A stretch of 63,024 nucleotides of DNA, the filler included, from Octopus bimaculoides (Eukaryota), in NCBI RefSeq assembly GCF_001194135.2. It is 3 parts of 3 records of this genome, joined end to end, with 100 filler letters (N's around TTAATTAATTAA, not from the genome) between each part and the next. Parts side by side here need not be neighbours in the genome. Positions count along the whole stretch, not along the records: positions 28,982 to 58,381 come from NC_068999.1; 2 more parts are not named here. One strand, written 5' to 3'. Below the pieces are notes generated by a model. That model saw nothing but the letters and a program-made list of their open reading frames with translations, made no database searches and was not told where the DNA came from. Within the stretch, counting starts at the first letter, position 1; the number at the start of each line of letters is the position of its first letter. Positions 1-63,024 of the stretch are shown here, piece after piece. The position numbers were made by a program, and so were the translations under genes.

Positions 1-13082: not shown

Positions 13083-14490
13083 CATTATTCAGTTCATTTC
13101 AAAATTTCTTGCCAATAGGGAAAGAACCGGTTTCTAACCTAGATCCAAGGCTCCTTCATTGGAATTTCAACATCAACCACAGAGTATTTTTGAATGTATG
13201 TATGTATGTATGGATGCATGGATGCATGCATGTATTTATGTGTGTGCGTGTGTGTATGTATGTTACCTTTGTTTGAAAATTATTCGAATGTTTCCTGTAA
13301 AGAAAGAGTTGATTTCTAACAAACAAACAAACAAACAAACAAAACTTCATCACTGGAATTTTGATAATAACATCACTGATGAGTTATTTGCTGAATTTAA
13401 GAAAAAGTCGTACATATTTTTGCTGTTCCTTTTACAGATTGTATTTGAAAAGTGCGAGTCAGCTTGGACCCTGTCTCTGTGTGACTGAGTTGATGATTGA
13501 GTACATGTAGATTTGTCACATAACGCAAGTGATTACATGTATATATCCATTCCAGGAAGCTAAAATGGATAATCAATAGAACGTCTGATATATTTACATT
13601 GTACACTTTACAAATCTTTATGATTTGAAAGACGCCAGTAAGCTTTCTTTTTTTTTTTTTATTCTGGAAAACCCCATTACTTCCAGGTCGGTAGTTTTTC
13701 TTCATCTTACAGTTCAGGTAAGAATACTTATCTTGGTCAAATTTCATCTGTATATCTTTTGAGAATATTGTTGCAGTCAGGTTAAGATTATTCTTACCGT
13801 ATATATTTGTGACTTTCACATTCAGGTCATCCATGCAGAAACTATCTGCTAGGTTAATACTTCTCTCTTCCTGTGAACTAACCACACACTCTTCAAATTT
13901 CTTCCACACGATTATAACGAGGTCACTGCATGTGTAAGCACACCACATTGACAGAGGGGCTGTCTTCCTTGAAATATACCTCTACGATACTTCACCTTAT
14001 CAAAAATTCTACAATCTCATCCTGTATTTAATTTCAGGATTACGACACAAACAAGACTAGATTGTCTACGCGTTCGTTTGTGTTCTATGGAACTCTATCG
14101 TGTCGAAAGGGATTGTAACACCTACCGTTGAGGAACAGAACCAACTGCTTTCTTGTAATTCAGACAAACTGTAATAAAATTCCTCCAGTGTTGGTATATC
14201 TCTGATATCGTACTTTGTTGAGACAACGTCACTCTGCACATTCAAAAAACTCCTTCTTCCCAACTGCCTATTCGTCTGCCATGATATTTTTAGTTCTACT
14301 GTAATCCCGAACAAATGAGAATAATACGCTGTATATATTTTATGCATGGAATTAACCAGTGGTTGTTTGCCATGTGAGTGGCATCGTTCTTTGGTATCAG
14401 AATTGTTTCCGTCAATGCCAGCCAGTTTGGTATGTTCATATTTCCTCTGTCTGTACGAAAGGAAATATTGTCCAGTATCAAAACCGAAAC
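13083..14490 (-). mobile_element. Internally deleted REL-type non-LTR retrotransposon (family B), with RT fragments and a (CATA)n tail
   Basis: Degenerate RT motifs IPNWLALTETILIPK, a GIFQG-type motif, FCMDDL and FSKDIQMKFDQDK; C-terminus TRTFQIQSVKGTAKICTTF; 115-bp tail flanked by (CATA)n. Confidence 0.75.
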
Positions 14491-14726
14491 TTCTTTACAT
14501 TATTTACATTTGACGGATATTTGTCCTCATCTTGTTTGTTGTTAAAACAACGTTTCGGCAGATATACCCTCCAGCCTTCATCAGGTACCTTGGGGAAATG
14601 TTCGAACCTGCATGTATAAACACAACACATTGATAGAGGGGCTGTCTCCTTGAAAAATACCTCTACGATACTTCACATTATCAAACATACTACAATCTCT
14701 TCCTGTATTTAATTTCAGGATTATGA

Positions 14727-15030
14727 CACGGCATATGGCGTAGTGGTTAAGAGCGCGGGCTACTAACCCCAAGATTCCGAGTTTGATTCCAGGCAGTGAC
14801 TTGAATAATAATGATAATAATAATAATAATAATAATAACAACAACAACAACATCGAAAAATACCTTAGGAATGAGAAGCTAGGTTCGAAATTTCCCCAAG
14901 ACACCTGATGAAGGCTGGAGGGTATATCAGCCCCGAAACGTTGTGTTAACAACAAACAAGATGAGGATAAATATCCGTCAAATGTAAATAATGTACATAG
15001 TTCTTCATCTCTTAAATATAGAACTGTACA
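14727..15030 (+). mobile_element. tRNA-derived SINE (family S5) with internal (AAT)/(AAC) tract and a Penelope-like tail
   Basis: A-box tggcgtagtgg and B-box gagtttgattcc; tail cctgatgaaggc...ccgaaacgttg; inverted tail copy at 14497-14610. Confidence 0.7.
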
Positions 15031-15372
15031 AAACTTCTTTCTTCACTTTTTTTCTCCAAACATTTTACTATTTTATTTTTCGATAACATTTGCTGCGGTG
15101 TGTAACTTTTTATTTTTTTTTATTTTCCCATTCGGCAAATATCGGCTCATTGCTAATGAACTTCCAGCGATATACAATCTGTATTCTTAATCTCTACTGG
15201 CATTTTTTAATGTTTTGTTTTAATTTATTTTATTTTCCAAAACTGCTCGTTTGTGAAAAAGGAGTATAAATAGGCATGTATTTCCTTAAGTTAATTATTA
15301 CATTATTGTACATATTTCATGCCTACATCATTAATTACTTTCGACATTGGTTCTGTAAGTTTCTTATCAATG

Positions 15373-16090
15373 TTAATCAAATGCGGTATTTAGAAATGAA
15401 TTCATCTTTTCTTGAAACATTTCATCAACAATATTTTTCAAGAGTTTATATTCTTCATTCTCATAGTTCAAAATACATTTATTATCATGGCTACAGAAAT
15501 GATCACGGGTGGCCAAAAGTGGGCAGTCTGCCCTGCTGTGAGCTAAGTTAGTATCTGATGGAATCTTGTCTGTTGTCGTCCATGGTGTAATAATTACTGC
15601 AGGCGTAAATATTCTATTTATTGGAATATGTTCGGTTGCTGTTATTTGTACATTGTTGAAACTTTTGGGAACAAAATTACAATCAACAACTCTCTTCTTT
15701 CGTTCAACAAATGTCACTTGCAGGCGTAATTTCTTTGACATGAAATAACTTAACTCTGAATGAAATTGACCTCAGTGTACATAATTCCGTTCCATATATG
15801 TAACCAACAAAGGGGTCTTTTCTTGGCTATTTTATCGAAATTACGTAAATAATTATTGAGTTCATAACTGTTAGATAATGCATTTTATAATTCGATTTCT
15901 TCTAAAATTGCAACTAATTGCATTTTGTTTACCTTTCTCAGTATTGTTTTTCTCTTGTTCTTCTCCAGCTGTGTTGTTGACGCTGATGTGTCCAATCACC
16001 ATATTTATAGTAATTCTCTGTACAGTGATTTCAAGTTTTGAATAAATATCGCTTCAATTTTGAATTAAAAAAAACAATTTTCTTCGATGA
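15373..16090 (-). mobile_element. Probable N-terminal remnants of the family B LINE ORF
   Basis: Broken minus-strand frames (EKNKRKTILRK...ILEEIEL; KKLRLQVTFVERKKR) upstream of and co-oriented with the RT fragments; no catalytic motif. Confidence 0.4.
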
Positions 16091-16266
16091 AAGTGATCAG
16101 AAAGAAAAATCAGTTGTTTAACGTCACCGGTAGACGTGGCATGAGACGCCTGTTTTTATGTATGTATGTACGTACGTACGTACGTACGCACGCACGCACG
16201 TACGCACGCCCGGATGGATGGATGGATAGATGGCTTGCTTGATGCATGCATGCATGTATATATAAG

Positions 16267-16488
16267 TACAAGAGGGTGCTGAAAAGTTCCCGATTTTCAG
16301 GCTGTCGCGAAAGGCTTGGCTGGAAGCCCAAACTTTCGAGTTCTTTTTACAGGGCTAAGAAAAACTGAAGGACCGTTGCAATAAGTGTGTGAATCTGAGA
16401 GGGGAATATGTTGAATAAAATCATAATTAACAGATCCTCCTGTATTTTCTTTTACTCATATCAAGGAACTTTTTAGCATCCCTCATAT
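16267..16488 (+). mobile_element. ~220-bp mariner MITE (irritans/Hsmar2-like)
   Basis: Inverted ends agagggtgctgaaaagttcc / ggaactttttagcatccctc, with TA flanks; retains the transposase end NKCVNLRGEYVE*. Confidence 0.75.
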
Positions 16489-16699
16489 ATATGTATGAAT
16501 ATACGTACATATGTGAGTATATGTATGTATGCTTGTATGTATGAATGTATATGTGTATGTAGATATATATGTATATATTATATCGTTTGATGTTTTCATA
16601 AAGAAGATGATAAATAAACAATGTCCTATCGCTGATATTTAGATAAGAACAACGTTGTAATCTAAATGTAACTCTTCATATCGAATTGCTTAAACTTTA

Positions 16700-16880
16700 A
16701 CATGATGAGTAAAAGCACACAAGTTTTTAGAAAAACCTTACATATTTTTACTACTCCACTTACAGATTGTATGTGACGCATGAATGTTAGCTGGTCGCTC
16801 CCTTTGTCCGAAAGCTTTAGCTTTTCGAGATTACTACTTCGATATTTTACTAACATAACAAAGTACACTATCAATTTTAG
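16700..16880 (-). mobile_element. Highly diverged family B LINE C-terminal fragment
   Basis: SNLEKLKLS...HIQSVSGVVKICKVF aligns by eye with NINLEKLGFS...QIKSITGTVKICKTF at 20030-20230. Confidence 0.5.
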
Positions 16881-16901
16881 GAATAAATGAGAATTTATAT
16901 A

Positions 16902-17425
16902 CCGTAAGGCCTCGATATACGAGTTAATTTATCCCGGAGATCACTCGTAAAACGACAACTCGTAAAGCAGAGCAATACTTTCCCATTGTAGCAATGTTGT
17001 AAAATCGTAGTTCGTTCCCAGAAAAATATTTTACCTATAAATTTATGACAGTCGTTAATAAATGGCAATAAAACAACAGTAGAATGTAAAGAATAATTTA
17101 TGTGGTGAAGTAAAAAGAATGTTGAGATATTATTATTATCGTTTTCTAAATCACTTTCACTCGCACTAGACTTGCGCAAACCATCACTTGTAGATGTGAT
17201 CGCCGATTCACAAGCACTCGTAGACGGACTTGTAAATTTCTTTTTAAAATACAAGTCTACAATTGTCTACTTAGAAGAAGCTTTTAATCGCTCTCTATAG
17301 ATTTCCAGGTAACTCGCAGAAGCATTTGTTATGGTAGTGGAAACTTTTGCATTTCGTTCAAAATTTGGATCTTGTGCTTGAAAAATTTCAATTAACCCGG
17401 GGGAACGTAAAGCGAGGTATTACTG
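16902..17425 (-). mobile_element. Tigger/pogo-like non-autonomous element
   Basis: TA|ccgtaaggcctcg ... cgaggtattactg|TA termini; the minus strand retains a transposase-like C-terminal TIVDLYFKKKFTSPSTS. Confidence 0.7.
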
Positions 17426-17908
17426 TACTGGGCAAAAAAGCTATAAGTTTCGAAACGTACATAGATATTCACTTCNNNNNNNNNNNNNNNNNNNNNNNNN
17501 NNNNNNNNNNNNNNNNNNNNNNNNNNNNNNNNNNNNNNNNNNNNNNNNNNNNNNNNNNNNNNNNNNNNNNNNNNNNNNNNNNNNNNNNNNNNNNNNNNNN
17601 NNNNNNNNNNNNNNNNNNNNNNNNNNNNNNNNNNNNNNNNNNNNNNNNNNNNNNNNNNNNNNNNNNNNNNNNNNNNNNNNNNNNNNNNNNNNNNNNNNNN
17701 NNNNNNNNNNNNNNNNNNNNNNNNNNNNNNNNNNNNNNNNNNNNNNNNNNNNNNNNNNNNNNNNNNNNNNNNNNNNNNNNNNNNNNNNNNNNNNNNNNNN
17801 NNNNNNNNNNNNNNNNNNNNNNNNNNNNNNNNNNNNNNNNNNNNNNNNNNNNNNNNNNNNNNNNNNNNNNNNNNNNNNNNNNNNNNNNNNNNNNNNNNNN
17901 NNNNNNNN

Positions 17909-17978
<70 letters not shown>

Positions 17979-18601
17979 CATTAGATATTTTGTGGCTATC
18001 ACCTTCTCTTTGATTGTTGCATAAATATAAATTTCAAAATCCACTATGATATAAAGGTCACGAGTCCAAGAGAGGTCGACACTTCCCGTCAATGTTAGCA
18101 TCATCTTCAAGTTTTGAAAAGGTATAATCATACATAACCTATTTTTGGTCCTTGTTGAGATACGCTAGTCCAGTAATTCTAGAATCGCACGAAAGTTCAT
18201 CGAGAAACAACATCTTGAAGAACTTCCATGCGATGTATGGTTCCTAAAATAGATAAAAATCTTTGCGAGATGTTATGAAAAATAGCTGACTCAATAGTGG
18301 GTCCTATATGAACTAAATTCCTTGACAGAAGAGGATAGAAGGCTAGTCCATCTTGTTCCTGCATTTCTGGTGTTCTTTGCCACGTTTGAGCTCTTGGCTG
18401 ATGTATTTATTTTTACTACTGTTGTTTAACTTTATTAATCCTATCATACAACACTGAAAGCTATCAGGAAGGACAAATCTAGCTGCTATTCTCCTTCTGG
18501 GGTAGAACCTATCATTATCACTATTTCTGTGGAAACTTTTTTTGCGGAAGCTTCTAATTGGTACCACTACTTTACGGATTTTAGATATTTCTGGAGCAGA
18601 A

Positions 18602-19300
18602 AGGCGGCGATCTGGCAGATACGTTAGCACGCCGGACGAAATGCTTAGCGGTATTTCGCCTGTCCTTACGTTCTGAGTTCAAATTCAGCTGAGGCCGACT
18701 TTGCCTTTCATCCTTTCGGGGTCAATACATTAAGTACCAGTTGCGTACTGGGTCGATCAAATCGACTGCCCATCCTCACCCCCCCCCCCAAAAAAAAAAT
18801 TTGGTCCTTGTGTCTTGAGTAGAAAAGAATATTTCTGGAGCAGAGAAGGCTACGAGCTGGAAGAAGCGTTAGCAAAATGCTTAGCGATATTTCGTCCGAC
18901 TTTACATTCTGAGTTCAAATGCCGCCAGGGCCGACTTTGCTTTTTATCCTTTCAGGGTATATAAAAATAAGTATCAGTTGAACACTGGGGTCGATATAAT
19001 CGGCTTATCCCATCCCCTTAAATTTCAGGCCTTCTGCCAAAATGTGAAACTGCTGTTTCTGGAGCGGAGTTTCTCTGTAGATCAGTCAAATATCTCAAAT
19101 GTTGATACCAGTACTAGGAATGCAAATGCGTTGCGAGATATTACCCAGTAAAACTGCTATATTTTTTAAAAGTTTAATATCATACTTTGTTATACCGAAG
19201 TTGACTTTGCCTTTCATCTTTTTGGGGCCGATAAAATAAGTACCAGTTGAACACTGGAGTCAATGTAATTGACTACCCCCCTCCTCCAAAATTTCAGGTC
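18602..19300 (+). mobile_element. Cluster of three S1 SINE copies
   Basis: Same head and core repeated at ~18602, ~18845 and ~19195. Confidence 0.8.
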
Positions 19301-19714
19301 TATATAATGCTATAGTTGCAAGAAGCATTATATACTTTGGTTACTTTTTGCGTCGTTATCTACGTATTTGTAACACTGGTTGTATAGAAAAGGGGAAACA
19401 GAAAGACCGTTCATAACATCTGAGACGATAGTTCTGTTATCAGTTGGTGACTAAGTGTTTGTGAGTCTTTCAAAGGCAGCTACAGTGAAACCGGTAACTT
19501 TTTCCAAGTGCTGTGAATCCAGAAAATATGAGCGGGGAAGAAAATCAAACGTTTCGTGTAGACTTTGAAAGTAATAGTTGGTCAAGCATTGAGCCAATAA
19601 TTTCTGTCAAATAATTATTTCCATTATTGGCAACAAACTTTGTTTGTTTGTTTGTATGTTTGTTTGTTTGTTGGTTTGTATGTATGTGTGTATGTATGTA
19701 TGTATGTATGTATG

Positions 19715-20235
19715 TATGTATGTTTATTTCAAGATTTTTTGCCAATAGAGAAAGTGCCGGTTTCTAACCTAGATCCAAGGCTCCTTCACTGGAATTTCAA
19801 CATTAACAACAGGGTATTTTTGTATGTATGTATGTATGTATGTATGTATGTGTATGTATGTGCAGATTTGTATGTTTTATGTATGTATGTGCAGATTTTA
19901 TGTTTTGTGTATGTATTCTCAATGTATGTATGTAAGGAAACGTGCAGATGTGTATGTTTTGTTTTATGTACCTTGTCTCATGCGTATACTTGCATATCTA
20001 GATACGTTCATATATATACTTAAATGATAAACTTCTGGAAAGTTTTACAGATTTTTACAGTTCCAGTGATGGATTTGATCTGTAGTGTTTGAATCAGCTT
20101 TCTCCTTTCTGATTTTGAGAAACCTAATTTTTCAAGATTGATGTTTAAACAGTATGTTACATATCCCAGTGCCCCAATAATTACAGGTATAAACCTGAAC
20201 TTGTAGTCTGGATAGAGTAACTGCAGATTTAATGT
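19715..20235 (-). mobile_element. Family B LINE 3' end with 3' UTR and (CATA)n tail
   Basis: Minus strand reads NLQLLYPDYKFRFIPVIIGALGYVTYCLNINLEKLGFSKSERRKLIQTLQIKSITGTVKICKTFQKFII*, followed by the same 115-bp tail as 13083-13195. Confidence 0.8.
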
Positions 20236-20379
20236 ATGTATGTATGTATGTATGTATGTATGTGCACACGTAAATAAGTATGCATAAACGTATGTTAGCG
20301 AACATGTGAATCAGTGCTTTAACTTATGAATGTGTGCATATGTGCCTGAACGCGTGTGTTTCTGCTCGTGTATCTATAC

Positions 20380-20780
20380 GTGTGCATATGAACATATACA
20401 AGCTAAACATCTGGGTTCTTTACTTATTTTTACAATTCTCATAATGGCATATAATTGTAATTTCTTAATTAGCTGTGTCCGTTCTGCTTTTGTGAAACTC
20501 AGATTTTCAAGACTGAAGCTTAAGCAGTTTCTTACTTTATTAACTACCACAAAATCCAAAGTTATTGTCCAGATGTAGTACCTGAAAATAACTTATTAAT
20601 TTGCCGTTGATGTTTCTTCTTGTGTCTTTAAAATTATATTAACTTCTGCTGGACAACTGATTTCTGCAAATGTACGCATTTTCTTTTCACCGTCCCAGAT
20701 AATTATGTCCAGTTTTTTTAGCCTACATCTCACAAAAGTTTTGACAAAGAGTTTAACCGGTTGTACATACATATACGTAG
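20380..20780 (-). mobile_element. Diverged family B LINE REL-endonuclease fragment
   Basis: KLDIIIWDGEKKMRTFAEISCPAEVNI (decayed PD..E..K nuclease core) and LENLSFTKAERTQLIKKLQ. Confidence 0.65.
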
Positions 20781-20919
20781 GCCGATACATATAAATATAC
20801 GTATATGTATATTGTATACATATATAAGTAACATCATAAATTACACATACGCATTGACATAGATGAGTATAAAAACATGCGTGTCTAAATATACACACCA
20901 GAGAAACATACATATGCCT

Positions 20920-21053
20920 ATCACATGAATAGGATTACAATCTGGGTACATGGAGTAAATAAAATCATAACATAAACAATTAAATATAAGAAATAATAAT
21001 TTCTTAAAGTATGTGTTAATCCCCATGTACCCAGACTTTGTGGACACCCTGTA
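20920..21053 (+). mobile_element. Tc1/mariner-type right terminus
   Basis: Ends in ctttgtggacaccctg+TA, the reverse complement of a CAGGGTGTCC terminal repeat; the other end was not found. Confidence 0.5.
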
Positions 21054-23902
21054 TATAAATATATATGACAACTCAGTTGATGTTATCTAGATTCCGTTAA
21101 AGGAACCTAGTTTCTGGGTCGGAGAGAAATCTAGAAAATATAACTAAAAAACACGAAGTAAATTAGATAAATATTACTTTTAACTTCCGTGTGTTACATT
21201 GATAACAATGTTTTACACAAGTCTGATAGATAAAATCAAAGGAATATTCTCTTTGATATGACGCCAGACTGTCACAAGTAATATTCCAAAATGACCTATA
21301 ATACCTTTTTCCGATAACTTACTGCACTAAACCACGTACAATAGATGTTCCTGGGCCAAGGAAACGAAACGCCGAAAGTAATTTTAAACTCGTTATCAAG
21401 TAATGATTTTTGATAACTTATCTTCTCGACCATCTCGCCTCTATACCAGGGTTCTAATCCTAAGTGCTATTGTGTAATTCTGAAGGGTTGCCAAGACAAA
21501 TTTTCTCGTTTAAAATATTTGATATTATTTAAAATGCTCATGAATATGTTATACAAATATGTCATAAGCATTGGTGATACAATACAACGTTTATTGCAAA
21601 CACAAAGAAGGGAACATATCCCCCAGAACGATGTCAAATATTAATTTTATGAAACGATTGTAAACTAGCTCGTTATTTAAATATTATAAACCAAAGCTTT
21701 ACACACTCGTGCGCGCGCATATGTATATGTGTTCTAATATTTCCCTTGAAATTGGTCCAATGGAAGTGATTTACTTTCATGTTTTGTACTCACTGTATGA
21801 TGCAAGGATAGAGTTTTCTATCAATCATTTAAAACTGGCGATAACGATCGTTTTAGCCTCAACAGCTTAATCAAAGATGGCGAAACATGTACGATAGGTA
21901 CACGGCGATCAGGGCTTTAGGATGAAGTTTTATACTATGAACAAAGAACCAGAGTGATCATTACGATATATAACTGTCAGTGTATAAATAACACTTGATG
22001 TGAACATCGTCGAACAATATTGGTTATTCCAATATAGCTGATACTGTTGGAATGAGTCTAAATATAATTTAAATTGACACGTATTTGTCTGAGGCTTAAT
22101 AATATTCAGTCCAGATTCGTGAGCTGAATCTATTCTCTGAGCATATGCACACGACATACAATGAAGAGCAGAAGTAAGTTGTTCAAATTGTTTTTGTTTC
22201 TTTTTTTAATTTCATAAAAGAAATTAGGTTCGGCATTTTTTGTTTTTATGTTTTGTTTTTTTCATTGGTGCAATTTTAAGTTATATACATTTTACTTTCC
22301 CTCAGTACAATTCTTTTTCACCGATAAAGATAGATCAGACAGATAGTTAGGTGAGACTACATGTCGGATAGTACAGAAATTACGGATGTAGAATGAAAAT
22401 AAAACCGAAAATTTCAAGGTAGTATGAGTTTGAAAATCTTGTTTATTAATACTGTCCAATAACATCTAAACAACTAATTGCACTGTAATAGATATTTTAA
22501 CATAAATAAATTCATAAGTGTTTTTAAAGAAATAGTCTTACGTAGTAACTTGTTCAACATATGTTGAATTACATATAATTGATACAAACACCTGACTACA
22601 CGTCACTCAACAACAAGCCAATAAAGGAGCCTCTGCATAGTGATTTAACTTACTAACATTAACTGCCAACTTTCCCTCAAATCACATTTTACCGTCTAAC
22701 AGCATGACACATTATAGGATGCAGTCCTACACAGCCATAAGTAAACGAGATGAATGATGGCTGGAACGCATTTGATCATAAGCCTGCATGATTAGGACTG
22801 ACATGGTCTTAAACACCAATGTTTCCCGGTTTTATTAGTCTTCTTCCTACAGTGTAAGTGCAGATATGGTTGTGTAATTGATATATTCGCTTCTCAGTCA
22901 TGTTGTTACGGTTTCGATTCCAGTGCCTTGAGCAAGTGTCATTTACAACAGAGGTTTCCACCTCATTTTGTAGTTCAGCTTCTCTTTTCACCAAATGACT
23001 GATCCTGTATTCGTAGCTGATGAAGCGTAAGGACGCAGAAATGGGTTCGTCCTACGATTCAATGTCGTTATTCATAGCTCAATGATCCGTTTTCAGGCGT
23101 ATTTGTTCCTAAGAATTTTCTCACGAGACTATTTCTACAGCGAAAGGTATTCACACAGTCGTGTGTACACGAACGTGTGAATAGGATTGTACCTATATNN
23201 NNNNNNNNNNNNNNNNNNNNNNNNNNNNNNNNNNNNNNNNNNNNNNNNNNNNNNNNNNNNNNNNNNNNNNNNNNNNNNNNNNNNNNNNNNNNNNNNNNNN
23301 NNNNNNNNNNNNNNNNNNNNNNNNNNNNNNNNNNNNNNNNNNNNNATATATAGTAAACAAGATTATCATAGACATCAAAAATATTACATATTAGTAGCTG
23401 AGCATCAATAACACGACTACCAATGAGCATGATTTGTGACTAAATATGTATACAGAATGGTATCCATATTTGCTAAGCTATCTCAACAACAAATGGGTTA
23501 TGTCGTACATGTCTCTGGGGGAGTTATTTTATCTAGCTCGCCAATTCTAAATAGGCCCCTGTGGATAAAATTTGTACCATCACGGAAATTACGATATATT
23601 TTCCATGATCTTTCCTTTTTATGAGTAGTTTACGCTACTTCCGGTTAGAAGCTAGGAAAACAGAGATAAGCGATCTCTGATGAATTTTTAATGAAAATAA
23701 AACAAGTGAATTTGATCCTCTTTCCGAGCTGCTGTGAGTTCATGTAATTATTAAATTCATGGATATTATTCCCTATACGTACATGCACACGCACACTCCA
23801 TATGCATGTGTATATGCATATATACGTGTGTGTATGTGTACATGTATGCATATATATATATACATATAAATATATATATACATATATATAATATATATTT
23901 GT

Positions 23903-23943
<41 letters not shown>

Positions 23944-24635
23944 TGCAAGTCGATACATACACACACATATATATACGTACACACACACACACACACACAG
24001 ACACACAAACACATATATTTGAGTGTATATGTACATGTATTTAACTACTCCAGCTTATATTCCCTCGTACAGCACTGTATACGTAATTTTCAATACCCTT
24101 CTAAAGAAATTATTATTGCTTGGTGATATATAAAATGACTGCTTCGGTCCTTTGTCCTGTTCTTGATCAATTCATATACCAACCACTCACATTCTAGTTC
24201 AACAGCTTCTGATAATGTGAATAATCATGGACGCGATGTTCCGTGAGGTAACATGCGGCTTATTTGAGGTTGATTCTTACGTCTTGTTCATTTCATGTTA
24301 GACATATGGATCTATGAATGCATACACGTATTTATGTGTGTGTATGTATGTATGCAGGTAGGTATGGAGATACCAGGTGGAATGAAATCAAAAGTTTCAA
24401 TTGGTTTAGAGCTATGTTTATTACAAGTGGATGTCTTTTACTCTATGCTGAGTTAAATGAATCATAAAGCAATATATGCATGTTCATAGGGCACCAAAAA
24501 AGTGGGGTTCCACGGAAATTTTTCCAGTCCCAGATTTAACAATTGTGCAAATAATCAATTATGCCATACAAAACACTTCCACGCACACAATAAGAACACT
24601 TGTATACACACAAGCATATACGCACGCACGCACGT

Positions 24636-24693
<58 letters not shown>

Positions 24694-24746
24694 NNNNNNN
24701 NNNNNNNNNNNNNNNNNNNNNNNNNNNNNNNNNNNNNNNNNNNNNN

Positions 24747-24807
<61 letters not shown>

Positions 24808-27092
24808 CATATGTTGGGTTATTATATATTTGTGAGCGCCAGACACTGTCGGCTGTTTTGGCATTACTACATACAATACTCAGAAATATCGGCATTTTAT
24901 ATCTCTTTGAGTTCTTTACTAAAGTTAATACGTTAGATTATATTCATACTGCAACTACGAAATATCCCTATATCCCAAATACTTAAAGTATATCTTAATT
25001 ATCAATATTGGAAATTTTTGCTCTTTCCAATATAACTTTACATATAATGTAGCTGTAATAGAGTAAAACAAATTTCGGTTCATCTCGGTAAACATCAGAA
25101 AGAGATTAAGTTTAAAATCTTCAACAACTTGAGTTATTAGCTGCATTACTTCCTTTATTGATGAAAGCTGGAGACGTGATGAGGTGCACTGTCTTCTGAC
25201 CAGAAAAAAATTGCTTGCCTAAGAATAATAAATATATATAATCTGTATAGTTATTTCAATGTATGTACAACCTGATTTGTGTTTCTTGTGTCAGATACAG
25301 CTGTTTTGCATTACTATGTATAACACTCAGAAATATGAACGTTTCCATTCTTATTTAGTTCTTTGCCGAAGTCATAACACTAAATTCATATTCTTGTTAC
25401 ATCCACTAAATATCTGTTTATATCCACAACACACACACAAACACGCACGCGCGCACACACATAATTTAAGTGAGGTCTCTTAAATAATGGTGACCTCACT
25501 GTCACTGATGCTGCATAAAAAACACTCAGTAAACTCTGTAAAGTTGATGGCACTAGGAAGAGCATCCAACTGTAGAAACCATGCCAAAGCAGACTGTGCC
25601 ACCACGGAAAATGGTCATTATATGATGGTAATGACGATGAATATTCTTCTCTACTCCAGGCACAAGGGCCGAAATTTTGGGGGAGGGACCAGTCGATTAG
25701 ATCGACCGCAGTACGTGTCTGGTACTTGATTTATCGACTCCCGAAAGAATGAAAGGCAAAGTCGACCTCGGCGGAATTTGAACTCTGAACGTAAATACAG
25801 ACGAAATGCCGTCAAGCATTTCGCCCGGCGTGCTAATGTTTCTGCCAGCTCGCCGCCTTTTGACGATGAATATTATAAGTCTCATGACAGCCAATATATT
25901 ACCAAATGGCTTCATACTGCAAACAAACAAAAAAAGGAGAGGTTAGTTCAGCAATCATCAGATATATATGCTGCAGTATCACATATATCACAATAAAGCT
26001 GTCTGGACATGTTGCTCTCTGCACATAGTCCAGTCATTTTTGTACATCTGTACATTTTGGTTGTGGTCACAGGAATGGTGATTGTGATTGTTGTTGTCTC
26101 TCTGTCATTACTGTTGGTGGTGTCCATTCCAGCAGAGTGGTTAGTGTCATTAAAACTAGTGATGTTGTAGTCATTTCTCTAAGTAATTTTTTAATGCTTG
26201 TGTCTTGAGTAGGAAGAATTGTGTTTTTAGGACACTAGTGTTGTTGTTGTTGTTGTCTCTGGTCAACATTGACGGAACAGTTATGATCAAAAGCATTCCA
26301 ACGGTGACCATCCTGTCTTTTTAGGAGTATTTTGTTATCTAATATATACGTTTCTGTTTTAAGATAATATTGTGTGATATGAGGAAGATTTGGTTGCTAC
26401 TTTTATTAGAAGTAGTATTTTAGGGTGTTGTGTATATATTTAGGTGGCTGGAAGTGGTGGCAGAGTTCGATACAACTAACAATTTCGTCCCACACAAATT
26501 CAGAGCTCTTTCTTTTTTAGCATTATAAATTGTAAATGGTCTATGAGTAATTTACATATAACTTCTTATGATTCAGGGTGCATTGTTTTATGTAATTTGT
26601 AGCTTATTATAGTTCGTTGTGGAGAGATTTGTGACGAAGCCAGAGGTGGTATAATGTTAAACCATTTATTGTTTATACACCATTGCTGTTGTTGTTTGTT
26701 CCTTCTCGAGCCATGCCTGGCTCATAAGGAACGGTTTCCCGGTTTCCTTGGCGTATAGGTTCCCCACCTGGACGGGACGATGGTCCGTCACATTCTACAT
26801 CATTGCTGTTCTTTGTTTCTATTGATTAAATGTGTTGTCTTTATGCAATTTTGTACTTTTTTGTATGTAACTCCAAGTACTGTATGCAACTCTTACCAAT
26901 TGTGTCTTCTATATGTGATATGTTTGTGCTGTTGGCTATAATGATTGGTCATGGATCTGTAAATTTTGTCTGGGGGCGCATTGGAGCAGCTAAGGTGAAC
27001 TCAATCCAAATGTGACCACTGCTGCTCCTCTGCACTGATCATCACTATCATGAATCCAAGCTGTTAAAGTTGTTGCCACTTCCTGTCTGCAT

Positions 27093-27988
27093 GCGAGGTC
27101 TGATCAATAAGTATCTGGACTATTGCCATAGTAATGAAGCTAAATCCCGCAGAGTAAAGTTGCGCAACAAAGATTGACTTTGATCTCTGCTATGCATGCG
27201 CACTAAGTTTTAACGTTCTAGCTCACTTCCGCTGTTTACAGCAGTGCTTAGAAGGAAGGTGTGTAGCGTATGATCGTCACGTTGACCATGACAGAGGAAG
27301 TTGTCATGGCGATGCCTGTGCAGAGGCCTACGCAAAGTGGCAGAAAGTGAATGGAGAGGGGTGTATGAGCCGCTCACAAGTGTACGAGTGGTTAAGACGT
27401 TTCCAAGATGACTGACAAAATGTCGATATTGACGAACGTTCTGGGAGACTCGCAACCAGCAGAACTGGGAAACACATCGCAGATGTGCGTGCAGCTATGA
27501 TGGGAAATCGTTGAATCACCATCCGTGAGTTATCAGAGAATGTGCAGATTAGTTACGGTTCAGTTCAGTCCATTATCACTACATATTTTGGTATGAGATG
27601 CGTGCCTGCCACGTTTGTGCCGAAACTGCTTTCAGCTGACCAAAAAGACACACGGGTTTCAGTTGCACAAGATCTCCTGGATTATGTCGAGAACGATGGA
27701 AACTTTTTGAAAACCTTGCGTAGGCACCTGAGTAGGTATCGCCAAGCTTTTGGCAAAATTTGATGCAGATTCTCTGCTCAACTTTCTCTGACATGGTCAA
27801 TGCAACGATCACACGCTACACACCGTGTGCCAAGCAGTGCTGTAAAGAGCGGAAGTGAGCTAGAACATTAAAACTTAGTATGCATATACAACAGAGTTCA
27901 AAGTTAGTTTGTGCCAAGTGGCTTTACTCTGCGTGCTTTAGCTTCGTTACTATGGCAACAGTCCGGATACTTATTGATCAGACTATGT
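27093..27988. mobile_element. Non-autonomous mariner derivative built from two inverted 5' ends
   Basis: ITRs gaggtctgatcaataagtatc / gatacttattgatcagac. The left part encodes HTH remnants (SRSQVYEW, ITIRELSENVQISYGSVQSII, FVPKLL); the right arm encodes MSEKVEQRICIKFCQKLG on the minus strand. Confidence 0.85.
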
Positions 27989-28727
27989 ATGTTTTCTATG
28001 TATATCTGGACTAAGAAAGAGAAAGAAGTAGCATCTTTTGGATATCTTTGTAGTGATGTTTTGACTTGATGTAGATGTGTCTGTTTGTCTGGGGGTGATT
28101 AAGCATAGTCTTGTCATTATTTAACCCCATCTCAACCTTGATCAAATATGGCTATGAAACATCATAGGAAAGAAAAAAGAAAAAAAAAATGAAACAGCCT
28201 CGATTACATGACTGAATTAGCCAGTCTGATAAAAACTAAAGATAACCTCAGACTAAACAAAATCCACCAAACAACACAGAAACAAAACACAGTACAAAAA
28301 ATAATGATAAATCAGAAAGCAACAAAGAAAATATACTAAAGAAAAATAATTTATAAACTTTTTTGTTTTATTCTACTAAAAAGAAAATAAATATATATAT
28401 GAATAAAAATAAAATCATATTTTTTCCAAATGATGATGAGTCTGATAACATGTTATGTTGTTTGGAAGCCACTGGAGACTTCACCTCTATATATATATGT
28501 ATGTTGAAAAATCCAACTTTCTCTGCTGTTGTCATGGAAGTATTTTAGTATTGCAATCTAAAAAGTCTTTTTAATTTTACAGTGTTTCTGCTGTAATAAT
28601 TTTACATGAAGCTTATTTACAGTTGGATTGACTGATTGCCATGAACACAGTAGTGTACTGGTTCATAAGATGCAAACATTTACCTGTAGGCTATCTGCAT
28701 CCACACTCCTACTTATTTACATACACA

Positions 28728-28772
<45 letters not shown>

Positions 28773-28881
28773 AAATACAGAGATGCCTATAATAGAACAT
28801 CTAACCCGCTAGAAAGAGCATCAAAAGACTACATACCACAAAAATAGGGATAATTTCGAAAGGGAATGAAAAATAAAAACA

Positions 28882-28981
28882 NNNNNNNNNNNNNNNNNNN
28901 NNNNNNNNNNNNNNNNNNNNNNNNNTTAATTAATTAANNNNNNNNNNNNNNNNNNNNNNNNNNNNNNNNNNNNNNNNNNNN
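28882..28981. other. Artificial 100-bp scaffold join (44 N + TTAATTAATTAA + 44 N)
   Basis: Identical construct at 58382-58481; the 12-mer gives stop codons in all six frames. Confidence 0.95.
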
Positions 28982-31900
28982 TTCTACAGCTGAGTGAACT
29001 AGAGCAACGTGAAATAAAGTGACTTGCTCAAGAACACAACACGCAGCCCGGTCCGGAATTCGAACTCACAACCTCACGATCGTAAGCTCGACGCTCTAAC
29101 CACTGAGCCGGCCACTTCAGCAATGTGCTGTTGGCGATCTCTTTTCCTTCTTTGGACATTTCCCGTTCTCCTTTCCGACGAAGAGCTATTCTCGAAACGT
29201 CAAACTCTCGCTTTCCACCGAGCGTCAAACTAATACATTCCTTGTGTCCGTCCTCTTGTTGTCTGCTATTTTTAACTCGTCTATTTGAACTGACTACATA
29301 CATACATACATACATACATACATGCATACATACATACATGCATACATACATGCATACACGCACACCCACACACTTTGAAGCTTTTAGATCCATATCATTT
29401 TAAGTCTTCGAGAAATGTGTGAGCGTCACAACAGCTCGATAGCTTTTTATAAATGACCTACTTACGGGACACTTTAATGTCGACGTAGTAACAGATTATA
29501 CTTCGGAGCTGGGTAACGGGACCCTTGTCGATTAAAAAGAGACCATCTAATTTAAAACAGCCTACTAAGCTAATACCTCCCTCGCACGAAACACCCACAC
29601 ACACACCATATATATGAATGTATTTAAGACGTGTGTAAGTGTGTGTGTTTGTTAGTGCATGTGTTTACAAGGGAATTTAAAAAGCTCGTAGATATGTAAA
29701 TGCAATCAGATGCCAGCATTATCGTATGTGAATCTAATAAAATAACAAAATGAGAGCCGTCATACAAACAAACCGTATGCTATCTACTTAAATTATCCGG
29801 CTAATAATGTTAATAAATCGATGCCAGCCGAAAGGATATCTCTACAAAGAAAGCATGAAATACTGCTAATTGAAGTCGGATGAATAAGTCGCAGCCATCA
29901 GCCAGCCGGGCGGATAGGCAAAGGGAGAGAAAGAGAGAGAGANNNNNNNNNNNNNNNNNNNNNNNNNNNNNNNNNNNNNNNNNNNNNNNNNNNNNNNNNN
30001 NNNNNNNNNNNNNNNNNNNNNNNNNNNNNNNNNNNNNNNNNNATGTAATACGTAAACAAACGAGTTAAATACGTAAACAACGAAAAAAAAAAGAATGGAA
30101 AACAGGACAAGTAAACCCAGAAAAAGAACCCTTCATTAGTTGTCGGCTGTCTCTCTACTCTTCATTTCGAGCATTCAATGACAATATCAATCTTCAAAGA
30201 CAGTTGCTCCCATAAATTCCAAAATAAAATTTAGGATTTATGGAGGGTCAAATTTGGGAACAAAAACATGACAGTGGAGATATACAAGGAAACCGAACGA
30301 AGAGAAACATGGAGGGTCGTTAGACCAGAACGAGAGGAAAATAGTGAACGCTGTGTGAAACACTTTTTTCAAAAGAGAAAAGATAGAAGATATATACATA
30401 CATATATATTGAATTTGGCGCTTGCTTTTGAACGGTTTTATATATATACGACGCGCTTCTTTCAGTTTCCGTTTACCAAATCCACTCACAAGGGCAGAGG
30501 CTATAGCAGAATACACTTACCCAGCGTGTCACACAGTGGAACTGAACGCAGGATCATGTGATTAGGAAGCAAGCCACTCTTGCGCCTATATANNNNNNNN
30601 NNNNNNNNNNNNNNNNNNNNNNNNNNNNNNNNNNNNNTATATATATATATATATATTCGAAACGTAAAAGACTTTCTCATTTCCCGAGCGTGAAACTACT
30701 ACTGCTGCTGCGGCGGTTGCGGCTGCTACTGATGATGATGAAGATGTCAGAATATAATCAATAGCCTAAGATTAACCGATTAGTAATAATGACAAATGGC
30801 AACCATAGACAACGGAGGAGTTCCGTAATCCTTTCAAAAGTTCCGTAATCCTTTGCATCATCAAAGAAGGCCGCTTCATTTTCATATAACTGGTCAAAGA
30901 CCAATAAGAATAGTTGGAGATCTTCCTATTAATGATGACGGCCGAAAGACGAAATAAAAAAAAAATGATAAATGGATGGACTCATAAACGATGTAGTACT
31001 AGATGCATACTCTTTTACTCTTTTACTTGTTTCAGTCATTTGACTGTGACCATATATATATATATATATATACGACGCGCTTCCACACAGTTTCCCCTCT
31101 ACCAAAATCTCTCGCAAGGTATCAGTCATCGCGGGGACCCAAGGCATCGTGCAGCAGGACTGAACCCGAAACCTCGTTGTTACAAAGCGAAATTCTTAAC
31201 CACACAGCCATGCCAGCGTCTCTTTGCGGAAAAAGAATGAGCAATGGCGTCATTTTATTTACGCCTGTCTTTCAAAACAAATAAATCTTGTCCACTTAGG
31301 AACTGAAATATCCTTGTCGACTTCACATTTATCTAGAGTCATGTTTGTAGTTAATATCTTCTTTGTTACAAAAACATCATAGTTTATTGTATATTTATTT
31401 ATCTATATATTTATTCCTGTTTGTATGTTCAGTGCTAATATTCTGTTCTGTATCTCGAGAAACATGAATATATAATAAGTTTAGCAAGTGTGAATTGACA
31501 CAAATCTCTGGTGACTGATATAAATATCATACATGGATTTCGACGCCAATTAGATATTATTCATTATCTAAAATCGAGTCTTGTAACCACAATGAGAAGA
31601 TATTTTCAGCCAAGATAAAATTCGTGTGATAATGAAAATGGCGCCGAGCATCCGTTCATAGTGTTACAATGTGTGAAGAGCCAATGAAAGGGGCAGATAA
31701 CTAGGTTAATGTAAATCCTGACCGTTTCTTTTCAGTAGTTCACACAGCTTCTATTCATATACGAAGACAATTCTATTCAAAAACGAAAACATTCAGCTAA
31801 TGAGATCGAATAAAAGAAGCGCCGTCACATACTTTTTCTATCATCAACCGGCGCTGGTGTGGCTGTGTAGTAAGAACTCTTGCTTCCCAACCTCATGGTT

Positions 31901-32413
31901 CCGGGTTCAGTCCCACTGCGTGACATCTTGGGCAAGTGTCTTCTAATATTGCCTTGGGTCGACCAAAGCCTTATGAGTGCATTTAACTGTCGGAAACTGA
32001 AAGAAGCCCGTCGTATATAAATATATGTGTATGTGTGTGTGTTTATCCTCTACCACTGCTTGACAACCGATGCTGGTGTTTACTTCCCCACTACTAGCGG
32101 TTCGGCAAAGGTGACTAATAGAATGAGTACACCAACCTTAAAAAAACAAAAATAACAATTTTGAGTTTGATTCGTTCGAGAAAAAATTCTTCAAGGCGGT
32201 GCCCCAGCATGGCCGCAACCTGATGAATGAAACGAATAAAAGACAAAAGATAAGTCAATTTTACACGTATCTCTTCTTTTATCCTTTATTTTTATCTTTT
32301 ACTTGTTTCAGTCATTGGACTACGGCCATGCTGGGGCACCACCTTGCAAGATTCAGTCAAACTAATCGACTCCGGTATTTGTTTTTTAGGCTGGCACTTA
32401 TTCTATCGATGTC

Positions 32414-32457
32414 TTCTTCTTCTTCTTCTTCTTCTTCTTCTTCTTCTTCTTCTTCTT

Positions 32458-32524
<67 letters not shown>
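32414..32524. repeat. Compound (TTC)n-(ATT)n microsatellite
   Basis: Directly visible. Confidence 0.97.
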
Positions 32525-32527
<3 letters not shown>

Positions 32528-35328
32528 TTTCCCTAACATTCCAAGTAATTGTTTTTGAAGCCTTTTCCTGTCTCTTGTTGGCCGCTGCCTCGTCGGGTTA
32601 CGACCTCCCAGAAAGAGAAAAGTACACAGGGGGTGGGGGTGGGGGGAAACAAAGGTTTTTATGCCACGTGAAAAGAAGCTCATATTTATTGCGGTTATAA
32701 AGTGTAATGCGGTGGGAATCTCCCAGTCGACTTAAGTTCAAACCTGGTTACCACGTTCAAGGTCAAAATATGAGCCACAGAAAGTCGTCCACAATAATTT
32801 CTTTGTGTATTTTCTCAGTTATTTACCCAGCTTTACTAAACTTGTTCAGAATTAATTTTTTTCATTAAGGTTACCATCTCTCAGGTTGCTCTTTCGATAC
32901 ATTTTTTTTGTTTAAGTTGTGTTTTTTTTTGTTTTTTTCAACGGTGCATGCAGGCATTACTGTGTGGTCAAGAAGCTCGCTTTTCAACCACGTTGTTTTG
33001 GGTTCAATCCTGCTGACACAGAAGATATGAAAGAAATATAGATAAGTTTCAACGACTGGAACAGAGACAAACAGTGGAAATGAGGTAATAAATAAAATAT
33101 GAATAAAATCTATAGTTGTAACTGATTTGGTTGTCTTGCTTCGTATGTCAAATGAAGCTGAAAACTTGAAACAAACAAAGATTATTTGTTTGTTTGTTTG
33201 CTTGCTTTTTAGAAAATACACGCGAAAGACAATTTTGATAGAAATTACGTGCTGAAGATATATATATTCAAATTGAAGATCGTTTTTCCTGTAGACACAA
33301 GAATAACATTTGAAAGATCTACATTTAACTGACAGACATTCGTTGTGTGACATAAGACATATACGTACATAATAACTGCACTAGCCAGAATAACTGACAT
33401 ACATTGAAAGAATCGTTGACTTACACAGTAGGTCGTTAACATAATGTCGGGAAGAAAATTAGAAAAATTACCCAGGGATGCTCGGTGCTAGAAAACTTCA
33501 TGGTTTTCTGATTTAGGCACAATGCCAGCAACTACGTTTAAATATATACATATATATATGCACATATACATATATATACATATATAAACACTATATATAN
33601 NNNNNNNNNNNNNNNNNNNNNNNNNNNNNNNNNNNNNNNNNNNNNNNNNNNNNNNNNNNNNNNNNNNNNNNNNNNNNNNNNNNNNNNNNNNNNNNNNNNN
33701 NNNNNNNNNNNNNNNNNNNNNNNNNNNNNNNNNNNNNNNNNNNNNNNNNNNNNNNNNNNNNNNNNNNNNNNNNNNNNNNNNNNNNNNNNNNNNNNNNNNN
33801 NNNNNNNNNNNNNNNNNNNNNNNNNNNNNNNNNNNNNNNNNNNNNNNNNNNNNNNNNNNNNNNNNNNNNNNNNNNNNNNNNNNNNNNNNNNNNNNNNNNN
33901 NNNNNNNNNNNNNNNNNNNNNNNNNNNNNNNNNNNNNNNNNNNNNNNNNNNNNNNNNNNNNNNNNNNNNNNNNNNNNNNNNNNNNNNNNNNNNNNNNNNN
34001 NNNNNNNNNNNNNNNNNNNNNNNNNNNNNNNNNNNNNNNNNNNNNNNNNNNNNNNNNNNNNNNNNNNNNNNNNNNNNNNNNNNNNNNNNNNNNNNNNNNN
34101 NNNNNNNNNNNNNNNNNNNNNNNNNNNNNNNNNNNNNNNNNNNNNNNNNNNNNNNNNNNNNNNNNNNNNNNNNNNNNNNNNNNNNNNNNNNNNNNNNNNN
34201 NNNNNNNNNNNNNNNNNNNNNNNNNNNNNNNNNNNNNNNNNNNNNNNNNNNNNNNNNNNNNNNNNNNNNNNNNNNNNNNNNNNNNNNNNNNNNNNNNNNN
34301 NNNNNNNNNNNNNNNNNNNNNNNNNNNNNNNNNNNNNNNNNNNNNNNNNNNNNNNNNNNNNNNNNNNNNNNNNNNNNNNNNNNNNNNNNNNNNNNNNNNN
34401 NNNNNATATATGTACATATATACATATATATATATGTATGTATATACACGTGCGACACACACACACACCCACACACACACAGATTCACGGACAAGCGCAC
34501 ATACAAAGATATCTGTAGTCAGGGTGCATTTGGTACTACCAGAAGTGTGCGCATGTGTATGTGCGTGTGTGTGTGTGTGTGTGTGTGTGCGTGTGCGTGT
34601 GTGTGTGCTGTAATATTCCCCCAAATACAAACGTAAGAGCAAGCAGACAACAACAAATAAATACACACACATACACACGCATACAAACACACAAACACAC
34701 AAACACAAACACGCACACACACATATAGCAAGCAGACACGCACATACTCACGCACACGCGCCCGAGCGAACGCCACACGGAGATAAGGAAGAGTGCGAAT
34801 CCGCGAGTACAAAAATCTATTCTGTGGCGACAAGTGAAGATAATTTTTTCTCAGCCGGAGGAAACAAACGACTCATTGAAAAGTCATTCTGGTTAGAAAA
34901 TGGCGGGGCTGGGGCGTGAGGGTGGCAGGGTAAAACTAGAACGATTTAACCCAGTTGGAAGTGATGGAAAGGACGGCGGGGATGTGGAGGTTGGTGCGAT
35001 GAATGCACTTGTACTACATAACGTCGCTGTCCATGACACAGTTTGGTGCCACTGACATTTACGTGGCTTACCAGAATAGCAGCCAGTCGCACAAATTCTC
35101 GCTCTTTCACACAAATATGCATATAATACACAATCTGACAATCTACTCACTCTCCGTAGTAACTATATACATATGTGTATGTGTGTGTGTGTGTGTGTGT
35201 GTACGTGTGTCGCACGTGTGTGTGTTTATATATATATATATATATATATTGCTTAATTAAATGGAGTCGCATGAAACGATCGTACTACATTACATACAAA
35301 TATATATATACACACACATTTATATATT

Positions 35329-35800
35329 AGAGCCCTTAGAAAATCGAATAAAGAAGTCACGAATGAGGTAGCTCTACAACAATTTTTAAGAGTGTACCGT
35401 GTGACACCAAATCCGAATACACCACGAGCAGGTAGCTCGTCAGCAGAGCTGATGTCTGCAAGAAAAGCAAAACCAGTCTTTGATAAATTGCTGCCTGGCA
35501 AGAAAAGAAAAAGTACCTGGGAAGACATAGCAAGATTCTTTAAAGTTGTTGAGGGCATACAAGAATGAAAAACAGAGTTGGGAAGATGGCGTAATTACGA
35601 AATGTATAGGTAAAAAGTAGAAAAGGCATATAAAAGAGACACAGGAACCAACTGAAAAAGAGATTCGTGGAAAGCGAACCAAAGAAGTTGGAGAAACCAA
35701 CGGAATGGTTGTACGACACTCTCCAAGTACCAACTGTAGGTGATTGAACCCAGGCGCACAAGAGAGAGGAAAAGAAAACATATAGAGTTCCTGAAAATAG
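35329..35800 (+). mobile_element. Gypsy/Ty3 LTR retrotransposon integrase C-terminal remnant
   Basis: RALRK...LQQFLRVYRVTPNPNTP...SSAELMSARKAKPVFDKLLP, then a frameshift to RAYKNEKQSWEDGVITKCIGK and HRNQLK; this is the usual post-catalytic integrase/SH3-like tail. Confidence 0.75.
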
Positions 35801-35889
35801 ATGCCAAGCGCAAAAAATATTAAATTGCACGAAAAAAAAAAGAAACTCAAAATTATTGCTAAATAAAAGGACATTCCCAAGAAAAACTT

Positions 35890-36080
35890 AAAAGGGGAGA
35901 TGTTGTAAGGAAGTAGTAATAAGGGTACACTCTCGCCACGTGACGAATGGAATAACAAAGTCACTATAAGCGAAGTACATGAAGTACCAGAGTACGTAGT
36001 AGGCGGTCAGAGATAGTCGTGTCTTTACTGGTTTTGTTAAGTATGCTGTATACCGAAGTAGGTGTTATAACAATTCAACA
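35890..36080 (+). mobile_element. Polypurine tract and ~180-bp 3' LTR of the Gypsy remnant
   Basis: aaaaggggaga (35890-35900) is immediately followed by TGTTG (35901) ... CAACA (36080). No matching 5' LTR seen. Confidence 0.65.
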
Positions 36081-36148
36081 AAAGGATTATAACACAACTA
36101 CAGTGAATAAGAAGATAAGTACATCTGCATATATATTTTTTATGATAT

Positions 36149-36388
36149 TTAGACTACCTCTATCTTGACAAGACAACAGTTAGACTACTATTGTCTTTCA
36201 TGTCAGCAATTAGACCACCATTAATATCACACGACAACGGTTAGACAACCAATCATGTTGTATGTTAACTATTAGTCCACAGCTGTTATCAGAGAATAAC
36301 AGCCAGACAAGGGATGTTATCATGTGGCGAAAATTTGACTGAGGTTATCAGACGACAACGGTTCTACAACAGATGTATCATACAACAT
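36149..36388. repeat. Degenerate ~31-bp minisatellite, about 8 units
   Basis: ttagac-type unit starts at 36149, 36180, 36210, 36241, 36272, 36303, 36334 and 36362. Confidence 0.7.
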
Positions 36389-38280
36389 TTAGATTAGCTT
36401 TATTAACATAATTCCTTTTCCTCCGATATTATTTGAAGCACGAATGCTAACATTTATCAAGTACTTATGATACAACTCAGTCGTTAAGTCGCTCGTTTGT
36501 CGACCACGATTTCCACTCAGCGCTTCCTATCTCGCCATTGCCATGGTGATCTGTATAACTTTCAGTTATCTCTTTCATCTAGATCGAAATAAGCGCCATA
36601 TTAGGCTAGAAGTAACATATTTCACAGAACAATGAACGTTTTTATTATAATATTATCTTTTTGCCTTTCTATAAGTACTTTCTATTGTTCGGTTGTGTTA
36701 TTTTAAGATCTGTTAAGGAAGTAGAAGAAACAGTTTAAATGTTGCCGCAGGAACAAACTTTCTATAGATTCTTCGTTCTTATTCAATGAAAGAGATAGTT
36801 CTAAACTGGAAGAAATATCTTTTCCATTGAATAATGGAGAGCTTGAAGCTTATCACACAAGCATTAAGATGCTAGTGAGATTGGCATTAAGACACTTCAC
36901 CGACTTCACAGACCGTTTCTCTAAAAGAAAGCAAACAAAACTGGCAGTGAAAGATCCTGCAAAAACAGCAATTCCTTTAGCATCTTCATTAGTATTCCAA
37001 TTGATGAGATAACAGTGAGTCTTTAAGCTTTCGTGAAACTACTCCTGAATGTGTTGTATATCCGGTCCCAACAACAAAGGAAACGTTGAAAATATGCTAC
37101 ACTCAAAATCTATAGGAGGCAATGAGGGAGTATTAGTAGAAACAACAGCGGAAACTTCTATCAGACGAAATGCCGTGGTCGTAACAAAATACATATTGAG
37201 TAGTATAGTCCAAATATTATATGGTATACTACATCTGAATGAAAAAGACTACGATCATAGTTTGAATGCCTTCGAAAATAGGTGTTCTCGATCAGATTCT
37301 GTTTAGAGATAAACTACAGCAACAACAATCTAAAAATTTAAATATTGAAATGTTAGATATTTCTCTAATTCTCAAAATTGTTGAATTTCAAGATTTAGCG
37401 TCAAAACATAAAAAATTCCCATTAAAAAAAATCAAAACAAACAATCCATATCGTAGTTTTAAAATTAACGGAACACAATATTTTAAAATTTACATTACAA
37501 TATTCCTGGCAAAGACAATTTGACTTAGTACAGTCTTTTCTAAAACAACATCGCCATTAGTCATTCTGTTGCATTAATCTTCGTTTTTATTCGCTTAGAA
37601 CATAGACATTTACAGTTTAAAATGGCGACGTTTTCAATTTGATTCGAGAGAATCTGATTCTAACTACTTTTGCTATGAGCGATATATTTTGCAAATGCTT
37701 GTATACTTAAATTCACTCTCAAAAATAACTAGTTTTCGTATATAAGTGTTGCTACTGCTGCCGCTGTTGTTGTTGTTGCTGCTGCTACTGCTACTGCTAC
37801 TGCTGCTGCTGTTGTAACTGCTTTCTTACAGATAATCGATTGACTGAAACTTCTGATAATAATTTTTGCTCTAACATTGTCTATCTTTGCATAAATTCCT
37901 ACACCATTTGAATTTACGGCATTTTAATAACACTTTAATATCACTTTAATATCACTTTAATATCACTTAGCTGCCATTTTGATGTCATCTTTAATTTCCA
38001 TGCAACAAAGATATCATCATTAATATACATATAAGATTCAAATTTTGGCACAAGGCCAGCAATTCCGGGAGATAGGTTACGTCGATTACATCGACCTCTG
38101 TATCCAACTGGTATTCATTTTATTGTTCCCGAAAGGATGAGAATCAAAGTCAACTTCGGTGGAATTTGAACTCAGAACGTAAAGAAGTACGAAATGCTGT
38201 CGAGTATTTTGCCCGGCGTGCTAACGACTCTGTTAGCTCACCGCCTCGTCATTGTTGTACATATAACCAACACTCACAAA

Positions 38281-38525
38281 CTCATGCGTGCTTATAGTTC
38301 ATACTACCGTAGTCACGTGATCGAAGTTTGAGCTTGATCGCGCCATTTCTCAAAGAAAATAATGTTCTTTGTGGTTGGTTCGTTGATGACCTCTTTCTAG
38401 CATATTGGATGTCCACCTAGTGGTCATCCCTTATACACGTGTAATACAATTTTTTCTGAATTTCAAGATTCTTTTATATGCTAGGCCACTTGGTTTTAAA
38501 TTGAATTAATGTTCAATTTACCACC

Positions 38526-38557
<32 letters not shown>

Positions 38558-38571
38558 ATGTACACACACAC

Positions 38572-38643
<72 letters not shown>

Positions 38644-38762
38644 TGCTTAAGTATTTGCTATTAATCTTTATTTTATATAACGGCCGATTTTGTACAATGG
38701 CGCGATCAGGCTCAAACTTCGATTATGCAACCATAATAGTACCAACTATAAGAACGCATGCG
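38281..38762. repeat. ~70-bp inverted repeat pair enclosing microsatellites (possible MITE)
   Basis: atcgaagtttgagcttgatcgcgccatt (left arm 38281-38349) versus aatggcgcgatcaggctcaaacttcgat (right arm 38696-38762). Confidence 0.7.
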
Positions 38763-39204
38763 CAGAAGGCAGTGTGACAATAATAACGATATGTCATGGC
38801 GAAAGTGTATATATACAAGCACATACATATTCATACACACATTTACGCCGACAAATCCATTATATATGTGCGTGCGTGAGTGCGTGCGTGTACGTTGTGT
38901 GTGTGTGTGTGTGTGTACAGACACAGTTACATCCACACATGTAACATAATATGCATATCGCATCGACAACTCTGACCTTTTGTGTATATGTCAATTAAAG
39001 ATGTTCTCCAAAAAATTCACCTGCTGTGAAGACGCTACATACTCGTGTTACATGAATAATATATTTAGCGCTAACAAACGGAATGTAGTGATTAATTGTA
39101 TTGTAATTACTGAAAACTTCCTCTTGTGTTTGAGACAGGAAAACGTTGCCGTAGTTAGTTATAGCAATTACTCTAGGCAGAGCCGACAACTTCAATATAC
39201 AGTA

Positions 39205-39545
39205 CAATTAATTAAAACATTAAAATTACATTTATGTGAGGCGAAAGAGAAGACATTAAAACAAGAGCAAATTTTTATTACATTCGATCGCTTCAAAGGC
39301 TGAGACAACTCTGAACATGTTTCGATCGTGTTGGACCTCATTAGCAACACTAGGAGCTTTTGTGTGTTTACAGTTAATTAAAAGATTAAAATTACAATTC
39401 CGCATTTAGTGAGATGAGGGAAAGGAAAGACATTAAAATGAGGGCTAATTTTTGATTACATTCGATAGCTTCAAACGCTGAGGCAACTCAGAGCATGTTT
39501 TGATCTTATTGGACCTCATTAGCAACAACCTTTGTGTATCTACTA
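39205..39545. repeat. Diverged tandem duplication of a ~170-bp unit
   Basis: ttacattcgat(c/a)gcttcaaa...ttggacctcattagcaac occurs twice in direct orientation. Confidence 0.75.
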
Positions 39546-39782
39546 AGACGTATTATAAGAAAATTATCATATGGATGCGTAATATTTTATATGGATTGGC
39601 GTGACAAGGTAACGTAACGAGCGGGGGAAATTTTCCCAGGGACGTCATTCGCAAGTAATCTACGGAAAGCAAAATAAGTAGCAACGGCTGAGTTAAGTGT
39701 ACTAGATATGTAGGAAATGGTTTACGGGGAGTAACAAGAATACGTGTTTCTATGGAATTGTTAATATGTATTTATCTACTTA

Positions 39783-40390
39783 GGTGACGAGCTGGCAGAA
39801 ACGTTAGCACGCCGGGCGAAATGCTTAGCGGTATTTCGTCTGCCGTTACATTCTAAGTTCATATTCCGCCGAGGTCGACTTTGCCTTTCATCCTTTCGGG
39901 GTCGATTAAATAAGTACCAGTTACGCTCTGGGTCGATGTAATCGACTTAATCCCTTTGTGTGTCCTTGTTTGTCCCCTCTATGTTTAGCCCCTTGTGGGC
40001 AATAAAGAAATAAGAAACGTTAACACGCCGGGAGAAATGCTTAGAGGTATTTCGTCCGTTTTTACGTTCTGAGTTCAAATTCCGCCGAAGTCAATAAGTA
40101 CCTGTTGAGCACTGGGGCCGATGTAATTGGCTTATCCCCTCCTCCGACCTTGCTAGCCTAGTGCCAAAATTTGAAATCAATATGAAGGTGTCAAGTTAGC
40201 AGAATCTTTAGCACACCTTTAGCATTTTGCCTGCTTTTACGTTTTGAGTTCAATTTCCACCGAGGTTGATTGTGCCTTTCATCCTTACAAGGTTGATAAA
40301 ATAAGTACCAGTTGAGCACTGGGGCTGACGTAATCGACTTATCCCTTTCCACGAAATTGCTGGCCTTGTGCTAAAATTTGAAACCAGTGT
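39783..40390 (+). mobile_element. Cluster of three S1 SINE copies
   Basis: Same head and core repeated head-to-tail. Confidence 0.8.
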
Positions 40391-40675
40391 GTATTTATCT
40401 ACGATAGATGCTCAGGTAAATCGATCGATCGATAAATAGACAGACAGACAGATAAACAGATAGATACATACATACATACATGCATACATACATGCATACA
40501 TACATACGTAGGTACGTAGGTACGTACACACGTATTTACATACCTCTATGCGTCTGTGTATGTATAATTGAGTGTGTGTGTGTAGAAAGATGGTGTAAAG
40601 TCTGTGTATTTAAAAAGAGAATGAGACGCGTGGCGTCTGTTAGAAAGCAAGTGGGCCGAGAGAATGCGGGAGAGA

Positions 40676-40825
40676 AAGGGAGAGACCGAGAGATAGAGAG
40701 AGGGAGAAAGAGAGAGAGGGGAGAAAGAGAGAGAGGGGAGAAAGAGAGAGAGAGAGGGGGAGAAAGAGAGAGAGAGAGGGGGAGAAAGATAGAGAGAGAG
40801 AGAGAGGGAGAAAGAGAGAGAGGGG

Positions 40826-40865
<40 letters not shown>

Positions 40866-40983
40866 GAAGCAGTGAATATCGTAGCGTCTGTCGTTGGAAG
40901 AAGACATGAGAAGACAGACAGGAAAGGGAGAAAGACAGAGACAAACACACATACAGTGGAGAGATAGACAGAAAGACAGAGAA

Positions 40984-41023
<40 letters not shown>

Positions 41024-41035
41024 TAAAATAGAGAG
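40676..41035. repeat. Polypurine (GA/GGGGAGAAA-rich) tract
   Basis: Directly visible; a mirror-image polypyrimidine tract lies at 57600-57960. Confidence 0.95.
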
Positions 41036-41799
41036 AGCAAAGGCCATAAACGCTTCCGTTGTTGTCTCTCGAGAGGATGAAAGTAAATTAAAAGGCGTGT
41101 GTTGTAGGTGCATGTGCACCAGAGGTTCTCAACCACTCCCCCCTCACCTCACTATGAACGCCGTTGATTCCTGTTGTATTCTGCCGGATCTCCATAGCCA
41201 TTGGATGTATGTATAAAGAAAATCCTACTCTATTTTTCTAATTAAATGTTTTTTAAATTAAATAAGATTAGGTGCAGACGTGGCTGTGTGGTAAGTAGCT
41301 TGCTTACCAACCACATGGTTCCGGGTTCAGTCCCACTGCGTGGCACCTTAGGCAAGTGTCTTCTACTGTAGCCTCGGGCCGACCAAAGCATTGTGAGTGG
41401 ATTTGGTAGACGGAAACTGAAAGAAGCCCGTCGTATATATGTATATGTATGTATATGTGTGTGTGTATGTGTTTGTGTGTCTGTGTTTGTCCCCCCAACA
41501 TCGGTTGGTGTTCCCCACCAGCTGGACAGAACGCTAGTCCATCGCAGCTTTACTCAAGAAACAGCGAGAGAAAGTTGGGGCGAAAGAGTACAACAGGGGT
41601 CGCTACCACTCCCTGCCGGAGCCTCGTGGAGCTTAGGTGTTTTCGCTGAATAAACACACGCGCAAGAATATACTAACCAAGAAACTATTGTATTAAATAC
41701 TGTCATACTAAAACTTACAATCCACCCGTAATCAACACGGGTATATTAGAATTTATTTGTACTATATTAAATGTATTAGTACAGCAGGGCAGTATGTTG

Positions 41800-42835
41800 G
41801 TTTCCAATCTTGACACAAGACCAGCAGATTTGGGAGAAAGGGCAAGTCGATTACAATGGCCCCGGTGTTTAACTGGTACTTATTTTATTGACCCCAAAAG
41901 GCCAAAATGCTAAGTCGATCTCGCCGAAATTTGAACTCAGAACGTAAAGATGGACGAAATGCAGCAAAGCAGTTTTGCTCGGCGTGCTAACGATTCTGCC
42001 AGCACGCAACTTTAATAAACAATGATGTAGGTTTCAAATTTTAGCACAAGGCCAGCAATTTTATAGGACGGAGTAAGTTAATTACATCCACACCAGTGCA
42101 CAACTGATACTTACTTTATTGACCCCGAAAGGATTAACCCCTTGAGCCCTGACCGCCTGAACCTTATTTTACTCCAACGATGTATTCATAATCTCGGCAT
42201 ATACAAAATATTCTTTTCTACTCTAGGCACAAGGCCCGAAATTTTTGGGGAGCGGGATCCAGTAGATTAAATCGACCCCAGTACGCAACTGGTACTTGAT
42301 TTATCGACCCCGAAAGGATGAAAGGCAAATTCGACCTCGGCGGAATTTGAACTCAGAACGTAAAGACAGAGGAAATACCGCTAAGCATTTCGCCCTGGGT
42401 GTTAACGTTTCTGCCAGCTCGTCCGCCTATATATACAAACTATTAAAAAAACGAATTATATATCCGGTAAGTTTCAAATTCATGTTTTCTCAAATTCTTC
42501 TTTCTAGAAGATTCTTCAGTTTCATTTTCAAAATAATCAACTTTCCGTTAGTCACTCGTAGGTCAATGATGCTAATGTAGGAACAACAAAACATATTTAG
42601 AATGAATTCTATTTAGACCAACTGGTGCTACGGTACAGAGCGGTACTATGGTATAGAGCGGTACTACGGTATAGAGAAATATAAGCCATCCACCGATAAA
42701 CCGGTGTGACGGCCTGAAAAGGTTAAAAGCGAAGTCGATGTCGCCGAAATTCGAACTCAGAACATAAAGACGGACAAAATAGCAGTAAGCATTTTTTTGT
42801 CCGGCATGCTAATGACTCTGCCAGTTGGCTGCCTT
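41800..42835 (-). mobile_element. Cluster of three S1 SINE copies (one split by a MITE, one nested inside that MITE)
   Basis: Reverse-complement S1 sequence at 41800-42010, 42030-42133 plus 42723-42835, and 42213-42428. Confidence 0.8.
42138..42722. mobile_element. piggyBac-like MITE with TTAA target duplication
   Basis: TTAA at 42134-42137 and 42723-42726; imperfect CC...GG inverted termini; it splits a SINE that is continuous once the insert is removed; internal 18-bp tandem repeat near 42627-42676. Confidence 0.7.
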
Positions 42836-43790
42836 ATGTTAGAGTAGTATATTAAGAGCCAGTTCCTCTTTGTCTTCACAAAAATCTAAAAGATTGTTCC
42901 CGAAAATTGTTGTCATGGTAACCAGAACATCGAATAATAAATGAATAAATAAGCGAGTAGTTTTTTTTTATATATTTCTCTAGATGACGAACTAACCTTG
43001 TAATTTGATTTTAAACACACGCACACGCGCGCACANNNNNNNNNNNNNNNNNNNNNNNNNNNNNNNNNNNNNNNNNNNNNNNNNNNNNNNNNNNNNNNNN
43101 NNNNNNNNNNNNNNNNNNNNNNNNNNNNNNNNNNNNNNNNNNNNNNNNNNNNNNNNNNNNNNNNNNNNNNNNNNNNNNNNNNNNNNNNNNNNNNNNNNNN
43201 NNNNNNNNNNNNNNNNNNNNNNNNNNNNNNNNNNNNNNNNNNNNNNNNNNNNNNNNNNNATATATATATGTATGTGTGTGTGTGTGTATAAGTAAAAATT
43301 TACTGTTCTCCGTATATGTGTACACAGATATAGACACACACACAATAACATATATGACGTAATTTATTCTGTTATAGAATATTTTCTGGAAGTCTGAGAA
43401 CGCTAGAGAAACCAGTTGTTCTAAATAGATTTCATTCTAAATATGTTTTGTTGTTCCAACCTGACATCATCGACCTACGGTTGACAGTAACGGAAAGTTA
43501 ATCATTTGAAAATCAAACTGAAAAATCTTCTAGAAAGAAGATTTTGAGAAAACACGAATTTGAAAACTTACCGGATATATAATGTTTTTTTTAAATATTT
43601 TGTATATGCTGAGATTATAAATACATCGTTGATATTAAATTTTGGACAAGAACAGAGCCATTGTAATTTGATAAAAAAATAGTCAAGAGATTTACATCAA
43701 AGTATTTCCAGGAATAATTCAAGCAAACAACCTTCGAATTCTGAGGGAAAATTTGCGTCTGAAAAATAATAAAAAAATAAATAAATAAAA

Positions 43791-46043
43791 ATGAATAATC
43801 ACAGACATAAAGCAAGAAATCAAAACTCTTATGAGAAATCTGTAACTTTTGAAGATATTAAAAAATTGATGAAGATTCTCAATCAGAAACTTAATGTCGC
43901 TATAAAAGAGGAAGTTACTTTCTCGACAGGGGATCATAGCAATGCTATGGTTGAAGATGTGATGGAAACACCGGTTCACGGCCAATATAAAAGTGTTACA
44001 AAGTCTAAAATGTCTGCTGATGCCCCGGAATTTATCCCAAGATCTCAGCAACTGATTCAGTTGAAATCTATCTTTAATCATTTTCCTTTTGAAAATAACA
44101 ACAGCGAAGAGACTTTGATGGTTCCGTCGAGTACAATAGGAAACGAGGGAGCCGTGCAAATGAACGAAGCTAGTAAAAGCACCAACAAAATTAGCATTTG
44201 TTTTCCACCTCCTCCCGCTGAACAAGAAGAAATTAAAAATGCTGCGAAAGATGTTTCTCAAGTAACAACTTGTGCTGTGAAGTCAGAGACTGAAGATGAG
44301 AGGAAAATAGATGAAGCTAAAGAAGAGGTTACTTCTAGTAATGAAGAAATACTGAATGCTGTACCAGGGACGAACCAAACGAATTTGAAACATATCAATC
44401 GGAATTTTTCAGCTATTGATAAAGGAAATTATGATGATAATGAAGAGAGCACTAATTATGAATGTGTGAAGGAGATGCTGGGAGAAACTAAACGCTACAT
44501 AGAAACTGAAGTAGATAAAGATCAAATGGAAAATTGTGAGGAAGCAGACGACAACAGGGATACAAGTGTGCTGTGTCTTTCACCAGTGAATGATGAAGGA
44601 AAAGAGGAATCTGTCAGCAATATCGATACTACAAATAATGCTGATGACAGTGTGATTGAAGAAATATCCAGCGATGATCAATCAAAGTCAAAAGATGAAA
44701 TATCTGTCTCACAGGAGAAACCAGAAGATGTGGAAGCTAATACAATACCGAACGTGGAAGAAAGTGAAACCAAAGATAAGGATGAAGATGAGATAAATAG
44801 TACAGATTGTGAAACTGTGCAAGGTGGGGATATTAGCAGTCGATTGAGGGCCGAAATGTTGGCCTTAATTAATAAAGGAAGAAAGTCGGACGACGATGAG
44901 GATGAAAATAATGTCGCGAATGATGAAGAAATTAACTCGAGTAACAGCAGTAAAGTTGCTGAATATAAAACCAGTCCAGAAGCAAAAGAAGATTTAGTGG
45001 ATTCAAATGAACATTCAGCCGAAGAATGCTGCAAAGATCAGAGCTTGTTTACAAATAAAAACGAAAACATGTCTGCGAAGAAAGAAGAAGCTTTAGAAAG
45101 TACAAAGGACAAAAACGAACGCGGTACTCTGAGTAACTGTAATGAAATTAATATTGTTGGTGTTAATAAGAGAGAAAAACATTTTAATGATGTTAATGAG
45201 ACAAGTTCTAATACCGATACCATTTCTACTATTGATGACGAGAATGATACCGATCACACGGAACAAAGCAGCGTTGAATTATCAACGGAACCTTTTAATA
45301 AATCTCAGAACTCGGAATCGTATGACATGGACTCTACAGTTCCGCTTTGTCACAATACAACACCAAAATACGTTCCGCTACAGAGTGGAAACATATCTGT
45401 TTGTCTTTTCACTGGGAAAGAAAACAGTAATAACAACACATATGAAACTTTACAATCGAACCAAAGGATGTTTAGAACTGGAGAATATTCAAGCGAAAAG
45501 AAAGGCCAGCTAAATGACTATATTAGTAAAATGAAGGAACTGAAGACCAGCCAAGAAGAATTCAGGAAGAAATGGAATTCCAATTTAAGTAAAAGAGAAC
45601 ATGCCTATTATACTTACTTAAAATGTACTGAGAAAGCTAAAATCTATCGGGCGTGGGCTGCAAACGTCCCTACAATTCTACCAACGAAATTATGGAATAC
45701 GAAAAAACAAAACAGCTTGAAATGGCAAAGCATTTCAGATGACATCAGTCTGTTGTGTTTGAAGTCTGAAGTGGTTCTTTCAAAGATGAAAGCTGATAAA
45801 CACAAGGATAAATACGAGGAAATTGACCGAAAAATGATATCCAGCATTCAAGAGGAGAACAACAGCAAAAGCGAACAGAATGTGCTGGAAAATGCATGGA
45901 AGAAAGCAACAAACACTGAAGAACAGATGGCGCGTGAAATGTGGAGTTACAGGCGGAAATGGTTAGAAAACTATGCCAAGTTTTACCAAAAGCCAGAAAT
46001 AATTGATAAAATGAGTAGCATGGCTGGTAAAAGACTGAGATGA
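43791..46043 (+). CDS. Intronless 750-aa uncharacterised protein: N-terminal helix, PAM2 motif, FPPPP motif, acidic/Asn-Ser-rich disordered region, helical C-terminal domain
   Basis: 2253-nt uninterrupted ORF in ~65% AT DNA. ATG has A at -3 (aaaATGa) with an in-frame TAA three codons upstream. No microsatellite, SINE or gap inside it, although both flanks are full of them. Confidence 0.85.
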   Translation: MNNHRHKARNQNSYEKSVTFEDIKKLMKILNQKLNVAIKEEVTFSTGDHSNAMVEDVMETPVHGQYKSVTKSKMSADAPEFIPRSQQLIQLKSIFNHFPFENNNSEETLMVPSSTIGNEGAVQMNEASKSTNKISICFPPPPAEQEEIKNAAKDVSQVTTCAVKSETEDERKIDEAKEEVTSSNEEILNAVPGTNQTNLKHINRNFSAIDKGNYDDNEESTNYECVKEMLGETKRYIETEVDKDQMENCEEADDNRDTSVLCLSPVNDEGKEESVSNIDTTNNADDSVIEEISSDDQSKSKDEISVSQEKPEDVEANTIPNVEESETKDKDEDEINSTDCETVQGGDISSRLRAEMLALINKGRKSDDDEDENNVANDEEINSSNSSKVAEYKTSPEAKEDLVDSNEHSAEECCKDQSLFTNKNENMSAKKEEALESTKDKNERGTLSNCNEINIVGVNKREKHFNDVNETSSNTDTISTIDDENDTDHTEQSSVELSTEPFNKSQNSESYDMDSTVPLCHNTTPKYVPLQSGNISVCLFTGKENSNNNTYETLQSNQRMFRTGEYSSEKKGQLNDYISKMKELKTSQEEFRKKWNSNLSKREHAYYTYLKCTEKAKIYRAWAANVPTILPTKLWNTKKQNSLKWQSISDDISLLCLKSEVVLSKMKADKHKDKYEEIDRKMISSIQEENNSKSEQNVLENAWKKATNTEEQMAREMWSYRRKWLENYAKFYQKPEIIDKMSSMAGKRLR

Positions 46044-46225
46044 ATTGTTAAAAATGGTAATTCCCTTCAATATGCTTCTCATTTAACAATTTTCATTGGG
46101 TTTTTCTATTTAAATATTATTAACTATGTTGTTAATTACTTTTCATTGAATGTCACAGCACAAGAACAGTTTCTTGGGTTTGTAAGAAATTTATATTATT
46201 ATTATTATCATTATTATTATTGTCA

Positions 46226-46434
46226 TTCAGTAGTTTTATTTTTATAACGTGCTTTCACTTCACTACCGAGCGCAGCTCTGTGTACCTTGGATATGTGCTG
46301 TAGTTTGTTGTGATGCTCTCATGGTTACTATATTTAAAGTGTTTTACGTAGGATGTGTGCGGTGCTTGGTAGTGCTATTTTCTGTATGCTATATATTTTT
46401 GTTAGTCCTGGTGTTTCTGTTATGTATTTGTCTG
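46226..46434 (-). mobile_element. Short 3'-terminal fragment of the family A Dong-like LINE
   Basis: Same tail (ttcagtagttttatttttataacgtgctttcac...) as the 4023 and 10841 copies; (ATT)n on both sides. Confidence 0.85.
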
Positions 46435-46467
<33 letters not shown>

Positions 46468-46539
46468 GTTAAATTAACTTACGGGAAAAAAACAACACTA
46501 ATGAAAATTGAGAAAAAATTTTAAAAAGATATATATTGA

Positions 46540-46583
46540 AATAAAATTTATAAGGAATTTTTAAAGTAACAATTAAAAATAAA
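46540..46583 (+). promoter_or_regulatory. Candidate polyadenylation signals (AATAAA at 46540-46545 and 46578-46583) for the 750-aa ORF
   Basis: Two AATAAA hexamers ~500 nt after the stop codon; weak evidence in such AT-rich DNA. Confidence 0.3.
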
Positions 46584-47360
46584 GATGTACTTGGAAAGTT
46601 TAAAAAAAAAAGAAGATATTAATTTTATTCTAGCGATGTACTTCTTTCTCTTCTTCTTCTTTCCTGTCCAATATCGCTGTGTGGTGAAACGTTAGCTATG
46701 GAGTGTTATTGTATATTGTGTTGCGACCACAGTACACGGGAGGGAATCTGGCGATAGCCAATCATTATTAGAAATATTATAATTGGAATGTCGCCGGTGA
46801 CGACAAAACTTAGGAAAATAAAACTGATTTCAAATTTTGGCACAAAGCCAGCAATTTCGGAGGAGGGGATGAGTTGAATGCATCGACCCACCAGTGCTCA
46901 ACTGGTACTTATTTTATCGACCCAGAAAGGATGAAAGGCAAAGTCGACCTTGGCGGAATTCGAACTCAGAATGTAAAGACGACTTAGCAAATGATGAATG
47001 TGGAGACGGAGAAAATGGTCGGTGGGATACATTCTGAATTTTTCATTTTTTTAAATCCTTTATTTGTTTTAGTCATTGGATTGCCGCCATGTTAGAGCAT
47101 CGCCTTGAGGGGCTTTAGTTAGACAGGTCGACTCGACCACAGAATTTTATTTTTTGTCAAGTCTTATTTTATCGTTCTGTTTTGCCGAACCGCTAATTGG
47201 CGAGAAATAAGGCTTTGCTTACAACACCTTGCTCATTCACCTAAGTACTATCTAGGCCCTCGATGTTGCTTAAGTTCGGTGGAGAATCGGTGTTTTCAAC
47301 GTTATATAGTTGTAAGCAAGATTATTATTAAATAACAATTATGGTTTAATATAACTAAAA

Positions 47361-47757
47361 TATATATTGTTGTTTTTCGCACTCCGTCGCTTACGATGTC
47401 AAGGGTTCCAGTTGATCCGATCAACGGAACAGCCTGCTCGTGAAATTAACGTACAAGTGGCTGAGCGCTCCACGGACACGTGTACCCGTAACGTAGTTCT
47501 CAGAGATATTCAGCGTGACACAGTGTGACAAGGCTGACCCTTTGAATTACAGGCACAACAGAAACAGGAAGTAAGAGTGAGAGAAAGTTGTGGTGAAAGA
47601 GTACAGCAGGGTTCGCCACCATCCCCTGCCGGAGCCTCGTGGAGCTTTAGGTGTTTTCGCTCAATAAACACTCACAACGCCCGGTCTGGGAATCGAAACC
47701 GCGATCCTATGACCGCGAGTCCGCTGTCCTAACCACTGGGCCATTGCGTCTCCACAG
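47361..47757 (-). mobile_element. tRNA-derived SINE (family S3), full length, with a 22-bp target-site duplication
   Basis: A-box tggcccagtggttagg and B-box ggtttcgattcc; ttatggtttaatataactaaaa at 47339-47360 and 47758-47779. Confidence 0.85.
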
Positions 47758-49257
47758 TTATGGTTTAATATAACTAAAACACAAAGGAATTCGAAAACCT
47801 CTCAAACTTAACACAATTGTTTAACTATTATTTCCAATGTTAGTAAATTACTTCTAAATTATTTATACATTGTACTAACAATTTAGATTGCTTTCTGCTA
47901 TGATAATAAGAGCTTGATTCTAAGGCGGTGAGGGGGAAGCATCGTTAGCATGCCAGGCGGTATTTCGTCTATCGTTACGTTCTGAGTTCAAATCCCGCCG
48001 AGGTCGACTTCACATTTCATCCTTTCGGGGTCGATAAAATAAGTACCAGTTGTGCACTGGGGGTCGATGTAATCAGCTTAGCGTCTCATTCCCCGAAATT
48101 TCTGGCCTTGTACCAAAATTTGAAAACATGATTAATTATAGTCGCATTCATGGAACAAGGGCCAAGGTTAGGTGTATAGCATCTAGAATAATGTCAAGCA
48201 CTCACACCCTCTACAAGGGCCGTTTTAGCAATATTATTGGGTCCCCGCGTAAGTCAATGCACAGGGTCCAATTCTATTTATTTGTTGATAGTAAGCCACA
48301 ACATACATAGATTTGAACTGCGCTCTGTAAACACGTGAGGTCCCCAGGTAACTAACTGCCCAGCGTGCACGTACCTTAAAACGACACTAACCTCTACCCA
48401 GGGTCAATCAAAGGTACCGGCTCATTGGGTGGTCGTCCGGGGTGTCACTCCATGTATCTGGGATATTACAAAATACAATACAAAGAAAAGAAACATCGCC
48501 ATTTCAACATGGCTGTTTCGTTGAAACCGACGTTGAAGTGGCGATAAAATTACTTCTCAGTTTTATCACTGCTTCCATTCTGTTTTTCTAATTTGCTAAC
48601 TTGTTTAATACAAAGAAAGATAAATTCTATAATTTCTTTAGCAATTCCGTCAGTGGAAAATGATATCGTAAAAAAAAGATGTAGGAAATGGTTTAAAAAA
48701 AAACAGCAACAACAACAACACACATTTTTAGATCTAAAGTAGAGCAAGAATTATTTTAGGAAAATATATATTCTCCAGGATTTGTTCTTTTGGGTGAATT
48801 CTTTTCGCTACAAGAGATCGTCACTTTTAGAACTTTCCATATAGCCATCTTCTTCTACCCAGTGTTCTTAACAAAACTGTTGAAATCATGGTCAACAATG
48901 TAGATACTCTCTCTCTCTATCTCTCTCTCTATATATGTACCTTTGTCGCTTCCCCCTCCCTCTTTATTTCTCTCTCACAGTTATATTAATGAAAGGTTTT
49001 TTAAAAATCTAATATTTTGTAACAACTGTTCTCTTTCATCTTTGTATCGTAATAAAGATTTTATGCACAAGTTATGCAGTTTTTGTTTTTTTTTGTAATT
49101 ATTTACATAAAAAGAATTATACTTGTAAAGGCGCCGAATTTCTATTTTTTTTCCCCGGGACGCCTTCAGCCTTAGGCTCGGTCGGGCTTTTACTAGTCGT
49201 GCAATGCGTCCAATGGGACTTTCCACCTTATTTTGTAGAGGCCGAGGAGTTGGCAGT

Positions 49258-49403
49258 GAAGGCGCATGGTTCAGTGGTTAGATCATCGAGCTTACGACCG
49301 TGAGGTTGTGAGTTCGAATCCCGGACCGGGCTGCGTGTTGTGCTCTTGAGCAAAACACTTCATTTCACGTTGCCCCAGTTCACTCAGCTGTAGAAATGAG
49401 TTA
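49258..49403 (+). mobile_element. tRNA-derived SINE head plus CORE-like body (family S4)
   Basis: tggttcagtggttag...gagttcgaatcc...ttgagcaa...cagttcactcagctgtag; second copy at 28982-29110 on the minus strand. Confidence 0.75.
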
Positions 49404-49613
49404 CTCTTTACTCTTTTATTTGTTTCAGTCATTTGACTGTGGCCATGCTGGAGCATCGCCTTTTAGTCGATCAAATCGGCCCCAGGACTTATTCTTTGTA
49501 AGCCTAGTACTTATTTTATCGACCTCTCTTGCCGAACCGCTAAGTTACGGGGACGTAAACACACCAGCATCGGTTGTCAAGCGATGTTTGGGGAGACAAA
49601 CACAGACACACCA

Positions 49614-49648
<35 letters not shown>

Positions 49649-49773
49649 CGACGGGCTTCTTTCAGTTTCCGTCCACCAAATTCACTCACAAGGCTTTGGT
49701 CGGCCCGAGGCTATAGTAGAACCATGTGGTTGGTAAGTAAGCTACTTACCACACAGCCACTCCTACTCCTATA

Positions 49774-49816
<43 letters not shown>

Positions 49817-63024: not shown

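What the first reader, a model, noticed from the sequence alone, without database searches (positions are those of the whole stretch)
43791..46043. Intact intronless 750-aa orphan ORF standing alone in decayed repeat DNA
Seen: 2.25 kb with no stop, microsatellite or SINE, while every transposon ORF in the window is broken. It has its own ATG after an in-frame stop. The layout is modular: N-terminal amphipathic helix (FEDIKKLMKILNQKLNVAI), two short linear motifs, ~400 aa of acidic disorder containing one isolated helix (SRLRAEMLALINKGRK), and a folded-looking C-terminus. Inference: a lineage-specific scaffold protein under purifying selection, or a very young insertion. I do not recognise it as any named gene.
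Basis: partly seen in the sequence, partly recalled or inferred. Interest (0 to 1): 0.78.

Follow-up and report, generated by a model that had tools for sequence, protein, structure and literature searches.

The report
Domesticated retrotransposon ORF1 gene with PAM2
The 750-codon ORF is a real, old, strongly constrained single-exon gene of octopods whose C-terminal domain was recruited from the ORF1 protein of a Penelope-like retrotransposon and whose N-terminus carries a conserved poly(A)-binding-protein docking motif, so it is probably a transposon-derived mRNA-regulating adaptor, not an orphan and not a young insertion.

Summary
43791..46043 (+) is an intact 750-aa ORF with an in-frame TAA three codons upstream, and chance cannot explain it (P about 1e-23).

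It is a real gene:
- Single-exon orthologues lie at a colinear locus in Octopus vulgaris (94% aa identity) and in Argonauta hians (62%).
- dN/dS is 0.10-0.135 overall and 0-0.05 in the terminal modules.
- Against Argonauta, DNA similarity stops at the ORF borders.
- A more distant contig (L003) keeps the same two modules.

It is not an orphan. A profile of the C-terminus finds about 100 protein clusters (E down to 1e-14). In all four loci inspected, these lie just upstream of a reverse-transcriptase ORF; a C-terminal GIY-YIG endonuclease was scored in L007. That makes them ORF1 proteins of Penelope-like elements, one of them in Octopus sinensis. The host gene has no ORF2 nearby and forms its own clade (196/200 bootstraps).

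With the deep alignment, AlphaFold models the domain confidently (pLDDT 91.5) as a long three-helix bundle. It has no known structural relative.

The N-terminal module contains MSADAPEFIP, which matches the PAM2 consensus LNxxAxEFxP. It is conserved in all orthologues and absent from all TE copies.

Best reading: a domesticated PLE ORF1 (an L1TD1-like case) that docks on PABP. The function is inferred, not shown.

The parts
43782..43784 (+). In-frame TAA stop three codons upstream of the start codon
   Evidence: Read directly from the sequence. DNA similarity to the Argonauta locus begins at 43771, only 20 nt upstream of the ATG.
43791..46043 (+). Complete single-exon CDS, 750 aa plus stop
   Evidence: Listed by the ORF listing. 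Orthologues are P0002 (O. vulgaris) and P0003 (Argonauta hians). Both are single-exon genes on chromosome-scale scaffolds. Overall dN/dS is 0.135 and 0.10.
43836..44054 (+). Conserved N-terminal module, residues about 16-88: amphipathic helix 20-46, a disordered linker, then PAM2
   Evidence: Residues 1-103 are nearly invariant between Octopus and Argonauta, with dN/dS 0.013-0.017. Identity to the distant orthologue on L003 is 52% over residues 1-88. AlphaFold predicts helix 20-46.
44001..44048 (+). PAM2-type motif, residues 71-86 SKMSADAPEFIPRSQQ (core 74-83 MSADAPEFIP)
   Evidence: PF07145 PAM2 is the top Pfam hit in three orthologues, at 17.0, 18.4 and 14.5 bits against a cutoff of 20. The motif fits the consensus LNxxAxEFxP from PMC7356810. 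The regex occurs in 24 of 200,000 composition-preserving shuffles. KSKMSADAxEFxP is the longest run conserved with L003. The motif is absent from all 100 TE ORF1 proteins.
44202..44216 (+). FPPPP motif (residues 138-142), resembling an EVH1 ligand
   Evidence: F138 and P139-P141 are invariant in the three octopod proteins, but Argonauta reads FPPPS and L003 lacks the motif. This is weak evidence and was only noted.
44100..45512 (+). Acidic, low-complexity, predicted-disordered middle region (residues 104-574)
   Evidence: Net charge is -62. pLDDT is below 50 nearly throughout. dN/dS is 0.22-0.39, and length changes among the octopod orthologues leave the reading frame open. The region is not alignable with L003.
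44820..44879 (+). Conserved island with an isolated helix (residues 344-363, GGDISSRLRAEMLALINKG)
   Evidence: It is almost invariant among the three octopods: 0 nonsynonymous against 3 synonymous changes versus O. vulgaris. AlphaFold predicts helix 348-362. It is not conserved in L003.
45183..45290 (+). Second conserved island, rich in S, T, D and E (residues 465-500, FNDVNETSSNTDTISTID..TDHTEQSSVELS)
   Evidence: dN/dS is 0 against O. vulgaris and 0.04 against Argonauta. It is not conserved in L003. Its function is unknown.
45543..46004 (+). Penelope-like-element ORF1-derived domain (residues 585-738), a basic elongated three-helix bundle
   Evidence: A profile search of 1.84 billion proteins gave 101 hits at E <= 1e-3, all to this stretch. 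tblastn of family members against the piece hits only 45489-46034, with E down to 2e-16 for TE copies. The family signature residues W595, L599, R602, Y619, W622, P631, K633, D679, L699, W703, E711 and W718 are all retained. The AlphaFold model has pLDDT 91.5 and pTM 0.81. dN/dS is 0-0.05.
46540..46545 (+). Candidate poly(A) signal AATAAA about 500 nt after the stop; a second one lies at 46578-46583
   Evidence: Read from the sequence. This is unverified, because such hexamers are frequent by chance in AT-rich DNA.

Best explanation
This is a host gene made from a retrotransposon protein.

Origin (inferred from shown homology). An ancestor of octopods, probably earlier in cephalopods, kept the ORF1 coding sequence of a Penelope-like element (PLE). 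PLEs are retroelements whose ORF2 encodes a reverse transcriptase plus a GIY-YIG endonuclease. The retained copy lost the ORF2 and the basic Q/N/R-rich tail that TE ORF1 proteins carry. It kept the ORF1 core: a basic, elongated three-helix bundle.

Added parts (shown). The gene also has an N-terminal module with an amphipathic helix and a PAM2 peptide, and a long acidic disordered spacer of about 470 residues.

Proposed mechanism (inferred):
- The PAM2 peptide docks into the MLLE domain of cytoplasmic poly(A)-binding protein, placing the protein on polyadenylated mRNPs.
- The ORF1-derived bundle supplies whatever ORF1 does for the element. The most likely activities are RNA or RNP binding and self-association, and possibly co-assembly with PLE ORF1 proteins.
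- The acidic spacer separates and tunes the two ends.
- The net result is a cephalopod-specific post-transcriptional adaptor, comparable to mammalian L1TD1, which is a domesticated LINE-1 ORF1.

Shown: gene reality, orthology, selection, homology to PLE ORF1, absence of ORF2, motif conservation.
Inferred: direction of transfer, PABP binding, RNA binding, cellular role.
For: Real, conserved gene:
- Orthologues in O. vulgaris and Argonauta hians are single-exon.
- The window is colinear with the O. vulgaris locus from about 36.2 to 50.5 kb.
- dN/dS is 0.135 against O. vulgaris at dS 0.20. It is about 0.10 against Argonauta at saturated dS, and 0-0.05 in the N- and C-terminal modules.
- Similarity to Argonauta DNA is confined to 43771-46046.
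- A distant orthologue on L003 keeps only the N-terminal module (52% identity) and the C-terminal domain (51%).

Transposon origin of the C-terminal domain:
- 101 representative proteins match residues about 585-738, with E from 1.7e-14 to 1e-3 in a library of 1.84 billion.
- Family members P0109, P0011, P0013 and P0005 each lie directly upstream of an ORF2.
- RVT_1 scores on the ORF2 in L007, L005 and L004. L007 also carries GIY-YIG at 24.6 bits, above the 22.6 cutoff, plus a CX4CxxC linker. RT plus a C-terminal GIY-YIG is the defining PLE architecture (PMC8557442).
- P0005 is an Octopus sinensis protein, and it is the nearest TE relative of the octopod genes.

Domestication:
- No ORF2 remnant lies in the window piece or within about 10 kb of the gene in the other three host loci.
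- The host genes are monophyletic in 196 of 200 bootstraps. They are about as far from TE ORF1s (median distance 2.13) as TE ORF1s are from each other (1.9).

Fold: pLDDT 91.5, three long helices.

PAM2. The motif is absent from TE copies and lies in a segment modelled as disordered.

Precedent: L1TD1 (PMC4161310, PMC11925450).
Against: - There is no expression data. No transcript or protein with exactly this sequence is on record, and the gene is unannotated in the window's species.
- PAM2 scores stay below Pfam's curated cutoff (14.5-18.4 against 20 bits). Positions 3 and 4 are M and S rather than L and N.
- No biochemical function is known for any PLE ORF1. The fold has no significant neighbour in the PDB or BFVD, so RNA binding and oligomerisation are argued only by analogy and from the +13 charge.
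- The direction of transfer (TE to host) rests on parsimony, not on a rooted tree. The sister group is unresolved.
- Taxon labels for most TE copies, and for L003, could not be obtained.
- The L003 copy is split by a frame change at an A-run. This could be an assembly error or a loss of function in that lineage.
Confidence: 0.6

Rival explanations
1. It is simply a copy of a transposable-element ORF1 (a young or still-mobile insertion), not a host gene.
For: The C-terminal domain is homologous to PLE ORF1 proteins. The surrounding DNA is repeat-rich.
Against: - The gene sits at an orthologous, colinear position in O. vulgaris and is intact in Argonauta despite dS > 2.
- dN/dS is 0-0.05 in the modules.
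- TE relatives are only 20-30% identical.
- There is no RT or GIY-YIG remnant within the piece or at the orthologous loci.
- Only one protein per species was found.
Confidence: 0.02
2. The transfer went the other way. An old host gene encoding the three-helix domain was captured by Penelope-like elements as their ORF1, and the octopod gene is the surviving donor lineage.
For: The tree is unrooted and the sister group of the host clade is unresolved. Canonical EN+ PLEs are described as single-ORF elements (PMC8557442), so ORF1 could be an acquisition. TE capture of additional ORFs is documented for other retroelements (abstract of PMC5408684, listed).
Against: - Only two host-type clusters (P0001, P0004) were found among 1.84 billion representatives, against about 99 TE-type clusters.
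- The host clade is no more distant from TE copies than TE copies are from one another.
- PAM2 and the acidic region are absent from every TE copy. A capture would therefore have had to take only the domain.
Confidence: 0.1
3. It is a domesticated ORF1 that serves mainly as a retroelement restriction or partner factor. It co-assembles with PLE ORF1 proteins through the shared bundle, either poisoning their RNPs or helping them. The PAM2-like sequence would be incidental or secondary.
For: All family signature residues of the bundle are retained, so hetero-assembly is plausible. PLEs of this family live in Octopus genomes (L004). [quoted passage not shown]
Against: - Very strong purifying selection, with no nonsynonymous change in the domain between two Octopus species, is not the arms-race signature expected of a restriction factor.
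- The PAM2 core is the best-conserved run in the N-terminal module at deep divergence, which argues that it matters.
Confidence: 0.2
4. It is a nuclear acidic scaffold or chaperone, for example a histone- or chromatin-binding protein, unrelated to mRNA. The PAM2 match would be a chance resemblance.
For: The protein has a very long D/E/S-rich region with net charge -62. PAM2 is below Pfam's cutoff.
Against: The motif is specific (24 of 200,000 shuffles) and conserved in all orthologues, including L003. The acidic region is the least conserved part. No nuclear-protein domain was detected.
Confidence: 0.08

Closest known systems
L1TD1 (mammalian gene domesticated from LINE-1 ORF1p)
   Same: Both are host genes whose coding sequence derives from the ORF1 protein of a non-LTR-type retroelement. 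Both are retained at a fixed locus, have lost the ORF2, and contain an acidic or disordered region. [quoted passage not shown]
   Different: - The source element is different: Penelope-like with RT plus GIY-YIG, not LINE-1.
- The fold is different: a three-helix bundle here, against coiled coil + RRM + CTD in L1 ORF1p (from my own knowledge).
- No sequence similarity between the two was detected.
- L1TD1 shows positive selection and repeated losses, whereas this gene is under strong purifying selection.
- This gene has a PAM2 motif.
ORF1 proteins of two-ORF Penelope-like elements (unnamed family; e.g. XP_036365366.1 of Octopus sinensis; an unrelated-by-name ORF1 is noted in a killifish Neptune element, bioRxiv 10.1101/2025.05.22.655539)
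   Same: The approximately 155-residue domain is homologous (E down to 1.7e-14), with all signature residues (W..L..R, IY..W, P.LP.K, D, W, EE, W). AlphaFold predicts the same three-helix bundle when given the family alignment.
   Different: - TE copies are 200-450 aa, have a basic Q/N/R/H-rich C-terminal tail, and are followed by an RT-containing ORF2 in the four loci inspected (GIY-YIG scored in L007).
- The octopod gene has no ORF2 and no tail, and showed one protein per species in the protein search.
- It carries about 580 extra N-terminal residues, including PAM2.
PAM2-containing PABP partners (PAIP1/2, ataxin-2, eRF3, Tob, PAN3, GW182, LARP4, USP10, NFX1, HELZ)
   Same: The protein has a 12-residue LNxxAxEFxP-type peptide in a disordered region, with the key Phe at position 10, Ala at position 7 and Pro at position 12 (consensus from PMC7356810).
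   Different: There is no homology to any of these proteins outside the motif. Positions 3 and 4 are M and S. Binding is untested, and the Pfam score is below the cutoff.
Gag-derived domesticated genes (Arc, PNMA, PEG10/RTL)
   Same: These follow the same evolutionary logic: a retroelement's structural or RNA-packaging protein is recruited as a host gene (from my own knowledge).
   Different: Those derive from LTR-retrotransposon capsid folds. Nothing capsid-like was found here.

Membership tests
PLE ORF1 protein family (sequence family) | Significant sequence homology over the conserved approximately 155-residue domain | tested here: met
   hmmsearch gave 101 hits at E <= 1e-3, the best TE copy at 1.7e-14, all to residues about 585-738. 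tblastn gave E down to 2e-16.
PLE ORF1 protein family (sequence family) | Retention of the invariant or near-invariant signature residues | tested here: met
   R602, W622, P631, D679, W703 and W718, together with W595, L599, Y619, K633, L699 and E711, are all present.
Penelope-like element (as a mobile element copy) | ORF1 followed by an ORF2 encoding RT plus GIY-YIG endonuclease | tested here: not met
   tblastn with two PLE ORF2 proteins gave no hit in the window piece, L001, L002 or L003. The control locus L004 gave E = 5e-95.
Penelope-like element (as a mobile element copy) | Hammerhead-ribozyme-bearing pseudo-LTRs | tested here: inconclusive
   Rfam found nothing at gathering score in the window. 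It also found nothing in the four TE loci, so the test has no positive control.
Penelope-like element (as a mobile element copy) | Multiple dispersed near-identical copies | not testable with these tools
   No cephalopod whole-genome search was available. Only one protein per species was found in the protein collection.
Domesticated transposon gene | Orthologous, syntenic position in different species | tested here: met
   The window is colinear with the O. vulgaris locus over about 14 kb. Single-exon orthologues lie on chromosome-scale scaffolds in two other species.
Domesticated transposon gene | Purifying selection on the TE-derived coding sequence | tested here: met
   For residues 575-750 there are 0 nonsynonymous against 12 synonymous changes versus O. 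vulgaris, and dN/dS is 0.044 versus Argonauta.
Domesticated transposon gene | Expression and a host function | not testable with these tools
   No RNA-seq or proteomics access. The exact-sequence look-up found no record.
PAM2-containing PABP-interacting proteins | Match to the PAM2 consensus LNxxAxEFxP or the Pfam PF07145 model | tested here: inconclusive
   MSADAPEFIP matches A7, E9, F10 and P12, with conservative M3 and S4. Pfam scores are 14.5-18.4 bits against a cutoff of 20 in three orthologues. The regex occurs in 24 of 200,000 shuffles.
PAM2-containing PABP-interacting proteins | Motif lies in an intrinsically disordered segment and is evolutionarily conserved | tested here: met
   pLDDT is below 50 for residues 42-82. 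KSKMSADAxEFxP is invariant in four orthologues.
PAM2-containing PABP-interacting proteins | Direct binding to the MLLE domain of PABPC | not testable with these tools
   This needs a binding assay or a complex prediction.
EVH1 (Ena/VASP) ligands | FPx(phi)P core conserved, with acidic flanks | tested here: not met
   The motif reads FPPPP in the two Octopus species, FPPPS in Argonauta, and is absent in L003.

The most novel reading that the evidence does not exclude
This may be the first host gene known to derive from the ORF1 of a Penelope-like retroelement. It would be a cephalopod innovation that fuses a retroelement RNP-forming three-helix bundle to a PABP-docking PAM2 peptide. That would create a lineage-specific regulator of polyadenylated RNAs, host mRNAs and/or retroelement transcripts, in an animal group noted for unusual RNA biology. 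As a by-product it defines and gives a confident fold for a previously uncharacterised PLE ORF1 protein family.
Probability: 0.3. Interest if true: 0.75.

Novelty: new variant of a known kind. Interest (0 to 1): 0.6.

Why it matters
- Domestication of retroelement structural proteins (Arc, PEG10, L1TD1) is a recognised source of new genes. I found no example from Penelope-like elements in the literature I could search.
- The ORF1 proteins of PLEs are essentially uncharacterised. This locus supplies a conserved host derivative, a family alignment of about 100 members, and a confident structural model, all of which make the PLE ORF1 function experimentally approachable.
- If the PAM2 motif binds PABP, the gene is a cephalopod-specific link between a transposon-derived domain and the poly(A) machinery.
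- Practically, the gene is unannotated in the window's species and labelled 'hypothetical' in the other two, so annotation can be improved now.

Tried and rejected
1. Word-indexed protein searches were insensitive. The search with the C-terminal 184 residues alone returned nothing, not even the protein itself. A 20-sequence domain profile returned only 4 unnamed proteins. The exhaustive HMMER search was what revealed the family.
2. I suspected by eye that the N-terminal helix (EDIKKLMKILNQKLNV) is homologous to the N-terminal helix of TE ORF1s. It is not supported. The best phmmer E-value was about 0.03 in a set of 68 sequences. hhalign gave E = 0.5, while the reversed control gave 0.05. The origin of the N-terminal module remains unknown.
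3. Full-length AlphaFold with 3 sequences gave pLDDT 36 and was usable only for secondary structure.
4. Foldseek of the confident domain model found no match at E <= 0.001 in the PDB or BFVD. Profile searches of PDB sequences for either module gave only non-significant chance hits.
5. Pfam finds nothing for the TE ORF1 proteins.
6. Rfam found no hammerhead ribozymes in the TE loci or the window.
7. Attempts to get organism names for family members gave only one label, Octopus sinensis. The taxon of L003 is unknown, and it shares no repeats with octopod loci.
8. The exact-sequence look-up of the window's protein, tried for transcript evidence, found no record.
Full report
**1. The observation**

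The ORF is there exactly as described. It runs 43791..46043 on the + strand, 750 codons from an ATG. An in-frame TAA lies three codons upstream, at 43782-43784.

It is the outstanding ORF of the 29.4-kb piece. Every other real ORF is under 200 aa; the 295-410 aa calls at 33.5-34.7 kb run through an assembly gap. With the piece's base composition a codon is a stop with probability 0.068. A 750-codon open stretch then has probability 1.3e-23, or about 8e-19 over all positions and strands. No tandem repeat lies inside it.

- AlphaFold and DSSP give helices at residues 20-46 and 348-362 and an all-helical C-terminus from residue 568.
- Residues 104-574 are acidic, with net charge -62 and no Trp.
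- The last 176 residues are basic (+13) and contain all seven Trp.

**2. It is a real, old, constrained gene**

The protein collection holds two relatives:
- a 'hypothetical predicted protein' of Octopus vulgaris, 760 aa, 92-94% identical;
- a 'hypothetical protein' of Argonauta hians, 782 aa, 59-62% identical.

Both are single-exon genes on chromosome-scale scaffolds, with no other called gene within 10 kb. The window's own protein is not on record anywhere, so the gene is unannotated in the window's species.

The window is colinear with the O. vulgaris locus from about 36.2 to 50.5 kb, with lineage-specific repeats interspersed. Nucleotide identity there is 93.0% in the ORF, against 89.7% in the 5' flank and 86.9% in the 3' flank.

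Nei-Gojobori dN/dS values:

| Region (residues) | vs O. vulgaris | vs Argonauta |
|---|---|---|
| Whole ORF | 0.135 (dS 0.20) | about 0.10 (dS about 2.4, saturated) |
| 1-103 | 0.017 | 0.013 |
| 575-750 | 0 (0 nonsynonymous, 12 synonymous changes) | 0.044 |
| Acidic middle | 0.22-0.39 | about 0.25 |

Among the three octopod orthologues, every length difference leaves the reading frame open. Against Argonauta, alignable DNA is confined to 43771-46046, so conservation stops at the ORF borders.

These results exclude both a chance ORF and a young insertion.

**3. A deeper orthologue**

The closest hit of the exhaustive profile search is P0004 (E = 5e-46). It lies on a 36-kb ENA contig of unknown taxon, L003.

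tblastn with the octopus protein finds two things there:
- the N-terminal module, residues 1-88, 52% identity, including KSKMSADAAEFVPMS;
- 1.1 kb downstream, the C-terminal domain, residues 583-738, 51% identity.

The two reading frames overlap by about 12 nt at an A-run. A one-base homopolymer difference separates the split call from a continuous ORF of about 649 aa. This could be an assembly error or a real frameshift; I cannot tell which.

L003 shares nothing else with the octopod loci at the DNA level. In a four-way alignment only two modules survive at this depth:
- residues about 16-88, comprising the helix and the motif KSKMSADAxEFxP;
- residues 585-738.

The acidic middle and the two octopod-conserved islands (344-363 and 465-500) are not conserved.

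**4. The C-terminal domain comes from a retrotransposon**

A profile of residues 501-750 was searched with HMMER against 1.84 billion representative proteins. It found 101 proteins at E <= 1e-3, and every match was to residues about 585-738.

Apart from the host-type P0001 and P0004, the hits share these features:
- length mostly 200-450 aa;
- identity to the query of 19-28%;
- a clear common signature: W..LN.RK..YW, IY..W, P.LP.KF, ID, LW, EE..S..W, W..Y;
- in the ten read in full, an N-terminal helical region and a basic Q/N/R/H-rich tail.

Pfam knows none of them.

In all four loci where flanks could be inspected, the protein sits directly upstream of a larger ORF (L005, L006 and L007; L004). 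That larger ORF has these features:
- It scores RVT_1 in L007, L005 and L004.
- In L007 it also scores GIY-YIG at 24.6 bits, above the curated 22.6 cutoff.
- In L007 a CX4CxxC motif lies in front of the endonuclease.

A reverse transcriptase with a C-terminal GIY-YIG endonuclease defines EN+ Penelope-like elements. The CX2-5CxxC linker is the mark of the Neptune and Nematis clades (PMC8557442).

One member, P0005, is XP_036365366.1 of Octopus sinensis. It is followed by a degraded PLE ORF2 (tblastn E = 5e-95). PLEs of this type therefore live in octopus genomes.

An uncharacterised ORF1 has also been noted in passing in a killifish Neptune element (bioRxiv 10.1101/2025.05.22.655539).

**5. The octopod gene is a derivative, not a copy**

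- tblastn with two PLE ORF2 proteins finds nothing in the window piece, nor within about 10 kb of the gene in O. vulgaris, Argonauta or L003.
- The family hits the piece only at 45489-46034.
- On a 154-column domain alignment the three host genes form a clade in 196 of 200 NJ bootstraps.
- The median host-TE distance (2.13) is similar to the median TE-TE distance (1.9), so the host clade is one lineage among many. Its sister group is unresolved.

Two host-type clusters against about 99 TE-type clusters, together with single-locus synteny, make TE-to-host domestication the parsimonious direction. The reverse, capture of a host gene by PLEs, is not formally excluded.

**6. Structure**

With only three sequences the full-length model is poor (pLDDT 36). 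With the 102-sequence family alignment, residues 567-750 fold confidently (pLDDT 91.5, pTM 0.81). The model has three long helices of about 57, 47 and 40 residues, plus a short fourth.

Foldseek finds no match at E <= 0.001 in the PDB or BFVD, only generic helical bundles. Sequence-profile searches of the PDB are also empty.

The fold therefore gives no functional transfer. The basic charge, and the role of ORF1 proteins in other retroelements, suggest RNA or RNP binding and self-association. This is inference.

**7. The N-terminal module and PAM2**

Residues 74-83, MSADAPEFIP, fit the canonical PAM2 consensus LNxxAxEFxP (PMC7356810). Ala7, Glu9, Phe10 and Pro12 match exactly. That paper describes Phe10 as a main determinant of MLLE binding. 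Positions 3 and 4 carry the conservative residues Met and Ser.

Supporting evidence:
- PF07145 is the best Pfam hit in each of three orthologues, at 17.0, 18.4 and 14.5 bits. All are just below the 20-bit cutoff, which is usual for an 18-residue model.
- A PAM2 regex occurs in only 24 of 200,000 composition-preserving shuffles of the protein.
- The motif lies in a segment modelled as disordered.
- It is the longest invariant run at the deepest divergence.
- It is absent from all 100 TE ORF1 proteins.

I therefore consider PABP (MLLE) docking the most likely function of this module, at about 55%. It is untested.

The origin of the N-terminal module is unknown. A by-eye resemblance of its helix to the N-terminal helix of TE ORF1s did not survive a profile-profile test with a reversed control.

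**8. Mechanism proposed**

The protein would be a PABP-tethered adaptor. PAM2 places it on poly(A) mRNPs. The ORF1-derived bundle binds RNA or RNPs, or oligomerises, possibly together with PLE ORF1 proteins. The roughly 470-residue acidic disordered region acts as a spacer or regulator.

The closest known system is L1TD1. It is a domesticated LINE-1 ORF1 that binds RNA and still associates with L1 ORF1p (PMC4161310, PMC11925450). The source element, fold and selection regime all differ.

Rival readings and my estimates:
- restriction or partner factor for PLEs, 0.2;
- reverse capture, 0.1;
- nuclear acidic scaffold, 0.08;
- plain TE copy, 0.02.

**9. Verdict**

It is partly wrong: the gene is not an orphan and not a young insertion.

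Novelty: a new variant of a known kind. It is a domesticated retroelement gene, but it comes from a PLE ORF1 and carries a PAM2 motif. I found no precedent for that in the searchable literature. Interest: 0.6.

Noticed in passing
L004:8001-13034; L005:2763-6440; L006:4211-6146; L007:74-3540: These are two-ORF Penelope-like elements. Their ORF1 family (about 100 clusters at 50% identity) has no Pfam model and no literature description that I could find. AlphaFold models its core as a three-helix bundle at pLDDT 91.5. The family deserves its own description.
   Followed up: partly
L003:9881-9894: The distant orthologue is split into two frames at an AACAAAAAATTCTGA homopolymer. The cause is either an assembly indel or a lineage-specific frameshift. 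The organism behind ENA assembly ERZ21867824 could not be identified.
   Followed up: partly
window 44202-44216: An FPPPP motif followed by acidic residues resembles an Ena/VASP EVH1 ligand. It is conserved in the two Octopus species, reads FPPPS in Argonauta, and is missing in L003.
   Followed up: partly
window 39780-40390, 41800-42430, 46825-46985, 47960-48235, 53430-53865, 56890-56990; L001 about 1100-2200 and 16530-17880: A repeat unit of about 184 bp is dispersed many times through the window. In O. vulgaris it forms long head-to-tail arrays at 85-92% identity. It may be a SINE- or satellite-like family. It was not classified.
   Followed up: no
window about 43040-43260 and about 33500-34500: Runs of N (assembly gaps, 1317 N in the piece) lie about 0.5 kb upstream of the gene and about 10 kb upstream. 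The promoter-proximal region is therefore incomplete in this assembly.
   Followed up: no
L004:9227-10718: In the Octopus sinensis PLE copy a tandem repeat array lies between ORF1 and ORF2. It gives repeated ORFs on both strands.
   Followed up: no
L002 about 10420-10500 (Argonauta protein alignment columns 143-165): Argonauta has a 23-residue poly-D/E insertion right after the FPPP motif. This shows how the acidic region expands by in-frame low-complexity growth.
   Followed up: no
window 43719-44261 (-): A 180-aa antisense ORF overlaps the 5' end of the gene. It has a TTG start and no support, and is probably a by-product of the coding strand's composition.
   Followed up: no

What the first reader, a model, noticed from the sequence alone, without database searches (positions are those of the whole stretch)
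44001..44042. PAM2 motif (KSKMSADAPEFIPR) predicts binding to poly(A)-binding protein
Seen: aa 71-84 KSKMSADAPEFIPR. Established: PAM2 peptides (about S-x-L-[NS]-x-x-A-x-E-F-x-P, e.g. Paip1 SKLSVNAPEFYP, Paip2, ataxin-2, eRF3) bind the MLLE domain of PABPC and sit in disordered regions. This match keeps the A, E-F and P, with Met in place of Leu. Inference: the orphan docks on poly(A) mRNPs as a translation/decay regulator or granule component. If the protein is TE-derived, it may originally have used PABP to capture its own poly(A) RNA.
Basis: partly seen in the sequence, partly recalled or inferred. Interest (0 to 1): 0.72.

Follow-up and report, generated by a model that had tools for sequence, protein, structure and literature searches.

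The report
PAM2-like peptide in transposon-derived octopus gene
An intronless octopus gene, whose tail end was captured long ago from a Penelope-like jumping element, carries a short, strictly conserved peptide that closely resembles the docking motif used to bind poly(A)-binding protein. This makes it a plausible but untested new regulator of messenger RNA.

Summary
Window 44001-44042 encodes KSKMSADAPEFIPR, aa 71-84 of a 750-aa single-exon ORF (43791-46043, +).

The peptide is a near-miss PAM2:
- It fits LNxxAxEFxP except for Met in place of Leu at position 3.
- Pfam PAM2 is the only meaningful hit but falls below threshold (13.9 bits against a cutoff of 20). Human Paip1, Paip2 and ataxin-2 peptides score 30-35.
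- Its only PDB sequence hit is the Paip1 PAM2 peptide.

Conservation supports function:
- The peptide is invariant in O. vulgaris and Argonauta despite saturated synonymous sites.
- In a much more distant ortholog (27% overall identity) only positions 8, 11 and 13 change. Crystal structures show these side chains make no MLLE contacts.
- It is one of the four most conserved islands in the protein.
- It lies in a predicted coil between two helices.

The protein is not a pure orphan. Residues 591-740 are homologous (hhalign E 3e-21) to ORF1 proteins encoded upstream of RT plus GIY-YIG ORFs of Penelope-like elements. The gene has no ORF2, is syntenic between Octopus species and is under strong purifying selection, so it is a domesticated gene. 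None of about 60 transposon ORF1 relatives has a PAM2, so the motif was probably gained in the host gene.

MLLE binding is inferred, not shown.

The parts
43791..46043 (+). Single-exon CDS of a 750-aa protein. It is a host gene with orthologs in Octopus vulgaris (760 aa, 92% identity), Argonauta hians (782 aa, 59%) and an unidentified organism (L003).
   Evidence: dN/dS over the whole CDS is 0.10-0.14. The flanks are collinear with the O. vulgaris locus, while only the CDS aligns to Argonauta. No RT or EN similarity lies nearby.
43836..43928 (+). Conserved N-terminal amphipathic helix (aa 16-46, KSVTFEDIKKLMKILNQKLNVAIKEE...)
   Evidence: AF2 predicts helix 20-46 with pLDDT about 66. It is one of the four most conserved islands against the distant ortholog L003.
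44001..44042 (+). PAM2-like peptide KSKMSADAPEFIPR (aa 71-84). In PAM2 numbering: M74 = position 3, S75 = 4, A76 = 5, A78 = 7, E80 = 9, F81 = 10, P83 = 12.
   Evidence: Argonauta shows 7 synonymous and 0 non-synonymous changes across the 14 codons. L003 reads KSKMSADAAEFVPM.
44100..45470 (+). Long acidic, low-complexity, predicted disordered middle region (aa 104-560). It contains three short conserved islands: aa 196-214, 344-363 and 465-498.
   Evidence: AF2 pLDDT is below 50. dN/dS is 0.15-0.20.
45561..46010 (+). C-terminal three-helix domain (aa 591-740) homologous to ORF1 proteins of Penelope-like retroelements
   Evidence: The HMM search found 60 relatives matching only profile positions of about 575-745. 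hhalign gives probability 99.4%, E 3e-21. Relatives lie upstream of RVT_1 and GIY-YIG ORFs. The AF2 model has pLDDT 88.5 and pTM 0.81. dN/dS is 0-0.04.

Best explanation
The window carries a lineage-restricted, intronless host gene seen in octopods plus one unidentified, more distant organism.

Its C-terminal roughly 150-residue three-helix domain was domesticated from the ORF1 protein of a Penelope-like retroelement. This is shown by homology and by genomic context.

Upstream of a long acidic disordered region, the protein has a conserved N-terminal helix. About 25 residues after that helix, in an unstructured linker, sits the peptide S-K-M-S-A-D-A-P-E-F-I-P-R.

Inferred mechanism:
- The peptide is a functional, somewhat weak PAM2-type short linear motif that docks on an MLLE domain, most likely that of cytoplasmic poly(A)-binding protein.
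- Met74 would fill the pocket normally taken by Leu at position 3.
- Ser75 would stabilise the beta-turn, as Ser does in Paip1.
- Ala78 would pack against the MLLE methionine.
- Glu80, Phe81 and Pro83 would make the canonical C-terminal contacts.
- This would tether the ORF1-derived domain to polyadenylated mRNPs.

The motif was acquired in the host gene, not inherited from the transposon protein. What the tethered protein then does (translation control, decay, or interference with retroelement RNPs) cannot be told from sequence.
For: Motif match:
- Every position that PMC2854688 and PMC7356810 describe as contacting MLLE is canonical or conservatively replaced (positions 4 N/S, 7 A, 9 E, 10 F, 12 P)..
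- The peptide is 9/13 identical to the Paip1 PAM2, which is its only PDB sequence hit.
- PAM2 is the only meaningful Pfam hit in all four orthologs.

Constraint pattern:
- Argonauta has 0 non-synonymous against 7 synonymous changes in the 14 codons.
- N-terminal dN/dS is 0.013-0.017, with dS saturated against Argonauta.
- In the distant ortholog L003 (27% overall identity) the motif keeps 10/13 residues, placing it in the top 3.7% of 13-aa windows.
- The three changes there (P79A, I82V, R84M) fall on positions 8, 11 and 13. These are described as solvent-exposed, not conserved, or contacting through the backbone only.
- The sequence just downstream of the motif is unalignable in L003.

Context:
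- The peptide lies in a coil between predicted helices 20-46 and 84-96.

Precedent:
- Unkempt's PAM2-like motif also deviates from the ELM pattern at one position, and its deletion releases PABPC (10.1101/2023.09.20.558714).
- Pocket A is wide and shallow and also accepts Phe.

TE origin and domestication.
Against: - The score is sub-threshold in Pfam (13.9 against 20 bits) and about 10 bits below textbook PAM2 peptides.
- Met replaces the Leu whose mutation cost about three orders of magnitude of affinity in Paip2. Ala sits at position 5, where Pro-to-Ala cost 5-fold.
- Between Octopus and Argonauta the whole of aa 1-103 is almost invariant, so at that depth the motif does not stand out from its flanks.
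- The above-background conservation rests on a single distant ortholog. That sequence carries a frame shift, and its source organism is unknown.
- The chance that all three changes hit non-contact positions is only about 0.07.
- No binding, expression or localisation data exist.
- No complex model could be computed with these tools.
Confidence: 0.55

Rival explanations
1. The peptide is conserved for a reason unrelated to MLLE, and the likeness to PAM2 is coincidental. It might be part of a small N-terminal helical module or the docking site for a different partner.
For: - The Pfam score is sub-threshold and the ELM pattern fails at position 3.
- aa 1-103 are almost uniformly conserved between Octopus and Argonauta.
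- The adjacent helix aa 16-46 is just as conserved in L003, so the two could act as one unit.
- Relaxed PAM2 patterns occur by chance in about 0.8% of shuffled proteins.
Against: - The stricter core occurs in only 0.012% of shuffles.
- The only PDB hit is a bona fide PAM2 peptide.
- The substitutions in L003 avoid every MLLE-contact position.
- The predicted helix downstream (aa 84-96) is not conserved in L003, which argues against a fixed fold around the motif.
Confidence: 0.3
2. The motif is a true MLLE ligand, but its physiological receptor is the MLLE domain of a UBR5/HYD-type E3 ubiquitin ligase rather than PABPC. It would then control the protein's turnover, or recruit the ligase.
For: - MLLE domains occur in PABPs and in UBR5 (PMC2854688).
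- The Paip1 PAM2 peptide that is the closest PDB match is deposited in two entries (1jh4 and 3ntw). From memory, 3ntw is the UBR5 MLLE complex.
Against: - PABPC is the abundant, general receptor for PAM2 motifs.
- Nothing in the sequence discriminates between the two MLLE domains.
- The two receptors are not mutually exclusive.
Confidence: 0.1
3. One reading: the PAM2 was inherited from the transposon ORF1 protein, which used PABP to capture its own polyadenylated RNA.
For: The C-terminal domain is indeed retroelement-derived.
Against: - None of about 60 ORF1 relatives has a PAM2-like or even an A.EF.P pattern. This includes full-length copies next to RT and GIY-YIG ORFs, and an Octopus sinensis copy.
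- The profile homology to the TE family covers only aa 591-740, not the N-terminus.
Confidence: 0.03
4. The ORF is not a functional gene but a decaying transposon copy or an annotation artefact.
For: - The CDS is intronless.
- There is a low-complexity acidic middle.
- Annotations call it only 'hypothetical protein'.
- A truncated, frameshifted paralog fragment exists in another organism (L004).
Against: - The 750-782-codon ORF is intact in three species, with dS above 2 and dN/dS 0.10 between Octopus and Argonauta.
- There is one copy per assembly.
- The flanks are syntenic in O. vulgaris.
- No RT or EN lies within 10 kb or more.
Confidence: 0.02

Closest known systems
Paip1 PAM2 peptide (human PABP-interacting protein 1; PDB 1jh4 chain B, 3ntw)
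   Same: It is the closest sequence relative of the peptide: SK[L/M]S[V/A][N/D]APEF[Y/I]P. It shares Ser rather than Asn at position 4 and Pro at position 8, along with the A-x-E-F-x-P core. It is the only PDB hit.
   Different: Paip1 has the canonical Leu at position 3 and Val at position 5, where the octopus peptide has Met and Ala. Paip1 scores 30 bits against PF07145, compared with 20.7 for the octopus 22-mer. The rest of the proteins are unrelated: Paip1 has a MIF4G domain (from my own knowledge), which this protein lacks.
Unkempt PAM2-like motif
   Same: It is a PAM2-like SLiM that deviates from ELM LIG_PAM2_1 at one position. It lies in a long disordered region of a protein that also has a C-terminal coiled coil, and its deletion releases PABPC (10.1101/2023.09.20.558714).
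   Different: Unkempt is a deeply conserved zinc-finger RNA-binding protein, and its motif has been tested experimentally. The octopus protein has no recognisable RNA-binding domain and nothing has been tested.
L1TD1 (mammalian gene domesticated from LINE-1 ORF1p)
   Same: It is a host gene whose coding sequence derives from a retroelement ORF1 protein, kept under selection without an ORF2. It acts in cytoplasmic RNPs and still associates with its ancestor's ORF1p (PMC4161310, PMC11925450, PMC11014241).
   Different: The donor element class differs (LINE-1 versus Penelope-like). The domains are unrelated: L1 ORF1p has a coiled coil, RRM and CTD (from my own knowledge), whereas this protein has a three-helix domain with no PDB relative. 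I know of no PAM2 described in L1TD1, which I did not check. [quoted passage not shown]
ORF1 proteins of Penelope-like elements (unnamed family: P0005-P0063, P0079)
   Same: They share the roughly 150-aa helical core W..LN.RK..YW..(IY..W)..P.LP.K...EE..S..W (hhalign E 3e-21). Many also have an N-terminal amphipathic helix.
   Different: The TE proteins are 220-550 aa and lack the acidic middle and the PAM2-like peptide. They usually end in a long basic N/Q/R/Y-rich tail that the octopus protein lacks. They are followed by RT plus GIY-YIG ORFs, whereas the window gene is not.

Membership tests
PAM2 motif (Pfam PF07145; ELM LIG_PAM2_1) | Score at or above Pfam's gathering threshold (20 bits) | tested here: not met
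   The full protein scores 13.9 bits, E 0.045. The orthologs score 13.1-15.2 bits. Only the isolated 22-mer reaches 20.7 bits.
PAM2 motif (Pfam PF07145; ELM LIG_PAM2_1) | Hydrophobic anchor at position 3: Leu, or rarely Phe or Pro | tested here: not met
   Position 3 is Met74 in all four orthologs. This is a conservative replacement, but it falls outside [LFP], so the ELM pattern (recalled from memory) fails. An M74L version gains 5.3 bits.
PAM2 motif (Pfam PF07145; ELM LIG_PAM2_1) | Asn or Ser at position 4 (stabilises the beta-turn) | tested here: met
   Position 4 is Ser75, as in Paip1. The role of this position is described in PMC7356810 and PMC2854688.
PAM2 motif (Pfam PF07145; ELM LIG_PAM2_1) | Small hydrophobic residue at position 5 (Pro, Val or Thr preferred) | tested here: inconclusive
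   Position 5 is Ala76. The ELM class allows it, but Pro-to-Ala lowered Paip2 affinity 5-fold.
PAM2 motif (Pfam PF07145; ELM LIG_PAM2_1) | Invariant Ala at position 7, Glu preferred at 9, invariant Phe at 10, Pro usual at 12 | tested here: met
   Ala78, Glu80, Phe81 and Pro83 are invariant in all four orthologs. The roles of these positions are given.
PAM2 motif (Pfam PF07145; ELM LIG_PAM2_1) | Lies in an accessible, disordered segment | tested here: met
   In the AF2 model aa 47-83 are coil with pLDDT below 50, between helices 20-46 and 84-96. The model is shallow (3 sequences), so this is weak evidence.
PAM2 motif (Pfam PF07145; ELM LIG_PAM2_1) | Contact positions conserved in orthologs above the flanks | tested here: met
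   Against L003 the motif keeps 10/13 residues where overall identity is 27%, placing it in the top 3.7% of windows. Changes occur only at positions 8, 11 and 13. This rests on a single distant ortholog.
PAM2 motif (Pfam PF07145; ELM LIG_PAM2_1) | Binds the MLLE domain of PABPC in a Phe10-dependent way | not testable with these tools
   No multimer prediction or binding assay was available. Chimeric inputs are not accepted by structure prediction.
Penelope-like element ORF1 domain (unnamed; no Pfam model) | Significant profile homology to the ORF1 core | tested here: met
   hmmsearch found 60 proteins at E <= 1e-3, all matching profile positions of about 575-745. hhalign gives probability 99.4%, E 3e-21 for aa 591-740.
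Penelope-like element ORF1 domain (unnamed; no Pfam model) | Encoded immediately upstream of an RT plus GIY-YIG ORF, as part of an element | tested here: not met
   This holds for the relatives. L006 has RVT_1 at E 3.9e-8 and GIY-YIG at E 1.3e-7. L007 has RVT_1 at E 4.2e-7. L008 has GIY-YIG at E 3.3e-5. The window gene and its orthologs have no RT or EN within 10 kb or more. The window gene is therefore derived from the family and is not an element copy.
Domesticated retroelement gene (L1TD1-like situation) | Single-copy orthologs at a syntenic locus, intact ORF, purifying selection, no element termini or ORF2 | tested here: met
   There is one locus per assembly. The flanks are collinear with O. 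vulgaris. dN/dS is 0.10-0.14. No RT or EN is present. Synteny with Argonauta and L003 could not be assessed, because the non-coding DNA has diverged.

The most novel reading that the evidence does not exclude
A cephalopod host gene was born from the ORF1 of a Penelope-like retroelement. It then evolved a PAM2 docking peptide and a Paip-like acidic region de novo. It now sits on PABP-bound poly(A) tails, perhaps co-assembling through its ORF1-like three-helix domain with ORF1 proteins of still-active Penelope-like elements. In that position it could restrain or exploit those elements, or regulate neuronal or germline mRNAs. As far as my searches show, this would be the first domesticated Penelope-like ORF1 gene, and a case of a retroelement-derived protein wired into the poly(A) machinery by a newly gained linear motif.
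Probability: 0.2. Interest if true: 0.65.

Novelty: new variant of a known kind. Interest (0 to 1): 0.45.

Why it matters
PAM2-MLLE docking is how many regulators reach poly(A) tails, including Paip1 and Paip2, eRF3, ataxin-2, PAN3, Tob, LARP4 and Unkempt.

A conserved Met-variant PAM2 would matter in three ways:
- It would add a lineage-specific player to that network in cephalopods, animals noted for unusual RNA biology.
- It would show that Met is tolerated in the Leu pocket.
- It would give a concrete example of a host gene combining a domesticated retroelement domain with a newly evolved short linear motif.

Independently of the motif, the work identifies an undescribed ORF1 family of Penelope-like elements and its domestication. 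Mammals have L1TD1, described as the only known gene domesticated from LINE-1.

If the peptide does not bind MLLE, what remains is an ordinary lineage-restricted TE-derived gene of unknown function.

Tried and rejected
- Pfam on the full protein gave only sub-threshold PAM2 and DUF2277 hits.
- The Rfam and tRNA scans of the piece found nothing.
- The word-index protein search with the whole protein found only two orthologs.
- The same search with an N-terminal alignment found only the L004 fragment.
- A search with a neighbouring coiled-coil exon, meant to identify the organism of ERZ21867824, returned only unnamed proteins.
- The metagenome scan for N-terminal relatives found none.
- A PDB search with a 41-mer returned only irrelevant weak hits. 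The 22-mer found Paip1.
- The AF2 model of the whole protein is poor (pLDDT 36). I used it only for the order/disorder layout.
- Foldseek of the confident C-terminal model against PDB and BFVD gave only generic helical bundles (all E above 0.1). I therefore make no fold-based functional assignment.
- hhalign did not support homology between the N-terminal helix and the N-terminal helices of the TE ORF1 proteins, because only the C-terminal domain aligned.
- A literature search for PAM2 peptide strings found nothing. A search for domesticated Penelope-like ORF1 genes found nothing relevant.
- I rejected the reading of the ORF as a live transposon ORF1, because there is no ORF2 and the locus is syntenic and under selection.
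- I rejected the reading that the PAM2 was inherited from the TE, because no TE relative has it.
Full report
**1. The observation**

Window 44001-44042 on the + strand encodes KSKMSADAPEFIPR. These are residues 71-84 of a 750-codon ORF (43791-46043), the only long non-repetitive ORF in the 29.4-kb piece. The rest of the piece is repeats, microsatellites and N gaps, with no Rfam or tRNA hits.

**2. How PAM2-like is the peptide?**

The canonical motif is LNxxAxEFxP (PMC7356810). PMC2854688 describes each position:

| Position | Role |
|---|---|
| 3 (Leu) | Fills a hydrophobic pocket; its mutation in Paip2 costs about 1000-fold in affinity |
| 4 (Asn) | Stabilises a beta-turn |
| 5 | Prefers Pro, Val or Thr; Pro-to-Ala costs 5-fold |
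| 6 and 8 | Solvent-exposed |
| 7 | Invariant Ala |
| 9 | Prefers Glu |
| 10 | Invariant Phe; the main determinant of binding |
| 11 | Not conserved |
| 12 | Usually Pro |
| 13 | Contacts MLLE through the backbone only |

With M74 as position 3, the octopus peptide has S at position 4 (as in Paip1), A at 5, A at 7, E at 9, F at 10 and P at 12. The deviations are Met for Leu at position 3 and a suboptimal Ala at position 5.

Scores:
- Pfam PF07145 is the only meaningful hit but is below threshold: 13.9 bits, E 0.045, against a cutoff of 20.
- The same hit recurs in each ortholog at 13.1-15.2 bits.
- As isolated 22-mers, the octopus peptide scores 20.7 bits and an M74L version 26.0. Human Paip1, Paip2 and ataxin-2 peptides score 30-35.
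- The ELM pattern as I recall it fails only at Met.
- A pattern relaxed at position 3 occurs in 0.8% of shuffles of this protein. The core [LFPMIV][NS]xxAxEFxP occurs in 0.012%.
- A phmmer search of all PDB sequences with the 22-mer returns one hit, the Paip1 PAM2 peptide (1jh4_B/3ntw), at E 0.51.

So this is a near-canonical but weak PAM2 look-alike. By strict criteria it is not a family member.

**3. Conservation**

Orthologs:
- Octopus vulgaris: 760 aa, 92% identity.
- Argonauta hians: 782 aa, 59% identity. Both are single-exon, with one locus per assembly.
- A more distant ortholog lies on an ENA HiFi metagenome contig from an unidentified organism (L003). Its N-terminal piece (9028-9894) and C-terminal piece (9887-10978) are separated by a one-base frame shift at an A6 run. 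I analysed the two pieces separately.

Between the window and Argonauta:
- Synonymous sites are saturated (dS above 2).
- dN/dS is 0.013 for aa 1-103, 0.15 for the middle and 0.04 for aa 575-750.
- The 14 motif codons carry 7 synonymous and 0 non-synonymous differences.
- At this depth the whole of aa 1-103 is nearly invariant, so the motif does not stand out.

Against L003 (27% overall identity), the motif does stand out:
- L003 reads KSKMSADAAEFVPM.
- 10 of 13 residues are identical, which places it in the top 3.7% of 13-residue windows.
- The best windows form four islands: aa 16-42, 66-85, 629-642 and 698-712.
- The three changes (P79A, I82V, R84M) fall on positions 8, 11 and 13, which make no side-chain contact with MLLE.
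- The sequence after the motif is unalignable.

This is the pattern expected of a PAM2. However, it rests on a single distant sequence, and the chance of all three changes hitting non-contact positions is about 0.07.

A whole-protein AF2 model is poor (pLDDT 36). It places the motif in a coil between helices 20-46 and 84-96.

**4. What the protein is**

A profile search of 1.84 billion representative proteins found 60 relatives. All but two, the window's own protein and the 81-aa N-terminal fragment P0057, match only profile positions of about 575-745. hhalign against 24 of them gives 99.4% probability and E 3e-21 for aa 591-740.

These relatives have the following features:
- They are 150-550 aa proteins with an N-terminal helix.
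- They share the core W..LN.RK..YW...IY..W...P.LP.KF...EE..S..W.
- They usually end in a basic N/Q/R/Y-rich tail.

Where context is available, they sit directly upstream of an ORF with reverse transcriptase followed by a Zn-finger linker and a GIY-YIG nuclease:
- L006: RVT_1 at E 3.9e-8, a CX4CX2C linker, and GIY-YIG at E 1.3e-7.
- L007: RVT_1 at E 4.2e-7.
- L008: GIY-YIG at E 3.3e-5.

RT followed by a C-terminal GIY-YIG nuclease is the architecture of EN+ Penelope-like elements (PMC8557442).

An Octopus sinensis copy (XP_036365366.1) has a degraded RT fragment downstream, so the donor family lives in octopus genomes.

The window gene itself differs from an element copy:
- It has no RT or EN similarity in the 29.4-kb piece, and neither do its orthologs within 10 kb.
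- Its flanks are collinear with O. vulgaris, and only the CDS aligns to Argonauta.
- It is under purifying selection.

It is therefore a domesticated gene.

With a 55-sequence alignment, AF2 models aa 560-750 confidently (pLDDT 88.5, pTM 0.81) with three long helices that form the core of the domain. Foldseek finds no specific relative in PDB or BFVD.

**5. Origin of the motif**

None of the roughly 60 transposon ORF1 relatives has a PAM2-like pattern, or even A.EF.P. The N-terminus has no homologs outside the orthologs, apart from a truncated, frameshifted paralog fragment in the L003 organism (L004). The motif was therefore most likely gained in the host gene.

**6. Mechanism (inferred)**

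The protein has four parts:
- a conserved N-terminal helix;
- a PAM2-like SLiM in a linker;
- a roughly 450-residue acidic disordered region with three small conserved islands;
- an ORF1-derived three-helix domain that has lost the basic tail of its transposon relatives.

The best-supported reading is that the SLiM docks on the MLLE of PABPC, and possibly of UBR5, with low-micromolar or weaker affinity. That would bring the ORF1-derived domain to poly(A) mRNPs.

Supporting precedents:
- Known PAM2-MLLE affinities span 0.2-40 uM (10.64898/2026.01.10.698208).
- A one-position-deviant PAM2-like motif works in Unkempt.

I put the probability of F81-dependent MLLE binding at about 0.55. The downstream function is open.

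**7. Comparison and novelty**

PAM2 motifs and retroelement-ORF1 domestication (L1TD1; PMC4161310, PMC11925450) are both known kinds. My limited searches found no described counterpart for three things:
- a domesticated ORF1 of a Penelope-like element;
- that ORF1 family itself, given that canonical EN+ elements are described as having a single ORF;
- its combination with a Met-variant PAM2.

I rate the finding as a new variant of a known kind, of moderate interest. The central claim, MLLE binding, remains untested.

Noticed in passing
L006 2763-6440; L007 3502-6647; L008 237-3607: An unnamed ORF1 protein family sits upstream of RT plus C-terminal GIY-YIG ORFs. It has a roughly 150-aa three-helix core and no Pfam model. 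That ORF arrangement is the one seen in Penelope-like elements, which are usually described as single-ORF. In L006 the EN linker has a CX4CX2C motif (Neptune/Nematis-like), and the ORF ends in a (TA)n microsatellite.
   Followed up: partly
L004 10001-10300: This is a truncated, frameshifted paralog fragment of the gene's N-terminus, from the same unidentified organism as L003. The PAM2-like stretch survives as KMPANAAEFVPK in a shifted frame, followed by unrelated repeats. It is probably a pseudogene.
   Followed up: partly
L003 9885-9895: The distant ortholog is split into two frames by a one-base shift at an A6 run in a HiFi metagenome contig. I could not tell whether this is an assembly error or a real lesion. 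The source organism of ENA ERZ21867824 could not be identified.
   Followed up: partly
window 43971-44099: There are no synonymous differences from O. vulgaris across aa 61-103 (about 22 synonymous sites), although dS is about 0.5 in aa 1-60 and 0.2 gene-wide. The numbers are small. This could be chance or an overlapping nucleotide-level constraint.
   Followed up: no
window 44376-44432, 44820-44879, 45183-45284: Three short conserved islands lie inside the otherwise fast-evolving acidic middle. They are NLKHINRNFSAIDKGNY (partly kept in L003 as NKNFSALNK), QGGDISSRLRAEMLALINKG (a predicted helix), and FNDVNETSSNTDT.STID..TDHTEQSSVELS. They may be further linear motifs of unknown function.
   Followed up: no
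L001 (Argonauta) after the PPPP stretch, alignment columns 143-165 of A1: Argonauta carries a 23-residue poly-Asp/Glu insertion directly after the conserved FPPP(P/S) stretch. This shows that the acidic region expands and contracts freely.
   Followed up: no
window 53437-53831; also 39830-40012 and L002 16536-17649: A dispersed repeat is present in many copies in both the window and the O. vulgaris locus. In the window it forms a 196-bp tandem array. In O. vulgaris it forms tandem arrays of about 184 bp.
   Followed up: no
P0049 (420 aa, source not looked up): This is a divergent relative of the C-terminal domain. Its N-terminal helix (LFDLMRILSQKLDTVIDNL) and its loop region resemble the host-gene version more than the transposon ORF1s do, but it has no PAM2-like motif. 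It may be an independent domestication or a distant paralog.
   Followed up: no
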